Virus record (IMG/VR): IMGVR_UViG_3300027833_000012 | Span: 112,257 to 176,256 of that record | Source of the DNA: a virus | Lineage: Duplodnaviria; Heunggongvirae; Uroviricota; Caudoviricetes | Length of the DNA stretch: 64,000 bases | Strand: one strand, 5' to 3' | Part shown: piece by piece, positions 1 to 64,000 of the stretch | Layout: the number at the start of each line of letters is the position of its first letter | How positions within the stretch are numbered: position 1 is the stretch's first letter | Program-made: the position numbers and the translations under genes | Notes under the pieces: generated by a model | What the model was told of the DNA's origin: nothing | The model's database searches: none | The model's input: only the letters and a program-made list of their open reading frames with translations

Positions 1-1
1 C

Positions 2-472
2 CCCAAATAACACTTCTTTAGCCTTAGCCATGTGTTTTTCTGGGTAAGGTTCACCTTTCTTATTGTGTGTCCTTTTAGCCATTAATTGAGGGAATCCGTA
101 TTTTCTAGCATCATATGAAGAAATAAAATCAGGTACAATACCTAATGTTTGATACACAGACATAGAAATCATACCATTAAATCTAAGTAATGTTGAAACT
201 GTATTTATGTTATTAGAACGCATTAATGGTTCTTCTATGATAACTCTAGTTATACCTAAGTCCACATACTTATTTAAAAATTCTTCCTCAAATACTCTAA
301 CTTTTTGAAATAATTCTTCTAACTTGGTTTCTGGTACTGGCTTTATTTTAGGTGTAACATGGTTTAATAATTCTAACTTACCCTTATCACCTAAATCCTC
401 ATATAATGCTATACCAATAGTTTTAGTTGAAACATCTAAACCAAGTATTAAACCATTTTCTATATTTTCCAT
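2..472 (-). CDS. RuvC-like Holliday junction resolvase (3' end runs off window; not in ORF track)
   Basis: Manual translation from ATG at 472: MENIENGLILGLDVSTKTIGIALYEDLGD...TRVIIEEPL...; LGLDxSxxxIG and VIIEEP are RuvC/RNase H-fold acidic motifs; frame open to the window edge. Confidence 0.75.
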   Translation of the reverse strand, partial: MENIENGLILGLDVSTKTIGIALYEDLGDKGKLELLNHVTPKIKPVPETKLEELFQKVRVFEEEFLNKYVDLGITRVIIEEPLMRSNNINTVSTLLRFNGMISMSVYQTLGIVPDFISSYDARKYGFPQLMAKRTHNKKGEPYPEKHMAKAKEVLFG

Positions 473-489
473 AAATTATAAATTTTAAA

Positions 490-520
490 TAAAGTTAATT
501 AAAGTATTTTAAAATGTAAA
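490..520 (-). promoter_or_regulatory. Host-type promoter variant upstream of resolvase
   Basis: Minus strand TTTACA-N17-TAACTTTA, near match to Bacteroidota TAnnTTTG -7 box. Confidence 0.45.
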
Positions 521-523
521 CAA

Positions 524-1720
524 TTAATAATCTATTGTTATATTAAAAGCAACAAAATCATTTACAGGTTTATAATACGTGTCATTTAGTTTACCTATAG
601 CTATCAGTGTGTTTGTACTATCCCAAAGACCTACTTCTGTTATCCTAGGTACATCACCATTATTCCATGTGTAATTTGTTGATTGACCAAACTCACCTCT
701 ATTTGCAATACATGTTATTGATTGAGATACTGAATTTCTAACTGAGTTAAATGTTATATCACCAACAGATGTTGATACATCATATGAATTAACAATATCT
801 TGATTGGTTATTACTATAAAACCTTTATCTAAATACGCAATACCAACTGGTTCGTCAACTACTAAACCAGTATTGGTGTTAGTTCTAATATTAAATAATT
901 CTTTGTTATTTAAACTAAATGGTTTATTTTGTAAATAACCAGTAGCCCAACTCTTAGTAGCGTCACCACCATTAGGTCTTAAGACATCATCTGAGAATAA
1001 TAAGACTCTATTAGGTCCAAATGTACTCATTGATGGTGAAGATTCAACTATTGATGTATCTTGAATATTTAAGTTTGTCACACGATTCTCGTAAGTTCCA
1101 TAAATAGAATATGTTGACGCTGAAGTTGTTAAGTTTAAACTTAAACTCTTTCCATCAATTAATTCAGAATACTCATCACCATCAATACCAATAACTAATA
1201 CTTTAGTTTGAGCTAAGTTAGTTAATGCTGTGTCAGAAAAACCACCAGTTTGTGAAGTTTGATTGTTAAATAAATCAAAATCTGTTGTTGTTATTGGTAA
1301 GTAGAATGAGTAAAATAAATTAGTCATAGTATCAGTACCAATATCATTTAAATCTATGATGTTTTGTGTTATTGAACCACCAGAAAAGTTCAATGTTTCT
1401 ACCCCAACTTCTTTAAAGGTAGTGTTTATTGAAATTGATGCTGGTTCAACTGGCTTTTTATTAGCGTTAGTCTTATATCTTAATAAACTTCTTACTTGAT
1501 AATTAACCCCACCATTACTAGTATCCATACCATTATTATTACCTGAAATTTCAGGTATTTGACCAGCGGATAAACCTTCATAAGTACCATAATAACTATC
1601 AGAATCACCTAATGTAAAGTAAGTTATTAAACTATTATTATTACTTATTAACTTTTTCCTACCTTCTGGGGTAAGTTTTGCAGTTAATTCTATTCCTGTT
1701 GTATTTTTTAAAAATCCCAT
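524..1720 (-). CDS. Baseplate/tail-collar fibre-type structural protein (paralog of 1722..3887)
   Basis: N-term AKLTPEGRKKL..FTLGDSD and C-term RITEVGLWDSTNTLIAIGKL resemble tail-collar fibre (DUF3751-like) motifs. Confidence 0.55.
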   Translation of the reverse strand: MGFLKNTTGIELTAKLTPEGRKKLISNNNSLITYFTLGDSDSYYGTYEGLSAGQIPEISGNNNGMDTSNGGVNYQVRSLLRYKTNANKKPVEPASISINTTFKEVGVETLNFSGGSITQNIIDLNDIGTDTMTNLFYSFYLPITTTDFDLFNNQTSQTGGFSDTALTNLAQTKVLVIGIDGDEYSELIDGKSLSLNLTTSASTYSIYGTYENRVTNLNIQDTSIVESSPSMSTFGPNRVLLFSDDVLRPNGGDATKSWATGYLQNKPFSLNNKELFNIRTNTNTGLVVDEPVGIAYLDKGFIVITNQDIVNSYDVSTSVGDITFNSVRNSVSQSITCIANRGEFGQSTNYTWNNGDVPRITEVGLWDSTNTLIAIGKLNDTYYKPVNDFVAFNITIDY

Positions 1721-1721
1721 A

Positions 1722-3887
1722 TTAAAAGTCTATACTTAATTCTATCATAATTGTGTTACCAGATGTTAATTTAACTGGTTTACTAAGTTTACCAACCATA
1801 ACCAACGTGTTAGTGTCATCGTAAATACCAACTTCAGTAACTCTTATATCTGGTGGATTATTGTCACTATTTAACCTAGTTGGGTTAGAAGATATCTTAA
1901 ATTGGTCACCAGAAATATTAATATTAAATACCGTTTTAAATATACTAGCACCAATATAAGTCTCTACATTTCCGTAAAAAAACCTTTCATCACCAAATTG
2001 TAATGAATCTGGTGAACTATTTGTTGCCATTCTTAAAGATTCGATAATATCAAATGTACTACTTGTAGTATTAGTATCAATTAGAAAACCATTAACTAAA
2101 GGGTTTTGATTTTCTAATAATTTAGGGTCAATTGATTCTCCCGCTGATGATGTAATATTTGTGGAAGTAAAATCAACAACTCTCCAAGCATCAGCTGATG
2201 GTCTTTCATTAATATCTTTAACTACTTGATATATTACTTTAAATTCTTTAGCTGAGAATCCCATCCCATCATAAGTACCTTTTTCCTCTTTTCTCATGTA
2301 AGGTAATAAATCAATATCATCTAACTTAAATAAAACATCCTTACTTGTTGTGGTATTGTTAGTTAATTTTGTATAATATTGACATGGTAATGTAGTCATT
2401 AAACCATCACCACTAGTATTTTCAAATGTATAACTAATATAAATTGTATCATTAACACCTAACATACCACCACTTGACCCAGCAGATGAACTTACTAATG
2501 TAGATGATAATGGTGGTAAAGTCCAATTTCTATTAGACTTATAAGACATTGCTGCAATTATTTCATCATCATCAAAAATAATTGTTTTTAACTGTGGAAA
2601 AACTCTACCTACAACCCTAGGTTCATCTGAAACCATTGTAGAATCTTCATATAAATTAACATATTCTATATCACTAACACCAACTGTACTAATAGTACCA
2701 GATGTTACAAAATCCATACCCATAACTACACCTTCCTCTGTTGAAAAGTCTCTTCTATGATACATTAAGTCTGGTAACCTTAACCTAACATTCTTATCAT
2801 TATCATCATTAATATATAAAAATTCACCATAAAAGTTAGAAATTGTATTATTAGTATAATGTAGTATTGATATTGATTTCTTTGTTGGGTCTATAATAGA
2901 TTGTCCAGGTAATTCTGGTACACCACACTCATTTAACTGAACTGTAGAATCAGTAGGTACTGATTTATATTCAAAATATGGGTATTTTTGACCTAAAAAG
3001 TCATTTGAACCAAACTTTTCATAATTTTCATTTGGTGTTGTTGGAGATGTATTAATCCCAGTTTCATTCATACCAGCAAGGTTTTCTGACCAAACAGTAT
3101 TCATGTTCCAAATAGGAATGTCACCACAAGAAACATCACAATTTGCTGCAAATGATAATGTATTGGTATTCCAATAAGGAGTACTTTCTTCATAACCAAA
3201 ACCATTAGTTATATCATCACCAGTGTAAATTATAAATTGACTAGTACTTGATGTAGAACCATTATTAGGTAAATCTCTATCTAGTGTTACTGTATCATCT
3301 AATGTATTTGTTGTACTTTTAGATTGTATCTTAAACCATAAATTAGGTACTGGGATAGTATTAGTGAACTCATCTAATATTCCAACAGTATCGTTACTTA
3401 ATTTTAATAATAACATATCACCAATCTCATAATTGATACCATCACCAATAATTAATGTATTGGTACCGTTAATTTCAGAAGAATTAATAGTACCACTATC
3501 TTTAATATAAGTAGAACCACTAAGTGTTGTATAACTAGTATTGTCTTTACCAAAAAAACCTCTATCCTCAGCCTTGTTATTAACAATAGCCTTTATAGTG
3601 TTAATTTGACTAGTTGTAAGTGTATTTAAACCATTAATAGTTGTATTTGAACTAATAGGGTACTTTATATTAGGTTGTCTATCAAACGGCCTTAAAACCC
3701 TACTATAACCAGATAATGAAATATCACCTTGATTATTATCATTGGTACTTTCTCTATCGTAATTTATTTCAGAATCACCTATACCCCAAGAATTGAAGTT
3801 AAGTTTCCCTTGGGCTAATTTTTGCCTACCATTTTCTGTTAATTTTATATTAACAAATGCACTTGCGTTATTAATTATGTAACTCAT
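1722..3887 (-). CDS. Baseplate/tail-collar fibre-type structural protein
   Basis: N-term IKLTENGRQKLAQG..WGIGDSE; C-term RVTEVGIYDDTNTLVMVGKL; located in baseplate block. Confidence 0.55.
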   Translation of the reverse strand: MSYIINNASAFVNIKLTENGRQKLAQGKLNFNSWGIGDSEINYDRESTNDNNQGDISLSGYSRVLRPFDRQPNIKYPISSNTTINGLNTLTTSQINTIKAIVNNKAEDRGFFGKDNTSYTTLSGSTYIKDSGTINSSEINGTNTLIIGDGINYEIGDMLLLKLSNDTVGILDEFTNTIPVPNLWFKIQSKSTTNTLDDTVTLDRDLPNNGSTSSTSQFIIYTGDDITNGFGYEESTPYWNTNTLSFAANCDVSCGDIPIWNMNTVWSENLAGMNETGINTSPTTPNENYEKFGSNDFLGQKYPYFEYKSVPTDSTVQLNECGVPELPGQSIIDPTKKSISILHYTNNTISNFYGEFLYINDDNDKNVRLRLPDLMYHRRDFSTEEGVVMGMDFVTSGTISTVGVSDIEYVNLYEDSTMVSDEPRVVGRVFPQLKTIIFDDDEIIAAMSYKSNRNWTLPPLSSTLVSSSAGSSGGMLGVNDTIYISYTFENTSGDGLMTTLPCQYYTKLTNNTTTSKDVLFKLDDIDLLPYMRKEEKGTYDGMGFSAKEFKVIYQVVKDINERPSADAWRVVDFTSTNITSSAGESIDPKLLENQNPLVNGFLIDTNTTSSTFDIIESLRMATNSSPDSLQFGDERFFYGNVETYIGASIFKTVFNINISGDQFKISSNPTRLNSDNNPPDIRVTEVGIYDDTNTLVMVGKLSKPVKLTSGNTIMIELSIDF

Positions 3888-3941
3888 ATATGAAAATATT
3901 TTATATTCTTATTTTACTAATAAATACTTAGAAGTAAATAA

Positions 3942-5822
3942 TTAGTAGGAATTTATTCCATTTGTTTCTAATGTTATTTTAACGGTATCACTAAAATCAG
4001 TACTAACTATCGGATTACCACATACATCAACGAACCTTTTTTCATTCTTAACCCTATAATAAAGTAAATCACCAGCATTACCAGATAAACTTAAAGTATT
4101 ACTATAACTAACTCTACCAATAGTGTAATCATTGGTCACTTCATTTATTATTGTGTTAAATTCTTCATCAATACTTAATTGTAAGTAAAATTTACCATTA
4201 TTTTTTTGTGGTGCGGTAATTATGTTCCAAGAGACTAAAATTTCATCTGAAGAAACATTACTATCAACTATATTTGCGTTATAATATACGTTTATTAAAT
4301 CACCTACAACTAAGTCACCTTCCATTATCAATCTTTTTGGGTTACTAACCGATTGGTAATAGTCAATACCATTAGATAATGTAACACCATTTAGTGTTAA
4401 AAATGTATCGTTAAAGTTAATAGGTTTTAATTCTAAAAATACTTCATATTTTTTATTTTCAGTGTTATAATAAACCAAATTATCACCCTCACCATCTGTA
4501 ACACCACTTTGTATTATACCTACAATATCAATAGTATCATTTTTTAAATTATTTGTAACTTGATTAAGTGAATTATTTGTATAAATAAATGTTAATACAT
4601 CACCTTCTACTGACCCACCATTTAAAGTGACTAGTGTTTTTGTAGAACTCGTTAATTCTATTAATTTAAATGTATAATCTATCCCTGGGGATAATACTAA
4701 ACCGTTAAGTGTTAATATAACATCACCCTCACTCCTAGGAAATCTAAACTCATTTGTTTGTCCATCAAGAATAATACTTAACTGAGTTAATGAACCTAAT
4801 TCATTAGCTTTTTCTTCCGTAGATTCTATAATAGGTTTTTCCACTTTACTAAATGCAGTAAAATAGTAATCCTTGTTTGAATCATATAATTGATATTTAT
4901 CACCATTTTTATTTACTGATGTTGTATATGACATATTCATTAAATTACCAAATTCAGTACAAACATTATGTGTGAAATAACCCTTAACTAAGAAATCACC
5001 ATCTAATGGTAGTGAATTACCATCTATAGTTTCCGTAAGGCCACTAGTCCCACTAATATCATCCCAAAGGTATATATCTGAAGTATAAATAGATTTATTA
5101 TCAAATACATTTAAAACGTCATTAAATTTATATAACTCATACCTAAATTTAACATCATTATTGATAAACTCTTCAATATTATCCGTAAAATTAAATTCTA
5201 GTGGTATATTAACATCATCTGTAATTTCATAAATATTCAAATCGTTAATAGTTTTACCATTAAAATCTAAATCCACAACAACATCACTAACATCACAATC
5301 CCCAGTAAAGGGTGTTGTTGAATTACAACCAGAATTACTCATATTAAAACTTACATTTGTTGAAATTTCAATTTTAAAATTACTTGCTGAATTTATTTGA
5401 TTTATGTAATATAAAACACCACTTGTGGTGTAGTTGTAACCTAAATTGGTGAAGGCTAAATTTAAAAAATCATTTAACTCGATTAGGGTGGGTGAAGAAC
5501 CATTAAATGTATCACTTGACGTTATTTCATTACTATAAACTAGTTTATCATCTTCATAAATATTCCCAAACCAAGCTGTTTTACTAATACATGAAGAATT
5601 TAACACATTTTCAGCTAAACATTCTTGAATACTTTTTTTTAGTGAACTAAACCTTATTGAATTTACGTTGAAAAAAATTTCATCACATTCTATCTTATTA
5701 GCACCAGTAACATTAAATACTGGGGATTTAAATACGCATATATCTGAACTACTACTAATAGGTTTTGTTAAATTCCTAAGTAAATTACCATTTTGATTAT
5801 ATATTTTATCTTGTGTACTCAT
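3942..5822 (-). CDS. Putative virion structural protein with repeated beta modules
   Basis: Two copies of LTLNG(L/V)xLSxGIDY motif typical of phage tail/baseplate proteins; FN3-like C-terminus (YYRVKN). Confidence 0.5.
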   Translation of the reverse strand: MSTQDKIYNQNGNLLRNLTKPISSSSDICVFKSPVFNVTGANKIECDEIFFNVNSIRFSSLKKSIQECLAENVLNSSCISKTAWFGNIYEDDKLVYSNEITSSDTFNGSSPTLIELNDFLNLAFTNLGYNYTTSGVLYYINQINSASNFKIEISTNVSFNMSNSGCNSTTPFTGDCDVSDVVVDLDFNGKTINDLNIYEITDDVNIPLEFNFTDNIEEFINNDVKFRYELYKFNDVLNVFDNKSIYTSDIYLWDDISGTSGLTETIDGNSLPLDGDFLVKGYFTHNVCTEFGNLMNMSYTTSVNKNGDKYQLYDSNKDYYFTAFSKVEKPIIESTEEKANELGSLTQLSIILDGQTNEFRFPRSEGDVILTLNGLVLSPGIDYTFKLIELTSSTKTLVTLNGGSVEGDVLTFIYTNNSLNQVTNNLKNDTIDIVGIIQSGVTDGEGDNLVYYNTENKKYEVFLELKPINFNDTFLTLNGVTLSNGIDYYQSVSNPKRLIMEGDLVVGDLINVYYNANIVDSNVSSDEILVSWNIITAPQKNNGKFYLQLSIDEEFNTIINEVTNDYTIGRVSYSNTLSLSGNAGDLLYYRVKNEKRFVDVCGNPIVSTDFSDTVKITLETNGINSY

Positions 5823-6064
5823 TAATATGATATTTCTATTTCAGTAAAATCTTTATTTTTGTTAATCGATAAACCTTTATTATTTGTCGTGCCAATTTCT
5901 TCAACACTTAAAACTTTAGTATAATCTTGTAAAAAAACTTCAAGAGTGCCTATTTTGAACCAGTCTGAATATCCAAATTTAGATTCTATTTTTTTTAAAA
6001 TATTAACTTTAACCTCTAAATCTTCTAAAATTTCACCTTTTACATTTTTAATTAATAATGACAT
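5822..6064 (-). CDS. Hypothetical protein (80 aa)
   Basis: ORF whose stop overlaps the next start (TAATG at 5822). Confidence 0.6.
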   Translation of the reverse strand: MSLLIKNVKGEILEDLEVKVNILKKIESKFGYSDWFKIGTLEVFLQDYTKVLSVEEIGTTNNKGLSINKNKDFTEIEISY

Positions 6065-6081
6065 AATATTATATTTTTTAT

Positions 6082-6720
6082 TTAACTTCTATTATAAAAG
6101 TAACCTGATTCGGTAACAGTCCCAATAAACTCACTACCACCTTTATTTTCCATTAACCAAACCCCACTACAAGTTGTAGATTCATCATTAAATACATTTT
6201 CACTAATATTTTCTATAGTTACTGACACGTCTTGATTATTACTAATAGAATTAAATGGGTAATATCTACTAGGGTCTTCACAAAAATGAGTTGTATAAGA
6301 CTTATATTTATAAACTTGTTGGTCAAAAGCCGTATTACCATAAACATAATTAGCTTTCCAAATAGTAGTGGACGGAACAACTTGTTCAATTAAATCAACC
6401 CAATAGTTACCAACAGCACTACCAAAATTATCCATATCAAAATAATCAAACCTAGAACTATCCACGTTTGTGAAGTCTAATGGATGTAAATTATACCTAT
6501 CATATAACATCCTAAGCGTTGGGTATGCTCCTAAAGTTTGCCTATTCTTAACATCAATTAGTTGTGAATTTAAAACTTTAATAAATTCATCCTTACTCTC
6601 AATATCTGATAAATCAATTTCAATTAAATCGTTTAAACTTATACAAGTGTCACCACATTGTGTGTGTGAATACTTAAAGACATTCACACTAACACTGGTT
6701 ATTTTAATTTCATCTGACAT
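6082..6720 (-). CDS. Putative baseplate-region structural protein
   Basis: 212-aa ORF in structural block; TATTTAT motif 15 nt upstream. Confidence 0.5.
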   Translation of the reverse strand: MSDEIKITSVSVNVFKYSHTQCGDTCISLNDLIEIDLSDIESKDEFIKVLNSQLIDVKNRQTLGAYPTLRMLYDRYNLHPLDFTNVDSSRFDYFDMDNFGSAVGNYWVDLIEQVVPSTTIWKANYVYGNTAFDQQVYKYKSYTTHFCEDPSRYYPFNSISNNQDVSVTIENISENVFNDESTTCSGVWLMENKGGSEFIGTVTESGYFYNRS

Positions 6721-6752
6721 ATTTTACTTTTTATATAAATATAATACCATAA

Positions 6753-8888
6753 TTAAATAAAATAATTAGGGTTAATTATTGTACCATTTGTTGGGTCTGA
6801 ATAAGGGGCCCTATAAATTAATTCATAAGTACCAGTGTTTTCATCATAAATACCATTAACATCTGGTAATAAAGCATATAATTCAAAATCACTTAACTCT
6901 AATGGGCTAGTTAACACTTCAACTTTATAATAACCAAGTAAACATTCACTCACAGACCCACCATAAAGTATTTCACTATTTATTATAAAACCGTTAGGTA
7001 AGTTACTACTATTCAAGTTTGGTAAATCTGGGGTAATAGAACCTAAATTAAAGGGTTCTGTAATATATGTAAATGAGTTAACACCAATACCAAGATTTAC
7101 CAAACCTACTAAAGGGAAATTATTTTGAGTATTTTGCGGACCTAATAGTTTATTGGATTGAATGTAAGTGTAGTGGGACCCAAAAGTATATGTATTATCA
7201 AAATCACCAATATCTTGCCAATTATTACCAACAGAAACTCCGCTATTAACATTTATATCACACTCACAAGGACCAACATACTCGTTAACCATAGTTTTAC
7301 ATGTTATTTCAAAAAAATAATCACCATTTGTTGTAGTACCACTAATATGTTCTGAACCAGCATTGAAGAATAAAAAATTATAAGATTGGTTATCCCCACA
7401 TGGTTGTGTTTCATCTGTGGCAAAAGTAAATTGAACATACCCATAATATGGGGCTGTATCACTTGTTGGTGGGTTTTGACTATCCCAAGCATGGTTAATA
7501 TTACTAACCATTCTACCATAATAATTTTGGAAATCCGTTTCATCTGTGAATGTAAACGTATATTTATTTCCAACCTTTTTAAAATTATATTCATTAATTG
7601 TTTCACAAATTAGTGACCCAGATTGTATAACATCAGTTAAACAATCAAATTGTGAATCTGTAAAATTCCAAAAATTTCTTGAACGTTGACCTATTATCCC
7701 ATATTTAAAAGATTCTGATAGAATGTATTCGCATAATTCCCAGTCCATTAAAAAACGATAACCCCCACAATTATTTGTTGGGAAAAATTGGAATGTTTGT
7801 TGGTTTAATTTTTTAAAACCATTTTGAAAATCAATACATGTGTTAGTATTATAATCATCTAAACATGTGAAAAATAAATCCCAATTAGTTTCAATATTAT
7901 TTTGGTTTGGTATGACTTCAATTATTATTTTATCGTTTGGACTCCTATTAAAATTTTCTAGATTAATAATTTTATAGTAAAATGTTTGTGAATTAAATAA
8001 ATATGGTAAAGTACTAAAATCCGAAGATGAATTTTGTTTACCAATATCAATAAAGTCTAAACCTATTGGGTCAACATAATTATCACCTACAAATGTTAAT
8101 TTTATTGTATCTGGTATTAACTCACCTTTAAAAGCCCAAGCAAAATAATCAATGTTTTCATCTAAATCAAAAGTACCATCAAGTGCTGTTGGGGATGAAC
8201 CGTTAGTTTGAGCTTGGAATTGTATTCTATGGTCATATTCACCTTTATTTGCATCAGGTTTATCTGTGTTAACCCCATTATCACAATTAAAAGCATCTAC
8301 TAAAACTGTATAATTATCTAAACAATCCTCCACATTAACTGGAATTGGTTCAAAGGTATCACCACTTTGTGAGTAATTAACACCATCAATTCTAACCTTA
8401 TCAATAACTGGGTTATAGGTACCAGCCTGTGCGAAAATAGAATTAACACCTATTAATGGGTGTGTGAATGAATATGGTGTAAACTCATCACCGAAACCTG
8501 AAATATAAGAAACCTCATCGTTTTCATTATACCAATATATTCTATAATCAGTAAGACCTTGATTATTACTTAACAAATCACCAACATCTATTCTACCAAT
8601 TAAGGAAGTGTTAGCTTCTGAAAAATCAAAATTAGCTACACCACAAAAATCAACCTCACTTATAGGTAAATCAATATAACAGTCATTAATTGTATCTATC
8701 AACCTTAATATTGTAACACCTTCTGGTATTGAAACAAAGTATGGGGTATTTTCATCAATCAAATCCGATAATACAATACCAGTCAATAAAGGGTTTACAA
8801 AATTATCTAAATCACCATACAATGTGAATGGCGTTGTTAACGGTCTATTACCCGTATCTACTAAACTTATTATTATTACTTTATTCAT
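6753..8888 (-). CDS. Putative virion structural protein (beta-rich, scattered Cys)
   Basis: 711-aa ORF, TAATG coupling to upstream gene at 8888. Confidence 0.5.
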   Translation of the reverse strand: MNKVIIISLVDTGNRPLTTPFTLYGDLDNFVNPLLTGIVLSDLIDENTPYFVSIPEGVTILRLIDTINDCYIDLPISEVDFCGVANFDFSEANTSLIGRIDVGDLLSNNQGLTDYRIYWYNENDEVSYISGFGDEFTPYSFTHPLIGVNSIFAQAGTYNPVIDKVRIDGVNYSQSGDTFEPIPVNVEDCLDNYTVLVDAFNCDNGVNTDKPDANKGEYDHRIQFQAQTNGSSPTALDGTFDLDENIDYFAWAFKGELIPDTIKLTFVGDNYVDPIGLDFIDIGKQNSSSDFSTLPYLFNSQTFYYKIINLENFNRSPNDKIIIEVIPNQNNIETNWDLFFTCLDDYNTNTCIDFQNGFKKLNQQTFQFFPTNNCGGYRFLMDWELCEYILSESFKYGIIGQRSRNFWNFTDSQFDCLTDVIQSGSLICETINEYNFKKVGNKYTFTFTDETDFQNYYGRMVSNINHAWDSQNPPTSDTAPYYGYVQFTFATDETQPCGDNQSYNFLFFNAGSEHISGTTTNGDYFFEITCKTMVNEYVGPCECDINVNSGVSVGNNWQDIGDFDNTYTFGSHYTYIQSNKLLGPQNTQNNFPLVGLVNLGIGVNSFTYITEPFNLGSITPDLPNLNSSNLPNGFIINSEILYGGSVSECLLGYYKVEVLTSPLELSDFELYALLPDVNGIYDENTGTYELIYRAPYSDPTNGTIINPNYFI

Positions 8889-11509
8889 TAATCTGGTTTT
8901 ATATATGTTATTACTGAACCAGTTAAATCAGTACATTCATCTGGTATACAGTCTAATTCATAAATATCTAATTTAAAATCTATCTTAAGACCTTTTTTTA
9001 ATAGGTCATCACAATCTATGGTTTCTGTAAACGTTACAATATTACCATCAATACTATAGTCTAAACCTAATTCGTTAGCTATCACTTGTAATTCATTCTG
9101 ATAATCCACATTTGTGGGATATAAATCAGGTACTGTTGGGTTGTTAGGTATTGTTTCACCACTATAAAAAATGTTTTCGTAAACTATTTCACAACCAACC
9201 TCAACACTAATACCCCATTCGGTCCTTAAACACTCATTTTCTATAGGTTTAAAGTCTTTAGGTACATTTTCATCTAAAATACTATAAAAGTCAATGTCGG
9301 TGTTAATATCAAGTTCAATTAAGTCTCCAATACAACAACAATCACCAGTTAAACCACTTGGGTTAATTTCACAACCTAATATATCTGGATTGTCATTTAT
9401 ATAACACCAAACATCGGTTTCAATACCACTAGATGGTTTTAATTCTAAATCAATCTCCTTAGTGTTAATGACTAATTTATGATGATTAACATCATATTCG
9501 GTTACTCTATCCTCTAAGTAAAAACCTCTATTATCCTTTTTATCGTAAGAAACCCAAGATTTTTTATTATCTATTATTTTTTCTATTTCAAATTTAGGTG
9601 GTTCAGATATGTAAGTCTCTATATTATCAACCTTTTCACAACTTTTATCAATACTTATTTTATCAATTAATATTGATAAATCAGAACATGAATTATTAAC
9701 CGTTAAGCTAATATTTATTAACCTACCTTTTATTAAAGAAATTATTTCTGGGTCACTTATTGTTAAGTCAAATCTTAACCAACAAGAGCTATACCAATTA
9801 GCTAATAATACTTCTAAATTAGCTTCCTCTTCTTTTGTTTTTGGTGGATTGTTAATTAAATATTGTGTGTAAATATCATTATTTAAAATCTTTATAATTG
9901 AATCACAACTATTACCACTAATCATTAACCCTGTGTTTGGTGAATTACTATTCACATGGTTATATAAATTACCAGTACCAATATTAAATAGATTTTCAGT
10001 ATAAACACTTAGGGTCTGGTTTAATTGTGTGTCAGTCACATCTAAATTCATTGACACATCAAAAGATTCTAACACATCTAAGTAATTTTTACAACTACCA
10101 TTAACTACTACACCTACAGTTATTTTTTCTAACTCAGCTTGTAAGGTATATAAAACTTTTTGAGCACTTCTTAAAAGTTGTGTATATTCAGTTATAGTAT
10201 TAAATGAAATAAACCTATCATAGACATCAAATCCACAATCTTCCTCATACCAACTTACATTACTAGGTTCAGAATTAACCAAACTATTAACATCATCACA
10301 ACCATACACATTAATATTATTACCCCTGGAATTTAACCAAATCTGATATGTTTGTGGTGAAAGTGTTGTTGACCAGGCATTAAGACCATCATCGGTTAAG
10401 CAGTATTTTTTATCACCACACTCTATAACATATGGTGGTATATTTAAATTAAACTCTCTTATTAAACTAGTTAACCTATTTATCTCAACTTCTTTTTCTG
10501 AAATATCTAATAAAATTTGAGTTATTAATACTTGTGTTTTATCATCCACATTACCAGTAATAGCATCTTCTAAATCAGAACAATCGTATTTAAATAAATA
10601 ATCAAACGAAATATTTAAACTACAAGTTTCATTATCATCATATGTAAATTTAGTCCCACTACCATCTTCCGAATTAATTATTATTTTATATGGTTCAAAA
10701 TCACAGTTAATGTCACCACCTGTGTCACCACCTGTGTCATCATCGGTATCACCACCTGTGTCATCATCGGTATCATCAACACCATCTGATAATTTTCTTA
10801 CTTTACAAAATTTACCGTTAACCCCAACTATATCCCAATAAAATTCATAATTATTATAAGTGCTAGTATTGTAATTTGGGTTATCTGAAAAAATTATACT
10901 ATTAGTGATAAAATTAAATTCATTGTAAGATTCACAACAAGTTTGACTAATATCATCATTTACTACAGATTCTTCAAGATTATCATTTAGATTATAGAAT
11001 AATAGTTCTGGGATGTCTGGACACTTAATATCATCATTAGTATCAACTACATAATCTCTAACCCTACATTGTCTTCCTGTCCAATAAAATTCATATATTG
11101 GTTCAGAATTATCAAAATCGAACTCACCTTCATGTATTATACCAGAAAAATCAACTCTTGGTGTATAATTAAACACACTATGTATATTACAACAATATTC
11201 TGTATCAACCCCAACAGCAAGCCCACCAACAATACCTTGGTCTATAGAACTTAAAATTTGTGGTTTAAATTCACATTTTTCAACTTTTTTAGAATTATTA
11301 TTAGAAGTTCCCCACTTACATTTTTGACTATTTATATCAAATTCATAACCAAGAAATTCACAACACATTTTATTTTCATGTGTTGTAATTGGCCCCCCAT
11401 TTGTGTCATATATTGATACTGTACCGTTTGAATTTTCAATAATCTGATAACCAGATTTTAAAAAACTTTCTCTACTAGTACAACCATTATTTAAATCTGA
11501 TTTATTCAT
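8888..11509 (-). CDS. Cys-rich putative virion protein with Asp/Gly/Thr linker repeat and coiled coil
   Basis: 873 aa; three CC...W...C modules at N-terminus; DDTDDDTGGDTDDDTGGDTGGD linker. Confidence 0.5.
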   Translation of the reverse strand: MNKSDLNNGCTSRESFLKSGYQIIENSNGTVSIYDTNGGPITTHENKMCCEFLGYEFDINSQKCKWGTSNNNSKKVEKCEFKPQILSSIDQGIVGGLAVGVDTEYCCNIHSVFNYTPRVDFSGIIHEGEFDFDNSEPIYEFYWTGRQCRVRDYVVDTNDDIKCPDIPELLFYNLNDNLEESVVNDDISQTCCESYNEFNFITNSIIFSDNPNYNTSTYNNYEFYWDIVGVNGKFCKVRKLSDGVDDTDDDTGGDTDDDTGGDTGGDINCDFEPYKIIINSEDGSGTKFTYDDNETCSLNISFDYLFKYDCSDLEDAITGNVDDKTQVLITQILLDISEKEVEINRLTSLIREFNLNIPPYVIECGDKKYCLTDDGLNAWSTTLSPQTYQIWLNSRGNNINVYGCDDVNSLVNSEPSNVSWYEEDCGFDVYDRFISFNTITEYTQLLRSAQKVLYTLQAELEKITVGVVVNGSCKNYLDVLESFDVSMNLDVTDTQLNQTLSVYTENLFNIGTGNLYNHVNSNSPNTGLMISGNSCDSIIKILNNDIYTQYLINNPPKTKEEEANLEVLLANWYSSCWLRFDLTISDPEIISLIKGRLINISLTVNNSCSDLSILIDKISIDKSCEKVDNIETYISEPPKFEIEKIIDNKKSWVSYDKKDNRGFYLEDRVTEYDVNHHKLVINTKEIDLELKPSSGIETDVWCYINDNPDILGCEINPSGLTGDCCCIGDLIELDINTDIDFYSILDENVPKDFKPIENECLRTEWGISVEVGCEIVYENIFYSGETIPNNPTVPDLYPTNVDYQNELQVIANELGLDYSIDGNIVTFTETIDCDDLLKKGLKIDFKLDIYELDCIPDECTDLTGSVITYIKPD
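10711..10778 (-). repeat. In-frame 24-bp and 12-bp tandem repeats encoding a D/T/G linker
   Basis: tcaccacctgtgtcatcatcggta at 10725-10748 and 10749-10772; tgtcaccacctg at 10711-10722 and 10723-10734. Confidence 0.9.
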
Positions 11510-11583
11510 TTAATAACCTTTAACTATAATTATATCATAATATACTTTTTTATTTATAAATGTAAAGATATTATCATTTTAAT

Positions 11584-14274
11584 CTATTCGTAAAGACTTT
11601 TTGTATAATCCTTACACCCCACCTCACCTATTGATTTTTTATATATATTTTGGTAAATACTATCAAATGAGTTAGGTATTTGTGCTAACCCTTTTAGATT
11701 AAGTTTACACCCATAACCTTCAACACCAGTGAATGGGTCAGTAATTATTTCTGGTGTTGTATAAAACACTGGACAAAAACAAGAATCAGCTTCACTTACT
11801 ACCCTAGGGTTACCTAACGGGTCAGTAAATTTTAAAAAGATACTATTTAACTCATTTGAATACATATCTGATATTGTATTACCGAATAAAACCCATTGAC
11901 AAGTTAAAAAACAACCACAACCACTATTACCTAAATCCTCATCTAAACCCTTTGAATTACAACAAACATAACCGCTGTTAATTGGGTTAACATCAAAACT
12001 AGGTGTATTATCAATTAATTGGTATTCCGAATGAAGAAAGGGTGTACCATTTGCGTTAGAAATACAACATTCCCTTTCAACATATACAGATGTCTTAGTT
12101 TTATCCGATAATGAACCGTCCATATTATAAAGTTTAGTTTCAAATAAAAATAAATTATCATAATCATCAAAGTCAATTGTATCGAAAGAATCCTCACAAT
12201 TTTTTTCAGAACTACAAGACCTATTATCCTTTATTTTTATAACCAGGGCTGAATCATTAGATGGTGCGTCACAAACACAATTAACTATTTCACATGTTGG
12301 GCAAGGGTCTAGTTCTATTCTGTTATCAAGTAATATCACATCACTTAAATCCACACCCTTTTCATTAACAACATCAACATATATGTTACCAGAATAACCA
12401 TTAATAACACCTTCATTATAATTACTAAATAACCCAACCTCACTATTTGTAACTGTTGTTGCTGTTACAGTAAATGGGTTAAAATTAGGTATTATATTTG
12501 ATAATTGATTTATATATTCTGTACCACCATCATAAGGTCCAACATGTGGGTTATTACCATCTAATATTAATAGACTTGATGACTCACCACCTGTCTCCCT
12601 ATACCATTGTCCACCCTTCTGAAAATACATATCTGATGTGTTTTCGAAAAATTTAGGATAACCTTCTTCATCTACATTATATAAATTAATATTAGTATCT
12701 AAATTATTATTTTCTAAAACTAAATTAAATAAGTCCATATCAATAGGACCCTTAACTTTATAAATATATTCATTGAAATTTATTAAACCATCTGGTGCAC
12801 CAATAAATTTAAAGAAAAATTCTATGACTTTTCTAGTACCCTTAGACTTCCATATCCAGGCTGAATTAAGAACCAACCTTCTCCACATTTCAATATCAGC
12901 CTCATTAGGTGTTAAACCTCTTTTATAACCACTATAAGTTGAAGATGATGTGTTTAAATAAGAATTTAATAAATCGTTATTAGCCATTGATGACACCATA
13001 TTCCAACCAAGTGTTCTACCTAGGTATTTAACTAATTGGTCTGGGGTATTATTCTTTTTATCATAAGTTACTATATTAGAAAAAGAAATCCCATCTATGT
13101 ATTTTTTAACTTCATCAAATTCTCTACCATAAATCTTAAGAGTTTTATTCATTTTTTGACCAGAAGCTTCATCACCAGAAACATCTATGGTAGGAATTGT
13201 ATCAAAATCTGATATTGATTGTGAAGTAAAAAATCTAGCTACCAAATTACTTTGGATTTCATCTTTACTTTCACTAATTTTTAATAATTCTGTAACATAT
13301 TCTACATATTGTTCAGTATTAAAATCAATATTATAACCATCACTAACTGGCCAAGTAAGTGTTTTAGTTCTATTAATTATTAAACCATCATCAGTTTCAG
13401 TCTTATAATTATAAGTCGATGTGAATATAGGGTTTATTAATCTATTTAATAAATTAGATTCAAATTTACTTAACGAGTTAAAGAAACTTTCATATAGAAT
13501 TTCGTTTGGTTTTATATGGTAAGTTTCATTTGTTGTTGGCTCTGTAATATCAAAAGGGTTTCCTTCTACCTCAAAATAAATAAAATCATCAATTAAATTA
13601 TTTGAACCAGTGAAACCTATTACATTAAAATCACCTAATTCTGTTGATATAACATAACTAAGAGAATTAATACTTAAATTCCTTAAATTATTACTCTCAT
13701 TAAAAGTGTTTATAATTGTACCGTTTTTTTGAAAATTAATACCAAATTTATTATCTATAAAATTTGTATCTACTTTAAATGTGGATTTATTTAAAACATC
13801 ATCATAAGTGTAATCTAACACTGTTGGACCCACCATAGTTCTTATATTAGTACTCCTAGTTGGTTTTATATAAAGTGATGCTGGCCAATTCGTAATTATA
13901 TTTTCAAGATTAACTCTTATAAATTCAGTAGCTGAACCAAAATAAGCGAATTTAGATAAATCAGTTTTATCGATATTAATATCTACATTAATATTATTAC
14001 TTAATAATGTCTTAGAAGTATTGTTAGTTAATTTTAAACCCTGTAAAGTGTAAAAATCACTATATTTTTTAGTATCATAAACTTTCGATGTTCTACCATC
14101 AAAATTTGTGGTAGTTACAAAGTTATTTAACGTGAATGTCGAATTTGCTCCACCATCACCTGTAGTTTGTTGATTACCAACTAAATCATCACTAAAGTTT
14201 CTATACTCAATACCATCATTGTAAAATTTTCTTTGAGCGTAACCTATTACCTTTATTCTTTCGTTTTCAGCCAT
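11584..14274 (-). CDS. Baseplate wedge protein (gp7/P2 gpI-like core) with Cys-rich C-terminus
   Basis: EMWRRLVLNSAWIWKSKGTRKVIEFFFKFIG resembles the KxKGT motif of gp7/Tail_P2_I wedge proteins; context downstream of gp6. Confidence 0.55.
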   Translation of the reverse strand: MAENERIKVIGYAQRKFYNDGIEYRNFSDDLVGNQQTTGDGGANSTFTLNNFVTTTNFDGRTSKVYDTKKYSDFYTLQGLKLTNNTSKTLLSNNINVDINIDKTDLSKFAYFGSATEFIRVNLENIITNWPASLYIKPTRSTNIRTMVGPTVLDYTYDDVLNKSTFKVDTNFIDNKFGINFQKNGTIINTFNESNNLRNLSINSLSYVISTELGDFNVIGFTGSNNLIDDFIYFEVEGNPFDITEPTTNETYHIKPNEILYESFFNSLSKFESNLLNRLINPIFTSTYNYKTETDDGLIINRTKTLTWPVSDGYNIDFNTEQYVEYVTELLKISESKDEIQSNLVARFFTSQSISDFDTIPTIDVSGDEASGQKMNKTLKIYGREFDEVKKYIDGISFSNIVTYDKKNNTPDQLVKYLGRTLGWNMVSSMANNDLLNSYLNTSSSTYSGYKRGLTPNEADIEMWRRLVLNSAWIWKSKGTRKVIEFFFKFIGAPDGLINFNEYIYKVKGPIDMDLFNLVLENNNLDTNINLYNVDEEGYPKFFENTSDMYFQKGGQWYRETGGESSSLLILDGNNPHVGPYDGGTEYINQLSNIIPNFNPFTVTATTVTNSEVGLFSNYNEGVINGYSGNIYVDVVNEKGVDLSDVILLDNRIELDPCPTCEIVNCVCDAPSNDSALVIKIKDNRSCSSEKNCEDSFDTIDFDDYDNLFLFETKLYNMDGSLSDKTKTSVYVERECCISNANGTPFLHSEYQLIDNTPSFDVNPINSGYVCCNSKGLDEDLGNSGCGCFLTCQWVLFGNTISDMYSNELNSIFLKFTDPLGNPRVVSEADSCFCPVFYTTPEIITDPFTGVEGYGCKLNLKGLAQIPNSFDSIYQNIYKKSIGEVGCKDYTKSLYE

Positions 14275-14276
14275 TT

Positions 14277-15188
14277 TTATACGTTTGCTATGTCATCGAA
14301 TCCTTTTGAAAAATCAATATTATTTAATCTATTCTCTTTAACCTCATAAAGTGGTTTACCTGAGAACCTATCCTTAATTTCAAATAAATTATGTTGTTTA
14401 TAAATATCATCATTAAAGTTATATAACGTATAAATACCATCTTCAAGACTTTTTGTTTGATTACCGAATAAACCAATAGCTAATGATTCAATATCATAAT
14501 CAACCAATTCAACTTCAAGCATGAATGGTGTGAAGAATGTGTTAGTTATTATAACCTCTTGATTAGGTGAACCTATAAATGGTAACACATTAGGAGTTAC
14601 ATTAGTAGGTGATGAAGGTGATACTGTACAAAAAACCAAACTTGAGTTATCGTTAAATCTATATCTAATAGCTTTTTGATTAGTATTAGTTAGATTTTGA
14701 TTAACTGGTTCTGACCTGTTATTAGATGTTACGATTTTAAAGAAATTTTGTAATTTACGCTCTTTAACACTCGCATCCGTATTAATATACTCAATCCTAT
14801 ACCCTATTAAATTATTATTCTCAAATTTATCAACAAATTGTGATACATTTGGGTCAGAAACATCGAATAATAACCCTTTCACATCTGGAAATGCTGATAA
14901 TACACCACAATCAACGATTTTAGTTCTCATTTCAACTGGTTTAAACATTATAGAATAAATACCCTTATTACTAAATAAATCTACTGGTAATTTAAGGGTG
15001 TATAAACCACCAAATATTTCAAAACTACTAGATGTGTTATTTGGGTTGTTTATTGGTACTAAATTCCGTGAATCTAATTTAAAAACATTAGTATTACTAG
15101 TTTCTCTATTTTCAGAATAGAAAACTGTAATATCAACGTCTGAAGGTGCCATATCTGCTGGTCTTATTGTTCCGTAAGTTCCACTCAT
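14277..15188 (-). CDS. Putative baseplate-region structural protein
   Basis: 303-aa ORF in tightly packed structural operon. Confidence 0.5.
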   Translation of the reverse strand: MSGTYGTIRPADMAPSDVDITVFYSENRETSNTNVFKLDSRNLVPINNPNNTSSSFEIFGGLYTLKLPVDLFSNKGIYSIMFKPVEMRTKIVDCGVLSAFPDVKGLLFDVSDPNVSQFVDKFENNNLIGYRIEYINTDASVKERKLQNFFKIVTSNNRSEPVNQNLTNTNQKAIRYRFNDNSSLVFCTVSPSSPTNVTPNVLPFIGSPNQEVIITNTFFTPFMLEVELVDYDIESLAIGLFGNQTKSLEDGIYTLYNFNDDIYKQHNLFEIKDRFSGKPLYEVKENRLNNIDFSKGFDDIANV

Positions 15189-15189
15189 A

Positions 15190-15315
15190 TTATTTCTTTT
15201 TTATTGCATTATAAATTATATCCAACTCATATTCACTCAGAGTGGATAATGTATTTAAAGATATGTTTAAATACTTAAATAGTACATACCTTTTATTGTA
15301 ATTTTCTTCAATCAT
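15190..15315 (-). CDS. Small 41-aa protein (not in ORF track)
   Basis: MIEENYNKRYVLFKYLNISLNTLSTLSEYELDIIYNAIKKK*; ATG overlaps upstream TGA (ATGA) and its stop lies 1 nt before next ATG, filling the gap exactly. Confidence 0.65.
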   Translation of the reverse strand: MIEENYNKRYVLFKYLNISLNTLSTLSEYELDIIYNAIKKK

Positions 15316-16166
15316 TTTATTATTTTATAAGAACCATTACCGTAATTAATTAACTCACCCATATTGGTTATTTCTGATAATTGTAAGTGAGATTGTAATA
15401 TTGTTGTCCTACCTCTATCTATAAATACATCACTTTCAACTTCTGGTGTACTTGTCACTCCTAATAAGTATTCTTCCTTAATACTTGCTGATAATGATGA
15501 GTTTGTTATATTAAAACCTTGAGCGTGATAATACATTTGAGTTAATGGTATGGTGAATTCACCATAATCATTATTAACTGACCTTAATGTATCATTAAAG
15601 GTTTTAAATAATATACCAGTACTTTGCGTTTCTAAACCTATTGTTGGGTCAGAACTGTCAACATCTTCAGTATAAATTATAGGGTTTAGGTTGTTATTAG
15701 ATATTACCCTTGAAACCCCATCAATATTATCTGATTTATAATCAATATAAACCTCTTTAGTGACATCAAAACCAACTTTGTATGTATTATCCTTATCATA
15801 CGATTTAACTAAGTCTAATCTATCCTCTGTAAAGCCAGAGATACTTGAACCTTCAATGAAATAATCAGATAAATCTTTTTCAGGGTCTCTAATTATATGT
15901 TGATTTGAATTTTGAGGTGGAAACTCACCACCCACCATAAAATTAAATATCTGATTATTTGATTGTAACTTATCTATTAATATCGAATAATTTGGTTGTG
16001 TATTATTTCTCTCAATGAATGGTAAATCAGTCATTATACCCATATCATCAGAATCCTGTGTTATGAATAAATTTATATGAAAATTATCAACCGTTAATTC
16101 ACCCCAATTTTCTTGAACCCTACTAGTGTAATCATCTAATGATATTTTTCTTTTTATAACTTCCAT
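15312..16166 (-). CDS. Putative structural protein
   Basis: 284-aa ORF, coupled (TAATG at 16166). Confidence 0.5.
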   Translation of the reverse strand: MEVIKRKISLDDYTSRVQENWGELTVDNFHINLFITQDSDDMGIMTDLPFIERNNTQPNYSILIDKLQSNNQIFNFMVGGEFPPQNSNQHIIRDPEKDLSDYFIEGSSISGFTEDRLDLVKSYDKDNTYKVGFDVTKEVYIDYKSDNIDGVSRVISNNNLNPIIYTEDVDSSDPTIGLETQSTGILFKTFNDTLRSVNNDYGEFTIPLTQMYYHAQGFNITNSSLSASIKEEYLLGVTSTPEVESDVFIDRGRTTILQSHLQLSEITNMGELINYGNGSYKIIK

Positions 16167-17020
16167 TATGTTGCGTTTATTTCATATAAGTTTATTGTAT
16201 ACTCATTGGTATTTATCTGAACATTACCATCAGAATACTGATTATCAATTCTATAATAATAACCATCATCATCTCTACTTAATATATACTTTGTATGTAG
16301 GTTATTTTTTAAATTTGTACCAGAAGTAGTTCTAGCTAATTCATCAACACTTAAATTTGGATTGTTGGTGGACATAAATTTAGTTGTCTTACCAGTCTTT
16401 GCATTAGCAAAAGATGCCCTCATAAACATTTCTTTAGGTACTGTTGGGATTACCTCATCTTTAAAGTAATATAAACTAAAACCCTCACCATTCATTTCTC
16501 TATTTATCAAATTATTACCTAACACGAATCTAACATCATAAGTATTAGGTTCTGGCACCGTACCATTTTGTTTATATTCATTAAGTGTAAATTTAGGGAA
16601 AATTGTTATGAAAAATAACAACCTTTGTGTAGAGTTGATATCAGTATCATAAAAATCTAACCTTAAAAATGATTTAACAAATTTATTCTTTTTAAATTTA
16701 AAATCATCATAATCAAAAGTTAATTCACTCCAATAAGTTGTTGGGTTATAACCACCAGAATCATTCAAAAACTTTAAATTATAATTTAATGAACTTATTA
16801 TTGACCCCGTATCAATATTCTTAGGTAAAAACTTTACCTTTTCGTAATCTAATATTTGGTTTATCGATTTTTCTAATTCAACATCAACAAATTTAGTATT
16901 AATAATATCAGACTTAGCGACAATATCTGGTGTATGATTTATTGGGATATTTAAATCCATACCATTAATATTATTTTTATTTGGTTTTAAAATTTTATAT
17001 TTATTAACACGCATCTCCAT
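16166..17020 (-). CDS. Putative structural protein
   Basis: 284-aa ORF overlapping neighbours in structural operon. Confidence 0.5.
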   Translation of the reverse strand: MEMRVNKYKILKPNKNNINGMDLNIPINHTPDIVAKSDIINTKFVDVELEKSINQILDYEKVKFLPKNIDTGSIISSLNYNLKFLNDSGGYNPTTYWSELTFDYDDFKFKKNKFVKSFLRLDFYDTDINSTQRLLFFITIFPKFTLNEYKQNGTVPEPNTYDVRFVLGNNLINREMNGEGFSLYYFKDEVIPTVPKEMFMRASFANAKTGKTTKFMSTNNPNLSVDELARTTSGTNLKNNLHTKYILSRDDDGYYYRIDNQYSDGNVQINTNEYTINLYEINAT

Positions 17021-18737
17021 CTGATTTTACTATAAACTTATCTGTAACCCCATCACCTATAGGGTCCTTTGGTGAAAAATTATCCTCACTTGCAATACCA
17101 CTGTAATAAAGGTCATATACTCCAAACGGGTCTTGTCTTTTTGTACCAAAACATAAATATTTATGTATATAGTGATTTCCGTTGGTAAATGGGTAATCTA
17201 AGAAATCCCCCTCACCATCATAAACACCTATATCTAATAAATCTCTCCATAAAAATCTACCATCACCAATATTTTCAGCATACTCAGGAATACCAGAAGT
17301 ATTAGAGTCACCTTGTTCTATATAAAGTGAATATTCCCTTATCTTAACCAAATGATGTGGTTTGTATAAATAACCTTCCCTTCTTGGTCCCTCAGCTAAA
17401 CCAGTATATTTAGTTTCTCTATCCTTTGTGTTTACTCTATGTAATACATCTGATAGTATTTTTTCCCTTAACTCTAATTTATTATATTCAACAACATCAC
17501 CATAAAATTCATCAAAATTGTTATTTATTCCGTCCTCTAATGGTGTTTGAGATGTGAAATAATCTGGGTCATTTACTGGTCCATCATGTATTCTTCTTAC
17601 ATTAGAAATATCATCACTTAAATTTCCAGGTGAAAATTCTAAATCAAAACCAGATTTAATATTAGTAAACATTTCATCATTACCAGTCTTAATTAATGTT
17701 AAGTATAATTCACTAAGTGGTCTACCTAAATTATCCACTAAACCGCTAATATCTATATCTTCAGTAAATGTTAATTGATAATTAGTATCTTTAAATATAT
17801 TTTTACTAAATGCTAATGGATAAATTTCGTAATTATCTTGATTTAATATTAATTTCTTAAATTTTCTAACATAATAATCAGACTCTTGATTGTTAACCAA
17901 CCTCTTAACTCTACCGTTTGAAAAATTAATACCAGTAGGTACCGTACTTGGGTCTATGTTTATTACGAAATAAATATTTTTATAATCCCCATTATCTAAC
18001 CCTAACTTAGTAACCGTAAAATCACCATTATAATTTTGGTTAGGCATATTACTTAATCTAACTTTATCACCGTTATTAAGTCCATGATAAGTTGATGTTC
18101 CAAGAGCTACCATAGGTACTGAACCCACATTTACTATTTCAGCCTCTGTGATTAATAAACCACCATTAACAATTACATGTGAATCATCTGAATCATATGG
18201 GTACGTAATTGTAACATCCCAATTTTTCTTAACATTAGAATTTAAATCAAATCTAGCTCTAGTTGGTTCTAAATCATAATATTCACATAAAACTGATTTA
18301 GTTAAGTCTGGGTCGTAAAACCCAAACCAACCATCAATCTCTTTTAAATGGTAATTTAATGACTCTTTAAAATTAAATTCTATCTCACCTGTAAAATCAC
18401 CATCATATGGGTTTTCTAAAAATATTGGGTCGTTAAGTGTTTCTAAAGCATTACCATTTTTTGGTATGATTGAATCACCGAAAGTACCTAAATTTTTATT
18501 ACCCCTCATATTATATAATACGTTACTAAATAATGGGCTTAATGTAAAAGTTAATCTATAACTTTTAGAATCTTGACGCTCTTTATTAAATTGCTCACCA
18601 ACATTTAAAACTTTATTAATATCACTTAATGGTATATCCCTTCTATCATCACTAATATCAACCCTAACATAATTATTAACATTAACATCACCCTTAGAAC
18701 GCTCACTCTTTAAAACATATTTATATCTTTTACTCAT
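17004..18737 (-). CDS. Putative structural protein (beta-barrel-like central insert)
   Basis: 577 aa; STYHGLNNGDKVRLS..NGDFTV motif resembles small beta-barrel inserts in baseplate proteins. Confidence 0.45.
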   Translation of the reverse strand: MSKRYKYVLKSERSKGDVNVNNYVRVDISDDRRDIPLSDINKVLNVGEQFNKERQDSKSYRLTFTLSPLFSNVLYNMRGNKNLGTFGDSIIPKNGNALETLNDPIFLENPYDGDFTGEIEFNFKESLNYHLKEIDGWFGFYDPDLTKSVLCEYYDLEPTRARFDLNSNVKKNWDVTITYPYDSDDSHVIVNGGLLITEAEIVNVGSVPMVALGTSTYHGLNNGDKVRLSNMPNQNYNGDFTVTKLGLDNGDYKNIYFVINIDPSTVPTGINFSNGRVKRLVNNQESDYYVRKFKKLILNQDNYEIYPLAFSKNIFKDTNYQLTFTEDIDISGLVDNLGRPLSELYLTLIKTGNDEMFTNIKSGFDLEFSPGNLSDDISNVRRIHDGPVNDPDYFTSQTPLEDGINNNFDEFYGDVVEYNKLELREKILSDVLHRVNTKDRETKYTGLAEGPRREGYLYKPHHLVKIREYSLYIEQGDSNTSGIPEYAENIGDGRFLWRDLLDIGVYDGEGDFLDYPFTNGNHYIHKYLCFGTKRQDPFGVYDLYYSGIASEDNFSPKDPIGDGVTDKFIVKSDGDAC

Positions 18738-18739
18738 AA

Positions 18740-21700
18740 TTAAAATGGATTAGTATAGTAATCACAAAAACCACCAGTACCGTTATTATCTCTTATCCCA
18801 CACACCCTTAAACCACCTATATTAGCCGTAATTGCATTAGTTTGACCACCAATAATAGTTAAATCTGATACAACAGTAGGTATTGTTGGATTAGTTGTGC
18901 TATACCATTGGTAAGTGAAACTACCAATTGGTGAATCATTACCACTTGATATTGGTGTATTACCAAACCCACCAACTGGTATTGCTTCATATACTGGGAC
19001 ATTATCCCCACCAACCTCAATGGTAGAATTTTCGATAGTACCACCTAATTTTTTAATAGGTCTCCTAACCCCTAACTCTTCTGTTTTAATACAACCAACA
19101 CTGTCTTCAACAACGGCCAAATATAAAGTCCCACTTTCCGAATCACCATATGGTAAATCCGTAAATGTAACTGAAGTTCCAGTAATTGTTTCACTAATAT
19201 CAGAAAAACCACCTTGCAATGTAATCATATAAGGTGGTACACCACCAGTAAGACCGTTTATTGTGATTTGACCATTTTCACTTCCCTCACCTAATTCTGT
19301 AATATTATCATCATTATCAATTACATCAGCAGTCATTAAACAAGTTATATTTTTATCAACATTAGTATTAAACCCTAATGTTGGTGGTTGGGTTAAATTA
19401 ACTGTATCATTTACAACTTGACCAACAGAATCAGTAACGGTGACTGAATATGAACCAACATCTAAATTAGAAATAACATTACCAGGTGACGAAGCACCAA
19501 CCCAATCATAAGTGTAAGGTGGCACACCACCAATAACTACAGCTATCACCATACCATCCTTAGCTGAATTACAAGTAATCACTCTTTCTTCTAATGTTAA
19601 ACTCAAACTTTGTGGTTCGTTAATTTCAACAAATTCAGAACATTCAGTTTGTGGTACACTATTATCACTAACAGTTATAAAATATTCACCAGCACTTAAA
19701 TTTGTGAAGACATGTGAATTTGTTGTAATTGAGATACTATCAACAACACTTAATATTGTCCCAGTAGAAACCTCGTAATTATTTAAAATAATACTATATG
19801 GGTTAGTACCACTAGTAACATTAACTATTATTTGACCATCCGACAAACCATTTTGACTTACTGGTGTATTTTGAATATCACAAATAACACTAGGTGGTCC
19901 AGGGACGATAAATGTACCCTCAGTAACATTACCTACTGAATCTGTAACCGTAACAATATAAGTGCCAGAATACAAGTTTGAAATATCTTCTATATTATTA
20001 GTTAAAGGATATTGGACACCATCAACAATCGGTCCTATCCATTCAAAACTATAAGGTCCAACACCACCAATAACTTCAATATCAATTGCACCAGTAGGTT
20101 GTACCCCAGCATCATCTTCAGTTATATTATTAGCAACAATAAAGAAATCAACCTCTTTTTCTGGGACGCAAGAAGGGAAGAAATTTGTAATTAATTTAGT
20201 TAAAGCAGTGTTACCCTCATTTAACCCAAAGTAAAAATAAAATGAATTTTCATATTGTTTTATTTTATTAATAGTAACATCACGATATTCTTTATAATAT
20301 CTACCAGAATAATCAAAATCATTTTCATCTATATAAACTAAAGGTATTGTTGTACCGACAACAATACTTGGATTGTTAGCATAAATTAAAGCACCTCTAA
20401 TAAACGGGTTTTCAATATCATTATTAAGTATTTTATTGTCTGGCAAACCAAGTCCTTCATCCAACCTACGTTCATCAAGTCCCATACCTATCTCACAAAT
20501 ACGTTTAATACTGTTACAATTAGTCCTTTTTAATCCAGTACAGTTTATACTAGCAATTAAAGCATCAGGTCCACCACCATCATCTTCATTATCAAAACCA
20601 CTAAGCACCAAAGTATTAGTTTCATCAACATCTTGAATTAGTGGGGGACGCTTATATGAGGTATCTAATAAAAATGGGTATAATTTAGGTATACCTTGCC
20701 AATCACAATCAAATACTGAACCTAATGAGGTTATACCAGTTGCAAATAACTTATAACTCTTAGTTCTAGCATATGCTGGGTAAAATAATTCACCCTCAAA
20801 TTTCTTTAAATAACCTTCCCTAAGTGTTGTTGTTTCATTACTATTAATATCCGAACCAGTACAAGTATCAATTAATTTCTTATTCTTCTTAGACTCATCA
20901 ACATTACAATATTTTTCCTTACCATTCTTTTTAAATTTATACTTAAATAAAAACGCATATAATGTACCATTAAGCCAATCACTGTAAAAATCAAAACTAA
21001 AAATATTAATAGCGTCAGCTATGGCAAAAAGTATACATTTTATGAAACCAGCATCATTACCAAAAGGTAATTGTGATTCTCTTGTACCATCATCATACCA
21101 AAACGTATCATAATCTATATCAACTTCACCACACCTAACATCCACTTCATCACTAGCTTGACTTAACTGTTCTTGTGTCGCTCTAAATGTTGTTTTAGAA
21201 AAACCGTTATCTTTACCACAAGGTGCATATTTCTTATCTTCTGGGTCAATTGGGCATGGTAGGGTTATAAATGGTATGTAAGGTATAATATCCCTACAAC
21301 TACAACCACCATTAAAACACCCTATACAAAAGTCTTCTTTATTTACTCTCCAAGTAACACCTGGTATTTTAGAAATTAAACTAGCAGCTTTAGATAAAAA
21401 TCTACCAATTGTATAAATTATTTCACAAATTACTAATAAAATAGTGTTAAGTATTTTCATTATAAAATTAATGATTGGGAAAATTAGGCTATTCAATAAA
21501 CAAATTATCTGTACCACAATTGTAAGTATAATACAAATAATGAAAAATAAAGGGTGAAACCCACTATGCAATCTGTTAAACGGAAATGGGTTATTATTTC
21601 CCTCATCAACATCCTTTATCCCTATAAAATTACGTTTATTTATATTATCCTTGTTTTGAACTCTAGATATATGATTTTTTATTGTATAAATTTTATTCCA

Positions 21701-22915
21701 ATAAAAATCAGCAAAATGTTTATCTCTAGTGTTAGGTCCAAATGTATAATCAGAATCTTCCCAATTATCTGGGTTATGTGGGACTAAGTATTTTGCTCTA
21801 CTTCTAAGTCTACCTTCACCACCAGTTGAATTCATACCAATTTTAAACCTAACTCTACTTCTAGTTGGTATACCTCTGGTAGCATCATCTGATGGTATTA
21901 AAGTACCATCTTCAGCTGTAACCTTATAATCTAAATTCATTGGAACTTGATAAGCCCAAGTACCCTTATCATCAATTAATTGACCACCTTCAACATCAAA
22001 ACGTTCAATACCACCATCATTGGTGTATCTAATCATTTCAACCGTACCTTCACCAGCCACTAATTCTGCACTATTACCCATTTTATTTCTGGGCCTACAA
22101 TTCTTGTTAACTGAATTTTTATCACTATCAGTTACAATAGAACCCATGAATATTGCGGATGGGATTATTGTTGTCTTTAAATCAACATCTACCCTAGAAA
22201 TACCAACCTCACATTCATCAATATCACCCCAAAAAGGTACAACTGTAACACTCACAGGTGATACAGTTTTTAATTGTGTTAAATTAGGGTTATCTCTCCT
22301 ATTTTTGAATTTACTAGCTGAATAGAATTTTTTACTATCAGCACCTTGACTTATTAAATCATAAGGTCTTTGTGATAATAAACCTATATCTGATATATCA
22401 GCATCTACATGTACGAAATGAGTACCTACTGGTACTCCAAAAATCATAAAATCACCAGAATTATTAGTTGTAGTACTAAATTTATAATATTTAGTGTAGA
22501 TATCACTTATCTCAGGGTTATCTTGAATCTCTCTCTTTGATGGAAATGTACCTACTGAGGTGTAACATTCATCTTTACCTCTAACGCTCTTAGGCATCAA
22601 ATTATAAGGTATACCGTCACCATCTTTATCCGTAACAACTTCAAAAGGGTAAAGACCAAAAATATCTGGGTCTAAAGTATCTTCTTCATCTATTGGGATA
22701 AATATTGATACTCTTGCGTTTGGAACACCGAAACCGTTGTTTACGATAACTCTACCAACTACAGTACCGTAATCAGAACAAAAACGTCTATATGCTTCCT
22801 CTTGAGATATCTTTAACGAAAGTATCTCAATAAAATCAAATTTCTGATTTATTTTAACATTTATATTTTTATTACCACCACCTGGTGTTGTTTTTATCCT
22901 TATATTCTCAGACAT
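18740..22915 (-). CDS. Large tail-tip/baseplate-region protein: carboxypeptidase-regulatory-like N-domain, hydrophobic segment, C-terminal SprB-like repeats
   Basis: GTVVGRV...GVPNARVSI...TTTNNSGDFMIFGVPVG; long hydrophobic stretch PLFFIICIILTIVVQIIC...; 4-5 repeats of GxIxxxVxGGxxPYxYxW...xNLxxGxYxVTVTDSxG. Confidence 0.65.
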   Translation of the reverse strand: MSENIRIKTTPGGGNKNINVKINQKFDFIEILSLKISQEEAYRRFCSDYGTVVGRVIVNNGFGVPNARVSIFIPIDEEDTLDPDIFGLYPFEVVTDKDGDGIPYNLMPKSVRGKDECYTSVGTFPSKREIQDNPEISDIYTKYYKFSTTTNNSGDFMIFGVPVGTHFVHVDADISDIGLLSQRPYDLISQGADSKKFYSASKFKNRRDNPNLTQLKTVSPVSVTVVPFWGDIDECEVGISRVDVDLKTTIIPSAIFMGSIVTDSDKNSVNKNCRPRNKMGNSAELVAGEGTVEMIRYTNDGGIERFDVEGGQLIDDKGTWAYQVPMNLDYKVTAEDGTLIPSDDATRGIPTRSRVRFKIGMNSTGGEGRLRSRAKYLVPHNPDNWEDSDYTFGPNTRDKHFADFYWNKIYTIKNHISRVQNKDNINKRNFIGIKDVDEGNNNPFPFNRLHSGFHPLFFIICIILTIVVQIICLLNSLIFPIINFIMKILNTILLVICEIIYTIGRFLSKAASLISKIPGVTWRVNKEDFCIGCFNGGCSCRDIIPYIPFITLPCPIDPEDKKYAPCGKDNGFSKTTFRATQEQLSQASDEVDVRCGEVDIDYDTFWYDDGTRESQLPFGNDAGFIKCILFAIADAINIFSFDFYSDWLNGTLYAFLFKYKFKKNGKEKYCNVDESKKNKKLIDTCTGSDINSNETTTLREGYLKKFEGELFYPAYARTKSYKLFATGITSLGSVFDCDWQGIPKLYPFLLDTSYKRPPLIQDVDETNTLVLSGFDNEDDGGGPDALIASINCTGLKRTNCNSIKRICEIGMGLDERRLDEGLGLPDNKILNNDIENPFIRGALIYANNPSIVVGTTIPLVYIDENDFDYSGRYYKEYRDVTINKIKQYENSFYFYFGLNEGNTALTKLITNFFPSCVPEKEVDFFIVANNITEDDAGVQPTGAIDIEVIGGVGPYSFEWIGPIVDGVQYPLTNNIEDISNLYSGTYIVTVTDSVGNVTEGTFIVPGPPSVICDIQNTPVSQNGLSDGQIIVNVTSGTNPYSIILNNYEVSTGTILSVVDSISITTNSHVFTNLSAGEYFITVSDNSVPQTECSEFVEINEPQSLSLTLEERVITCNSAKDGMVIAVVIGGVPPYTYDWVGASSPGNVISNLDVGSYSVTVTDSVGQVVNDTVNLTQPPTLGFNTNVDKNITCLMTADVIDNDDNITELGEGSENGQITINGLTGGVPPYMITLQGGFSDISETITGTSVTFTDLPYGDSESGTLYLAVVEDSVGCIKTEELGVRRPIKKLGGTIENSTIEVGGDNVPVYEAIPVGGFGNTPISSGNDSPIGSFTYQWYSTTNPTIPTVVSDLTIIGGQTNAITANIGGLRVCGIRDNNGTGGFCDYYTNPF

Positions 22916-22919
22916 TTAT

Positions 22920-23267
22920 TTATTTTTTTAAATCTTCGGTTATATCTTCGATACCGATTTCTTCGTATTCATCATCGTTTTCATCATCCTCTTCATCACT
23001 TTCTTCTTCTACATCTTTACCAGTTAACATTTTACCAATACCAACTAAACCACTAGTTATATCAACATTACCTTCTAAAAATAGTACATTAAACAACATG
23101 TACAATGAAAATGGAATAACAATAATGGCCACTATTGGGCCAGTGAATAAAAATACTACTAATTTTACGAAAAATATTAATATTTTTGAACCTATACCAG
23201 AATTATCTATTTCTTTTTGAATTGGATTAATCGAAATCCTCTTATCTTTACATTTTTTACAACCCAT
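22920..23267 (-). CDS. Small membrane protein (holin-like candidate)
   Basis: N-terminal CKKC, ~40-aa hydrophobic segment (1-2 TM), strongly acidic C-tail. Confidence 0.5.
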   Translation of the reverse strand: MGCKKCKDKRISINPIQKEIDNSGIGSKILIFFVKLVVFLFTGPIVAIIVIPFSLYMLFNVLFLEGNVDITSGLVGIGKMLTGKDVEEESDEEDDENDDEYEEIGIEDITEDLKK

Positions 23268-23293
23268 TACTTTTTTTTTAATTAATTTATTAC

Positions 23294-23324
23294 TAAATAT
23301 AATTAATTTTTAATAAAATGTAAA
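23294..23324 (-). promoter_or_regulatory. Host-type promoter variant for small membrane protein gene
   Basis: Minus strand TTTACA-N17-TATATTTA. Confidence 0.45.
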
Positions 23325-23327
23325 GTA

Positions 23328-25145
23328 CTATTTAACTCTTACCTTTATGTCGAATTCTGGGTATTTAATCTCAAACATACCTATTGGGTCTCCGAATAAT
23401 GTATACTCACCTAATAAGTCTATTTGTCTAGTTTGATTATCTATATATGGTTGAGGAATTTCGTTTGGTGAATACTTACCCTCACCAACTTTGTTATATA
23501 CCCTTAAATCGACTATATTTAAAACTCCAGTAACATTATTAATCTGTTCCGATAACTGAGTTAGGTAAATATTATCCCCCATACCCCATTTATTTATTTC
23601 AAAATACTCACTTATAATATTTATAACTTCAGAAATAACCTCGGATTGAGAAAATTGTTTATCAATAAATAAATCAACCTCAAAACCAATGTTATATAAC
23701 TTACCGTTATCAACTTCAACATAATCATTTAACATTTTATAATCTGATAAATATGTTGCTATATTTTGCTTTAAAGTGTTTGTAGATGTTGTTGTTAAAC
23801 CACCATCCTCAGATAAATTAATAATGTAAACTTTAACCTTATTTTGTTCTTCTAACACATTACATCTAAATGGTACGCCAAATTCACCAGGCATAAGTCC
23901 AATTCTAGCTTTATAATCCTGTATTGTAACTGCTCTATTTTGTGATGAAAAATTATACCTAACTAAATTCCTTACCTCTTCTATTGAAGGTTCATCTTTA
24001 CCACCTAAAGCTGGAAGAGGGTTATTAACTGTTATTGAATTTCTAACTAATTGATTAACTTTATTATCTGACCCATTTATAACCATCTCAATTTTAGTTA
24101 CTGTATTTAGAGAGTTAGGACCTATATTTGTATCACTACCCCCACCTACTCTATACTGTACGAACATTGTTTGGTTTGCTGTAGGTGTAATACCTAGTGA
24201 TAAATTATTTATAAAATCACCAACCCTATTCACTAAAGTTTTATTTACATCAAATTCACATAAAGAGCTAATATCTTCAGAACCACCCCCGAATATTAAT
24301 TTACAAAAACCATTATCTGTATATTCTTTAATAAATCTTTGGTCAACTCTTTTAAATTTACCAGGAGTTACCGCTGAATTATCACTAACCCTACTATTAT
24401 CTGGTATGAATACTATATCATCAACTAACGCATCAACTTCGAACCATCTGTATTTATCATTATAAAATTGATTTGTGGTTGGATTAGCTGTATAATCAGT
24501 ACCTTCTAAGGTTATTATGGAATTAATTGATAACACATTATTATCTGGTAATATTAATTCAAAAAATGGTTTAACATTTTCTTCAGTTATTACCCTCTTT
24601 AAAATTTTACTAACACCGTTAATTACAATCTCCCTCTTAGTTAATGTGTAATTAACTATAGTATTGTTTGAATCAAAATTAGGTATTACTAATCTGTTAG
24701 GTACACCACCTATTGTAAATGGACTAGAAAAGTCAATATCATTAGAACTTTCAAATATTTTACCAGCACCACTTATTTGTGCACCACGTTTTATTTTTGG
24801 AGCGTATGAAATATCAAATGTATCACCTAGTGGTGGTACTGTTACTGAAAAATCAACAATAGTCATTGATGGTCTCTTACCTGGGATATTTAAACCAAAT
24901 GTTCTAGCCATAGATAAGACTGAATTTCTTTCTTGAGCGAAGTCTATTTGCGTTTCTTGGAACATTCTATCAGTGTGAAATGATAACATATCACCCACAG
25001 CCGCATTAAGTTCTAATAACATCATACCAACCGAGGCATCATTAAAATCATTAAAGATATCTGGATAATATTGTTTAACGAAATTTATTAATTCTTGTCT
25101 AACATCAGCAAAATTTCTTGCGTTGTAATTTATTTTTTTAGCCAT
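23328..25145 (-). CDS. Baseplate wedge subunit (T4 gp6 / baseplate J-like)
   Basis: INYNARNFADVRQELINF..YP..FNDFNDASVGMMLLEL..; GGKDEPSIEEVR...QNRAVTIQDY, hallmark gp6/J motifs; adjacent to gp25. Confidence 0.85.
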   Translation of the reverse strand: MAKKINYNARNFADVRQELINFVKQYYPDIFNDFNDASVGMMLLELNAAVGDMLSFHTDRMFQETQIDFAQERNSVLSMARTFGLNIPGKRPSMTIVDFSVTVPPLGDTFDISYAPKIKRGAQISGAGKIFESSNDIDFSSPFTIGGVPNRLVIPNFDSNNTIVNYTLTKREIVINGVSKILKRVITEENVKPFFELILPDNNVLSINSIITLEGTDYTANPTTNQFYNDKYRWFEVDALVDDIVFIPDNSRVSDNSAVTPGKFKRVDQRFIKEYTDNGFCKLIFGGGSEDISSLCEFDVNKTLVNRVGDFINNLSLGITPTANQTMFVQYRVGGGSDTNIGPNSLNTVTKIEMVINGSDNKVNQLVRNSITVNNPLPALGGKDEPSIEEVRNLVRYNFSSQNRAVTIQDYKARIGLMPGEFGVPFRCNVLEEQNKVKVYIINLSEDGGLTTTSTNTLKQNIATYLSDYKMLNDYVEVDNGKLYNIGFEVDLFIDKQFSQSEVISEVINIISEYFEINKWGMGDNIYLTQLSEQINNVTGVLNIVDLRVYNKVGEGKYSPNEIPQPYIDNQTRQIDLLGEYTLFGDPIGMFEIKYPEFDIKVRVK

Positions 25146-25156
25146 TTGTTTATATT

Positions 25157-25546
25157 TTATAATTCAATTACAACAAAATCAGTATCTTCAAATACATCAT
25201 CAGTTACAGTATAATCAATTCTTACCGTAACACCATGTTCTGAAACTTCGTTTTCCGTAACTAACACATCATTTATTTGTAAATTAGGTATATACTTTTT
25301 TACAGTAATATTAATTTCTTTTTTTATTTCACTTTGGGTTGTTATATCGTTTGGTTCGAATATAAACTTAAGTAAGTTTGTACCAAAATCAGGCATATAT
25401 AATCTTTCACCTTTTCTTGTTAATAGTAAATGCATTAAGTCCGATTTAACTGCATTTTTATCATCATTATTAAGTTTAAAAAAATAACCTTGATTACTTT
25501 CCTGAAACGGAAAGCCAATATTTATAAATTTACCATTACCAGCCAT
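25157..25546 (-). CDS. Baseplate wedge subunit (T4 gp25 / GPW-like)
   Basis: VKSDLMHLLLTRKGERLYMPDFGTNL..FIFEP, canonical gp25 motif. Confidence 0.9.
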   Translation of the reverse strand: MAGNGKFINIGFPFQESNQGYFFKLNNDDKNAVKSDLMHLLLTRKGERLYMPDFGTNLLKFIFEPNDITTQSEIKKEINITVKKYIPNLQINDVLVTENEVSEHGVTVRIDYTVTDDVFEDTDFVVIEL

Positions 25547-25609
25547 AACTATTTTCTTTTATCATAAATATTATAATAAATGTTTTTATATAAATAAATG
25601 GTAAAATAA

Positions 25610-25638
25610 AAAAAGGTGTACATGTAGTACACCTTTTT
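25610..25638 (-). terminator. Rho-independent terminator after RNR operon
   Basis: aaaaaggtgtac-atgta-gtacaccttttt inverted repeat with A/T tails. Confidence 0.8.
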
Positions 25639-25676
25639 ATTAATTTTAATATTTGATTATTTTTATGCATCACACC

Positions 25677-27839
25677 CTAAGCGTCGCATCCACCACCTTC
25701 GCATGTAAACATTGAGTTCTCTGGTTTTTTAGGTGTTTGAACATTATCAGATGCCGATAATTTCTTATTAGCCCTAATCTTAGATAAAGTTCTAGTGTAA
25801 TATGCACCAGTCTTTAATCCATTTTTCCAAGCATAAACTAAAGCACTAGATATCTTAGAATACTTTGCATCAGCATGGTAAACATTTAAAGATTGTGATT
25901 GGTCTACATATTTATTCCTAATTATTGATAAATCCAATAAAGCTTTTTGTGGAATTTCCCAAACAGTCTTATACCTATATCTAATGTCTTCTGGAATTTC
26001 AGCTATGTGTTGAACACTCCCTTCATTAGCGATTAATTTATTTCTAATATCTTCAGTCCATAAACCTAATTCATCTAATTCTTGTACCAAGTATTTATTA
26101 ACTACAATAAATTCTCCATCACCAACCATTCTAGTGAATATATTAGATGTAACTGGTTCGAAACATTCAAAAGCACCTAAAAGAATTGCGGAAGATGCTG
26201 TTGGCATAAGTCCTAACAATAAAGAGTTCTTCATTGGGATTGGTTCACCACCATTAGTAGGTGACCAACCTTCAATATATGTTTCACCTCTAGAATACAT
26301 TGAACCTTCATAGGCTGGGTAATTTTCACCAGTTTCTATAGCTAATTGCGTTGATTCTTCAAGTGCTGATTTATACATAACCTCAAAAATTTTCTCAGTC
26401 CATTCCTTAGCTTCTTCAGATTCAAAAGAAATCTTTTTCTTAGCAAAGAAATCTGCCATACCAGCTACCCCAATTGCAATTGCTCTTTGGTCCAACCCAG
26501 CATTCTTACTCCATTCGTCAGACCATTTGTTTCTATCAATAACTTGATTTAACGCTCTAACTAAAACCTTAACAGATTTTGAAATACTTCTAAGGTTATC
26601 ATGTTCAGCTAAATTAACTGAAGCTAATGTACATTGTGGTGTGTAACCTGGTTTTGAAGCTTGCATAATTTCAATACATAAATTAGATTGAGATATAGTA
26701 CCGATATTATCTTGCATATTTCTCTTATTTGCATTGTCTTTATAGAAAACATATGGTGTACCAGATTCAACTTGTGAACGAATAAGTGCATCCCAAATTT
26801 TTCTAGGTTCAATTTCATGACCTAACCCTAATTCAACAGCTTTATTGTATTCATTTTCAAATTCCTCACCATGGATAGTATGGAATGGTTTCAATCCAGC
26901 TTCTTTTATGTCATTTGGACAAAATAAGTGGTATTTCTTACTACCAGTTAAAGCTTTCATAAACACATCATCAATACTTGCTGCAATAAATAAATCCCTA
27001 GCTCTATTTAATTCTTCACCAATTGGTAATCTCAATTCTAAGAATTCAAGAATATCTCTATGCCAAGTTGATAAGTATAGAGCACATGAACCAGACCTAT
27101 TACCTTGCTTGTAAAATCTCATGTGTGACTGTACCATATCGGCAAACCTTACAACACCACCAGCATAACCTTTAAATGACTTTACAAGGCTCCTAGAGCT
27201 CCTTAAAACGTCAATGTTAAGTCCAATACCAGAACCTTCTTTAGAACCATGTGAAATCTTATCTAATGTTTCATTAATTCCTTCAATAGAATCATCTTTA
27301 AGTAATGTTAGATTACATGAAATCATACCATTTCTACCCTCAATACCAGAATTAGAATAAATAGGTGTTGCGAAGTTAATTTTCTTTTCAGATAATTCAT
27401 TCTTCATTCTTCTCCTTTCCTTAAAAGAGTTAGGGTATAAATGATTAGCAACTCTTTCGTGCATCATTGAAGGTATTTCCACTGGTATACCCTCCGAATT
27501 TTTCATTGAGTATTTCTTCAAGAAAGTAGACGCAGCGAATGTATCAAACATATCATCAACTGAGTTAGTTTCTATTTCCAATAACTTTGATTGTCTAGAA
27601 ATAAGTATTCTACCCCCAAGTACAGAGTAATCTGGGTGTTCAATACATAAATCAGCACATTGGAAAGCTATTATTTCATCAATATCCGTAGCTGTCATCC
27701 CATCAGTGATATGTGGGACAACTTTTTGGAATAATAATGTAGTGTTTACCTTTAAAGACTTAGATTGTTGTTTAAGTCTAGTTAAAATTTTATTAGGCAT
27801 GAAAGACTGTTTACTTCCATCTCTTTTTATAATCTTCAT
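25677..27839 (-). CDS. nrdA: Ribonucleotide reductase class Ia alpha subunit with N-terminal ATP cone
   Basis: MKIIKRDG ATP cone; ATP..SNSG, SCNL, QSNLCIE catalytic motif, LMPTASS, DQSQSLN, GLKTGAYY, C-terminal CEGGGC redox pair; no intein seen. Confidence 0.95.
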   Translation of the reverse strand: MKIIKRDGSKQSFMPNKILTRLKQQSKSLKVNTTLLFQKVVPHITDGMTATDIDEIIAFQCADLCIEHPDYSVLGGRILISRQSKLLEIETNSVDDMFDTFAASTFLKKYSMKNSEGIPVEIPSMMHERVANHLYPNSFKERRRMKNELSEKKINFATPIYSNSGIEGRNGMISCNLTLLKDDSIEGINETLDKISHGSKEGSGIGLNIDVLRSSRSLVKSFKGYAGGVVRFADMVQSHMRFYKQGNRSGSCALYLSTWHRDILEFLELRLPIGEELNRARDLFIAASIDDVFMKALTGSKKYHLFCPNDIKEAGLKPFHTIHGEEFENEYNKAVELGLGHEIEPRKIWDALIRSQVESGTPYVFYKDNANKRNMQDNIGTISQSNLCIEIMQASKPGYTPQCTLASVNLAEHDNLRSISKSVKVLVRALNQVIDRNKWSDEWSKNAGLDQRAIAIGVAGMADFFAKKKISFESEEAKEWTEKIFEVMYKSALEESTQLAIETGENYPAYEGSMYSRGETYIEGWSPTNGGEPIPMKNSLLLGLMPTASSAILLGAFECFEPVTSNIFTRMVGDGEFIVVNKYLVQELDELGLWTEDIRNKLIANEGSVQHIAEIPEDIRYRYKTVWEIPQKALLDLSIIRNKYVDQSQSLNVYHADAKYSKISSALVYAWKNGLKTGAYYTRTLSKIRANKKLSASDNVQTPKKPENSMFTCEGGGCDA

Positions 27840-27863
27840 ATTATTTTATTTTTTTGTTTATTA

Positions 27864-28823
27864 TTAAAAATCTTCAGATTCAAATATATTTTCACCTTCC
27901 TCTGGCATATCAACTCTTGTATATCCACCACCCGTTCTTCTTTCGAAGAAATTATTCTTAGATGATAAACCAATTTTCTTCATATAGTCCAATGGGTTCT
28001 TAGTATTAAAGTGTGTTTCACCTATGAAATCGTTTAATACAATATCAACAACAAATTCCACGTATCGAATCATCATTTCTTTTGTTAAACCTGGTAACCC
28101 ATCTGGTAAAGATTTATCAACAAATATCTTTTCAGTTTCATAACAAGATAAAATAACTTCTTTAATTGCCTCTTTAGATGGTTTGTATTCATCTTTAACA
28201 TATTCTTTGAACATTTGAAGGGCGAATTCATAATGGAAACTCTCATCCCTTAAAATCAATTCATTCATTTCACCAAGACCAGGCATTTTATTTCTACTTC
28301 TAAAGTAGAATACACCAGCAAATACTGAAGAGAAAGCGATACCTTCAACACAAGCAAAAGCAATTAATTTTTCAACGAATGTACCCTTATTTAACCAGTT
28401 CTCAGCCCATTGTGCCTTAGCTTTAACAGCATCATTAGTTATCATTGAATTAAATAAGTCTAACCTTTCTTTATTGTCCTTAATATAGGTATCAATTAAT
28501 AACCCATATCCATTTGCATGTACTTGTTCCATGAACATTTGGTGGTTATAGTAATACTTAGCTTCAGATATATCCACATTGTCAATTACATTATCACAAA
28601 GGTTATCTATAACTAACCCATCAGATATAGTAAAGAAAGCTAAAATATTTTTTAAATAAAACTTCTCATCATCACTAAGTTCATCATATTTATCTTGAGC
28701 TAAATTAACTTCTTCAGCCACCCAAGTTTGTTTTTCTGCCGCTTTATAAGCATCCCATAAGTCTTGGTTCTTAATAGGTAGTATTGAATACCTTTTCTCG
28801 GTATCAGAATTTTTTAAATACAT
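27864..28823 (-). CDS. nrdB: Ribonucleotide reductase class I beta subunit (eukaryote-like/NrdBe-type)
   Basis: WVAEEV; FFTISDG; EQVHANGY (E,H, radical Tyr); VEGIAFSS; RDESFH; NFFERR. Confidence 0.95.
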   Translation of the reverse strand: MYLKNSDTEKRYSILPIKNQDLWDAYKAAEKQTWVAEEVNLAQDKYDELSDDEKFYLKNILAFFTISDGLVIDNLCDNVIDNVDISEAKYYYNHQMFMEQVHANGYGLLIDTYIKDNKERLDLFNSMITNDAVKAKAQWAENWLNKGTFVEKLIAFACVEGIAFSSVFAGVFYFRSRNKMPGLGEMNELILRDESFHYEFALQMFKEYVKDEYKPSKEAIKEVILSCYETEKIFVDKSLPDGLPGLTKEMMIRYVEFVVDIVLNDFIGETHFNTKNPLDYMKKIGLSSKNNFFERRTGGGYTRVDMPEEGENIFESEDF

Positions 28824-28835
28824 ATTTATTTATTT

Positions 28836-30245
28836 TTATTGTTTATTATTTTCCCTTCTTCTTTCCATGGCTGCTGAAACTACGTCATTAACTCTCAATT
28901 GACCTTTAACTTCTCTATTAACAGAACTCTGTGTAAATGAAACACCTCTTTGTGATTCATTATCCATATCGATTTGTATTCTAGAGTTATCAAAAATTAT
29001 ATCCTCAAATACAACACCATCTTTACCGAATCTAGATTTAAGAATTGCCATAGTAGCGGTACCACTCTCTTTTTGGTCTTGAGTCTTAGCGATTGAAAGA
29101 ATAAAGTGACCAATTTGTGCTTTTTTAATCGAACCACCAAACATACTAGAATCAACAGTTTCAGCGTTTAACGAATCACGATTACCTTGAACCGCAGTCC
29201 ACCCAGCCATATCAAATTCTTTAAGCATTGTTTCGAATTGTCTCATAACATTACCTTCACCTTCCCAACTATTACTAAATTGTTTACTAGGTTGGACAAC
29301 ATCGATATAATCTAATATAACCACATCTGGTCTAAAACCTTGTGATATTAGTTTTTTAACATATTGCTTTATGATTGGGATAGTTGTACTATCAGATGAA
29401 AACCTCTTTAATCTTATCTCACCTGGCTCACTTTGCCTTTGTTTAACAACACCTAATACTTCATCAGAATGAAAACCTAAATCATTTAACTGATATTTAC
29501 CTTCCATCCAACAAGCAAAGTGTTTTCTTTGTATTTGTTTAACATCATCTTCGAAGAATATTTGTAACATATTATACCCTAAATTCTTACCATGGTTAAC
29601 CATTTTAGTTGTAATTGTTGTTTTACCAACACCAGTAGGTGCTAAAATTACAGCTAATTCACCCTTAGATAAACCACCATTCATAATATTATCTAAACCA
29701 TCAATACCAGTTGGTATAGGACTTCTAAAGTCCTCAGACAATACATTTTCTATGTTACTAAATACATCAACACCATCATCCTTAGCATTACCTACTTCTA
29801 ATGCTTTTTTAAGGATTTCTTCACATTCATGGTAACTATCTAAATCACCCTTTTCTATGATTTTTTCAATTTCTTTAACTGACTTCTTTAATTCTTGTTG
29901 TTTACAGAATTTCATTGCAGTATCTTGAGTTCTTTCACTATTATTTAAATTAGCGTCTTTAACTCTTTTCATGTGACTTAAATACATTTCTTTATCCACT
30001 TCATCAACAATATTTTCAAATATGATAGATTCCAGACTATTAACGTCTGGAATCACTTCATATTTTTCGTAATTATCTCTGATTTTACCCGAAATACTTC
30101 TTAAAAAAGTATCTTCAAAGTAATTTGGTTTTAGAATATCGATAATACTTTCACCGAACCTTCTATCAACCAAAATTTGTTGCATTAATCTATATTGGAA
30201 GTCTAAACCTAAATACCCTAGGTTATTTTTATTAATTTTACTCAT
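28836..30245 (-). CDS. DnaB-like replicative helicase (T4 gp41-type)
   Basis: IPTGIDGLDNIMNGGLSKGELAVILAPTGVGKT Walker A; VVILDYID Walker B; WTAVQGNR; LKSRFG. Confidence 0.9.
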   Translation of the reverse strand: MSKINKNNLGYLGLDFQYRLMQQILVDRRFGESIIDILKPNYFEDTFLRSISGKIRDNYEKYEVIPDVNSLESIIFENIVDEVDKEMYLSHMKRVKDANLNNSERTQDTAMKFCKQQELKKSVKEIEKIIEKGDLDSYHECEEILKKALEVGNAKDDGVDVFSNIENVLSEDFRSPIPTGIDGLDNIMNGGLSKGELAVILAPTGVGKTTITTKMVNHGKNLGYNMLQIFFEDDVKQIQRKHFACWMEGKYQLNDLGFHSDEVLGVVKQRQSEPGEIRLKRFSSDSTTIPIIKQYVKKLISQGFRPDVVILDYIDVVQPSKQFSNSWEGEGNVMRQFETMLKEFDMAGWTAVQGNRDSLNAETVDSSMFGGSIKKAQIGHFILSIAKTQDQKESGTATMAILKSRFGKDGVVFEDIIFDNSRIQIDMDNESQRGVSFTQSSVNREVKGQLRVNDVVSAAMERRRENNKQ

Positions 30246-30302
30246 TATTATTTTTAAAACTTATGTTAATATAAATATACCCTTAAACCTTAATATTATA
30301 AT

Positions 30303-30800
30303 TTACGAAGTTATTTTTTCTTCAGAAACCATAGTGTAATCACGTAGACTCATGTATGTCTCAATCTCACGAATTATTTTAGGTATAATATCTCTAATAT
30401 TAACAGCATGTCTAACATCTTTTTGGAACCAATTTCCAGAAAATTGAGAGCTTGCAACAACTTTTTTATCCACTTTAATTTGGAACGTGAAAACATCTTC
30501 ATTTTCGAAAATATCTCTTGTATTAGCTGGTTTAACATATTCCCTATAAGGGTTATAATGTGTCCAAGCTACATTTTGACATAAATCTTTAAAATAATTA
30601 GGGATAATACCTAACGCACCGATATCATTGGTATTCATACTGGTTATATTTTCCATCAATTCTTTCAATTCAATTGATTTTAAGACATCTTTATTATAAC
30701 GCTTAACATCAAATAACCTCTGACAGATTATATTTTTATTAATACATAGGTTAAACTCGAATCTAAAATCATCCCAAAAATTTTTCTCTTTACTACTCAT
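30303..30800 (-). CDS. Hypothetical protein (165 aa)
   Basis: ORF in replication operon. Confidence 0.6.
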   Translation of the reverse strand: MSSKEKNFWDDFRFEFNLCINKNIICQRLFDVKRYNKDVLKSIELKELMENITSMNTNDIGALGIIPNYFKDLCQNVAWTHYNPYREYVKPANTRDIFENEDVFTFQIKVDKKVVASSQFSGNWFQKDVRHAVNIRDIIPKIIREIETYMSLRDYTMVSEEKITS

Positions 30801-30806
30801 ATTTAT

Positions 30807-31862
30807 TTATTTAAATTTATTATTTTTTTCTCTTTCAATTAACCTTTTAAATGGTAATAGGTAATCATTAAATCTATATTCACCTAACACTTTGTCAATA
30901 CCATCACCCTTTAACATTCTATACACTTCCTTTATACTCCTATCTTCACTAAGTGGTGAGTCAATTAACTCTTCAACTTGTTCTAAAGCATCTTCAGTCA
31001 ACAAAGGTACTGATAAATCAACCAATTTCCTATTAATTTCGTAAATATCTTTACCTTGAATACCTAAAGTATTGGAGTTGATAATATTATCTAAAGCCTT
31101 TAAGGGTTTTTTCTTATTTGATAACCTTTCATTTTGTATTTGGTTAGCCCTTTCTAGAATAAACTCTAAATCAACTTTCTTTTCCATTAACTCTGGAAAG
31201 TGTTTTAACAATGTCGTTTCTTTTATACCACTAATACCTTTTATACAATCAGAATCATCACCAGCTATAATCTTAATTAACGCTGAATTATCAAGGTGAT
31301 GTTTAAAAAAATTATTATAATTACTATTTGTAAGATACTCTTTTTTATCTAACAAATAAATTCTAACATCTTCATTAATTAACTGACATAAATCTCTATC
31401 ACTCGTGACTATTGTTATTTTTTCATTACTTTTTTTGATACTGCAATAATACGCAATAAAATCGTCACTTTCAACTTCTGGGTGTAATAATTGTCTAACA
31501 AATAATTCCTCTAGATAGTTAAATACCATACCTCTTTGAATTACTTCATTATAATCATCTGGTTTGGTACCGTTTATGTAATCTTTACCACGATTTGATT
31601 TATAATCCTTATAAAAATTCCATCTTAATTTACCTGAGAAATTTCCATCCCAGAAAACAAAAACTTTGTGATATAAATTATCTTCTAGTAGTTTTCTTAA
31701 AACTGTTAAGAATTGGTAAATACCTCCGATAGGTTTACCTTCTGAATTGTATTGGTTTTTAGCACCGATAAAGCCCCTTTTATAAAGGGCATTACCGTCT
31801 ACTAATAATATTTCTTGTTTTTTAATTACCTTACCTTTTCTTGGTGGGAGTTTTCTACTCAT
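30807..31862 (-). CDS. 5'-3' exonuclease / flap endonuclease (T4 RNase H-like)
   Basis: LLVDGNAL, VFWDG, YKSNR, VESDDFIA, TSDRDLCQL, AGDDSDCIKGISGI (PIN + H3TH motifs). Confidence 0.9.
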   Translation of the reverse strand: MSRKLPPRKGKVIKKQEILLVDGNALYKRGFIGAKNQYNSEGKPIGGIYQFLTVLRKLLEDNLYHKVFVFWDGNFSGKLRWNFYKDYKSNRGKDYINGTKPDDYNEVIQRGMVFNYLEELFVRQLLHPEVESDDFIAYYCSIKKSNEKITIVTSDRDLCQLINEDVRIYLLDKKEYLTNSNYNNFFKHHLDNSALIKIIAGDDSDCIKGISGIKETTLLKHFPELMEKKVDLEFILERANQIQNERLSNKKKPLKALDNIINSNTLGIQGKDIYEINRKLVDLSVPLLTEDALEQVEELIDSPLSEDRSIKEVYRMLKGDGIDKVLGEYRFNDYLLPFKRLIEREKNNKFK

Positions 31863-31886
31863 TTTTCCTATTTAAAGGGTTATACA

Positions 31887-32987
31887 TTAAGCTTTTTCGT
31901 CTTCGGTATCAAATGTACCTTCCTCATCATAAAAGTCTATCTGAGTGTCGTAATCTACATTAAGAGCCTCGTGAATAAACTTCCTATGTTTGGTTTTGTA
32001 ATCATTTATCTCAGCTGGGTTAACATACCCGTGAGGTGTTGATGCAATCGTACCACTTCTTTCAATACCTGTTACGTGATTTTTTTCACATCTAATTTTA
32101 GTTTCAGTACCAAATTGAAAGTCTTGACCTAGAGCCTTAGCTTTTAATTTTTTAGTACCATGTGTTAAAATACCACCTAAATGAACTATTATTCTAGAGT
32201 TGAAGAACATAAACTCACCACCTTTGTGTTTAATAACAACACCATTCATACTGTCAAGCCATATTTTCTGAACACATATAAATGTATTTATGAATTCACT
32301 ATCAATATCCCTACTTGCTGGAATTTTAAAATTAACAAGTGATTGGAATGCACCCATAGCACCAGCGTTCCACATGTTATTACTAGCATTAGATACTGCT
32401 GACTTATAACAATTAAGTGTCCCAATAGAATCCCAAAGGAAACAAATATTTTTAGGAAATTTACCTTCTGTTTGTAAATCAATCAACCTATTCATGTATA
32501 ATGCAACATCTTCGATAACAGGTTCACCTCTGGTAACTTTACTCATTTCTTTACTCTCTTTATGACAGTAATTTTTAAATTTTTTGTAAATATCTTGGTT
32601 TCTAAGTAACATGAAACCATCTGGTTTTTCAATAATTTCACCAGTTTCTTCATTCACAACTTCAATGTATTTAACCCCACATAATTTAGCGTGTGACCAA
32701 CTCCAATTTCCTTCCGTTTCAAATACAACACAGAAGTCACCGATTTTTTGTGCACCAGCAATTGCTTCGTAAAATGCTGTAGATTTACCAGTATTAGAAT
32801 AACCTCTAACAAGACTAACAAAACCCCTTGGGAATCCTGGAAGCTTTAGTGAATCATGCCATGCTTTAGATAATGGCACCCATGTTAAATCTTTGTCAGT
32901 AGGTTCACTTACTAAACCTTCATCTTCTAAGAATGCATCTAAGTCAAAAGCTTTTTTCTCAATAACCTTTTTAGGTCCTTTTTTCAT
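31887..32987 (-). CDS. uvsX: RecA/UvsX-like recombinase
   Basis: GFPRGFVSLVRGYSNTGKS Walker A; FETEG; FLWDSIG Walker B; CEKNHV. Confidence 0.85.
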   Translation of the reverse strand: MKKGPKKVIEKKAFDLDAFLEDEGLVSEPTDKDLTWVPLSKAWHDSLKLPGFPRGFVSLVRGYSNTGKSTAFYEAIAGAQKIGDFCVVFETEGNWSWSHAKLCGVKYIEVVNEETGEIIEKPDGFMLLRNQDIYKKFKNYCHKESKEMSKVTRGEPVIEDVALYMNRLIDLQTEGKFPKNICFLWDSIGTLNCYKSAVSNASNNMWNAGAMGAFQSLVNFKIPASRDIDSEFINTFICVQKIWLDSMNGVVIKHKGGEFMFFNSRIIVHLGGILTHGTKKLKAKALGQDFQFGTETKIRCEKNHVTGIERSGTIASTPHGYVNPAEINDYKTKHRKFIHEALNVDYDTQIDFYDEEGTFDTEDEKA

Positions 32988-33015
32988 AATTTATTTATTT
33001 ATTAAGTTAGATAAC

Positions 33016-33038
33016 AATGGGTGCTATTAACACCCATT
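33016..33038 (-). terminator. Stem-loop between SSB and UvsX genes
   Basis: aatgggtg-ctattaa-cacccatt inverted repeat. Confidence 0.55.
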
Positions 33039-33059
33039 ATTATAATTTATTATTTTATT

Positions 33060-34028
33060 TTAGAAAGGTAAATCATCATCATCATCTTCTGGTTGTAAAC
33101 CACCACTTTGAACTTGACTTTGATTAACATCAACTTGAGTAGTTTGTGGTGTTGTAGGTGTTTCAGATAAAAAACTATCACCACCCATTCTTAATTCAGA
33201 ATCATAATCATCATTATCTAATTTTTCAGATTCTGCCGCTATTCTTTCACGTTTCTCTTTACTAACGAACATTTCTTTAGCTTTATCATAAACAGGTGTT
33301 TCTCCTGTAACAACTATAGCTAAATAATCATAATTCCTAATACTATACACATCTCTCCAAGTTCTATTATCATTTAACCAAGTGTTCATTTGATTCTCAT
33401 CATCACTAAGTTTTGTTGATTCTAACGGATAAGTTATAGATTGAATTACAGGTCTATTTTCAGTATCTCTAGCTAAATTTATTTGTATATCTCTACCAGT
33501 AATTGGGTCAGTAATATCATGCTTAACAGCACCCATAACACCCATTATTTTATCTAAGGTACCAGTTTTTCTGTAATCGTGATTAAATCTCCAAAATCTA
33601 ATACCATTTACACTAGATTCTCTAGTCTCATCACTTGTAAAATCTAAAGCATCTCTATCGATAACTTTTAGGATATACATTTTCTTTACATTATAGGTTT
33701 TAGCTAATTTTTTATCACTATCTTTACCAGTGGCTAATAGTGCTTCTCTAGCTTCACAGAATGGACATTCTTTACCTTCTTCATGCTTTAAACAAGCAAA
33801 TGTTTTCCATTTACCATCTATTTTGATTTTATGTCCCATTTTAATAATCCATGGAACTTTAGAACCTTCTGTTGGAGGAAGTATTCTTACGTTTTTTGTA
33901 GCGGCTAAAACTCCGTCTTCTAAATACGTACTGAAGTAATTCTTTAAGTTGTACTTCTTAACTGTACTTATTTTTTTGTTGTGAGAGTCTTCGTAACTCT
34001 TCATCATGTCATTATAAACATCACTCAT
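33060..34028 (-). CDS. Single-stranded DNA-binding protein (T4 gp32-like)
   Basis: VRILPP, GHKIK...FACLK...ECPFCE Zn-site, acidic tail ending DDDDDLPF; neighbour of UvsX. Confidence 0.85.
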   Translation of the reverse strand: MSDVYNDMMKSYEDSHNKKISTVKKYNLKNYFSTYLEDGVLAATKNVRILPPTEGSKVPWIIKMGHKIKIDGKWKTFACLKHEEGKECPFCEAREALLATGKDSDKKLAKTYNVKKMYILKVIDRDALDFTSDETRESSVNGIRFWRFNHDYRKTGTLDKIMGVMGAVKHDITDPITGRDIQINLARDTENRPVIQSITYPLESTKLSDDENQMNTWLNDNRTWRDVYSIRNYDYLAIVVTGETPVYDKAKEMFVSKEKRERIAAESEKLDNDDYDSELRMGGDSFLSETPTTPQTTQVDVNQSQVQSGGLQPEDDDDDLPF

Positions 34029-34138
34029 AATAATAAAAATTTAATTGTTTTTTGTTATTTAATATTCGTAATATGCTTTTTTTTTAATAATCTTAGTTTG
34101 TAATCTTAGCGTAATATGAATAAATTTTTATATACTTA

Positions 34139-34167
34139 AATATACTAAATATCAAGTCAAAAGTAAA
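34139..34167 (-). promoter_or_regulatory. Second (proximal) promoter candidate for SSB
   Basis: Minus strand TTTACT-N17-TATATT(TA). Confidence 0.4.
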
Positions 34168-34201
34168 GTAAATTTACATATTTTTTAACCTTTTATTTCA
34201 A

Positions 34202-34232
34202 CAAATATACTACTTTTATTAGCTAATTGCAA
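34202..34232 (-). promoter_or_regulatory. Bacteroidota-type promoter upstream of SSB/replication operon
   Basis: Minus strand TTG-N20-TATATTTG. Confidence 0.65.
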
Positions 34233-34243
34233 TGTTATGATAA

Positions 34244-34278
34244 AAAAAAAGGAGAACTAAATTAGTTCTCCTTTTTTT
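34244..34278. terminator. Rho-independent terminator (bidirectional shape)
   Basis: A-run ggagaacta-aat-tagttctcc T-run. Confidence 0.85.
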
Positions 34279-34293
34279 ATCTTTTTTATTATT

Positions 34294-35037
34294 TTAAAAT
34301 ATATCTTCCTCTTCGTATGGGTTTTCGTTAAAGCTATTCTTAATACTTGATTCAGAATAATCACCATCAACATCACTTCTATTTAAAATATATTCTTCAG
34401 GTTCTGAGCCTTTGTTTAATACATCGTATTGTCCTTCTTGGTCTGACCAAAAATCAGTTAATTTCATATTATATGGTGCAGAGTCTAAGGACCTTAAATC
34501 TAGTTTTTCATCTTCTGTTGGGACTCTTTTTTCTAACTCATTTTCAAGGTTATCAATCTTAGATGATATGTCAGTCATTGAAGAAACTTGTTTTTCAAGA
34601 TTATCTATCATACCCATTAATTGACCTAATTTTTGATTAGCCATATCAGCAGACATCTTAGCTTCTTCAGTACCCTTAACTATTTCAGTTACGTCTAATT
34701 CAACCTCATCCGATTCTGGTTCCATTTCCATATCATCAATAGGTTCTCCAGCGTCTAAACCTTCTATTGATTCATCTTCTTCTGGTTCCATTTCTTCTTC
34801 TGGTTCTACATCACCTTCTTCTGAATTTTCATCATCCAAATCTAATTCAGCTTCAATATCTTCAGAATCAATGTCAACTTCTTCTTCATCTTCTTCTAAA
34901 CTATTACCTAAGATTATTTCCTGACCTTTTAAATCTTTTTCATTAGGTCTATCTTCATGAAACCTAAATTCAGAAATCATTTTAAACCTCTTAAGTTCTT
35001 CCTTTAGTAAATCTTTTTTTGTATTTTCTTTACTCAT
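34294..35037 (-). CDS. Acidic coiled-coil protein, possible head-internal/scaffold protein
   Basis: Glu/Asp-rich N-half, DLLKEELKRFK N-terminus, coiled-coil C-half. Confidence 0.5.
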   Translation of the reverse strand: MSKENTKKDLLKEELKRFKMISEFRFHEDRPNEKDLKGQEIILGNSLEEDEEEVDIDSEDIEAELDLDDENSEEGDVEPEEEMEPEEDESIEGLDAGEPIDDMEMEPESDEVELDVTEIVKGTEEAKMSADMANQKLGQLMGMIDNLEKQVSSMTDISSKIDNLENELEKRVPTEDEKLDLRSLDSAPYNMKLTDFWSDQEGQYDVLNKGSEPEEYILNRSDVDGDYSESSIKNSFNENPYEEEDIF

Positions 35038-35049
35038 CTTAAGTTGGTA

Positions 35050-35235
35050 TTAAAATAGTAGTTCTCTACCGTCTTCAGTTATTATTTTTTTATTTATTCT
35101 TTCAAGTAAACTTTTATCACCCTTAATAACGCAAGTACCAGAACTACAGTCCATTTCTTGGTTATTAGTTTTAGAATCTTCGTTAGTTAAGAAGTTATCT
35201 ACAGCTTTTCCTATTTTTTTATTTTTATCGTTCAT
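35050..35235 (-). CDS. Hypothetical protein (61 aa)
   Basis: ORF preceded by TATTTAT motif; CSSGTC motif. Confidence 0.55.
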   Translation of the reverse strand: MNDKNKKIGKAVDNFLTNEDSKTNNQEMDCSSGTCVIKGDKSLLERINKKIITEDGRELLF

Positions 35236-35283
35236 TGTTTGTTAAATTAAAAACATTGTTATAGTAATAAATACTTAAAAATA

Positions 35284-35682
35284 CTAAAAAATACGTTTTA
35301 TGTTAGATATTCTTAATTCATTATTATTATATAATAAAATTTTATTTTGGTATTTATCCCAATCAATCTTTATCGATTTGTAATTTATATTACCTAATTC
35401 ACCATCACACTCCGATTCAATTAATTTATTTAAGGCATTTATAGTGTAAATTGCATTACCTCTTTTGTGTATTAATATAGCATTAGGGAATAAATGTTTG
35501 AAGTTTACCTTCTTATCACTTAATTTAAATTTAAATGTGACAATAAATTTAGATTCATCATCTAAATTTTGGAATACGAATACATGTTCTTTAGGGATAT
35601 CAAACTTTGATTCCAGATAAGAGATGAACCATTCTAATCTTTCAGGGAAAATAAAAGATGCAATTAATATTTTTCTATTCAT
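35284..35682 (-). CDS. Hypothetical protein (132 aa)
   Basis: ORF overlapping upstream gene end. Confidence 0.6.
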   Translation of the reverse strand: MNRKILIASFIFPERLEWFISYLESKFDIPKEHVFVFQNLDDESKFIVTFKFKLSDKKVNFKHLFPNAILIHKRGNAIYTINALNKLIESECDGELGNINYKSIKIDWDKYQNKILLYNNNELRISNIKRIF

Positions 35683-36274
35683 AATTATTTATAGAGTATA
35701 ATAGTGGGATATACTTAATTTGATTGTTAAGTATTTCTAATTCGTTATTATACTTTATAAATAGCCTTTCATTATCTAAAAAGACCGAGGATAAACCTTT
35801 TATTTTATTCATTAATTTATTAACGTCACCCTTGATAAACTTAACTTGTTTTAAATCAACACCAAATATATATTTATCACTATAAACATATACCATATCT
35901 TTGTGTTTAAAGGTTATTATTTTATCTGTTTGACCTATTTTGTTGAATATTTTAGATATACTATCTTTACTGTATGTTATCATATCAACAAATAAATAAC
36001 TTATTTCACTAACTAAAAATTTATAACAATTTTCAGTAAAATAATATAAATCTTCTTCAAATAAATGTCTCCTAACATCTTTATTAAATGTCCAATAAAG
36101 TGTGTCACTTAATTTTCTACATACAAAGTCAGGGTTAGGTTCTATTTTTTTTATATTTGAGATACCCACTACTAATGTAGGTATCCCTTCAATAATATCA
36201 TCAATAGAGGAAACTAAGTTAATATTTTTATTAACCCTAATTTTTTTATCCGTAACTATATTACCTATCTTCAT
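35675..36274 (-). CDS. Hypothetical protein (199 aa)
   Basis: ORF with its own host-type promoter immediately upstream. Confidence 0.6.
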   Translation of the reverse strand: MKIGNIVTDKKIRVNKNINLVSSIDDIIEGIPTLVVGISNIKKIEPNPDFVCRKLSDTLYWTFNKDVRRHLFEEDLYYFTENCYKFLVSEISYLFVDMITYSKDSISKIFNKIGQTDKIITFKHKDMVYVYSDKYIFGVDLKQVKFIKGDVNKLMNKIKGLSSVFLDNERLFIKYNNELEILNNQIKYIPLLYSINNYE

Positions 36275-36278
36275 ATTG

Positions 36279-36310
36279 CAAATATACGAAATTAATTAAT
36301 ATAATACAAA
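36279..36310 (-). promoter_or_regulatory. Bacteroidota-type promoter, probably yielding a leaderless mRNA
   Basis: Minus strand TTTG-N20-TATATTTG-CAAT-ATG. Confidence 0.7.
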
Positions 36311-36313
36311 ATA

Positions 36314-37000
36314 TTATTCAGTATCTTCATCTGATTGAAAAGAAACATCATAAACTTCTGTTGAGAGTCTTCTTTCTGAATAACGCTCACCCCCTGGACC
36401 CTTACAACTACCTACTGATTTTATACAGTTACCATACTTATCATATTTAATACATTTACAATTACTTAGAGCAGTTGGGAAAGGGAAGTACCCAGTTTTC
36501 CATAATTCAAAACCACTACCTAATTTATTTATTAATCTATCGAAATCAAATGTGTATGGGTCACTTTTTCTACCTGGTGAAACCCAATGGTGTCCAGTAA
36601 TAAATTGTATGTTAGGTAAACTTAACTTTAAATCTAAGATTAATTTATAACAAGAGTCAAACATTTCTTCTGTAAATTCAGATGATTCTGTTTTAACAAA
36701 TGATATACCAATACTTGTACTATTTGTGTATGGTCCGTTAGGTCCATATGACATACCACCATGACTAACTTTTTTATTTACAGGTGCCCCTTGTATTATA
36801 TTACCATTCTTTTCTATTAAAAAATGATAACCTAATCTATTTATATTTAACGTGTTAACAGCCCCACTAACCGAAGAACCACCTGTCCAATGTAAAACAA
36901 CAGTGTTAACTTTATCTAAATTTCTTGATGTATAGTTAAAAAATGGTGTCATTATCGAAAAATTATCACCACTTAAATTTGTAAATTCTTGTATTTTCAT
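36314..37000 (-). CDS. N-acetylmuramoyl-L-alanine amidase (Amidase_2/AmpD-like)
   Basis: VVLHWT, GYHFLIEKNG, SHGG, NSTSIGI, ITGHHWVSPGRKSDP Zn-amidase motifs. Confidence 0.9.
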   Translation of the reverse strand: MKIQEFTNLSGDNFSIMTPFFNYTSRNLDKVNTVVLHWTGGSSVSGAVNTLNINRLGYHFLIEKNGNIIQGAPVNKKVSHGGMSYGPNGPYTNSTSIGISFVKTESSEFTEEMFDSCYKLILDLKLSLPNIQFITGHHWVSPGRKSDPYTFDFDRLINKLGSGFELWKTGYFPFPTALSNCKCIKYDKYGNCIKSVGSCKGPGGERYSERRLSTEVYDVSFQSDEDTE

Positions 37001-37010
37001 CGTTTATTTA

Positions 37011-40000
37011 TTATAATTCTATTATTATACCATTTATACCATTATCATTGTCATCACCATTGTCATCACTATTGGATGGTATTATCTTAAAGTCTTTTCG
37101 TGTCCCTTCATTAGATTTAGTTCCACCAACTTTTTCAGCTGAACCACCACCATCTAATGGACCTAATAAATCCATAAATAGTGTTGGTGCATCAACTAGA
37201 GGTGTTTTTCCAGCTTTTACCCTAACACCTTTCATCTTTGTGGTCATATTATGTGCCTTTATACTATGAGTAACCTTAGTTATCATGTATGCACCTCTAA
37301 ATAAAGGTATATCATTTAAATGGAAATACATCATTGGTTGAACCATAGCATTTCCCATCATTTCTATTTCTGTTGAATAAGACCTTTTTTGATACACATT
37401 AAATAGATTCTGACCAACATAAGATGGGCTTCTCTTATTAGCATCTTTAGATATATCTTCAATTATTTGTAATGATTCAGCAGTTTCAGAAAATTCCCTT
37501 TGGTCTAGTTTAATATCCTTAAAAAAACTTTGATTATCTCTACCGTAACTAACGGCAATCATAGGTATATTTAAATCACCATCACCAATCTTTTGATTTA
37601 AAAAATCTACAGGAGCACCATCTGGATTACCGTTAGCGTATCTTATATAAACACCATCATCTGGATGTTGATAACTGTTACCCATATTTAAATTTGTTGA
37701 GGTTTGACCAATATATGTACATACAAATGATGGACCCACTTCTAATTTACCATCATTATTAGCTAAATCATTGTATGTGTACGGTTTAAACATATCAGCA
37801 ACATCATCTACATTATTAAAATTAACAAAGGATGGTAAAGCTATGAAATTAAAATTATTATCTGATAATACTCTGTTAGATAAATCAAAGAAACTTTGAT
37901 TATAATTATTAACAATTAAATCACTTACAGCTAATGGATTAATATAAAACTCATCACCTATACTTGTAAAAGCTCTATCTAAAAACCTAAATGAATCTAT
38001 TAATCTAGGTTCACTATTTCTTTCTTTTTTGGCTATTTTCGTATCATAACTACTAACACCACATTGACCAAAAATTGATTTTGAATCCCCTAACCATTTA
38101 TTATATATTGATGATAGAGTTCTATATAAATTTAATTTTATAGCATCATTATCAACACTCTTAAATAACTTATTTTCTAAATCACTAGTTTCATTATCCT
38201 CACCACTACGCCATTTCTTTGCTAAGGATTTAAATTCATTACAAAAATTATCTAAAAATAAATCGAACTCAACTTTAGGTACAATAATATCCTCGTAACC
38301 AACACCACTTGTTGTGGTTACCCTAGAGTTAAATGCTTTAGGGTTGTTGTTTAAAATAACATTATTAGCCTTTAATAAATTATTAAGAATTTTATTACCC
38401 TTAGCAGTTGGTTTTAATTTTAAATTAATCTGATAAATGTTACTACCAACATCATTATTTTTATTCCATGGGTATTCACTTAACGGACTAATATCTGAAT
38501 ATGAGTCTAAAACATGTGAGTTTAATTTACCCTCATCTATTAATGTTTGTATCCCAGATTTACTAATTTTATAACTTTTTTGAATACCATTTGGAAATGT
38601 AAATTCTTCTTTTAAACTATTTATTTCACCCCATAAGTTATCGAAACCAACTAATGAAGTTACATTAAATATCTCTAAATTATCTTTTAATAATTTAAAA
38701 TCACCCTTATTAGCAAAATCAGTAAATGAATTAATAAAAGCATCTTTTATTTGTTTTGGTAACCTTAATAAAATTTCATCAACTTTAGGGTATTCATTAT
38801 CATCATTAAAATCTAATAATAACCCGAAACTACTATTTTGGTTAGCCCTTGAACGAATGTACTCATCATGTCTAGGAACTCTAGACTCACTTTTCTGCCA
38901 TGCACATAAAGGGTCTGAATTATCATCCTTAAATGTTATTATATCATCACCATTTAAACCTTGTTGATATCTATAAAGTAACGAACCTATAAATGCACAC
39001 CATAATTTAGGGGCTTTTATAAATGATGCATTTGCACCAAATAAACCTTTAAGTAAAAATGTTTCATCCTTATCTCTAAATGATTTACTATCCCCATCAC
39101 TATTAGTATTAATACCGTCAAATAAACTAACCCCTTCATCAATAAAGTAATAAAAATCAGTTTCAATTTGTTCACCAATAATCCCTTCCCATCCGAATGT
39201 GTTTAAGAATAGGAAAGCTTTAGCTTCAATACTTTTTTGACCGTAATAAAACCTACTACCAAAAAGACTAAAGTAATTACAGAAACTACCAAGTATTTGA
39301 TTACCATCATTAATCCCAAAATCAATAAAAGGAGTATATATATCATCCACATTATTATCATTTTTAGTTTCACCGTATAAATCACCCAATATTTCCCTTT
39401 GTTTACCAAATTCACTAGGTAAATCAGTAGAACTTAATCTTCTATTTAGATTAGATGTTTTATATTTTGGGGTACCACAACCTTTACAAAAGTATGAATC
39501 AGTTTCATCATAATTTTTATCCTCACCTTTTTTAAATCTAGCTAAATAATTTCCACCAAAATTATCTGAGTTAAAACCTTTTGATTCTGTAATTTCATTA
39601 AAATAACCTATCGTTACGGAAGCTACGCCTTCGTTAGCCCCATCTTTTTTGTATTTAGGTGTACTATCATCAAAATTTAAATCGAACAACTCCTGGGCGT
39701 TGTAACGGCCTGAGTATGGATTTAACGTTGATAATCTAATTTTATCATATGCAGCACCTAAAGTTGTACTTGAATTAACAAGTGTTGTCTTAGGGATTAC
39801 CTTGTAATAGTCTGTCATTATATCCCCACTAGTATTTGGTGCTGTTGGGTTATTAGAATTATATTTAGTTTCACTAAGTATTTCAAAATATTTTGACCCA
39901 TCATCATAATCCTCTGTCTTATTACCTAGACCACCAAAATTATTACCAATAAATAATGTACTATTCCCTAACCTTTTTAAATCATCAATTGATTTTAAAC

Positions 40001-42278
40001 GCTTATTTTCATTTAAGTTTTCATGAAAATTTAAACCTTCAAAATCATTAGTTACTGGAATGTATGTTCTAAAATTATTTGTTTGTAGATTAGTTTCTCT
40101 ATCTAATATATATTCATATTTATAATACTGTTTAGTACCTTCTATAGTTATTTCTTTTAATATATTTCTTTCTTGTTTTTCACTAAGAGAATAATTCCCT
40201 CTAGGTCCATATAATTTAATAATATCTTCTTTAGATAGTGATTCTATTTCCTTTATTATTTCTCTAGCATTTTTTCTAGTAAATTCAGTTTTAAATATAT
40301 TAAATAAATTTCTAGCTTCTAATTTACCTATCGTTGATAATGTTTTAGGTGTTTGTGAAATATTAGACACACCTAACCCTAAGAAACCTCTAAGTAAAAG
40401 GCATCTTATTGCTTCTTTAGGTGTACCAACACCTTCACTTATTAAAGCTGTTTTATAAGGGTTAACCGAAGTGCCATTATAATCACTATCCAAAGGTGAA
40501 ACTGGGTAGTAATTACTACCACCTAAATTATTTATAACTGAAGCTTTAATGTTTTCATCATTTCGAGCTATTTTTATCAATTTACTTAATAAATCTTCAA
40601 CGAATAGGATTTCTGGTATCTTTTCTTTTTCACTAGTCTTAAGTCCTTTACCAATCCATGTTTCTTGGTAAACACCATTTTTATCTTTCTCTCTATATTC
40701 TGGCCAAGGGTATATGTTGTTATCATCAGGGTTATCTGAATTTAATTTATTAACCTTATTCTTTAAAATACTATTTCTAACACTACTTGATTCTGCTTCA
40801 GATGAAACACTTTGTAATGTTTCTAAAAAAACTTCACAATGTACTGTTAACATTCTAAATATATTTTTAATTGTAGGTTCAAAGTCTAATTTTTTTGTAG
40901 CAATATTAGTTAATTTTTTAGAAACTATATCACGATTTAATTCTTCATATTTTACTAATCTTTTCTCTACCCTTTCTACCTCTTTATAACACTCCCTTAA
41001 GTCATATACAATTATTTTAGCATTACTTGGTGCATCTACAACATTATTATTAACTGATTGTATAATACCATCTAATAACTCTTGATAATCTTCTTTATCA
41101 CCACTATAACCCCCACTATTTGCTATATTATTAAAATTAACAGAATTAATATAATTTTGGTATGTTGAAACTGGAAGAGATGTTATTGTATTTATATTTT
41201 TTAACTTATTTATATCAAATTGTAAATCAGAATTTTCTATTTTACTATTAATTTTATCAGTTATTGTTTTATTTAACACTTTTTTTGCTTCATCAATACT
41301 TTCTTTATTTGATTGTAACAAAGTTTTACCATCATCACGTTTTTTAACTGCGGATGGGTTTACACCTATAATACCATTATTATCATCGAAATATGGTGAA
41401 TCTGTTGGTTTTAAATTTAACGATAATTCATTTATTATAAATTTAACACTTTTAAGACTTACTTTAATATCATTGATTGTATTAATTTCCTTTATTTCAT
41501 TATCATTATCCTTAAGTTTACTAAATTCGTCTTTAATGTTCTGAACATCATTTAAAAAATCATCGATAGTCTTTAAAGTAATATCTTTATCTTTAACGTT
41601 AAACTCGTCTTGAATCTTTTCGAATATCGTTGAACCTTTTTCTGTGTATACTGTGGCTCTGATAAGCCCTAAAAGCATGTCAGTTAATAAAGCATAGGTA
41701 TAACCCATGAAATCTGCCTTTATTTCAAAATTACCAGTTTTTGAATTAAAATTAGAACCCCAATTAGTTAAGTGTAAACAATATTTAACTGGCCTACCAA
41801 AATAACCCTTAACTGTTAATTCAAATATTGGGTATGGCATTTCGAAAAACATTCTATACTTTGAGTCAATACCTTGTTGGATTACGGATTGACCTCTAAC
41901 GTCTATGAATTTTATTTTAATTAATGGGGTATATGCAGTATCAAAATCTATATCAATACTTTCAATACCGAGTGCTTCTAAATCATCTTCACCGTTAACA
42001 CTGAAATTACTATTTATTTCAGTATAATTGGTTGTTAGACTTCTACCTGTATTACTCTTACTACCATCTAAAAATTTTATAACTTTACCTTTACCACCAC
42101 CATTATTAGTTATTGACCCACTTTCATCATTAACAGATATTATACTTCTACCCTTACTTATTGTTTGTAAATCAACATAAATACTTAAATCTTCATTAGG
42201 TATTAATCTACTATCATCTGCATTTGGTTCAACTAGTAATAATTTATTTGTTGAAACTTTTTTACTTTTATTAGCCAT
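37011..42278 (-). CDS. Large baseplate hub protein (gp27/late-control-D-like termini, large central insertion)
   Basis: N-term LGIESIDIDF..YTPLIKIKFIDVRG; C-term TEIEMMGNAMVQPMMYFHLNDIPLFRGAYMITKVTHSI; follows LysM/gp53-like gene. Confidence 0.65.
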   Translation of the reverse strand: MANKSKKVSTNKLLLVEPNADDSRLIPNEDLSIYVDLQTISKGRSIISVNDESGSITNNGGGKGKVIKFLDGSKSNTGRSLTTNYTEINSNFSVNGEDDLEALGIESIDIDFDTAYTPLIKIKFIDVRGQSVIQQGIDSKYRMFFEMPYPIFELTVKGYFGRPVKYCLHLTNWGSNFNSKTGNFEIKADFMGYTYALLTDMLLGLIRATVYTEKGSTIFEKIQDEFNVKDKDITLKTIDDFLNDVQNIKDEFSKLKDNDNEIKEINTINDIKVSLKSVKFIINELSLNLKPTDSPYFDDNNGIIGVNPSAVKKRDDGKTLLQSNKESIDEAKKVLNKTITDKINSKIENSDLQFDINKLKNINTITSLPVSTYQNYINSVNFNNIANSGGYSGDKEDYQELLDGIIQSVNNNVVDAPSNAKIIVYDLRECYKEVERVEKRLVKYEELNRDIVSKKLTNIATKKLDFEPTIKNIFRMLTVHCEVFLETLQSVSSEAESSSVRNSILKNKVNKLNSDNPDDNNIYPWPEYREKDKNGVYQETWIGKGLKTSEKEKIPEILFVEDLLSKLIKIARNDENIKASVINNLGGSNYYPVSPLDSDYNGTSVNPYKTALISEGVGTPKEAIRCLLLRGFLGLGVSNISQTPKTLSTIGKLEARNLFNIFKTEFTRKNAREIIKEIESLSKEDIIKLYGPRGNYSLSEKQERNILKEITIEGTKQYYKYEYILDRETNLQTNNFRTYIPVTNDFEGLNFHENLNENKRLKSIDDLKRLGNSTLFIGNNFGGLGNKTEDYDDGSKYFEILSETKYNSNNPTAPNTSGDIMTDYYKVIPKTTLVNSSTTLGAAYDKIRLSTLNPYSGRYNAQELFDLNFDDSTPKYKKDGANEGVASVTIGYFNEITESKGFNSDNFGGNYLARFKKGEDKNYDETDSYFCKGCGTPKYKTSNLNRRLSSTDLPSEFGKQREILGDLYGETKNDNNVDDIYTPFIDFGINDGNQILGSFCNYFSLFGSRFYYGQKSIEAKAFLFLNTFGWEGIIGEQIETDFYYFIDEGVSLFDGINTNSDGDSKSFRDKDETFLLKGLFGANASFIKAPKLWCAFIGSLLYRYQQGLNGDDIITFKDDNSDPLCAWQKSESRVPRHDEYIRSRANQNSSFGLLLDFNDDNEYPKVDEILLRLPKQIKDAFINSFTDFANKGDFKLLKDNLEIFNVTSLVGFDNLWGEINSLKEEFTFPNGIQKSYKISKSGIQTLIDEGKLNSHVLDSYSDISPLSEYPWNKNNDVGSNIYQINLKLKPTAKGNKILNNLLKANNVILNNNPKAFNSRVTTTSGVGYEDIIVPKVEFDLFLDNFCNEFKSLAKKWRSGEDNETSDLENKLFKSVDNDAIKLNLYRTLSSIYNKWLGDSKSIFGQCGVSSYDTKIAKKERNSEPRLIDSFRFLDRAFTSIGDEFYINPLAVSDLIVNNYNQSFFDLSNRVLSDNNFNFIALPSFVNFNNVDDVADMFKPYTYNDLANNDGKLEVGPSFVCTYIGQTSTNLNMGNSYQHPDDGVYIRYANGNPDGAPVDFLNQKIGDGDLNIPMIAVSYGRDNQSFFKDIKLDQREFSETAESLQIIEDISKDANKRSPSYVGQNLFNVYQKRSYSTEIEMMGNAMVQPMMYFHLNDIPLFRGAYMITKVTHSIKAHNMTTKMKGVRVKAGKTPLVDAPTLFMDLLGPLDGGGSAEKVGGTKSNEGTRKDFKIIPSNSDDNGDDNDNGINGIIIEL

Positions 42279-42588
42279 ATAATTTTTTATATTTTTCTAC
42301 TGATTCTAAATATCTCTCAATAGCTGAATTAAATGGGAATGGTACTCTTATTATATCCCTATCTTTGATGTTAAATTCTAACCCACCGTATTGTGGGTTA
42401 GCGAGCATTATTAAATACCCATGATATGGGTTATTATAATACTTTTGACTTAATATGTCAAGTCTTGTCTCACCTAACTTATAAACCACGTTTTTATCTG
42501 TATTATTATCTTCTATTTTTAATCCTGGGATAGGTTTTATCACCCCGTTTTCTTTAAAATTTTTATATCTATCAAAATATTCAGCCAT
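42271..42588 (-). CDS. Baseplate protein, LysM/gp53/tail-X-like
   Basis: YKLGETRLDILSQKYYNNPYHGYLIMLANP...IIRVP. Confidence 0.75.
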   Translation of the reverse strand: MAEYFDRYKNFKENGVIKPIPGLKIEDNNTDKNVVYKLGETRLDILSQKYYNNPYHGYLIMLANPQYGGLEFNIKDRDIIRVPFPFNSAIERYLESVEKYKKLYG

Positions 42589-42600
42589 AACTTTTAATTT

Positions 42601-45600
42601 TTAAATTCCCACTTCTTTAGCTAAGTTTATATTATTACTTAACCCAGTTATCCAATCAACCTTAAGTGTGCCGTATGGTAGATTGATAATCTCATTAATT
42701 ATTTCATTTTCTTCTTCAAATAAGAATATATCTATTAATATTAAACCATTAGTTGATTCAGAAATTATAATCTCATCATCACTAGCAATACCCGATGCGT
42801 TTTCACCAGTTATTATGAAACTACCCTCACCATTAGGGTTAGCTATTACTTTACCTAATAGTAAATTATTCGTATTAGTCATAAAATCATTCACTATAAT
42901 ATTAGCACTAAATTCACCATTTAAAGTATAAGTAGAATTACTCTTATGTTTATACTCAAAACCTAATGTTATAACGTCATCATCTTCATCTTTAAAATAT
43001 GAAACTAATTTTAATCCATCAATAACATCAACATCATCTTCAACATTATCAATTGATTCAATATCCTCAATATCTTGTAATGCTTCAAATTCAGCTAGGA
43101 CTTCTTGACTTACAATTAATTCACCCTCAGTTAATGATTTATCTTTATCAGCCTCATTAATTTTATCAGTTTTATCTGGAAAAGAACCAGCAATTAATTC
43201 ACCACTTAATTCACCTGGTTTACCATTAACCTTAACTTTTTCAGCTCTTGGGTCATAAACCTCAGTATTTGCAAAATAATTAAATGAAATTGCATTTTGT
43301 AATTTATTAATTGGTGAATTTAAACTTGAACCACCAATAAATGCAAAACTCATATTTACAGTTACTATCATCGGTTGAACACCAACACCTTCTGGGTTTA
43401 AATCCCAAACTAAAGGTTCATAATCAAAACTTAAATTATCTATAATTATTTTAGTATGGTAAAAATCACCTAATCTAAGTATACATACAGGTGGTCTACC
43501 AAACGCTAAATTCTCTGGTTGGTCTTTATCATTTGTTGTTGGTCCTTGCCTAGTACATTGTTGTAAAAAGTTAAGTCTAGAATTGAAACCTTCTGGTGTA
43601 ATTGAATGGAATCCAGGATGAAAATATTTTATTTTATCACTTATTCCATTAAATACAACTCTATCAGTTTGCTCTAGTTTTTCAAAATAATTACATTCAG
43701 TATAAAATCTAGATACTGGGATATTTAAAGTTTTATCTGGTTCATTAACATCTTTAGCGATAACTTCGGGTTCTATTTCTTTTTTCAATTTTGGGTCATA
43801 CTCTAATTTTATACTAACCTTTCTAACCCTTTTACATTCTTCTCTATCTTGACCACCTTTACCAGTACAACCTGTTCCAGTTTCTCCTTCACCACTAAGT
43901 TCTACCTTAACTCTACGCTCACCAAATAAATCATCCGATGAAATTATACCACTTTCCCCAGTTAACCATGTTTTTACACTATTAGCTCTATTTAAAGACA
44001 ATGTATCGTTCTTACTACTACCACCTTGTTGACTAGCATAACCAACTATTTTAAATCTACAATATTTACATTTATTAGATAGGTATGATTTTATCTTTTC
44101 AGTGAATAACGGGTCTTGCCAACCACCATTTATTACCTCACCAGCAATATCAATAGTTTGAGATTGACCATTAAGACCAAAATTTGTTAAATCAGTATAT
44201 GGTGTTCCGTCACCACCGACAGTACCTGTACCATATGTTGTAAATAACCCAAACCCACTTATTGGTGGTGCTTCAGAATTAAATGGGTTATTAATTAAAC
44301 CACCAGGTGTTATTTCATAATCTATTTTTTCATTAGGTGTTTCTGAAAGATTTTTTAAACCATTTTCATAAAGTACTGGTAAGGCAAAGTCATCATTAGG
44401 GAAGTATATATCGAAATCTACAGCTTTAACATCTTCATCATCTGTTGTTGTTTTAACCTTAACATTTTCTGATACTTCAAGAGAATTCTTTTCATCTTCA
44501 CTAAGTAACCTTTCCCTAAATTCTGGTATATCAAGACAACCAGCAATCATTGAATTTATTTTCTCATCTTTTTGAAAATTATCAAGAGTATCATTCATGA
44601 AATTTAAGTAATTAGGGTGGTCAATAACTATTTTCCAAGATAAATTACCAATTCTTTCAGTATTATTGTACGTGTATAAAGGTTCACCTCTACCTATGAA
44701 ATTATTCTTATCCCAATTAACTGATGTTGATTCACTGAATGAAATATCATAAGGTGGGAACCACATTATTCTACCTTTTTTACCAGTTAATAAATCACCA
44801 TCACCAATTTCACATGGTAATAATTTAGCTAGACTACCACTATCTGCCCAAGCTAAATTCTCAATTGAAAACATGAACTTTTTAATATTATCACCCTTGT
44901 ATGGTCCTATTTTAGCAAAACCATTATCATCTAATACTGAAAAACCACTATAATCATCACTCTTAATTCTTGGTACACTATTTAAATCACTATGCTTTTG
45001 CATATCTTGTACTTGGCTGTATCTATCAAAAGTTGTCCAAGTTCTACAAAATACATTATCAGCACTTAAGTCACCACCATTTTCAAAAGCTACTTGACTT
45101 AAGACACCACTACCCTTAGACATAAAACCTAATTGAACATTACTTTGTATTTCACTAGACTCTTGTGCATTGACAGCTTTACCAGACACTAGTGTTCTCA
45201 TTCTATTAGTTTTAAATAGTGATTGAGTTTTGTATAATAAAGTTTTAGGGTTGGTGAATGTTTTATTTTGATTAGCTGGACTATCTTCTACTTTATTATC
45301 CCTTTCATCAATCCAAGAATGTTGTTTAACCACACCACCATCATTACCAAAAACGTAAATATCGTCAGTTCTTTCATCAAATCCACTATTATTTATTAAA
45401 CCATCCAACTTATAAGTTGATTGAGCCATTGGTGAGTTAGAATCAGTATTATTTGTTGCCTCTATATTTAGGAAATCAATAACTTTACCACTATTATCAC
45501 CAAATGCGTAAATACTTGGATTTATACCATCAGCAGTGTTAGCACCCTTACTAATTCTAGTATCTTCAAATGCTGGTGCATAACCACCTCTTTTTCCTAT

Positions 45601-46593
45601 TAAATTTGGATTAAGGTTAGAATTAATATTACCAAATAATGCTAATACTTGACCTTTACCAGTATTAATAATCATATTATTAGCTCTTTCAATATTAGCA
45701 ACACCTACATTTGTTTTTGTACTGAATGTGTATATTGAAGCTGACTCATCTAAAATACTAACAGGTCTTTTGAAACCTACCATTTTTTCAAGTAAATCAA
45801 CACCCTTACCTAAAGTACTCTTGGCAACAGTTATTTTATAATTAGGAACTATTAAATCACCACCCATAGCTAAACTAAGTGGATTGGTATTTATATTACC
45901 AATTGTTTCTTCTTGAACGTTAAAAGCTATGTTATTACCAATAGCAGTTGCTAAGTAACCAACACCTAGTTGACCTAATTTTGTATCATTTATTAAACCA
46001 CCAGCATTTAAAACTCTACCAGCTAAAGAACTTCTAACATCAAAATCAGGTACTAACCCACCACCATTAGGGTCGAAACCTACACCACCACCAGATAGTA
46101 AACTACCTATAACGTCTAAAGGTTGAGTTGAAGGACCACCAATATTTAAATTACCATTCTCATCTAAATAAGAATCCATTTGCATAATTGGTGCACCAGT
46201 AGTGTTAGTTAATAAAGAAACAGGTTGGTTATCTGTATTTGAAGATTTGTAAGTGTTTTTAGATAAATTTGTAGTTTGATATTCATCACTATTCGTTAAA
46301 ACACTTGATAATGAAGATTCACCAGGAATATACTCTATACCAATCTGTTGGTAATCATTATCCTCTACTTGGAATTTATTATTAATTATGTTTAAATCTT
46401 TATGGAATTCTCCTTCAACTTCTATATCTGGTGAAGCTGAAACTGACTCAGGTGGTAACCCTACGTTAGTAGGAAAACCAACTCCATTTAATAAAGATTC
46501 TAAACCATTATTTGAAATTGTGTCTGAAACTATATTTCTATTAAGTAAGAAATCTCTAAGACTTGGTGATACACTATTTATACTGTTTGGCAT
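42601..46593 (-). CDS. Tail-tube initiator/baseplate protein with inserted OmpA-like peptidoglycan-binding domain
   Basis: IMWFPPYDISFSESTSVNW...IGRGEPLYTYNNTER and FGRPPVCILRLGDFYHTKIIIDNLSFDY flank IYFPND...GYASQQG...NDTLSLNRANSVKTWL...RVRKVSI. Confidence 0.7.
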   Translation of the reverse strand: MPNSINSVSPSLRDFLLNRNIVSDTISNNGLESLLNGVGFPTNVGLPPESVSASPDIEVEGEFHKDLNIINNKFQVEDNDYQQIGIEYIPGESSLSSVLTNSDEYQTTNLSKNTYKSSNTDNQPVSLLTNTTGAPIMQMDSYLDENGNLNIGGPSTQPLDVIGSLLSGGGVGFDPNGGGLVPDFDVRSSLAGRVLNAGGLINDTKLGQLGVGYLATAIGNNIAFNVQEETIGNINTNPLSLAMGGDLIVPNYKITVAKSTLGKGVDLLEKMVGFKRPVSILDESASIYTFSTKTNVGVANIERANNMIINTGKGQVLALFGNINSNLNPNLIGKRGGYAPAFEDTRISKGANTADGINPSIYAFGDNSGKVIDFLNIEATNNTDSNSPMAQSTYKLDGLINNSGFDERTDDIYVFGNDGGVVKQHSWIDERDNKVEDSPANQNKTFTNPKTLLYKTQSLFKTNRMRTLVSGKAVNAQESSEIQSNVQLGFMSKGSGVLSQVAFENGGDLSADNVFCRTWTTFDRYSQVQDMQKHSDLNSVPRIKSDDYSGFSVLDDNGFAKIGPYKGDNIKKFMFSIENLAWADSGSLAKLLPCEIGDGDLLTGKKGRIMWFPPYDISFSESTSVNWDKNNFIGRGEPLYTYNNTERIGNLSWKIVIDHPNYLNFMNDTLDNFQKDEKINSMIAGCLDIPEFRERLLSEDEKNSLEVSENVKVKTTTDDEDVKAVDFDIYFPNDDFALPVLYENGLKNLSETPNEKIDYEITPGGLINNPFNSEAPPISGFGLFTTYGTGTVGGDGTPYTDLTNFGLNGQSQTIDIAGEVINGGWQDPLFTEKIKSYLSNKCKYCRFKIVGYASQQGGSSKNDTLSLNRANSVKTWLTGESGIISSDDLFGERRVKVELSGEGETGTGCTGKGGQDREECKRVRKVSIKLEYDPKLKKEIEPEVIAKDVNEPDKTLNIPVSRFYTECNYFEKLEQTDRVVFNGISDKIKYFHPGFHSITPEGFNSRLNFLQQCTRQGPTTNDKDQPENLAFGRPPVCILRLGDFYHTKIIIDNLSFDYEPLVWDLNPEGVGVQPMIVTVNMSFAFIGGSSLNSPINKLQNAISFNYFANTEVYDPRAEKVKVNGKPGELSGELIAGSFPDKTDKINEADKDKSLTEGELIVSQEVLAEFEALQDIEDIESIDNVEDDVDVIDGLKLVSYFKDEDDDVITLGFEYKHKSNSTYTLNGEFSANIIVNDFMTNTNNLLLGKVIANPNGEGSFIITGENASGIASDDEIIISESTNGLILIDIFLFEEENEIINEIINLPYGTLKVDWITGLSNNINLAKEVGI

Positions 46594-46654
46594 AATATTA
46601 TTACTTTTATTATATAAATATTATGTTAATCAATTTATGTATAAAATAAATACT

Positions 46655-46852
46655 TATAACTATAATATTATTTAAATTATTATTTAATTATAGTTATATA
46701 TATTATTATTTAATTATAGTTATATATATTATTATTTAATTATAGTTATATATATTATTATTTAATTATAGTTATATATATATTATTATTTAATTATAGT
46801 TATATATATATTATTATTTAATTATAGTTATATATATTATTTATAGTTATAT
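46655..46852. repeat. Near-pure-AT tandem array (6 x 26-28 bp) with upstream inverted partial copy
   Basis: Unit TATTATTTAATTATAGTTATATATAT(AT) at 46678, 46704, 46730, 46756, 46784, 46812; partial copy to ~46852; TATAACTATAAT (reverse complement of unit core) at 46655-46666. Confidence 0.95.
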
Positions 46853-46867
46853 TTTTCTTTGTTAGAA

Positions 46868-46899
46868 CAAACATACCGAAATAAATTTACAAAGTCAAG
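46868..46899 (-). promoter_or_regulatory. Bacteroidota-type promoter firing into the AT array
   Basis: Minus strand CTTG-N20-TATGTTTG. Confidence 0.65.
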
Positions 46900-46921
46900 G
46901 TTAAGAGATTAAAATTTTATA

Positions 46922-49390
46922 TTATAGTGGGTTTGGGTTCAATTTACCACCTCCAATGGCCATTCTAACTTCTTCCTGTATCTTAGTCGTAATATCTCTA
47001 ATAAACTCTCTATCGTTAGATAAACCATCTCCAATCGTGTCTAACCAAGAACTATCAGACTTGATATTTATATTTATGTTTAAATCGTTAAATTTATGTA
47101 ACATTTTACCATCAACACTAGAATTACCACCACCAGTTATAGCTTTAGCCAAATCTTTATTCCCGTTAACATTAGTACCAGCAATCATAGTATTATCATC
47201 AACGTTCATAAATTTATCATTACCATGAAATTGTATAACACCATCTTTAACTTGAGTTGCCTTTTGTTTAGTGTCACCAAATATAACATCACCAGAAGCG
47301 TCACCTATTTTATCACCAGCTAAACCACCAGCAATACCACCAATCAAACCACCAATAGCTGTACCAACACCTGGGAATACCATAGTTCCAATTGTAGCAC
47401 CTAAAGCCGCACCTCCCCATGCACCACCTCCAGAAGCTAAAGCTCTAACACCAGTCCTACCTACATTCTCACCAGTATCCATACCATTTTCTTTATTAGT
47501 AGTGTATTCATCGTATCCACTAATACCAGCTGATAATACACCAGCACCAGCACCACCAATCCCTTTAGCGAATTTTAACATTTTACCACCTTTACTTGCA
47601 ATTCCACCTCCAGCAGATGCAACACCACCTCCAGCAGATGCTACTGTATTAAACCCCATACCTAATTGTACCCCATTAGCGTACCATTTAATCGCACTAC
47701 CGAGTAAAGAAAGTCCTAGTGTACTTATAGCAGTAATCAATGGGTTATCAATCATAAAACCACCTACAGTACCAATAATATCAGCAGCAGTCTTACCGAA
47801 GTCCTCTATTTTTTTAAAAACCTCTTTATCCTTAAGCATTGTCATGAAATCTTTTAAAGGTTTTTCCAAACCAGATTGTAAACCTCTAGCAAATGGTAGT
47901 AATGTAGATTTAAAAATATCTCCCATATTTTTAATAATATCATCAAATGTCTCACCATTTTTAGCTCTTTCAGCAAGTGTTTCTTTTTGGTTTTTATAAT
48001 CATCAAGTATAGCGTCATTTAACTCACTAATCTTTAGTGGGTCATTTGTACCTAATCTAACAACAGCTTCACCATCTTTATTAATCTGAGCTAAAGATGC
48101 TACTAATTCTCTATCTTCATCATCTACAATTGAACTAGATACCATTGAACCAAATCTTTCAATCTTTTTTTGTTGTACAGCCATTTCCTGTAATTTCTCA
48201 ACAGCAATACCAGTAGTATTTGAAATCTCACGCATCCTATCAGCGGCCAAACCACCTTGAATTTCAAAAGAATTTGTTTCTTTATTATAACTTACAAATT
48301 CAGCTGTTGCTTTACCTATATCTTTTGCAAAACCAGCAAAATCATTTCTAGCTTTAAACATTAATTGCATAGGGTCACCTAACTTTGCGAATTCACCACC
48401 CATAACTTGTAATTTAGCAGCCATCTCAACAGCACCTTCTGGTCTAAAAACTTTTTCAGCTAATCCAGAAATACCATCCATATCTAATTTAAGTCTAGCA
48501 GCTTCATTAGCCATTTTAGCTAAACCAGCAACCCCACCTTTAAATGTAAATCTCTGAGCTAACCTTAAATTCTTTTGTAGGTTTTTAACAGCCTTATCTG
48601 AGTTAACACCCATTTTAGCGGCAGTTTGAACAGTCTCTTCCACTAAGTCTCTAGAACCAGTTACAGACATACCAAATTTATCCATTTCAGAAGCCATCAT
48701 AGCAGCACCTTCAGCACCTAAACCAGTACCCTTAGCCATCTCACCTATTGCCACTAAACCTTCTTCACTTAGAATTACTGACCTACCTATCTCTTCAGAA
48801 TAACTTTGTTGTGCTTTAGCTAAATCTTTAGTTTGGATACCCCAATCATAAGTAGTCTTAGATGCAGTATTTATGTTATCTGCAAATCCATCAGAATTAG
48901 CCTTAACAATATTCATACTTTTACCACTATCCCTTATAGCTTTATCAACTTCAAAAATACCAGTACTTTTTAATTTACCATAACCTGATTTAATTAATCC
49001 TGGTGTGGCCTTAAGACCCTTTTGGATACTATTCCAACCCAAAGCTAATTTATTAACACTACCAACCTGTGTTGCTAATTCTTTAGTAGCATCTTCTTGA
49101 ACTTTAAGATTTGCTTTATTACTTTTTAATATCTTTTTTAAAGCCTTTGCTTTTTGTTTATTATCAGAAATTTCTTGTTTTGATAATCCTAAAGTATTAT
49201 TCTTTAAATCAGAAATTTCTTTTTCTAAAAGCTTGTTTTGTTCTTTAATGAAATTAATATTTTTTTCAGCCTCACCAATATCTTTAACCGCTTTTAAATA
49301 CTTACTTGCATCTTCAGTTAAATCTTTTTGTAGTTTAGCATTTTCCTGTAAACTTTTTTTCCACTTATTGAATTCTTTATTGCTATCCAT
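46922..49390 (-). CDS. Tail tape measure protein
   Basis: Long helical Ala/Lys-rich sequence, position downstream of sheath/tube/chaperone, C-terminal glycine zipper GGAWGGAALGATIG...GGLIGGIAGGLAG. Confidence 0.8.
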   Translation of the reverse strand: MDSNKEFNKWKKSLQENAKLQKDLTEDASKYLKAVKDIGEAEKNINFIKEQNKLLEKEISDLKNNTLGLSKQEISDNKQKAKALKKILKSNKANLKVQEDATKELATQVGSVNKLALGWNSIQKGLKATPGLIKSGYGKLKSTGIFEVDKAIRDSGKSMNIVKANSDGFADNINTASKTTYDWGIQTKDLAKAQQSYSEEIGRSVILSEEGLVAIGEMAKGTGLGAEGAAMMASEMDKFGMSVTGSRDLVEETVQTAAKMGVNSDKAVKNLQKNLRLAQRFTFKGGVAGLAKMANEAARLKLDMDGISGLAEKVFRPEGAVEMAAKLQVMGGEFAKLGDPMQLMFKARNDFAGFAKDIGKATAEFVSYNKETNSFEIQGGLAADRMREISNTTGIAVEKLQEMAVQQKKIERFGSMVSSSIVDDEDRELVASLAQINKDGEAVVRLGTNDPLKISELNDAILDDYKNQKETLAERAKNGETFDDIIKNMGDIFKSTLLPFARGLQSGLEKPLKDFMTMLKDKEVFKKIEDFGKTAADIIGTVGGFMIDNPLITAISTLGLSLLGSAIKWYANGVQLGMGFNTVASAGGGVASAGGGIASKGGKMLKFAKGIGGAGAGVLSAGISGYDEYTTNKENGMDTGENVGRTGVRALASGGGAWGGAALGATIGTMVFPGVGTAIGGLIGGIAGGLAGDKIGDASGDVIFGDTKQKATQVKDGVIQFHGNDKFMNVDDNTMIAGTNVNGNKDLAKAITGGGNSSVDGKMLHKFNDLNININIKSDSSWLDTIGDGLSNDREFIRDITTKIQEEVRMAIGGGKLNPNPL

Positions 49391-49394
49391 AATA

Positions 49395-50759
49395 TTAATC
49401 TACGTAAACTTTAACTTCTCTCTTTTCTTTATATTTTTCATCACCAATAAACATAATGACTTCACATTCATAAATATTCTCATCTGCGTTTTTTAAAGAT
49501 AATAAATTAATTTTATGTGGACCATTCTTATTAACTTTAAGACTTTTTATTAAAACACCAGTTAAAGACCTTTTTATAACCTTACCAAAATATTTTTCAC
49601 CTTCATATAATTTAACATTATTTTTTACGAAGTATTTATTAGTTAATTCATATCTAACTTCCATATTAACCCTGTACAATTCTTTAAAGGTATGTGGTTC
49701 AGACCCGTCAATAATATCACCACTTCTAGAATTAAAATATTTTGTAAGTATGTTTTGTAAAGCAAAAAAACCTTGAGGGTTTTTACCAGTTATTAAATCC
49801 CAAAAAGTAGGTTTTTTTGAAAAAGCATTTCTTAAGTTTGGACTTTGTAACGCTAGTTTCATTGCTTCACTTTTACTTAACTTTTTAACCTCACCTTCTA
49901 CTGAATCTTTATCATTTTTAAATTCTTTTTCTTCAGGTGATACATTTGATTCATCAAAAGCTACAATACCGTTAATTGTAAATGGTTCTTTATTTTTTTC
50001 ACCATCATCATTAGTGGTATTTAAATACCTATTCATCTTTATTGTGAATTTATAAGAATCGTTAGAAGTGTCTAACTCAACATTTTCAGTTGAAGCATCG
50101 AACTCTAAGTCAGAATCAACCAATTCACTGTAACCCCTAGCACCCTTACCCTTAGTTGTAACTAACTCTAGGTTTGTAAATTTTGAACCAGAATTAATAA
50201 CAGTAAAATACAATTCACTATCATCATCTAATGTGAATTTATAACTACTACCATCTTTCATAGAGTTTAATTCTCTAACTAATTCCTCTAACTCTGGTGT
50301 GACTTCTTTTTTATCATCAACTTTATTATCAGCTTTATTATCAGCTTCTTCTTCAGGGTCTATAATATCTATTGTAGTTTTAGGATTTTTAAGTTTGTCG
50401 TAAATTTCTATTTTTTCTATATTACGCTCTTTCTTTTCATTCCATTGTCTTACATCCCCAATTTTACTAAGTTCTTTTTGTTTATGGATGTATTTTACAG
50501 TTAATTCATTACCTATTAAATCGCTAGGTGTGAAAAAATAAATGTTATTACTATTTACTGTACCAATATCAACACTTTCCATTCTAACTTGGTTTCCAAC
50601 ATTATCTAATACCCTAAATTTTAGTTGATTCGCATTTTCTTTAGTTATAACGATTATATCACCCTTATCTAAATTAGGAACAACTTTATTTATTTTATCT
50701 TCTAAAATTAAAGATTCTATTAATTTTAATTGGTTTTCATTTATTTTTATCTTTCTCAT
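49395..50759 (-). CDS. Hypothetical protein, possible head-internal protein
   Basis: N-terminus MRKIKINENQLKLIESLILE resembles leader peptides common in jumbo-phage head proteins. Confidence 0.5.
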   Translation of the reverse strand: MRKIKINENQLKLIESLILEDKINKVVPNLDKGDIIVITKENANQLKFRVLDNVGNQVRMESVDIGTVNSNNIYFFTPSDLIGNELTVKYIHKQKELSKIGDVRQWNEKKERNIEKIEIYDKLKNPKTTIDIIDPEEEADNKADNKVDDKKEVTPELEELVRELNSMKDGSSYKFTLDDDSELYFTVINSGSKFTNLELVTTKGKGARGYSELVDSDLEFDASTENVELDTSNDSYKFTIKMNRYLNTTNDDGEKNKEPFTINGIVAFDESNVSPEEKEFKNDKDSVEGEVKKLSKSEAMKLALQSPNLRNAFSKKPTFWDLITGKNPQGFFALQNILTKYFNSRSGDIIDGSEPHTFKELYRVNMEVRYELTNKYFVKNNVKLYEGEKYFGKVIKRSLTGVLIKSLKVNKNGPHKINLLSLKNADENIYECEVIMFIGDEKYKEKREVKVYVD

Positions 50760-50791
50760 GATATTGCTACTTTACTATAAATAGTTAATAA

Positions 50792-50827
50792 AACAAAAAA
50801 AATACCTAACAGATTAGCTAGGTATTT
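50792..50827 (-). terminator. Terminator after tail chaperone downstream frame
   Basis: mRNA AAAUACCUAGC-UAAUCU-GUUAGGUAUUU followed by U-tract, overlapping the stop at 50814. Confidence 0.7.
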
Positions 50828-51092
50828 CTCCATTTTTTAATTTACTCTTAAGCATTTGCCCACTAACCCTAGTATTTCTACTACCCTTTGAGTTACTACT
50901 TGTTGATTTATTCGATTGTTCCTCCATCACCTCTTTTTTCCTCTCATTTTCATTCATAAAAAGTTGAAGGTAATATCTTCTCTCATGGGTTGGCATACTA
51001 AGTATATCTTGGTAACCAAAACCTAAGTGTTTTGTACATGCATATATCTCTTCTAATAAGAATTTCTTATAAGATGGTGTCAGGCCAAAAAA
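50814..51092 (-). CDS. Tail chaperone extension (gpT-like) frame, probably reached by frameshift; annotated 60-aa ORF is its 3' part
   Basis: +1 frame open from the U7 run: FFGLTPSYKKFLLEEIYACTKHLGFGYQDILSMPTHERRYYLQLF...; first ATG only 32 codons in. Confidence 0.65.
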   Translation of the reverse strand, partial: FFGLTPSYKKFLLEEIYACTKHLGFGYQDILSMPTHERRYYLQLFMNENERKKEVMEEQSNKSTSSNSKGSRNTRVSGQMLKSKLKNGEIPS

Positions 51093-52263
51093 AGTTGAGG
51101 TTAAGGGGAAGAAACGTTTTTATAGACCCACCTCCAGGAGTCTTAACATCGATTCTTAAATCAATGCCACATTCAAGCGTCTGAACAAATGCTCTTAGCT
51201 TTTGAACTTCTAGAGTTCTAATATTTTTAACATATTCTGAAATAAACCCTTTATCTCTATTACCATCAACTTCCACTATTTGACTTTCAAGAACATAAGT
51301 GTTTTCATTATTAATTAATTCTCCAGAATCCTTATCATCCTCTATTAATTTCTCAATAGCCTCAACCTCACCAACATTAAGTAATTTAATTTTCAATTGT
51401 GTTCCACTTAAAGGCATTTTAAAATCAAATAAACCTTCAGAATCTGGGTCAGCCTCTAACTCAACAGTTTTTAACTCATTTAAATCAACTATAGTATCAA
51501 ATGGTATACCATTTTTATCTGTAACTTGAATAGGGTATTTTTCACCGTAACCAGTAGCTCTAAGCCATATCATAATAGCATTCCTATCACCAGTATGTAA
51601 ATCTTTATAACGTAAACCTGGTTCTAATAATTTTCTATTAATTAAAATTTCAAGAAAATCACCACTTTCAATCAAATTAGGTGATGTAAGTATATTTTCA
51701 TCAGCCGTTGTAAGGTAAGCAACCTTAACAGATTTTTTCTTATTTGGATAAGTTTTTCCTCTAGACGGTAAAGGAATAACATCAAAAGCTTGATTCATTT
51801 GTGGTTGACTTATTTTCTCAATGTAAGGGTCGTAATCAACAACCTTTTCTTCTTTAGTATATTGAGTTGTACTAACTTGCCTCTCCACAACATCCGAGCT
51901 TCTCATATTAGTTGAATTCTCAACATAATTAGCTTCATCTCCATAAGCATATGGGTTTGAATTTGCTCTTGGTTTTTCACTTTCTTTCTTCTTAGTAAAT
52001 CTCCTATCAATTTCTTCAGCTTTAAGTTGGTCTTGTTTCAACTTTTCCTCACGAATCCTAATTTGCTCTTCAGTATTTTTTTTCATCTGTAAAGCCGCTG
52101 ACTCTTCACCAGAAGAAATAGTCCCACTATAATCACCTTTAGATATTCTTTCCCTATTTTCTTCCTCATATTGTCTAGCAATCCTAGTACCATTCTCATT
52201 AGCCTGGTTAATCATATTACTACTATTATTTTTAGGAAATACGTTTGGTTTTTTTTCACTCAT
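51067..52263 (-). CDS. Baseplate hub assembly / tail assembly chaperone (T4 gp26-like) with long N-terminal extension
   Basis: VIPLPSRGKTY, VAYLTTADENILTS, DLHTGDRNAIMIWLRATGYGEKY, ends LNLNFFWP. Confidence 0.75.
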   Translation of the reverse strand: MSEKKPNVFPKNNSSNMINQANENGTRIARQYEEENRERISKGDYSGTISSGEESAALQMKKNTEEQIRIREEKLKQDQLKAEEIDRRFTKKKESEKPRANSNPYAYGDEANYVENSTNMRSSDVVERQVSTTQYTKEEKVVDYDPYIEKISQPQMNQAFDVIPLPSRGKTYPNKKKSVKVAYLTTADENILTSPNLIESGDFLEILINRKLLEPGLRYKDLHTGDRNAIMIWLRATGYGEKYPIQVTDKNGIPFDTIVDLNELKTVELEADPDSEGLFDFKMPLSGTQLKIKLLNVGEVEAIEKLIEDDKDSGELINNENTYVLESQIVEVDGNRDKGFISEYVKNIRTLEVQKLRAFVQTLECGIDLRIDVKTPGGGSIKTFLPLNLNFFWPDTIL

Positions 52264-52326
52264 AATTTTATTATTTAAAACTTATTATTGGTAATTTACT
52301 TAATAAATACAATAAGTAAAGTTTTA

Positions 52327-52358
52327 TTTGCTTATTAAGAATAAAAATAGTAACTTTG
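52327..52358 (+). promoter_or_regulatory. Bacteroidota-type promoter for phosphoesterase
   Basis: TTTG-N20-TAACTTTG, exact consensus. Confidence 0.8.
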
Positions 52359-52375
52359 TATAAAATATAATAATA

Positions 52376-53101
52376 ATGTTAAATAAAGAAAATAATTTTT
52401 GGTTCATAGGTGACACACATGGTAATCATAAGTTAATTATGTATGAAATAAAACAAAAAGACATAAAAAATGTTGATATGTTTCATGTTGGTGATTTTGG
52501 TGTAGGTTTTACTAGTGATTCAAATGAACAGGACCAATTAAATTATTTTAATGGTTTTTTAAAGAAAAGGGGTATAAATTTACATGTTTTTCGTGGTAAT
52601 CATGATAACCCAGATTACTTTAAAGGTAAACATATATTTTCTAATTTAAAATTACATGAAGATTATACTGTATTAGAAATTGAAGGTAAAAAAATACTAG
52701 GTGTTGGTGGTGGTATCAGTATTGACCGTGAACCTAGGAAATTAAACCATAAAAAAATTACATGGTGGGAAGACGAGATTTTTATTTTAGACGAAGATAA
52801 AATAAATGAAATAAGTGGTGTTGATATTTTAATAACCCATACAGCACCATCTTTTTTACCACCAATTAATGCGGATGGTAATTTTCCTTGGATTGTTAAA
52901 CAGTTCGTACCTGATGACCCTAACCTTTTACATGACTTAATTAATGAACGTGAAAATTTAAGTGAGTTACTTCTTTTATTAGAGGATAAAAATAATATAA
53001 AACACCATTTTTATGGTCACTTTCATAGTAATTATATGACATTAATTGATGGTTGTGTACATATATGTTTAGAAATAGGTCAATTTTATGAGTTAAAATA
53101 A
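52376..53101 (+). CDS. Calcineurin-like metallophosphoesterase
   Basis: GDTHG, HVGDFG, RGNHD, ITHTAP, GHFH motifs. Confidence 0.9.
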   Translation: MLNKENNFWFIGDTHGNHKLIMYEIKQKDIKNVDMFHVGDFGVGFTSDSNEQDQLNYFNGFLKKRGINLHVFRGNHDNPDYFKGKHIFSNLKLHEDYTVLEIEGKKILGVGGGISIDREPRKLNHKKITWWEDEIFILDEDKINEISGVDILITHTAPSFLPPINADGNFPWIVKQFVPDDPNLLHDLINERENLSELLLLLEDKNNIKHHFYGHFHSNYMTLIDGCVHICLEIGQFYELK

Positions 53102-53129
53102 AAAAGGTTCCCAAATTGGGAACCTTTTT
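53101..53129. terminator. Bidirectional terminator between convergent phosphoesterase and tail tube genes
   Basis: aaaaa-ggttccca-aat-tgggaacc-ttttt. Confidence 0.9.
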
Positions 53130-53149
53130 ATGTTTATGATATTTCTTTA

Positions 53150-53638
53150 TTAGAATAAAAGTATTGCTCTATCGAAACGTAAATCAGCTGTAATATCAGC
53201 TATTGAATCGTCATCCATAGATAAGTCTCCAAAATTAACTGTTGTAAGCATAGTACCTTGAAGTACCCATTTCTCAATAACAACTCCAGTAGGGTCTAAC
53301 ATTTCAACTTCGATATCTTTTTTATATCCAGCCGCATAACCTTGTCTACCAGTTATAGATTCAGATTGTAAACGAACCCATTCCATAATTGCTTGAGCCG
53401 CAGAAGGACCAATAGGGTCTCTAAACGTTACAGAAATTGCTTCCCAAGTAAATCTACCTATTACCCAAGTAGATGTGTTAAGGAACGGTATTTCTACCTC
53501 ATTTTGATTAATTGATGGTCTAGAAGCAGAAGCTAACCACCATTCTTGAATACCTAATTCTGCTGGAAACCTTAAAAGCCATCTATTCTTTCTTTTTGGT
53601 TCATAAGGTACGGGCATTTTCATTAGTAAATCAGCCAT
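53150..53638 (-). CDS. Tail tube protein (T4 gp19-like)
   Basis: YEPKRKNRW, GRFTWEAISVTFRDPIGPSAAQAIMEW, GYAAGYKKD, LDPTGVVIEKWVLQG. Confidence 0.9.
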   Translation of the reverse strand: MADLLMKMPVPYEPKRKNRWLLRFPAELGIQEWWLASASRPSINQNEVEIPFLNTSTWVIGRFTWEAISVTFRDPIGPSAAQAIMEWVRLQSESITGRQGYAAGYKKDIEVEMLDPTGVVIEKWVLQGTMLTTVNFGDLSMDDDSIADITADLRFDRAILLF

Positions 53639-53681
53639 AGTTTATTGTTTTAGTTTTTTAATTTTATTATTTAATTATAAA

Positions 53682-53708
53682 TATGGGGAAATTAATTATT
53701 TCCCCATA
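53682..53708 (-). terminator. Stem-loop between sheath and tube genes (attenuator/processing site)
   Basis: tatggggaaat-taatt-atttccccata, 11-bp stem. Confidence 0.55.
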
Positions 53709-53718
53709 ATTTATTTAT

Positions 53719-56562
53719 TTATATATCATCGAAGCTTGCTCCAGTGTTCATTACATTGAATTCTACACATATGAATTCTAAAGCGGTAGTTGGTTTTATA
53801 AAAATTCTACCACATAACTCATTTCTATCTATAGATTCAGGACTATTATCTAACACAACTCTAAAGTCAGTAAGACCTCTTTCACTCCTTATATTATCTA
53901 ATATAGGGTTAACTAGTGATAAGAATTGATTTCTTACGATATCATCATTTTGTTCGAATAAAAGTCTAATAGATACAGCTGATATTAATTTTCTAGCTTG
54001 TAATAATAATCTTCTAACGCTAAGTCTATCAAGAGCACTCTCTTTAACTTGTAATGTCTTATTACCCCAAATTTTAATACCTTCAGTAGCCCAAGTTGTA
54101 ACTGGGTTAACTCTACCTTCGTAAAGTGTATCTCTATGTTCTTGGGTTAATTTAGTTCTAGCTTTAACCGCACTAACATCACCTCTTTGTACACCAGCTA
54201 CAGCAAACCAAGGGAATGAAATGTTATCAGTTAATGCAATATTTCTAACTACATCTCTTGTTGGTGGTATGTAAATATTAACACCGTTTTCACTATCTTT
54301 AACCTGTACCCAAGGCCAGTAAGTTGCAGTGTAGTTAGTATCAAACTGTCCATCAAGTGTGTCAATAACATCTTCTGCTAATAAAACATCACCTGAAGCA
54401 TCAGTATCTGGTGTAGTTACAATATAAACTGAATCAGCTCTTTTTTGTTCAACCATTTCTATAGTTTCTTCTACCAATGTTGCATTATCGAAAGTATCAA
54501 TACCTGGTGTTGCCAATACGTTAATATTAACAGATTCTGGGTTTTGTAATGTCCAAATAGCTTCTAAATAAGCGTAATAATCTGAACTAATACCAGCGTC
54601 ACCACTAGTTAAAGCTCTATTTTCAAAATTACCACTAATTAAACCTTCTTGACCTTTAGAACCATTTATAGTGTAAGAATCTCTATTTGTTCTTCTAGTT
54701 CTATAAATATCCCACCCATCAAATCCACCGTAAGGTGCAAATGTAAATTTACGTGAGTAAATCTTTTCATAATCAGTACCTTGAACACCACTCTCATCTC
54801 TAAACTCAGCATTACCTGTTTCAAATTCAAAGTTTGGTGTGAATGTATCACCATTAGAGTTCATAACCTCTTCTATATTATCTATAGTAGCACCATTTGC
54901 ATCAATATCCATATGGAAACCTTTAGTGAATCCTGTAAGTATTGAAGAATCACCACTTCCTGGTTTACCTTTATAATCGAAGAAATCTTGGTCAATACCC
55001 TTAGTGTTAGATAACCCTAAATAGAATTTTCTCTTATTCTCAAAAACATCATAGTTTTTCTTATACTCTATTGAAGGAGTTTGAACTGATGTGTTAGTAT
55101 TACTTTGGTAATCTCTTGTAGGGAACCCTACGAAACCAGCTGGGAAAGCATCTGAAGTATCAGACTCTTCATCCAACTCAACAAGTACGTAATTTGATTT
55201 AGATTCAAATTCACCATCAAGTGTACCTATTTTTCTAGATATGAAATTTCTAGAAGATGGGTCCATTGAACACCTAGTGAATCTTTCTAATACGATTGGT
55301 TTAGCGTCAGTATCACCATAAGCTCTTATCTCAACGTCAAATTCTCTATCATCTAATCTAATGTTTTTAATAGAAATTTTAAATTGTTTATTTGCAGCGT
55401 TACCATCAGATATTGTCCAAAGTCTAAATAATCTAAGTAAGTTAGTACCTCTTAATTCAGAAACAACCCACGGGGTAACCGCTGGTTGGTATTCTTCTTT
55501 ATAATTTGAAAATTCATCGTTATATTGTACAAATGAAGAAATATTAATACCTCTTACTTTATTATCGTTAACTAAATCTTTAAACATGTTTTCAAAAATC
55601 TCTTCAACATATAATGAAGTTTTACCATCTTGAGCACCTCTACCTAATACTCTAGTTATGTAGTTCTTTTTAGTTCTATCAAAAGATAGTGAATAACTAA
55701 ACGCACCACTATTACTTGAAGTACCTTCTAAAGTGAAATCACCCTTCGGGTCAGAACTAGCATCAGTTGCTGTAGAATTAAAATTAATATCAGAACTATT
55801 TTCTATATCAAAATTAAGGATTTCATCACCATCATATTTAGCTCTACTCTTAAGTAATGCTACTATTTTATTATCAACATCTGAATAACCCTCACCAGTG
55901 TACTGTATAGTAGTACCCGAAGCTGTCCCAGTTATATTACCGTCTACGTCAGTAGTAGTAGAAGTTACATATAAATCCATAGATGCCCCAACAAACTGTG
56001 AACCAGTCTTAGTGAATTTTTGACCTATATTGACACTAGTACCAGTAGCAGATGTAGGTAAAAAACTTAAATCAGTGTCTAATAAACCATCATCAAAAAG
56101 TGTTTGAACTACAGGGTCAGCAGAAACTACTGATGATATTAAACCATCTGATGTTGCTGAAAATGTTATTAACGGGTCATAGTCAGTTGATGCTTGTGAT
56201 TCAACTATAGTAGTTGAGTCCAAACCTGAATCTAATGTTATACCCCAAGATAAACCACCATCAAATCCAGAAAATCCAAGTACTCTTGTTACGAATAATT
56301 GATTTGATTCTGAAAGATATGATTTAGCAATATAAGGTAACTCATATTTAGGTGCCCCAGTATCTTTTACTTTTGTAGCATTTAAACCACCGAAGAAATT
56401 TCTAAATTCATCATAGTTTCTAACAAAAATAGGTTGAAATGCTGGACCTTGAGTTGTCTCCCCGACAACACCAAGAGTTGTTACCCCCACTTGTCTTGTT
56501 ACAAATGTTAGGTCATTTTCTGATGTATACACACCAGGACTTACGAATACTTTATCAGCCAT
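53719..56562 (-). CDS. Tail sheath protein (T4 gp18-like)
   Basis: FVSPGVYTSEND, VGETTQGPAF, FAPYGGFDG, NINVLATPG, YTATYWPW, PWFAVAG..RG, RVNP, IWGNKTLQ, RLSVRRLL, IFIKPTTALEFI. Confidence 0.95.
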   Translation of the reverse strand: MADKVFVSPGVYTSENDLTFVTRQVGVTTLGVVGETTQGPAFQPIFVRNYDEFRNFFGGLNATKVKDTGAPKYELPYIAKSYLSESNQLFVTRVLGFSGFDGGLSWGITLDSGLDSTTIVESQASTDYDPLITFSATSDGLISSVVSADPVVQTLFDDGLLDTDLSFLPTSATGTSVNIGQKFTKTGSQFVGASMDLYVTSTTTDVDGNITGTASGTTIQYTGEGYSDVDNKIVALLKSRAKYDGDEILNFDIENSSDINFNSTATDASSDPKGDFTLEGTSSNSGAFSYSLSFDRTKKNYITRVLGRGAQDGKTSLYVEEIFENMFKDLVNDNKVRGINISSFVQYNDEFSNYKEEYQPAVTPWVVSELRGTNLLRLFRLWTISDGNAANKQFKISIKNIRLDDREFDVEIRAYGDTDAKPIVLERFTRCSMDPSSRNFISRKIGTLDGEFESKSNYVLVELDEESDTSDAFPAGFVGFPTRDYQSNTNTSVQTPSIEYKKNYDVFENKRKFYLGLSNTKGIDQDFFDYKGKPGSGDSSILTGFTKGFHMDIDANGATIDNIEEVMNSNGDTFTPNFEFETGNAEFRDESGVQGTDYEKIYSRKFTFAPYGGFDGWDIYRTRRTNRDSYTINGSKGQEGLISGNFENRALTSGDAGISSDYYAYLEAIWTLQNPESVNINVLATPGIDTFDNATLVEETIEMVEQKRADSVYIVTTPDTDASGDVLLAEDVIDTLDGQFDTNYTATYWPWVQVKDSENGVNIYIPPTRDVVRNIALTDNISFPWFAVAGVQRGDVSAVKARTKLTQEHRDTLYEGRVNPVTTWATEGIKIWGNKTLQVKESALDRLSVRRLLLQARKLISAVSIRLLFEQNDDIVRNQFLSLVNPILDNIRSERGLTDFRVVLDNSPESIDRNELCGRIFIKPTTALEFICVEFNVMNTGASFDDI

Positions 56563-56599
56563 TATTTACTTTTTTTTTTAAGTTATTATATTAAGTTAT

Positions 56600-56628
56600 T
56601 TTATAATAAATATGTTAGTTTATGTCAA
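56600..56628 (-). promoter_or_regulatory. Promoter candidate for sheath operon
   Basis: Minus strand TTGACA-N17-TATAAA overlapping a TATTTAT motif. Confidence 0.5.
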
Positions 56629-56635
56629 AAGTTTT

Positions 56636-56692
56636 TATGGTGTATGTAATACACCATAATTAGTATGATTTTTTTCATACTTTTGTCATACT
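56636..56692. promoter_or_regulatory. Operator region: 10-bp palindrome plus three TCATACT heptads around a TAnnTTTG box
   Basis: tatggtgtat-gta-atacaccata 56636-56658; AGTATGA 56662-68; TCATACT 56675-81 and 56686-92; TACTTTTG 56678-85. Confidence 0.6.
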
Positions 56693-56708
56693 TATTAATA
56701 AAAAGGAT

Positions 56709-56861
56709 ATGAAACGTACTAAAAACTTAAAAATAACCCCATTGACTCATGAAATATTAAAAAAATATTGTGAAGAAAATGGTTTAAAAATGTTCGCATT
56801 TGTTGAAAAGTTAATTAAAGATAAGTGTAAAAAACCTAAAGATATTTATGGTGATGAATAA
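56709..56861 (+). CDS. Ribbon-helix-helix-type DNA-binding protein, 50 aa (not in ORF track)
   Basis: MKRTKNLKITPLTHEILKKYCEENGLKMFAFVEKLIKDKCKKPKDIYGDE*; alternating beta strand then two helices as in Arc/CopG/omega. Confidence 0.65.
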   Translation: MKRTKNLKITPLTHEILKKYCEENGLKMFAFVEKLIKDKCKKPKDIYGDE

Positions 56862-57322
56862 TTAAATGTTTTAATTACTTTATTAAATTCTAATTTATCT
56901 TCATCACTCATATTATCACCAGATATCTTTCTGTAAGGTGTATAGATTATACTTGATAAGGTTAACAAACCAAACCTAACCCAACTAATTTCCCATGGTA
57001 AACCGCATCTTTCTATTTCTAAAGAAAATATTTTATCACAAATAAATTTATATTTAAGGTTAGTGGATACGTTATATTTTATGTACATATAATCATGTAT
57101 CATTGCAAATATATCTAAATTAGGCATTATCTTCACATCCTTCAATATAGTTGTCCCATCAAAATCATCTGGATTAACTATAAAATAATTAAAAGCGTCT
57201 TCGTAAACTTTTATTATATCATCACTAGTTTTATGTTCTTTTAAAAACTTAACCATAAATATTTTAACACTAATTAAGGTGTTCTTATTCGATTTAAAAA
57301 AATCAGATTTACTTCCTAACAT
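56846..57322 (-). CDS. DUF1353/phospholipase A2-like protein
   Basis: FDG...AMIHDYMY...CDKIF..E...G motif spacing. Confidence 0.45.
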   Translation of the reverse strand: MLGSKSDFFKSNKNTLISVKIFMVKFLKEHKTSDDIIKVYEDAFNYFIVNPDDFDGTTILKDVKIMPNLDIFAMIHDYMYIKYNVSTNLKYKFICDKIFSLEIERCGLPWEISWVRFGLLTLSSIIYTPYRKISGDNMSDEDKLEFNKVIKTFNYSSP

Positions 57323-57326
57323 AATT

Positions 57327-57656
57327 TTATCCTTCGTTATTATCTATTAACATATATGATACTGTTAAATCTACGGCATCGGTATCACCACAACTAGCAA
57401 CTAAAGAATCTAAATTATCTAAAGTTAATGTTCCATCTAAAGCTTGAAAAGATGATGATTCTGGTAAAATTAAATCCTTACCTAAATAAAAATCTTCACC
57501 AGAACTATTATCAGTCCAATAAATATCCAATGTAGTTTCACTACTAGTTATATTTGTTGCATGTATAGTCTTTATAAGTATCTTAGTTGACGCACCACTT
57601 GTTATTATTGTTGTATCACTTGTAGTAAGGTGCTTACCTTCGTTTAAATATTCCAT
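57327..57656 (-). CDS. Small beta-sandwich virion/fibre-associated protein
   Basis: 109 aa, all-beta pattern, follows fibre genes. Confidence 0.5.
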   Translation of the reverse strand: MEYLNEGKHLTTSDTTIITSGASTKILIKTIHATNITSSETTLDIYWTDNSSGEDFYLGKDLILPESSSFQALDGTLTLDNLDSLVASCGDTDAVDLTVSYMLIDNNEG

Positions 57657-57658
57657 AA

Positions 57659-58273
57659 TTAATTTTTAATTTCGTTTTTACTTGGTTTTATTATTTTTAT
57701 TATACCATTTACTAATTCCTCTGTGAAGTATGTTTTTTCTGGTAATCCGTTATTTACAAAACCATTTGTTCCGAGTACCCAGTCAACTAAACCATCTATA
57801 CCATCTTCATCAAATGTTGATATACTATATTTAACATACTTTTCATTAAGTCCCATAGTATTTACACCTAAATCATTTGAATCTAATACAGATAACCTAT
57901 AAGAAGCAAACGCCTTAGCCTTTTCCCACCTATTATGTCTACATTCTTCAGATAATTTACAAAATGTTTCCCAAAAAACTTCTTGTTCTTCATTAGTATA
58001 CAAAGTATCTCTATCTTCTTTACCTACACAAAAATTCTTAATAGCTAAAGTCTTATCATTATCAGAAAGATTACCAAACCCTCCAACGGATATTATATAT
58101 TCTATAGCTAAATTTCTACAAAGTAAATAGTCGTTATTAGTTTCTTTAGGTATTAAGAACCACATTGATACTGAAGTCATATCAGCGTAATCATTATCTA
58201 AAATATCTTTTACTTGGTAAACGTTTTTACCTTGTTCATTACCGTAATATTTACCTATTCTTAAATCACTCAT
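57659..58273 (-). CDS. Hypothetical protein (204 aa)
   Basis: ORF in fibre cluster. Confidence 0.55.
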   Translation of the reverse strand: MSDLRIGKYYGNEQGKNVYQVKDILDNDYADMTSVSMWFLIPKETNNDYLLCRNLAIEYIISVGGFGNLSDNDKTLAIKNFCVGKEDRDTLYTNEEQEVFWETFCKLSEECRHNRWEKAKAFASYRLSVLDSNDLGVNTMGLNEKYVKYSISTFDEDGIDGLVDWVLGTNGFVNNGLPEKTYFTEELVNGIIKIIKPSKNEIKN

Positions 58274-58275
58274 AT

Positions 58276-59115
58276 TTAATTTATATTATATTTAATTTTT
58301 AAATCATTTTCAACATCTGACTGTTGTGTGTTGTTTAGTGGTGTATTAAAGAATAATATCTCCCCCATATCCCCATTTGTAGTATAAGATGGGCTACCCG
58401 AACTACCTATTTCCAAACCTTCGTCTGGATGTACGATAGGTGTTGAATAACTTTTTGTACCAGAATCACTATCTGGACCTATTATTTCACATTCAATATT
58501 ATTTTCATTATAATGAAACTTATATATGTTCGCTAAACCAGATAAAGGTAAATTCAATCTTACATTAGAAGGTTCTGTATTCCAATTGTTTAACCAAAAT
58601 TTAACATCACCATCATACATTTGTACCCCCCATCCTTGGTTCCAGGTTGTCCCATTTGTTCTAGCTAACACCGTATTTAAACCAAAACCAGGACCACCTG
58701 GTGTGTATTTAAAAACAAAGTATACTGTCATACCACCTACACTATCTAAGACACTAGAATCATTAGCAATTAAAACTTGTTCATCAAACCTTATAGTAGG
58801 GTTATTATTAAATAGTGTGTTACTAGAAATCAATACTGGTGAATCAGGAAACTCACTTGAAATAGCCAATAACCCAGTTATTTTATCACCCCAACTAATA
58901 ATATTACCACTGACATCGGTAACTTCTTCGTTAGCGTCATAATGTAAAGACGGTGTGTAGTCACCACTTCCACCACCACCATCTCCTGGTGCTAACCTAT
59001 CATTTAACCTTTCTAAGTAATGTTGTTCTCTAGAAATACCACCTTCTATATCTTTTGTATTAGTTCCGAACCTTTTATTTTTATTAAAAAAACCAGAATT
59101 ACCTCTTATACTCAT
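58276..59115 (-). CDS. LamG/concanavalin-A-like lectin domain protein
   Basis: LHYDAN..VT..SGNIISWGDK, NNNPTIRFD, MTVYFVFK, LEIGS, GDMGEILFFNTPL...VENDLKIKY. Confidence 0.75.
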   Translation of the reverse strand: MSIRGNSGFFNKNKRFGTNTKDIEGGISREQHYLERLNDRLAPGDGGGGSGDYTPSLHYDANEEVTDVSGNIISWGDKITGLLAISSEFPDSPVLISSNTLFNNNPTIRFDEQVLIANDSSVLDSVGGMTVYFVFKYTPGGPGFGLNTVLARTNGTTWNQGWGVQMYDGDVKFWLNNWNTEPSNVRLNLPLSGLANIYKFHYNENNIECEIIGPDSDSGTKSYSTPIVHPDEGLEIGSSGSPSYTTNGDMGEILFFNTPLNNTQQSDVENDLKIKYNIN

Positions 59116-59879
59116 GAATTATAAATTAATTTTACGTTATTTATTGCCCAAGGTGGGTTTCTTTCCACCGATGTGTCATCAGTCCAACTAAATACCATTC
59201 TTCTATTACAGTTAGTACACCATTGTCCATATCTAGAATCAATTGTAATTATTTCACTAACAAAACTAGTACTAGCTAATTGGTTTCTAGGTGAACCCCC
59301 ATCACCATTGAATTTACCGTTATTTATGTTTGTTTCTAACCTATTAATAAATTCACTATTAAAATCATATTCCGTTCCAGCTATTGGTGTGAATGATTGT
59401 GGTGTTACTATCATAATATAACCGTAATCATAATCTCCTGGACCACCACCATTTTCACCTCGACAAGACCAATCAAACGTTAATGTAAGTGAACTAGCAT
59501 TCGGTGGAATAGTGAAATCGAAAAACATATGTGAGTTTGTGTTTTGACTTTCACTATTGTATGTATTATTAACACCATCGTTTGTTATATACGCTAACTT
59601 AGTACCATTTTCAGTCGGGGGTAAAGGGTTAAAAGGTGTTTCACCAACTATCCAAAAATTAGCTTGTCCAGTATTAAGTACTGTCCATTTATCAAGTGTA
59701 CCATCCTCGAAATCGTCTTCGAATAGTACGTTAGGTACTGTAGGACCTAATTCACCTGATAATCTAGTTAAATAATGTCTTCTAATTGAAAAATTACCAG
59801 CTGAAGTTAGATTAGAAGAATAATTTCTTTTATCTAAACCAATATAACCACCATTACCTTTTTTTATACTTAATCCCAT
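59112..59879 (-). CDS. Carbohydrate-binding jelly-roll (cleaved-adhesin/MAM-like) protein
   Basis: LFEDDFEDGTLDKWTV, LTLTFDWSC.GE...YDYG, RRMVFSW..D......PWAINNVKL. Confidence 0.6.
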   Translation of the reverse strand: MGLSIKKGNGGYIGLDKRNYSSNLTSAGNFSIRRHYLTRLSGELGPTVPNVLFEDDFEDGTLDKWTVLNTGQANFWIVGETPFNPLPPTENGTKLAYITNDGVNNTYNSESQNTNSHMFFDFTIPPNASSLTLTFDWSCRGENGGGPGDYDYGYIMIVTPQSFTPIAGTEYDFNSEFINRLETNINNGKFNGDGGSPRNQLASTSFVSEIITIDSRYGQWCTNCNRRMVFSWTDDTSVERNPPWAINNVKLIYNS

Positions 59880-59885
59880 ATTATT

Positions 59886-60896
59886 TTATGTTACATTCAT
59901 AAACCAACTAAACACTTTATCCGTACCCCCAGTACCTCCACCACCAGTTGAGTTGATACTAAATTCGTTAGTTGATGTTTCTATTATAGTTATATTATTA
60001 CCACCTTCAATTTTTATAACATCATTACCTAAATTAGTAGTTAATGTTAAAATATTACTATCTAAATTAGCACCATTTATAAAAGTATCAGTAAAACTCG
60101 TTATATACCCAGCACCATTTGCCAACTCAACGTTATCGGTTGGTATTGTAGGTGTACCTGTTAAATCATTATAATCTCCACTGAACACACTTAAATCACT
60201 TATTTGTGATTGGGTTATAGTTAATGCTGACTCATATTGAGTCACATCACTTTCACTTACTGTATAATCTGATGTTTCACCTGGGGCTGATAATTGGGTG
60301 ATAGAAATCATACTACCTTCTGGTACTATGTTTGAGACAGTATTAACATTACTGACCCTTTTTAAATAAACACTTATTAAATCACCTTCATTACAGTAAA
60401 CCACTGTTGTTAATGTAATTGACGCTGTATTTATACTAATTTGCCCCCTAACATAAGAATTTCCCCCCTCTTCTTTTAATAAAACGTCATTTATTGCAAA
60501 TAAAGCTGTATCTGTTGTTCTTTGTCCAGATGATTGCATTTTAATCGCTAATGATAACTCGTAATAACCATCGTTAGGTATTGTAACACCATTACTATCA
60601 CTAACCCATGAAGTACCAGTAGAAAAGTTAATATCACCAAAACAACTAACTTTTTTTGGGTTAGTAGAGGTTAAACTCATTGTATCTTTAATTAAATCAA
60701 ATTTTGCTAACACAACACCGTTAGGTGTTCCACCACCTTCACCGAATAATTCCCATGAAGTATTTCCATCTATGTTTTTATAATAATCACCATTAGTTGT
60801 GTTAATGTATAACGTACCTAATTTAGAAGTGTGTGATGGTACACCTTCTGATGATTGTATTCTTGTCTTACCGACTGTTATGTTTGATATGTTCAT
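59886..60896 (-). CDS. Fibre protein with C1q-like beta domain
   Basis: VTIPNDGYYELSLAI...TTVVYCNEGDLISVY resembles C1q; N-term GTLYINTTNGDYYK fibre motif. Confidence 0.55.
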   Translation of the reverse strand: MNISNITVGKTRIQSSEGVPSHTSKLGTLYINTTNGDYYKNIDGNTSWELFGEGGGTPNGVVLAKFDLIKDTMSLTSTNPKKVSCFGDINFSTGTSWVSDSNGVTIPNDGYYELSLAIKMQSSGQRTTDTALFAINDVLLKEEGGNSYVRGQISINTASITLTTVVYCNEGDLISVYLKRVSNVNTVSNIVPEGSMISITQLSAPGETSDYTVSESDVTQYESALTITQSQISDLSVFSGDYNDLTGTPTIPTDNVELANGAGYITSFTDTFINGANLDSNILTLTTNLGNDVIKIEGGNNITIIETSTNEFSINSTGGGGTGGTDKVFSWFMNVT

Positions 60897-60907
60897 ATTT
60901 TTTATTT

Positions 60908-62740
60908 TTAAACAATTGGTTTTGGTTTATATATTCTCATTAAAACACTATCATTTGAAGAATCTTCACTAACAACAAACCCATATAAAATGTTACTATT
61001 ACTATTTTCATTTAAATATGTGCTAGGGTAATTATTATCTAAATAAAGTGTACTACCTGGTACTATTGGTTTATCCATACTTGGGTAAGGTGTGTTTGGT
61101 TCTATAGTTAAATCCCAACCAGTGTCAGATGTTGAACTATCCGATTTAAAATAAAACCTAGCGTATCTCTTACCAGTGTTTATTACTTCACCTATTAAAC
61201 CAACACTTTCTTTAGGGAAAATATATCCATTAGATGTTGGCCCACTAGTACTACTATATGGTGGTGTAGGGTCATCACTCTGAATCATCCAAGGTATTGA
61301 GACGTTTGAGTAATTAATACCATCATCTGATGTTTGTAAACCAAATCTATCATACAAAACACCAGATATTGAGTGTTCGAAGTTAAATTCATTTACTGTA
61401 ATTTTAACAGTATAAATAGAACCAGCATCAAATGTTATCGAATAATTCTCACTATTTTGATAATCTTTATCACCCCCACCACTATCTTGGAAAGTAGTGT
61501 CATTCGTTAAAGACCTTATAGTTCCAGTTGTTGTAGTGTTTAACAATACAGTTTCACTATCATCTATGATAGTGGTTTCTCTTCTAGCGGTACAGAATCC
61601 GTAAACTAAAACCTCACAATCTTCACCATCTAAAACTGTTTGTAATGATATACCAATAACTTCATGTTGACTTGGTAACGCTCCAGGAGTTACTGCAAAC
61701 GCTTTATTATTTTGATAATTCCATATTACTGGTTGACCATTTAAAATATCACCCTTAGCTTTTATAAGAATACTTAAACCATTTCTATCTTGTCTAGGTA
61801 AAGTTAAATCTGACTTAGTAAATGAACTTGGTTCTGTGAAATCTTGCGTTAAATCAGATTTAAAAGCCACTAGTTCTTTAGTGTATCTCCAACCATATTC
61901 TCTTCTAACATAAGGTACAAATATACCACCAATAAATGTAGTACCTTTTATTTGGATATCAGAATCTTCCACACTTATAATTAATCTATAAGCAGCTCCA
62001 TCTTCAAAATCAGTTAATGGTTTTAATTCAAAATCAAAACCATCTAAAGATGTTACTTCTGGTTGTATAATTTCATCGACTATTAATGTATCTTCACCTT
62101 GTAATGTTATCGTATTAGAAAAATTAGTTTCATTAGGGAATAGTAATTCTAATTGTGGGTTATTTTCATCATAACTACTTTCACCAATTCTAAATAACCT
62201 AATTCTAAGGGGTTTAGTTGTTAAAGCTTTTAATTTATATAATTTACCAATAACATCTTGGTTAGAAACTAACGGAAATGATACTGAATTAGTGAATGTT
62301 GTTGTTGTGTCGTCTAACCCTTGTATATCAAATGATGATGGTGAACTAAATTTTTTAACAATTGGGTTAACTGAACCATCATCAGTTATTTCATAATTCA
62401 TTATAATGTAAGTTCTACCATCAAACTTAGTTTTATAACCTAATTCTTGAGTCAAATCTGATACTTTTATAGCATCACCAACCTCAATCGATTGTGGTGG
62501 TACTTGTAAGTCATACTTTGATATTATTTTTGTGATATTACCTTCATTATCTCTTTCTATTGTGAATAATTCATCTAAGTTTAAACCATCTAATGTTACC
62601 CATATAGTACCATTATAAACTTGAATATAATCAATTGTACTATTATATACTAAATCACCCTTCTTAGGTGTTAAATTATCTATTTCTGTTTGAGTTAAAC
62701 TTAAATTAACCCCACTTTTTATACTAAATGTTTCTGCCAT
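60908..62740 (-). CDS. Fibre/adhesin protein with CUB-like domain
   Basis: FQDSGGGDKDYQNSENYSITF...FNFE...YDRF...FYFKSDSSTSDTGW. Confidence 0.7.
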   Translation of the reverse strand: MAETFSIKSGVNLSLTQTEIDNLTPKKGDLVYNSTIDYIQVYNGTIWVTLDGLNLDELFTIERDNEGNITKIISKYDLQVPPQSIEVGDAIKVSDLTQELGYKTKFDGRTYIIMNYEITDDGSVNPIVKKFSSPSSFDIQGLDDTTTTFTNSVSFPLVSNQDVIGKLYKLKALTTKPLRIRLFRIGESSYDENNPQLELLFPNETNFSNTITLQGEDTLIVDEIIQPEVTSLDGFDFELKPLTDFEDGAAYRLIISVEDSDIQIKGTTFIGGIFVPYVRREYGWRYTKELVAFKSDLTQDFTEPSSFTKSDLTLPRQDRNGLSILIKAKGDILNGQPVIWNYQNNKAFAVTPGALPSQHEVIGISLQTVLDGEDCEVLVYGFCTARRETTIIDDSETVLLNTTTTGTIRSLTNDTTFQDSGGGDKDYQNSENYSITFDAGSIYTVKITVNEFNFEHSISGVLYDRFGLQTSDDGINYSNVSIPWMIQSDDPTPPYSSTSGPTSNGYIFPKESVGLIGEVINTGKRYARFYFKSDSSTSDTGWDLTIEPNTPYPSMDKPIVPGSTLYLDNNYPSTYLNENSNSNILYGFVVSEDSSNDSVLMRIYKPKPIV

Positions 62741-62744
62741 AATT

Positions 62745-63998
62745 TTATACGTTAGCTCCAGTAGAATTTATCCAACCACCATTAAAGTAGTAAATAACAT
62801 ACCCTAAATTAGAATCTATAACAACCGTACCTTCAGTAGGGGTGGTTGGTCTAACGGATACAACTGGTATTATTGGAGTATTATCATTATTATTACCTTG
62901 AGTTATTATTTCTTCACTCTTAATCACTTCCCAAGTGGATTTCCAAGTATAGTTGATTGAATTTTCACCCTTAACTTGTACTATTAAATCATCACCACTA
63001 ACTGAATAAACTACATCATCTGGATTTAAACCAATAGATTGTGAATCAAAATCATATGATACCTCTTTAATTTCTAAATCACTACCATTATTAGATAAAG
63101 CTAAAGTTCTTTTAAAAAAACCATAATTATTAGTATTGTTATGTGCTACAACATAATTAACTAATATGACAGAATCATTATTTAACCCACTGTAAGTACT
63201 TATCGTTGTTAAAGTATCATCACTAGTTGTTAAAGTGTCCTCAAACCTAAAAGGTGTAAATGGTATTTCTAAATTAACTTCAGTACTTGTTTCAGTTATT
63301 GTTATAGTACCACCAGTTGATGTTATATTTTTACCCCCACCGCTTATTCCAGTTAAATTGCTACCATCACCATAAAATGTTGTGGCTGAAACACTATTTA
63401 ATGAAATATCATCATCAAGGTTAAATACTACTTCATTATTACTTGGTATATTAGTTGTGATATTTGACCCACCACTTAATGTTAATTGTTCGGTATTATT
63501 TTGAGCAATAGCCACATTACCATCATCACCCTTAAAAGATAACCAAATACTTTGAGGACTGGTAGTTGGTGCACCAGCTTGAAATCTAATTAAATCAATA
63601 TAAAGGTTTAGTCCATTAGCGGTATTATTCTCATCAACCTCTAACCTAACTTTCTTAATTAAATTTGATGACATTTGAAAATCACCTAAAGGTATTGCAA
63701 TTACTTGCCAACTAGATATATCAGCATGTGAAAAACCATACCTATTGTTATCTAATTTAACCTTAATACCATTAATATTCCCATTTTCATCAATAAATGA
63801 TAAATTTATAAAGTGTCTATTTGGCCACTTAACCTTATTCTTGATATAAAAAGTTATTACATTGTTATCACTTATATCAAAATTATTAAGTGATTCTACT
63901 TCGAAAAAATCATTAGTTTGTGTATTTGTGAATTCTATAGATTTAGTACCACTAAATGAATCATTTGTTGAATCTGGATTAATTGTTACTGTGTTTGT
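62745..63998 (-). CDS. Fibre protein, 5' end beyond window; N-terminal part carbohydrate-binding-like
   Basis: Frame remains open upstream of the track ATG (63674) to the window edge: ...SFSGTKSIEF...FYIKNK...WQVIAIPLGDFQMSS; SVSATTFYGDGSNLTGI fibre motif. Confidence 0.65.
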   Translation of the reverse strand, partial: TNTVTINPDSTNDSFSGTKSIEFTNTQTNDFFEVESLNNFDISDNNVITFYIKNKVKWPNRHFINLSFIDENGNINGIKVKLDNNRYGFSHADISSWQVIAIPLGDFQMSSNLIKKVRLEVDENNTANGLNLYIDLIRFQAGAPTTSPQSIWLSFKGDDGNVAIAQNNTEQLTLSGGSNITTNIPSNNEVVFNLDDDISLNSVSATTFYGDGSNLTGISGGGKNITSTGGTITITETSTEVNLEIPFTPFRFEDTLTTSDDTLTTISTYSGLNNDSVILVNYVVAHNNTNNYGFFKRTLALSNNGSDLEIKEVSYDFDSQSIGLNPDDVVYSVSGDDLIVQVKGENSINYTWKSTWEVIKSEEIITQGNNNDNTPIIPVVSVRPTTPTEGTVVIDSNLGYVIYYFNGGWINSTGANV

Positions 63999-64000
63999 TG

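Follow-up and report, generated by a model that had tools for sequence, protein, structure and literature searches.

We have analyzed the tail gene region of an uncultured giant phage within a stretch of 64,000 nucleotides, referred to here as the window, which belongs to a viral record of 187 kb with an estimated completeness of 53%. The genes of interest lie on the minus strand, in the order tail sheath (53719–56562; phrog_23, 2.8e-59), tail tube (53150–53638; phrog_4542, 8.6e-28), a metallophosphoesterase gene on the opposite strand, a gene related to that of T4 gp26 (51067–52263) with an open reading frame extending beyond it in the +1 frame (50814–51086), an ORF of 454 amino acids without a family match (49395–50759) and the tape measure gene (46922–49390; phrog_167, 1.2e-19). 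The next gene after the tape measure gene encodes a 1330-amino-acid protein with an OmpA-like domain. In relatives the order is tube, gp26-like gene, +1 ORF and then directly the tape measure gene. The initial annotation placed the gp26-like gene between those for the tube and the tape measure, and this is correct, although in the window neither is its direct neighbor, as the phosphoesterase gene and the 454-amino-acid ORF intervene. NCBIfam returned nothing for the 454-amino-acid ORF, the tape measure protein or the joined protein described below.

In its zero frame the gp26-like gene encodes a protein of 398 amino acids, which we term the short form. Residues 1–155 make up a charged, helical N-terminal region that is poorly conserved, and residues 156–398 correspond to the gp26-like domain. 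The relationship to T4 gp26 proposed in the initial annotation is borne out by a match to PF12322 (T4_baseplate) of 33.3 bits, against a cut-off of 24.5, with residues 172–380 aligned on positions 9–205 of the 219 in the profile. The short form also matches phrog_150 (2.5e-12, 47.8 bits, profile positions 3–221). The protein collection contains 1812 homologs of the 398-amino-acid protein, of which the 120 best-scoring are 331–415 amino acids in length.

The gene terminates on the minus strand as AAC TTT TTT TGG CCT GAC ACC ATC TTA TAA, with the stop codon at 51069–51067, and the C-terminus of the short form is LNLNFFWPDTIL, ending NFFWPDTIL. The run of seven T nucleotides occupies 51093–51087, and begins a candidate recoding site, TTTTTTTGGCCT (minus strand, 51082–51093). 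The +1 frame is closed upstream by a TAA codon (51122–51120), nine codons 5′ of the FF codons. From the run it reads FFGLTPSYKKFLLEEIY... and remains open for 90 codons, up to a TAG at 50816–50814. Its first ATG lies 32 codons past the run, and is the start of an ORF of 60 amino acids (50814–50996). The end of the +1 ORF is overlapped by a terminator-like hairpin with a T run (minus strand, 50796–50831). When the run is read with one four-base step the two frames join without a stop codon into a protein of 482 amino acids (P0275), the long form, to which the extension would be confined; the −1 frame stops after four codons. The NFFWP ending with its U7, the limits of the +1 frame, the terminator and a fusion of about 482 amino acids had all been noted at the outset, and each was found again on the minus strand.

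Is this arrangement a property of the one sequence, or is it shared by its relatives? We fetched 80 related viral loci, and analyzed the 65 distinct sequences among them. Every one of the 80 loci contains TTTTTTTGGCCT(A/G)AC, and all 80, together with seven more distant lineages, retain TTTTTTTGGCC. The A/G variation at position 12 is silent (Leu) in the +1 frame, and converts Asp to Asn in the zero frame. Throughout the 80 loci the zero-frame stop codon lies 2–4 codons past FFWP, the +1 ORF comprises 88–96 codons, and the −1 frame closes after four codons. The first Met codon of the +1 frame varies widely in position, lying between 18 and 59 codons downstream. As a 12-mer, TTTTTTTGGCCT shows no variation among the 65 distinct loci, whose proteins are about 50% identical, or in the seven distant lineages; the initial annotation had proposed that homologous loci be aligned for the U run, and the run is kept in every case.

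The two frames exchange their character exactly at the run. Third-position variability follows the zero-frame codons upstream of it and the +1-frame codons downstream. Within 87 codons past the run, the 65 loci together contain 689 stop codons in the zero frame and 510 in the −1 frame, and a single one in the +1 frame. The +1 peptides of these loci have a mean column identity of 60% from the first residue, the conservation starting at FFGLT..YK..LLEEI, so that the part of the second frame preceding the ATG is indeed conserved, as had been anticipated. No ATG, GTG or TTG occurs in the +1 frame between its upstream stop codon and the run in 31 of these 65 loci. In an alignment of 25 homologs of the short form FFWP is invariant, and is placed 2–4 residues from the C-terminal end. 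Six very divergent lineages, with extensions 27–38% identical, still carry TTTTTTTGGCC, as does the cultured Microcystis phage Mel-JY01 (T7GGCC). A megablast search of GenBank phages with the region gave no match, and neither did a tblastn search with the extension. The contrast between zero and +1 frames across the related loci is more than chance, and identifies the site as a conserved recoding site, shared by aquatic phages that form a very large group.

Sister clades carry variants of the site, TTTCTTTGG and TTCTTTTGG, reading TTT CTT TGG CCT or TTC TTT TGG CCT. A scan of the viral collection with TTTCTTTGGCCTRAC returned about 51 distinct true gp26-like junctions among 80 loci fetched, and one with TTCTTTTGGCCTRAC returned about 21; the remaining matches in both scans were due to chance, in unrelated contexts. 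Flavobacterium phage immuto has TTT CTT TGG CCT at the site and megaphage LR756508 has TTT CTA TTC, and each has a conserved +1 ORF. It was these distant relatives, lacking a homopolymer, that gave the first indication of slippage by the ribosome. Since YUU_UGG_CC is the sole element common to all three site types, we take this to be the core of the signal. The full U7 is dispensable, because the sister clades have TTT-CTT-TGG or TTC-TTT-TGG in its place. Phe codons are strongly biased, with 87% TTT, and the chance of finding a constant TTT as the first codon in some 15 independent lineages (roughly eight at a third-position identity < 0.6, plus the seven distant lineages) is about 0.1. The invariant first TTT in the U7 clade can thus be explained by what codon usage would be expected to give. 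We also considered that the first UUU might be obligatory, for re-pairing in the E site. This was dropped, as the TTC TTT TGG clade shows that it is dispensable. Thus the U7 site pointed out in the initial annotation stands, but re-pairing by both Phe tRNAs is not required.

Additional elements that might stimulate a frameshift were sought around the site. RNAalifold revealed no conserved 3′ hairpin or pseudoknot, and there is no Shine-Dalgarno-like stimulator upstream, where the sequence is CCTCAAC, without a purine-rich element. The sole conserved pairing is a long-range one, between TTTCTTC (minus strand, 51108–51114), whose synonymous sites are invariant in the close clade, and GARGARA (minus strand, 51047–51053; GAAGAGA in the window), which lies inside the LEEI codons of the +1 frame. 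This pairing is maintained to 99% in the close clade. However, both arms are coding, and therefore constrained as such, variation occurs on one side only, and the pairing is absent from most distant lineages.

What is the nature of the joined protein? Extending the short form through the +1 frame improves the match to phrog_150, to 55.5 bits, and residues 156–439 now align on positions 3–280 of the 282 in the profile. T4 gp26 occupies positions 14–235 of the same profile and T4 gp51 positions 13–280. PF12322 covers residues 1–201 of gp51, and is followed by a C-terminal tail. The extension resembles this tail weakly. Comparison with the gp51 family using hhalign gave a probability of 25–32% (E ∼5e-4) over 28–32 columns at the C-terminal end of gp51, placing the Y..D.L.MP..ERR..L motif of the extension on the last 30 residues of gp51; alignments of the single T4 gp26 and gp51 sequences by the same method were uninformative. 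The phrog_634 profile, which represents the gp51 tail, matched the joined form weakly (E = 0.19), and gave no match over the whole genome. The extension also scores 23 bits against DUF6760 (PF20546), for which the gathering score is 27, and a match to this family at E < 0.01 was found in 15 of 35 relatives, all below or near the cut-off.

Structure prediction suggests that the extension comprises a small helical domain, a linker and a short basic C-terminal helix (pLDDT 81). No credible match to it was found by a sequence search of the PDB or by Foldseek using the model of the extension. The AlphaFold2 model of the 398-amino-acid form was poor (mean pLDDT 57.6), too poor for a fold search. Prediction of a complex between the tube protein and the extension scored 0.00, which is evidence neither for nor against an interaction. 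The window proteins gave no Pfam or PHROG match to chaperone families of the lambda gpG/gpT type. A chaperone role for the gene is suggested by its position, together with the roles established for T4 gp26/gp51 and lambda G/GT.

A joined protein of this kind does exist as a natural product. In P0264, a protein of 293 amino acids from an uncultured lineage, a gp26-like domain is joined to the extension in frame, and the sequence at the junction is AAT CTA TTC GGT, without a base run. The genes on this contig are in the order tube, a short gp26-like paralog ending DFFYPNTN, P0264, an ORF of 297 amino acids and a tape-measure-like gene. From its sequence, then, this lineage makes its short and long forms from two paralogous genes. 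The presence of both paralogs indicates that the lineage has retained the two forms, and that a joined protein is functional.

Gene calls generally disguise this arrangement. A profile of the extension collected 471 cluster representatives, nearly all of which are fragments of 48–117 amino acids with arbitrarily assigned start codons. When longer proteins that include the extension were sought, the sole match was P0123, a chimeric gene call. In the GenBank entries of Mel-JY01, immuto and LIS04 there is no joined CDS, but split ORFs or an empty gap. The remark in the initial annotation that ORF callers miss the frameshift holds.

Taken together, the sequence comparisons indicate that the gene very probably gives rise to both a short and a long protein by a +1 slip at UUU-UGG. 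The following sequence of events may be envisaged. Most ribosomes would read UUU UUU UGG CCU and reach the stop codon eight codons after the start of the run, generating the 398-amino-acid form. A fraction would pause with tRNA-Phe on the second UUU (51090–51088) in the P site, while UGG (Trp; 51087–51085) waits in the A site. During the pause the P-site tRNA could slip forward by one base onto the overlapping UUU, whereupon GGC (51086–51084) would be read next, and translation would continue for 90 more codons to complete the 482-amino-acid form. The junction in the long form would be ...LNLNFF-GLTPSYK..., and a +1 shift predicts the tryptic peptide TFLPLNLNFFGLTPSYK. The long form would gain the small helical domain and basic tail. 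Analogy with lambda G/GT and T4 gp26/gp51 suggests that the two forms may act together, transiently, in the assembly of tape measure, hub and tube.

Slippage of the tRNA in the P site, while the A site holds the Trp codon UGG, is favored because YUU_UGG_CC is what the three clades have in common. For the prfB site, CUU UGA C, it is established that both CUU_U and UUU_U allow a +1 slip, and UUU is among the most slippery of P-site codons (PMC10274946). The window phage encodes its own tRNA-Trp, which counts against UGG acting as a hungry codon. Overall, we consider dual decoding of a gp26-like tail/hub chaperone gene by a ribosomal +1 slip to be the best explanation of these sequences, and a likely one.

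There are other ways in which the two frames might be joined or used, of which slippage during transcription fares best. Here the polymerase would drop one U (or add two) on the T7 run, and in the U7 clade a U6 transcript would encode the identical 482-amino-acid protein. A run of seven is at the lower edge of the lengths that slip, and no other length occurs in the 65 close loci or the seven distant lineages. As we have seen, however, the constancy of the first TTT codon is what codon bias predicts (87% TTT, chance ∼0.1). Moreover, the TTTCTTTGG and TTCTTTTGG clades have the same two-frame layout with U runs of three to four bases, so that transcriptional slippage is ruled out there, and a separate mechanism for each clade at a homologous site would be less parsimonious. 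We therefore regard this process as unlikely to be responsible.

Less probable again is that the +1 ORF is an independent small gene, starting at the internal ATG at 50996, or else by non-canonical initiation or re-initiation, with no joined protein formed. Gene callers do predict fragments of 48–117 amino acids in hundreds of relatives, and in a relative, Listeria phage LIS04, there is an ATG at the start of the +1 ORF. Yet there is no conserved start codon, and 31 of the 65 loci are without any upstream start. Conservation sets in at the run and not at a methionine, and the ATG of the window encodes a Met that is conserved as part of the MPT.ERR motif. A joined product is also favored by the in-frame fusion P0264, and by the way the long form appears to run in parallel with phrog_150 and gp51.

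The ribosome might alternatively shift by −2 on the U run, which would generate a product ...NFFFGLT... with three Phe residues, and the initial annotation had left the choice between +1 and −2 undecided. On U7 the P-site tRNA-Phe re-pairs perfectly at −2. However, a −2 shift is ruled out in the TTC TTT TGG clade because the slip would land on UCU, and in megaphage LR756508 re-pairing is possible at +1 only (UUU to UUC). In addition the in-frame fusion P0264 has a single pair, LF, before the G. The evidence thus strongly favors the +1 alternative, and we place the −2 shift marginally behind even the independent gene. Finally, homopolymers are prone to sequencing and assembly error, but upwards of 80 independent assemblies, made from many different samples, share the same T7, zero-frame stop position and intact +1 frame, and homologs of the short form consistently end 2–4 residues past FFWP, which leaves an artifact or a decaying gene with a negligible probability.

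Having argued for a ribosomal +1 slip, we may compare the locus with systems that are better characterized. A conserved frameshift in a tail chaperone gene was described for lambda G/GT (Levin 1993; Xu, Hendrix and Duda 2004, as reviewed in PMC5009743). Like lambda, the window has two overlapping frames 3′ of the tube gene and 5′ of the tape measure gene, with a second frame that lacks its own start codon and a slip site that even very divergent phages have in common. In lambda one gene gives a short, abundant form and a rarer form extended at its C-terminus, and the same would be expected of the window gene. There are also differences. The shift in the window is +1, whereas that of lambda is −1 on an X XXY YYZ heptamer. 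The window gene is several times longer than that of gpG, an additional gene of 454 amino acids precedes the tape measure gene, and there is no detectable similarity to the lambda-type families, with matches to PF12322 and weakly to DUF6760 only.

In T4, gp26 (208 amino acids) and gp51 (249 amino acids) are hub assembly chaperones that are absent from the finished structure (PMC3004832, Table 2). The window's short form is a member of the gp26 family (PF12322, phrog_150), and the joined protein spans the same full phrog_150 profile as gp51. T4 gp26 ends EFFELL, with an FF motif at the same place as that in the window protein. In T4, by contrast, each of these proteins has its own gene, the two being transcribed divergently and without a frameshift, and gene 26 has no extension because gene 25 starts at its stop codon. 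Two CxxC pairs, resembling a zinc ribbon, occur in T4 gp26 and gp51 and are absent from the window protein, although distant relatives (L088, L090 and L095) do have the motif. The extension and the gp51 tail are, as noted, weakly similar. Nevertheless, the joined protein appears to be collinear with gp51, albeit on the basis of weak homology, and T4 genes 26 and 51 consequently look like a two-gene version of the same arrangement. That gp26 corresponds to the short form and gp51 to the long form is in our view more probable than not.

The signal itself is closest to that of prfB, the gene for RF2 (CUU UGA C). Both have YUU in the P site followed by U, allowing re-pairing on UUU, and the A-site sequence UGG C of the window is one base removed from UGA C. 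The A-site codon is a sense codon (Trp) in the window, however, and a stop codon in prfB, and the window lacks both the Shine-Dalgarno-like element located 3 nt upstream and the autoregulatory logic of prfB. Forward shifts are known in Listeria phage PSA, in the haloarchaeal myovirus HSTV-2 and in 350 actinobacteriophage chaperone cases (PMC5009743; PMC10274946). These resemble the window in that a forward slip in a gene of the tail module generates an extended form. They differ in their protein families and slip sites, and none is reported for gp26-type genes. We found no report in the literature of a frameshift in gp26-type genes or of a YUU_UGG site, and searches of the literature on DUF6760, and on gp26/gp51 or the baseplate hub assembly catalyst in conjunction with frameshifting, turned up no mention of the site. 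The initial annotation regarded a +1 or −2 shift in a gp26 homolog as an extension of the paradigm set by lambda and Mu. The novelty lies in the gene family and the slip site, but not in the direction of the shift, +1 being known in other chaperone families.

Frameshifted tail chaperone genes are a textbook trait of the lambda-like phages, and T4-type tails have been treated as an exception. Our analysis places homologs of T4 gp26 in the classical chaperone position, with a deeply conserved +1 recoding site. Current annotation splits or misses the gene, both in cultured phages and in metagenomic contigs numbering thousands, and the finding is thus relevant to phage annotation and to predictors of frameshifting. 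It also supplies a simple signal for +1 shifting, YUU_UGG_C, where a sense codon replaces the stop codon of prfB, and leads to a testable hypothesis for T4, namely that gp26 is the G-like and gp51 the GT-like form. A broader proposal, to which we would give an even chance, is that YUU_UGG_C is a widespread sense-codon analog of the prfB site by which a very large group of aquatic myoviruses, from the giant phages of Bacteroidota to relatives of the cyanophages, sets the ratio of short to long forms of a gp26/gp51-type chaperone. T4 genes 26 and 51, which have long been puzzling, would then be an unlinked, two-gene counterpart of G/GT, and the balance between the forms could be adjusted by phage-encoded tRNA-Trp.

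The proposed +1 shift site of the chaperone gene lies between two complementary sequence arms on the minus strand of the window (51108-51114 and 51047-51053). The first of these, TTT CTT, has synonymous sites that are unchanged in 64 of the 65 close viral loci, and it is complementary to the sequence GARGARA, in the LEEI codons 55 nt downstream. The shift site is therefore bracketed by the two arms. All seven pairs between the arms are kept in 59 of the 65 close loci, and where substitutions occur within these loci they are found on one side only. The arm pairing is absent from most of the distant lineages.

In Listeria phage LIS04 (OQ999172.1, region 4690-4930), an unannotated +1-frame ORF lies inside the 'gap' of 230 bp between the gene annotated as 'baseplate hub' and the tape measure gene. 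This ORF overlaps the end of the 'baseplate hub' gene at GAG TTT TTT AGT, and its own ATG is located just upstream. Part of the extension is found joined to unrelated sequence in three gene calls among the metagenome proteins, i.e., P0123 (289 aa, named 'pyruvate dehydrogenase E1 alpha'), P0156, with a Rossmann-like N-terminus, and P0198 (335 aa), which has the extension at its start. Chimeric gene calling or local rearrangement probably accounts for all three.

In the window, the chaperone gene is separated from the tape measure gene by an ORF of 454 aa (49395-50759, minus strand), for which searches of Pfam, PHROG and NCBIfam gave no matches. An ORF of 297 aa occupies the equivalent position (2573-3466) in L087, a contig of the lineage with two paralogous genes; in other relatives the tape measure gene comes next, with no ORF intervening. 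Downstream of the tape measure gene, a gene encoding a protein of 1330 aa (42601-46593, minus strand) includes an OmpA-family domain (PF00691) at residues 833-915. On the plus strand, a calcineurin-like metallophosphoesterase gene (52376-53101) separates the tube gene from the chaperone gene and breaks a tail operon that otherwise runs in one direction.

The reading of gp51 as a chaperone is already present in at least one annotation, as the T4 gp51 homolog of Acinetobacter phage vB_AbaM_Berthold (MN709128.1, 119798-120547) is named 'tape measure protein assembly chaperone' in its GenBank record.

Outside the window, ARAGORN identified 39 tRNA genes in the same record (G000:C1, 18259-71037 and 84758-85124), together with a tmRNA-like gene. 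The set contains an unusual tRNA-Gly(ACC), a CTA-anticodon tRNA of the amber-suppressor type, called 'Pyl', and two odd tRNAs with two-base anticodons. Also included are tRNA-Phe(GAA), tRNA-Gly(TCC) and tRNA-Trp(CCA), and the phage-encoded tRNA-Trp could influence the decoding of UGG at the shift site.
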